Shown: positions 1 to 6,784 of the stretch, in pieces
Layout: the number at the start of each line of letters is the position of its first letter
Position numbering within the stretch: position 1 is the first letter of the stretch
Assembly: GCA_038279365.1 (NCBI GenBank)
Contig: JAYODI010000150.1
Coordinates: forward strand, 1 to 6,784
Length of the DNA stretch: 6,784 nt
Source: Candidatus Latescibacterota bacterium
GTDB lineage: Bacteria > Latescibacterota > UBA2968
Direction: 5' to 3'
Made by a program: the position numbers and the translations under genes
Notes under the pieces: generated by a model
Told to the model about the DNA's origin: nothing
Databases searched by the model: none
What the model saw: the letters and a program-made list of their open reading frames with translations, nothing else

Positions 1-6
1 AGACTT

Positions 7-570
7 GTGACGGTGTTTTTTTTGTTTTTTGTGGGGTGTCAGCCAAGTGAGCGGTCGGGTGAGGTTGAGCGGGATTTGACGCTTGAGAAGGAGGCGATGC
101 CGATTGGGGGCGATTTTACGCTGACCGATCAAGATGGCCAACCTTTTCGGCTTTTGGATCAGACGCAGCCGGTGTTGTTGTTTTTTGGCTATGCAACGTG
201 CCCCGATTTTTGCCCGCAGACATTGGCGCGGTTGGCACAGGTTTATGAGGCGTTGGGTGAAGATGGTAAGGATGTGTTGACGGTGTTTGTGAGTGTGGAC
301 ACCAAGCGCGATACACCCAGTGTATTGAAGGCGTATTTGGCACATTTTGATATGCCTGTGGTTGGGCTTACTGGGTCACAAGAAGATGTAGACGCAGTGG
401 TGAAGCAGTATGCGGGGTTTTATGAGGTGCGCGATGAAGGCTCTGCAGCTGGGTATTTAATTGATCACTCGCTTTATATTTATGTGATTGATCGAGATGG
501 AGGTGTGCGGTTTTTGTTGCGATCAACCGATTCGGTAGCGGATATTGCGACGGTGATGAAGCAGTTGTAA
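7..570 (+). CDS. SCO1/SenC family copper-binding protein (thioredoxin fold), probable lipoprotein; 5' end probably lies upstream of the window
   Basis: Translation has GGDFTLTDQDG, LLFFGYATCPDFCP (CxxxC copper motif), VFVSVDTKRDTP and the conserved His in YLIDHS. The N-terminus has a hydrophobic stretch and lipobox-like FVGC. The frame is open back to position 1 (AGA CTT GTG = R-L-V), so the GTG at 7 may not be the real start. Confidence 0.93.
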   Translation: MTVFFLFFVGCQPSERSGEVERDLTLEKEAMPIGGDFTLTDQDGQPFRLLDQTQPVLLFFGYATCPDFCPQTLARLAQVYEALGEDGKDVLTVFVSVDTKRDTPSVLKAYLAHFDMPVVGLTGSQEDVDAVVKQYAGFYEVRDEGSAAGYLIDHSLYIYVIDRDGGVRFLLRSTDSVADIATVMKQL

Positions 571-594
571 GCATCAATCAGATATAAAATGGTG

Positions 595-629
595 TGGCCT
601 GTCTTTACAAATGAGACAGGCCATTTTTT
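595..629 (+). terminator. Intrinsic terminator of the SCO gene, possibly bidirectional between the convergent genes
   Basis: Perfect 10-bp stem TGGCCTGTCT (595-604) / AGACAGGCCA (614-623), 9-nt loop, followed by TTTTTT (624-629). It lies between stop codons at 570 (+) and 637 (-). The U-tract on the - strand is weaker (CACCATTTT). Confidence 0.85.
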
Positions 630-636
630 GTGGGAA

Positions 637-3519
637 TCAGTTGCCAAAAGCACTGCCAAAGATGATGAAATCTGGAAAGGAGACTTGGCCATCGCCATTG
701 AGGTCATAATTGGGATCATTTGAACCGAATGCGGCGGCAAAGATGATGAAGTCTGAGAAATCGACTTTGCCATCGGTGTTGAAGTCGGGGGTGATATTTT
801 TGGGTTGGATAAACATAAATACGAATCCGTCGGCTTGATTCCCTTTACCATCGTCTATGCGATAGGTAAATCGATCTGTGCCTGTGGCATTGGCTTTTGG
901 GGTGTATCGAATTTGGGTTCCGTTTAAGATTTCAATGGTTTGGCTTTTGGCACCTTGGGTGGTGCTCACGATTCGCAATGTTTCGTTTGTTAAGGGACGG
1001 TCATTTTCAAGAACTGAAATGTCGATATGTTGGTCTTGCTTAACTTGGGCTGTATCAGACACTGTAATTGGAACTTCTCGTTTGATGTGCATGAGAAAAT
1101 CCATATTGGCAGTGCCATCGGATGTGTTGCTTGCTGTAATAATAAGATTGTTGTGATCTCCCCAAGGTCTGGGTGTGAGAGTGAGCAGTGTATCCTGTAT
1201 GGTTGCGGTGATACCTTGAAACCCGCTAATAAAAGATACTTTGGCTTTGTAGATTAGAATACCCCCTGTGGGATCTTGAAACAATTGAGGGTCGTGGTTT
1301 AAGTTGATGGTGATGGGTGGGCTGTTTTGAGAAATAATTAAATCGGGCATTTGCCAAGTGACTTTTGGCCACTGATCTGTACCGATCATTTGTGCGGCAT
1401 TGTTGAGAATTTCTGGTACGTTATCGATAACCCACCCTGAAGATATTTTAATTAATTGGATTTTAATGGGGACTGGTGGTCGGTCAATGAATGGTTGTGT
1501 TTGGGGGGTTGGATTTCTCGTAGCACCAAAAAACATGTGTGCATCAATTTGTGCGATATCTTCTTGTTCTATAATATTCTCAAGTGATATTTTAAAACGC
1601 ACATTTGTTTGCAACTGCCAAAGCGAGAGTGGGTCATAGTTTCGACGCAGGGCTCGAATTGCGTTTTCGGGCATTTTTAGTGATAGAGACGATAGATATT
1701 GATAACCTTGGCGATATCCACCTAAGGTATCGACGGTGACGGGGCCGGTTATGGCGATGAGGTCACGGTTCCAAAGTTTCTTTTCGAATTCATAAAAGAG
1801 CATTTCAGGTGTTGGTATACCTATTTGTGGTGCAGGATCGTTAATTCTTACGCCAAACTGTGTACTTGCCGATTGACCGATGGAATCGGTGCCTGTGACT
1901 TGGATGGTGGTGAGACCCGCTTTTTGACCTGTAAGGGTGAGTTGATAACCGTTGATGGTGGGAATGACAATGGTGCTGTCTTGGCTGGTGGCACTTAGGC
2001 GAAGAGGTTCATCTTGGGGATCGTATATGACAGGGCGGGAACCTCCTAAGTCTATATTTGCGTTTTCATTTAAGAAGAATGACTGAAAGGGGATGCTGCG
2101 GTTGACAAAGGGTGGGCGGTCAATGACGGTGATCAAAACTTGTGCGGTAGCGGTGCCCCCTTTGCCATCGGATATGGTGTATGAAAATTGATCTTCGCCT
2201 TCGTAGTTAGGTAATGGGCGATAGTGAATGGTGCCATTGTCGTTGATGACCACACGTTCGCTGTGCGTGCCTTGAGTGGTGGTCGTGACAGTGAGTGGGT
2301 CACCTTCATTGTCGTAGTCATTACGTAAGACATAGACATTGATACGGCTGTTGGGTTTGACTTCTACCGTATCGGGAATGGCAATGGGTGCTGTTTTGGG
2401 TGGGGGCGGACGTTGGGGTTGATAGAATTTTGAAATGGTGTCGAGTAAAACAGGGCGGGTAACAATTTGATGGATGTTCGTGATGCTGCGAATGCTGTGG
2501 TTTATCCGATCTGTTACATACAGGGTGTTGTTATCCAAAGCCATGCCAGAAGGATAATTTAGGGTAGCTTGTAATGGATCACCTTCTGTAAAACCCAGTT
2601 GTCCTGTGCCACTGACGATGGAATAGATGTTGTTTTCAAGTTTTAAAATTTGGTTGTGCCAACTGTCGGAAACATAAAATGCGCCATTTGCATCTCTGAC
2701 GATATCGCTGGGGCTGTTGAGTGGGGTAAGATTGTTTTTGGTGGGGCCAATGGTTGTGATGATGCCTGTTTGTGCATCTACTTTTCGGATACGGTGATTG
2801 CTTCTGTCTACAATATAGATATCACCTGTATCCGTAACCCAAACCGCTGATGGATAAGCCAAGCTGGCTTGTGTGGCAAGGCTATCATCGCCGGAATAAC
2901 CATATTGACCTGTGCCAGCGACAGTCGTGATGATGCCTGTTTGTATATCTATTTTTCGAATGCAGTTGTTTTTGGTGTCGGCGACAAATATGTTGCCTGT
3001 GTTGGTGACAAATACATCTTGGGGATGCCAAAACGTTGCTTGTGTGGCGGGGCCACCATCACCTGAATAACCATCTATACCGGTGCCAGCAATGGTTGTG
3101 ATGACATTGGTTTGTGCGTCTACTTTTCGGATGCGGTTGTTTTCTGTGTCTGCGATAAAGAGGTTGTTATTGGCATCTATGAAAACACCCAACGGTGCGC
3201 CCAATTCGGCTTGGGTTGCTTGGTTGTTGTTGCCACTATATCCGTGACCACCATTGCCTGCAACGGTTGTGATGATGCCTGTTTGTGGGTTGATTTTGCG
3301 AATGCGCTGATTGTGTGAGTCGGCAATATAAACATTGCCTGCTTGATCAACAGCAAGGCCTTGAGGATAGTTTATTTGGGCTTGTGTTGCGGCTTGGTCA
3401 TCTCCATTATAACCCAATGAGCCAGTTCCTGATAGAGTGATCAGTTGTGGCTCTGATGTTTGTGCCATTGCCGAGTTGAAATGAATGCTGAAAAAGAAAC
3501 AAATTAAAAACCAATACAT
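637..3519 (-). CDS. Secreted multidomain protein: signal peptide, six NHL repeats (beta-propeller), Big_9/tandem-95 and cadherin-like Ig domains, unassigned central domain, C-terminal dockerin-like double EF-hand
   Basis: 960-aa ORF with GAGG (3525-3528) before the ATG and a signal peptide ending AMA|Q. Repeats of form P-x-G/D-x-x-x-D-x-x-G-N-x-Y/F-I-A-D-x-x-N-x-R-I-R-K occupy aa ~27-347. VLRNDYDNEGDPLTV...YRPLPNYEGEDQFSYTISDGKGG and VLEND...YTPKANATGTDRFTYRIDDGKG are Big_9-like. The protein ends DFNTDGKVDFSDF...DLNGDGQVSFPDF. Confidence 0.9.
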   Translation of the reverse strand: MYWFLICFFFSIHFNSAMAQTSEPQLITLSGTGSLGYNGDDQAATQAQINYPQGLAVDQAGNVYIADSHNQRIRKINPQTGIITTVAGNGGHGYSGNNNQATQAELGAPLGVFIDANNNLFIADTENNRIRKVDAQTNVITTIAGTGIDGYSGDGGPATQATFWHPQDVFVTNTGNIFVADTKNNCIRKIDIQTGIITTVAGTGQYGYSGDDSLATQASLAYPSAVWVTDTGDIYIVDRSNHRIRKVDAQTGIITTIGPTKNNLTPLNSPSDIVRDANGAFYVSDSWHNQILKLENNIYSIVSGTGQLGFTEGDPLQATLNYPSGMALDNNTLYVTDRINHSIRSITNIHQIVTRPVLLDTISKFYQPQRPPPPKTAPIAIPDTVEVKPNSRINVYVLRNDYDNEGDPLTVTTTTQGTHSERVVINDNGTIHYRPLPNYEGEDQFSYTISDGKGGTATAQVLITVIDRPPFVNRSIPFQSFFLNENANIDLGGSRPVIYDPQDEPLRLSATSQDSTIVIPTINGYQLTLTGQKAGLTTIQVTGTDSIGQSASTQFGVRINDPAPQIGIPTPEMLFYEFEKKLWNRDLIAITGPVTVDTLGGYRQGYQYLSSLSLKMPENAIRALRRNYDPLSLWQLQTNVRFKISLENIIEQEDIAQIDAHMFFGATRNPTPQTQPFIDRPPVPIKIQLIKISSGWVIDNVPEILNNAAQMIGTDQWPKVTWQMPDLIISQNSPPITINLNHDPQLFQDPTGGILIYKAKVSFISGFQGITATIQDTLLTLTPRPWGDHNNLIITASNTSDGTANMDFLMHIKREVPITVSDTAQVKQDQHIDISVLENDRPLTNETLRIVSTTQGAKSQTIEILNGTQIRYTPKANATGTDRFTYRIDDGKGNQADGFVFMFIQPKNITPDFNTDGKVDFSDFIIFAAAFGSNDPNYDLNGDGQVSFPDFIIFGSAFGN
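2479..3441 (-). repeat. Intragenic NHL repeat array (6 units; the first four at a 57-aa/171-nt period)
   Basis: Blade prolines at aa 52, 109, 166, 223, 270 and 323. DNA similarity is retained, e.g. AATGGTTGTGATGATGCCTGTTTGTGCATCTACTTTTCGGAT from 2749 versus AATGGTTGTGATGACATTGGTTTGTGCGTCTACTTTTCGGAT from 3091 (offset 342 = 2 x 171). Confidence 0.9.
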
Positions 3520-3565
3520 ATTTGCCTCTGATTTTTTGAATAAAAAAAGTTCCGACTTGCTAATA

Positions 3566-3595
3566 ATAATACCCTATATGTGGATAGACAGGCAA
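3566..3595 (-). promoter_or_regulatory. Candidate sigma70-type promoter for the 960-aa gene
   Basis: On the - strand TTGCCT (3595-3590), an 18-nt spacer and TATTAT (3571-3566), about 46 nt upstream of the ATG and preceded by AT-rich sequence. The region is very AT-rich, so chance matches are likely. Confidence 0.4.
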
Positions 3596-3786
3596 TATAT
3601 TTTATTTAATAAACTTAATGAAATAAAGAATTAAAATCTGTACGTACTTTGTGAAATTTTGTAGGTACTTTTGCTTACAAAAGCAAAAAACGCTGTAATA
3701 TTGATTGAATATTTCATGTATTTATTAGGATTAAGGTTTTTATAAATATATAGTTAATAGAATTTTTTTACGTAAACATAAATTTA

Positions 3787-3827
3787 TACAAAACAGTCTG
3801 AAGCAAATAACCTCAGACCGTTTTGTA
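3787..3827 (-). terminator. Intrinsic terminator downstream of the DUF4038-type gene
   Basis: On the - strand TACAAAACGGTCTGAGG-ttatttg-CTTCAGACTGTTTTGTA, a 17-bp inverted repeat whose two mismatches are G-U wobbles only in the - strand RNA. The GC core is followed by TTTTGTAT and starts 4 nt after the stop codon at 3832. Confidence 0.85.
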
Positions 3828-3831
3828 GGAT

Positions 3832-5250
3832 TTACACTTTGGTGATTCTCAACGCCATAAATGGTTTGCTGGGTACTTCAAGATCAAATGTGCCACTGAA
3901 GGTGCCGTCAACGGGGGTGGTGGTCATTTCCCACGTGTCGATGATTTCGATTTTGAATGAGATGTCTTCGGGCAGTTTGAGGGGTTTAACTGCAGATTGG
4001 TGTGGGCCGAGGTAGGCGAGGTAATATTGGTTGGGAATGCCAGCCGCGGCAATGCCAATGTTGACGGGGTCGATGGGGCCGGGGCCTGCTTCCATAATGT
4101 CGCGTAGAAATTGAATGCGTTTGGGGCTGGTGCCGTGAAGCACGCCGCCTTTGCTCCACCAGAGAATGTCGTCGGGGTGCAGGTAGGTTTCGCCGTGGCC
4201 CACGTAACCGCCACTTGCAAACCCGCTCCAAAAGCGTTTGGTGAGTTCTTGGCCTGTGATATTGCCCCAGCCTTGGTGAACGTTGCCTTCGTAACAACAT
4301 TCGTCGTCTACGGCGGGTTTGTTGTATTGGTTTCGCCAGGTGGGCGATTGGCCGGGGTCGGGGCGTTGAATGCTGCTGTGGGTGACCCAGGGTTTGTTGT
4401 GGTCATAAAATTGGCGGCAGTTGTGAATGCCACGCAGGTGTTGAACGGGGTCGTGGGTTTGCACGATGCGGAAGAAGCGGTCCCAGTCTTGTTCGGTTTT
4501 GGCTTTCATGAGGTCGTATTCGTTGGCGAAGGACCACCAGATGTTTCGGTAGGCGGCGAGGCGGGCGACGGTGTATTTGAGGTAGCGGTCGTCGGTTTCG
4601 GCGTCCATTTCTTTGAAGCCCCAGCGGTCGTAGGGGTGAAAGAGAATGAGGTCGGCTTCGATGTTGAGGTCGCGTAGGTCGGCAATTCGTTTTTCGAGGT
4701 GGTGCCAGAAGGCGGGGTTGAAACGTGTAAAGTCCCAACCGGTTTCGGGGGTGCCTTCGAAGGGGTAATATTCGGGTTCGTTGCGGTTGTAGGAGTAGTG
4801 TTTGGGGAAGACACACATTCTGATTTTGTTGAAGGGGCCGTCTTTGAGGGTGGCGAGGGTTTGCTCTTCGAGGGTGTCGCCTTGGTGGTTCCAAACGTAA
4901 CAGGTGGTGCCAAAGGAGTAGTGAGGGGTGCCGTCTTCGTATTGGAAGTGGAAGGTTTTGTGGACGCGTACGGGGCCGTGGTTGTTGCCGGTTGCGGGGG
5001 TGACGGTGAAGGTGCCGGTTTGGTTGTTGAGGGATTCGATGTTGCTTTTTGTGGTGTAGGTCCAATCGCCTTCGGTGTCGGGCATGAAGCGGATTTTGTA
5101 GGTGCCGTTGCCGTCGTAGAAACCGTCTACGGGGACGGTGCGGTTTTTTTGTTTGAAGTCGGCGGTGAGTTGGACTTCGGTGAAGGGGTTACCTTCTTGG
5201 GGGCCGGTTAGGGTGGTTTCGAAGATGGTCCAGCGTTCTACTTGTTGCAT
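3832..5250 (-). CDS. DUF5060/DUF4038/DUF5605-type putative glycoside hydrolase (TIM barrel, apiosidase/GH140-related domain), cytoplasmic, 472 aa
   Basis: N-terminal VERWTIFE...GNPF...VDGFYDGNGTYKIRFMPDTEGDWTY (DUF5060-like); GTTCYVW, PFNKIRMCVFPK, EADLILFHPYDRWG, WWSFANEYD and DDECCYEGN in the catalytic domain; C-terminal IEIIDTWEMT...PFMALRI (DUF5605-like). Start moved from 5361 to ATG 5250 because AAAGGAGA (5265-5258) lies 7 nt upstream and the extra 37 codons are AT-rich and overlap a structured element. No signal peptide. Confidence 0.85.
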   Translation of the reverse strand: MQQVERWTIFETTLTGPQEGNPFTEVQLTADFKQKNRTVPVDGFYDGNGTYKIRFMPDTEGDWTYTTKSNIESLNNQTGTFTVTPATGNNHGPVRVHKTFHFQYEDGTPHYSFGTTCYVWNHQGDTLEEQTLATLKDGPFNKIRMCVFPKHYSYNRNEPEYYPFEGTPETGWDFTRFNPAFWHHLEKRIADLRDLNIEADLILFHPYDRWGFKEMDAETDDRYLKYTVARLAAYRNIWWSFANEYDLMKAKTEQDWDRFFRIVQTHDPVQHLRGIHNCRQFYDHNKPWVTHSSIQRPDPGQSPTWRNQYNKPAVDDECCYEGNVHQGWGNITGQELTKRFWSGFASGGYVGHGETYLHPDDILWWSKGGVLHGTSPKRIQFLRDIMEAGPGPIDPVNIGIAAAGIPNQYYLAYLGPHQSAVKPLKLPEDISFKIEIIDTWEMTTTPVDGTFSGTFDLEVPSKPFMALRITKV

Positions 5251-5328
5251 TTTCTGTTCTCCTTTGGAAAGGCAATTTTTGATTTGTTGAGTAATTAAAA
5301 AGATAATTATATTGCCTTTTTGATTGTA

Positions 5329-5508
5329 TGCCTTCGGCGACTTACTTTTTTTCAACAGCAAAAAAAAGTAAGCAAAAAATGCCGTCCCTCAGGTGCCGGG
5401 AGGGCTGATTTTCCGCAAATACCGTTTGAGGGTGCAACAGGGTATTTGGCCTGTCAGCTCAGATGTTTTTAAGAAGATCAAAGCTGGACGGAATGGTGCG
5501 GAAAATCA
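5329..5508 (-). ncRNA. Unassigned structured intergenic element (candidate ncRNA, cis-regulatory leader or non-autonomous repeat)
   Basis: Two perfect 12-bp stems (5406-5417/5497-5508 and 5341-5352/5361-5372), two nested inner stems, a 5-bp hairpin, a pseudoknot pairing that needs a G-U pair on the - strand, and a terminal GCC-GAA-GGC mini-hairpin. No family recognised with certainty. Confidence 0.55.
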
Positions 5509-5590
5509 TGATTGTTTTGGGTGATGGGTTTGTGGGCTGTTTTGTTTTTTATGTGATAGATATTAAGGTTGTAGTCCGTAGGACTTTTGT

Positions 5591-5626
5591 AATTGTAGCG
5601 AGGGAAATTATTCCCTCGCTACAATT
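5591..5626. repeat. Perfect 16-bp inverted repeat, REP-like (GTAG...CTAC core); may also act as a 3' stabilising or terminating hairpin of the dehydratase mRNA
   Basis: AATTGTAGCGAGGGAA (5591-5606), loop ATTA, TTCCCTCGCTACAATT (5611-5626), 9 nt after the stop codon at 5636. There is no proper U-tract on either strand. Confidence 0.7.
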
Positions 5627-5635
5627 CGGTACATC

Positions 5636-6763
5636 TTAGACCGCGTAAGCCACAGAGCCATCATCGCGAAGGGGGGTGTTGATTTGGGTGAGGGGGGCGA
5701 AGGGGGTTTTGGCGATGAGGGTGTCGTCGAGTTCTACGCCGAGGCCAGGGGCTTGGGGGATGGGGATGTAGCCGCCTTCGCGTTTGTAGGAACATTTGTA
5801 GATGGCGTTGTTTTCGGCTTCGTCGCGTTTGGTGTATTCTTGGGTGACAAAGTTGGGGATGCTGGTGTCGAGGTGGAGCGATGCGGCGGTGCCAATGGGG
5901 GTGAGGAAGTTGTGGGTGACGACGGCAGAGTGATACGATTCGGCAATGGCAGCAATTTTTTTGCAGTGGGTGATGCCACCGGCCAGGGCAATGTCGGGGC
6001 GCACGTATTGGGGGCCGCCGTGTTCTAAGAGTTCGCGAAATTCCCAGATGGTGGTGAAGCGTTCGCCATTTGCAAAAGGTACGTTGAGGCGTTTGGCAAT
6101 GTCGGCTTGGGTGGTGATGGTGTCTATTTGAATGGGGTCTTCTATGAAGAGGAGTTCAAATTGTTTGAGGGCTTCGCCAAGAGCAATGCCAACCATTGGG
6201 GTGAGTTTGCGGTGGACTTCGATGATGAGGTCTACGTCGGGGCCACAGGCTTCGCGGGCGGCGGCGGTGATGTCTACGGCGGTTTTGATGAGGCGGGCTT
6301 GGGTTTGGTTTTGGTAGCCACCTGGTAGGGGGTCAAATTTGAGGGCGGTGAAGCCTTCTTCTTTGGCGGCTTTGGCGACGTCATACATTTTTTCGGGGGT
6401 TGGGCCACCAGCCAAGAGGTGGAGGCGAATTTTGTCGCGGCAGTTGCCACCTAAGAGTTCCCAGACTGGGGCCTCGAAGTGTTTGCCTTTGATGTCCCAT
6501 AGGGCAATGTCTACGGCGCTAACGGCACCTGAGAGGGCGGTGCCTCTGAAGGGGGCCATTCGGTAGAGGTGTTGCCAATGGTGTTCGATGCGCAAGGGGT
6601 TTTGGCCAATGAGGTAGTCTTTGAAGACGTTGACGATGCGTTCGGTGGCTTCGGGGTAGCCCCAAAAGGCCGATTGGCCAATGCCGGTGATGCCGGTGTC
6701 TGTGGTGAGGCGCACCACGTAGCTGTTACCGAGTAAGAGGTGTTCGAGTTTGTCGATTTTCAT
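5636..6763 (-). CDS. Mandelate racemase/muconate lactonizing enzyme family protein (enolase superfamily), galactonate dehydratase (DgoD)-like sugar-acid dehydratase, substrate uncertain
   Basis: 375 aa with AGGAG (6774-6770) before the ATG. Family signature SAVDIALWDIKGK...PVWELLGG; K142, metal ligands E182/E208/E234, H184, D257-H284 dyad, E309; PGLGVELD; DgoD-like C-terminal tail RDDGSVA. Confidence 0.92.
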   Translation of the reverse strand: MKIDKLEHLLLGNSYVVRLTTDTGITGIGQSAFWGYPEATERIVNVFKDYLIGQNPLRIEHHWQHLYRMAPFRGTALSGAVSAVDIALWDIKGKHFEAPVWELLGGNCRDKIRLHLLAGGPTPEKMYDVAKAAKEEGFTALKFDPLPGGYQNQTQARLIKTAVDITAAAREACGPDVDLIIEVHRKLTPMVGIALGEALKQFELLFIEDPIQIDTITTQADIAKRLNVPFANGERFTTIWEFRELLEHGGPQYVRPDIALAGGITHCKKIAAIAESYHSAVVTHNFLTPIGTAASLHLDTSIPNFVTQEYTKRDEAENNAIYKCSYKREGGYIPIPQAPGLGVELDDTLIAKTPFAPLTQINTPLRDDGSVAYAV

Positions 6764-6784
6764 GGGAGGCTCCTAAAAGAATGG

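Follow-up and report, generated by a model that had tools for sequence, protein, structure and literature searches.

A folded intergenic domain upstream of a glycoside hydrolase gene in a Latescibacterota genome is probably one copy of a dispersed structured repeat that is borne by MITEs in the sister genus

What is the strongly folded stretch of non-coding DNA that lies in front of a glycoside hydrolase gene in a Candidatus Latescibacterota bacterium? An earlier note, made from the letters of the sequence, described a three-way-junction domain closed by a long-range stem and offered three readings of it: a riboswitch-like leader, a standalone non-coding RNA or ribozyme, and a non-autonomous mobile element. 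We analysed the whole contig that holds the domain (C24, 6,784 bp, hereafter the window), which belongs to an assembly of 6.03 Mb in 199 contigs with 46% G+C. The domain lies in a spacer of 385 nt (5251-5635) between two minus-strand genes, and it makes up the 3' half of a copy of a non-coding, structured repeat unit of about 200 nt. The features of the locus, with the names that are used below, are as follows.

3832 to 5250, minus strand: glycoside hydrolase gene with DUF5060, apiosidase-like and DUF5605 domains (Pfam).
5328 to 5531, plus strand (the orientation of the family model): the repeat unit or "core", one whole copy; the nhmmer model covers 5319-5531.
5330 to 5405, plus strand: head of the unit.
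5330 to 5338, plus strand: H1, a small hairpin GCC-UUC-GGC, read from the sequence.
5341 to 5372, plus strand: H2, a 12-bp AT-rich hairpin CTTACTTTTTTT / AAAAAAAGTAAG, 100% complementary.
5374 to 5379, plus strand: A6 run between H2 and H3, its columns nearly invariant in 71 copies.
5381 to 5405, plus strand: H3, a GC-rich hairpin GCC.UCCC / GGGA.GGC with a 9-nt loop, from the folds.
5406 to 5508, plus strand: stem-closed tail of the unit.
5406 to 5417, plus strand: 5' arm of the 12-bp long-range stem P1, from exact complementarity and covariation.
5418 to 5496, plus strand: tail interior, variable, 79 nt.
5497 to 5508, plus strand: 3' arm of P1, from exact complementarity and covariation.
5509 to 5531, plus strand: right end of the unit, which carries the fixed motif GTGATGG at 5522-5528 and precedes a G+T-rich stretch.
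5560 to 5635, plus strand: copy of a second, independent repeat family, with the hairpin AGTCCGTAGGACT at 5573-5585 and a 16-bp hairpin at 5591-5626.
5636 to 6763, minus strand: gene of the mandelate racemase / muconate lactonizing enzyme family (Pfam).

The long-range stem is present as first described: its arms, TGATTTTCCGCA (5406-5417) and TGCGGAAAATCA (5497-5508), are exact reverse complements. The claim that the pairing exceeds chance also stands, as the stem-closed domain (5404-5510) has folding z scores of -4.4 on the plus strand and -6.4 on the minus strand against dinucleotide shuffles, and none of 200 shuffles folds as well. Scores of -3.9 and -5.3 were obtained for the region 5380-5515, and H2 reaches -4.7 on either strand. 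H3 has folding energies of -11.9 kcal/mol on the minus strand and -13.3 kcal/mol on the plus strand with modest z scores (-1.6 and -0.5, respectively). It is flanked by the A-run before and TGATTTT after, and the A6 run becomes a U6 run directly after H3 when read on the minus strand. Within the tail, CAAATACC (5416-5423) and GGTATTTG (5441-5448) are exactly complementary in the window copy, but the helix that they were proposed to form is absent from the minimum-energy folds. A scan against Rfam 15 gave no match in the window region at E ≤ 1 and none at E ≤ 0.1 in six further loci of the repeat family, which confirms that no known Rfam family is present here.

Copies of the element were counted in the genome, a check that the earlier note had proposed. 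The spacer has 43 BLAST-type matches elsewhere in its own genome, and an iterated nhmmer profile yielded 81 model hits: 39 of full length, 27 that are head-only and 15 partial ones, several of these at contig ends. All 81 are intergenic. The head-only hits cover just the first 75-90 or so positions of the model, and in them the head is joined to a different partner domain. Copies in this genome are 72-94% identical to the window copy. In the 120 nt that follow the stem in 48 copies, GTGAT is enriched 8-fold and the composition is 35% T, 33% G, 21% A and 11% C.

Metagenome data delimit the same unit. Positions 3800 to 6784 of the window were found in 20 sources, all of them DNA metagenome contigs and none of them RNA. 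Contigs that carry other copies break off from the window at 5324-5330 and at 5517-5525, and the summed depth rises from 9-15 outside the unit to 600-1260 inside it; inside the tail these contigs diverge at 5436 and rejoin at 5482. None of the contigs of four runs on this locus joins across an empty site. Contigs of a single metagenome run skip 76 nt at 5253-5330.

The neighbours of the copies bear directly on whether the fold controls the hydrolase in cis as a riboswitch-like leader or attenuator. Read on the minus strand, the unit does sit between the end of the upstream gene and the start of the hydrolase, with its head end 79 nt from that start, and H3 followed by U6 resembles an expression platform. 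The 39 full copies, however, lie beside unrelated genes in both orientations. Among 35 full copies with both neighbours called, 16 lie in the same direction as both neighbours and 11 opposite to both, five lie between convergent genes and three between divergent genes. The gene calls, although crude, are sound, since 68 of 74 flanking open reading frames have a Pfam family. These families are very diverse and include seven sulfatases, five MR_MLE entries (one gene counted twice), heparinase and GH4; DHFR, FolD, SelA, MutS, AcrB, IlvD and both the E1 and E2 components of 2-oxoacid dehydrogenase; and an ECF sigma factor, a sigma-54 activator, peptidases and ABC transporters. The interior of the tail, where a ligand pocket would be expected, is not conserved, even in the ortholog of the window copy, and Rfam offers no match. 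Copy number and diverse context together refute a gene-specific switch for the hydrolase, and we regard any leader of this kind as scarcely credible. The idea of a sugar sensor was a false lead, and genome annotation should not list the fold as controlling the hydrolase.

A multicopy family of small-RNA genes, in which each copy is separately transcribed from its own promoter and ends at its own terminator, would be compatible with a strong, conserved fold. On the plus strand of the window the unit is closely preceded by a sigma-70-like site, TTGATT-17-GATAAT (5279-5307), and followed by a hairpin with a T-run (5573-5585). Both signals are nevertheless within chance expectation: one promoter-like and one terminator-like site were found in the window, where 0.8 and 1.4, respectively, are expected. 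Moreover, the downstream hairpin belongs to the second repeat family, the motif of which occurs 40 times in the genome and only 12 times near a copy of the first. Sigma-70-like promoters were not enriched relative to intergenic controls on either side of the copies, whether ahead of the unit (38 copies) or, for the opposite strand, past its tail, with the reservation that the sigma-70 model may not fit the promoters of this phylum. Separately transcribed RNA genes are therefore an unlikely account of the family, and the suggestion of a standalone RNA or ribozyme found no support. An all-against-all BLAST of the flanks of the copies in this genome returned matches to other repeat families only.

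Which parts of the fold are kept across copies was examined in an alignment (A1) that comprises 71 distinct full copies and draws on at least nine Latescibacterota assemblies besides this genome. Loci L023 to L088 of this alignment had been fetched with an exact 24-mer that covers H1 and the 5' arm of H2, and for this reason both are invariant in them. Across the helices H2, H3 and P1, 88.6% of cells pair as compared to 80.2% in shuffles. The covariation score is 0.233 vs 0.096 in shuffles, with none of 500 shuffles as high, and slid controls score 0.02-0.07. Both sides change in eight of the 12 pairs of P1, where 91% of cells pair in the 71 copies, in five of the 12 pairs of H2 and in three of the seven pairs of H3. 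Compensatory variants of H2 are found among the copies of this genome itself (cttac/gtaag, cctac/gtagg and cccac/gtggg), and the stem of H1 is kept in its 39 copies with a variable loop (TTC, TGC, TCC, TGT or TTT). For H3, the CCCTC (5386-5390) and GAGGG (5400-5404) that the earlier note paired are present, but covariation backs another register, UCCC/GGGA plus GCC/GGC. The arms of P1 are GATTTTCCGC/GCGGAAAATC in one group of copies and GCACAGCGC/GCGCTGTGC in another, and compensations seen in single copies include TTTTTCGC/GCGAAAAA and CCACA/TGTGG. The covariation of P1 is largely one switch between two arm types that many copies inherited. A further candidate is an alternative long-range pairing, TTCGGCG/CGCCGRG. 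In the core of P1, G-T wobbles outnumber A-C ones by four to two, counts too small to name the transcribed strand; a large G-T excess in a first wobble count came from fixed end pairs.

The inside of the closed domain behaves differently. Over the 71 copies, the two inner helices of the proposed three-way junction pair in 32.2% of cells, vs 30.7% in shuffles and 26-44% with slid partners, and the interior segment folds with a mean z of only -0.3 to -0.5. The first of these helices, CAAATACC/GGTATTTG, is not conserved, and the ortholog of the window copy in a congener has lost the pairing. For the second, CAGCT (5455-5459) and AGCTG (5482-5486) are present as written, but the helix is not kept across copies; its within-copy complementarity is 10.84 as compared to 10.34 ± 0.28 with swapped partners. 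Weak enrichment was seen for a small hairpin that follows the conserved motif GCAAAT, with stems of at least five pairs in 25 of 76 copies and in about 15 in shuffles. What the interior does retain is short motifs, GGCCTG (5448-5453) and GGACGGAAT (5486-5494), and orthologous copies are 81-92% identical over ACGGAAT plus the 3' arm of P1. The pseudoknot proposed between CCCTCA and TGAGGG falls away, because other copies have TGTGGG or AGTGGG in place of the partner, which the sister genus lacks. The conserved pairing is therefore three hairpins and one long-range stem, and the description of about 180 nt of contiguous nested pairing was an overstatement. The closing 12-bp stem is the family-wide feature, and the three-way junction is a trait of this copy alone.

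The family appears to be confined to three to four genera of one Latescibacterota family. BLAST-type searches matched the unit in 22 of 41 relatives, and a sample of 121 genomes from across the phylum gave 25 with a match. By genus, the phylum sample gave matches in both genomes of the own genus (g1), in addition to the source genome, in the single genome of g4, in all 20 of the sister genus g5 and, weakly, in the single genome of g9; the remaining 40 genera of the sample gave none. Of 66 exact matches to the 24-mer of the head in the species collection, 65 are in MAG records titled Latescibacterota or Latescibacteria. First-look counts of candidate copies range from 7 to 286 per species within g5, apparently a pattern of bursts. 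No match to the repeat was found in the plasmid collection. A phage match of 56 nt within the A/T-run hairpin (E = 3e-6) was taken as low-complexity. In the literature on repeats in Latescibacterota we found nothing in print on this family.

Evidence on how such a repeat may have spread came from the sister genus. In copies from one complete g5 genome, conservation extends past the core and stops at terminal inverted repeats. Sister-genus units add left and right modules to the core. Two types of inverted repeats were recognized there: type 1, (TA)GGTCGTGTTGACATTT... / ...AAATGTCAACACAACC(TA), and type 2, ATACCAATTTGA... / ...TCAATTTGGTAT. Among 32 loci of this record, nine have the type-1 pair, eight the type-2 pair, 12 are one-sided or mixed and three have none. 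In 10 loci of a second complete genome the core is bounded by two further types, TACTCTGTAAATTAA (type 3) and CCATCTGTACCAACT (type 4). In the sister genus the core lies inside MITEs with at least four types of inverted repeats.

One of these types has a candidate partner. In the g5 genome G022 the type-1 motif occurs 266 times, vs twice for the reversed control. A 497-bp unit of this genome (L160) contains the core between both inverted repeats, each bordered on its outer side by TA, and a 376-bp unit (L161) has the same ends without the core. The same genome carries an insertion sequence of 818 bp (L158:317-1134) with the near-identical end GGTTCTGTTGACATTT and TA outside. It encodes an IS5-family transposase (DUF4096 and DDE_Tnp_1, NCBIfam NF033580) in two frames joined at an A9G6 run. 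This element and the MITEs have in common the inverted repeat alone, 16 nt. Since one type of inverted repeat matches an IS5-family element of the same genome, its transposase could move the type-1 MITEs in trans, with TA at both outer ends. In G022 both the type-1 units and the insertion sequence have TA beyond each end, which may be part of the repeat itself, and no target-site duplication could be aligned in the own genus or in G022. Transposases of the IS630 type (PF13358) are distributed unevenly, with 35 hits in G014, one in G022 and none in the source genome (G000).

Further evidence of movement is provided by a unit of about 503 bp in G022 (L162:1257-1759), which recurs at full length elsewhere in that genome with 87-92% identity and is missing from the orthologous site in all eight other g5 genomes in which both flanks matched. 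Because it sits inside other inserted DNA, no clean junction can be drawn.

Small hairpin-rich repeats that lack inverted repeats, as they do in the source genome, bring to mind palindromic elements of the REP/BIME or IS200/IS605 kind, which would serve at the DNA level as targets of a Y1 transposase (RAYT or TnpA) or as the scaffold of a TnpB guide RNA. TnpB genes are indeed present in 14 of 15 g5 genomes. However, a search for Y1 genes found none in G014 (228 candidate copies of the repeat) or G022 (93), a search for TnpB found none in the source genome or its congeners G001 and G002, and the element model has no hits in eight Y1/TnpB loci. We therefore consider a link to these systems very improbable.

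In the source genome itself the ends are missing. No consistent inverted repeats surround the window copy or the other 39-40 copies, and the four sister-genus types were not found near 40 copies, apart from one one-sided match at chance level. The type-1 motif gave nothing beyond chance hits in this genome, which has two DDE_Tnp_1 hits and in which no insertion sequence with the sister-genus ends was found. Given that the copies of this genome are without inverted repeats, we infer the MITE membership of the window copy from its relatives. The proposal of a non-autonomous mobile element is accordingly supported for the family, in the sister genus, but the window copy has no recognizable inverted repeats of its own.

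Four loci were compared with G001 and G002. The window locus, C10 and C167 keep the copy, so that copies without inverted repeats are present in three species of the own genus, and C41 is empty in both congeners; there the orthologous intergenic region measures 92 and 138 nt in the congeners vs 315 and 358 nt in the source genome. In five comparisons at the three loci with copies, orthologous identity is 69-95% for the head and 78-94% for the P1 arms with adjacent motifs. It is 58-65% for the tail interior and 7-64% for the neighbouring intergenic DNA, and 74-91% for the coding flanks. The hairpins, P1 and the motifs are thus conserved at orthologous sites while the flanks and the interior drift, which argues that selection or gene conversion maintains the core. 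The ortholog of the window copy in G002 has a different head subtype, which would favour some conversion or replacement.

These figures give weight to an alternative in which the element is a functional module of the host: a portable RNA or DNA part under purifying selection, for example a two-way terminator or insulator, an RNA-stability element or a protein-binding site, that several transposons merely picked up. At orthologous loci the head and the P1 arms are much better conserved than the intergenic DNA next to them, and one core is found in four or more chassis that differ in their inverted repeats. An invariant A6 run (U6 on the other strand) flanks H3, and three species of the own genus still have copies that lack inverted repeats. 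A range of 7 to 286 copies between species of one genus is not what such a module would predict, however, and neither is the lack of an orientation bias relative to genes. The terminator scan does not call H3, and the different head subtype in G002 points to turnover or gene conversion and not to simple purifying selection. We hold a host module to be possible, with some reserve. It overlaps with the reading that we prefer and differs from it in what maintains the core.

The preferred reading, to which we give a probability of roughly three in four, is that the fold in the window is a copy of a dispersed, structured repeat that is borne by MITEs in relatives and has its kin in a few Latescibacterota genera. 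The copies of this genome would descend from MITEs like those of the sister genus, and the window copy, like the others, would have lost its terminal inverted repeats or may never have had them. Its identity of 72-94% to its sister copies suggests that it is old, and it is most likely immobile now because no partner insertion sequence with such ends was found in the genome. When read through from neighbouring genes, the core may act as RNA. H3 with its flanking A-run and U-run might serve as a two-way transcription stop or insulator, which is the weakest point of the scheme. The terminator scan fails to call H3 because its stem is interrupted and its loop is 9 nt long; the U6 run on the minus strand is nearly invariant. 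The long stems may provide stable RNA ends, and a stop or insulator together with stable ends would make the insertions tolerable to the host. A bolder version of the same scheme, which we find rather doubtful, is that the core of about 200 nt is a domesticated, portable RNA module, carried by at least four unrelated transposon chassis and selected after their ends had decayed, maybe as an insulator or a protein docking site.

The structural feature is therefore genuine and conserved, and it belongs to a MITE-borne interspersed repeat, an element of a common sort that has so far gone undescribed. Structured intergenic repeats are abundant in Latescibacterota genomes, and no fewer than two families of them share a spacer of about 380 nt here. 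Such repeats break short-read assemblies, as the several copies at contig ends illustrate. The occurrence of one folded core in MITEs with four kinds of ends and in orthologous copies free of inverted repeats offers a testable case of cargo capture or exaptation. With regard to the properties of MITEs, the element is short, non-coding and numerous (about 200 nt, 81 model hits, all intergenic). Terminal inverted repeats and an autonomous element were found in g5 but not in the source genome, and presence or absence at orthologous sites was seen for C41 and for the L162 unit of G022.

Several known systems resemble it in part. The Correia elements (NEMIS) of Neisseria are MITEs of about 100-155 bp with inverted repeats and a TA duplication, which are co-transcribed and folded as RNA. 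Like them, the present family is small, non-coding, intergenic and present in high copy number, has TA at both outer ends in its sister-genus form and combines a strong RNA-like fold with both orientations and unrelated neighbours. In contrast to Correia elements, its fold is an internal core of several hairpins and does not arise from the pairing of terminal inverted repeats, and this core is found with at least four unrelated types of inverted repeats and, in the source genome, without any. The pneumococcal BOX element is modular (A-B-C), and RUP is an IS630-derived MITE. The family resembles BOX in its modular build, seen in the head-only hits with another partner domain and in the left and right modules of the sister genus, and it resembles RUP in that a cognate insertion sequence has matching ends. 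It differs from both in its Latescibacterota lineage, its IS5-family partner, its longer unit and the compensatory changes in its internal stems. With the enterobacterial ERIC/IRU and BIME/REP repeats it shares an interspersed, intergenic and structured nature, with some copies at orthologous sites and others gained or lost. Unlike REP/BIME, it has no link to RAYT and its unit is larger than a REP, and unlike ERIC it has a bounding inverted repeat and a matching insertion sequence in relatives. The present analysis contributes the MITE chassis, the IS5-family partner, the unconserved interior of the tail and the figures for conservation at orthologous sites.

Next to the window copy of the core, the ~200-nt structured intergenic repeat of the first family, lies a copy of a second repeat family that is independent of the first and comprises a short and a long hairpin.

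5560-5635, copy of the second repeat family, beside the first-family core
5573-5585, AGTCCGTAGGACT hairpin with T-run, part of the second repeat family
5591-5626, 16-bp hairpin centred on GGAA(A/T)TTATTCC, 3' of the AGTCCGTAGGACT hairpin and part of the same family

Genome-wide there are 40 occurrences of the second-family motif, 12 of them close to a first-family copy. Compensatory variants were seen in its long hairpin, which in some copies also carries an extra loop insert. The window's second-family repeat is absent from a congeneric genome, G002.

The 27 'head-only' matches in the window's own genome, G000, constitute a sister family, which has the H1+H2 module in common with the core but differs from it in its GC hairpin and in its partner domain of ~60 nt (gtaaaaacactgaacaaaattt...).

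C129:55679-55754, sister-family copy in G000
C49:8745-8814, sister-family copy in G000
C20:39561-39639, sister-family copy in G000

Where sister-family copies lie between tandem genes, 16 of 20 face a start codon, mostly at a distance of 27-90 nt, and several of the genes faced in this way encode sulfatase-like N-termini.

The core itself varies between copies. The copy in G002 that is orthologous to window 5250-5640 (L089, on C302) has a head of the other subtype (cgacctac.../gtcgcc...), although its P1 arms, which form the 12-bp long-range stem, are identical to those of the window copy; this combination suggests that copies undergo gene conversion or replace one another. Some core copies also contain a mini-insert, palindromic and about 27-35 nt long, found at differing positions and in both orientations (G000 contigs C191, C103, C36, C34, C175, C111 and C159; loci L074, L078, L054 and L044, and others). 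Its sequence in G000 is gaatgagagtaatttgagcattc; the sister genus has the form GAGCGGGGTACAACTGCCCCAGCAGTTC, located at two GC|AAA sites. The insert resembles a very small hairpin module, mobile or optional, nested within the repeat.

For the alignment of 71 full copies (A1), RNAalifold favours an alternative long-range pairing that competes with H1 and H3.

~5333-5339 with ~5394-5400 (A1 columns 19-27 with 117-123), TTCGGCG paired with CGCCGRG

Since the only changes at these positions are G-C to G-U and U-A to U-G, the variation speaks neither for nor against this pairing.

To the right of the core, the flank is G+T-rich with only 11% C, regardless of the strand of the neighbouring gene (window 5509-5560, and in 48 copies the 120 nt that follow the tail). 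It includes one GTGATGG at a fixed place, repeated ~13 nt further on in 9 of 48 copies; the sister-genus flank has four spaced GATGGC motifs.

Mobile elements and tandem arrays were observed in relatives. In G022, a sister-genus genome, an insertion sequence of the IS5 family interrupts a type-1 MITE at a TA within its left end.

L158:317-1134, IS5-family insertion sequence, 818 bp

Its two overlapping frames are joined at an A9G6 run, likely a programmed frameshift. Short tandem arrays of GGTAAGAG/GACGTAAGAG-type repeats and (CACGGATGAA)n directly adjoin MITE copies at L162:1080-1250 (G022) and at L067. The first-family repeat was not found in G003 (8.4 Mb), a genome of the same family as G000. 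This genome has 75 Y1-transposase (PF01797) matches; most of these lie in near-identical frames of ~160 aa, and the matches are a large IS200/IS605-type expansion.
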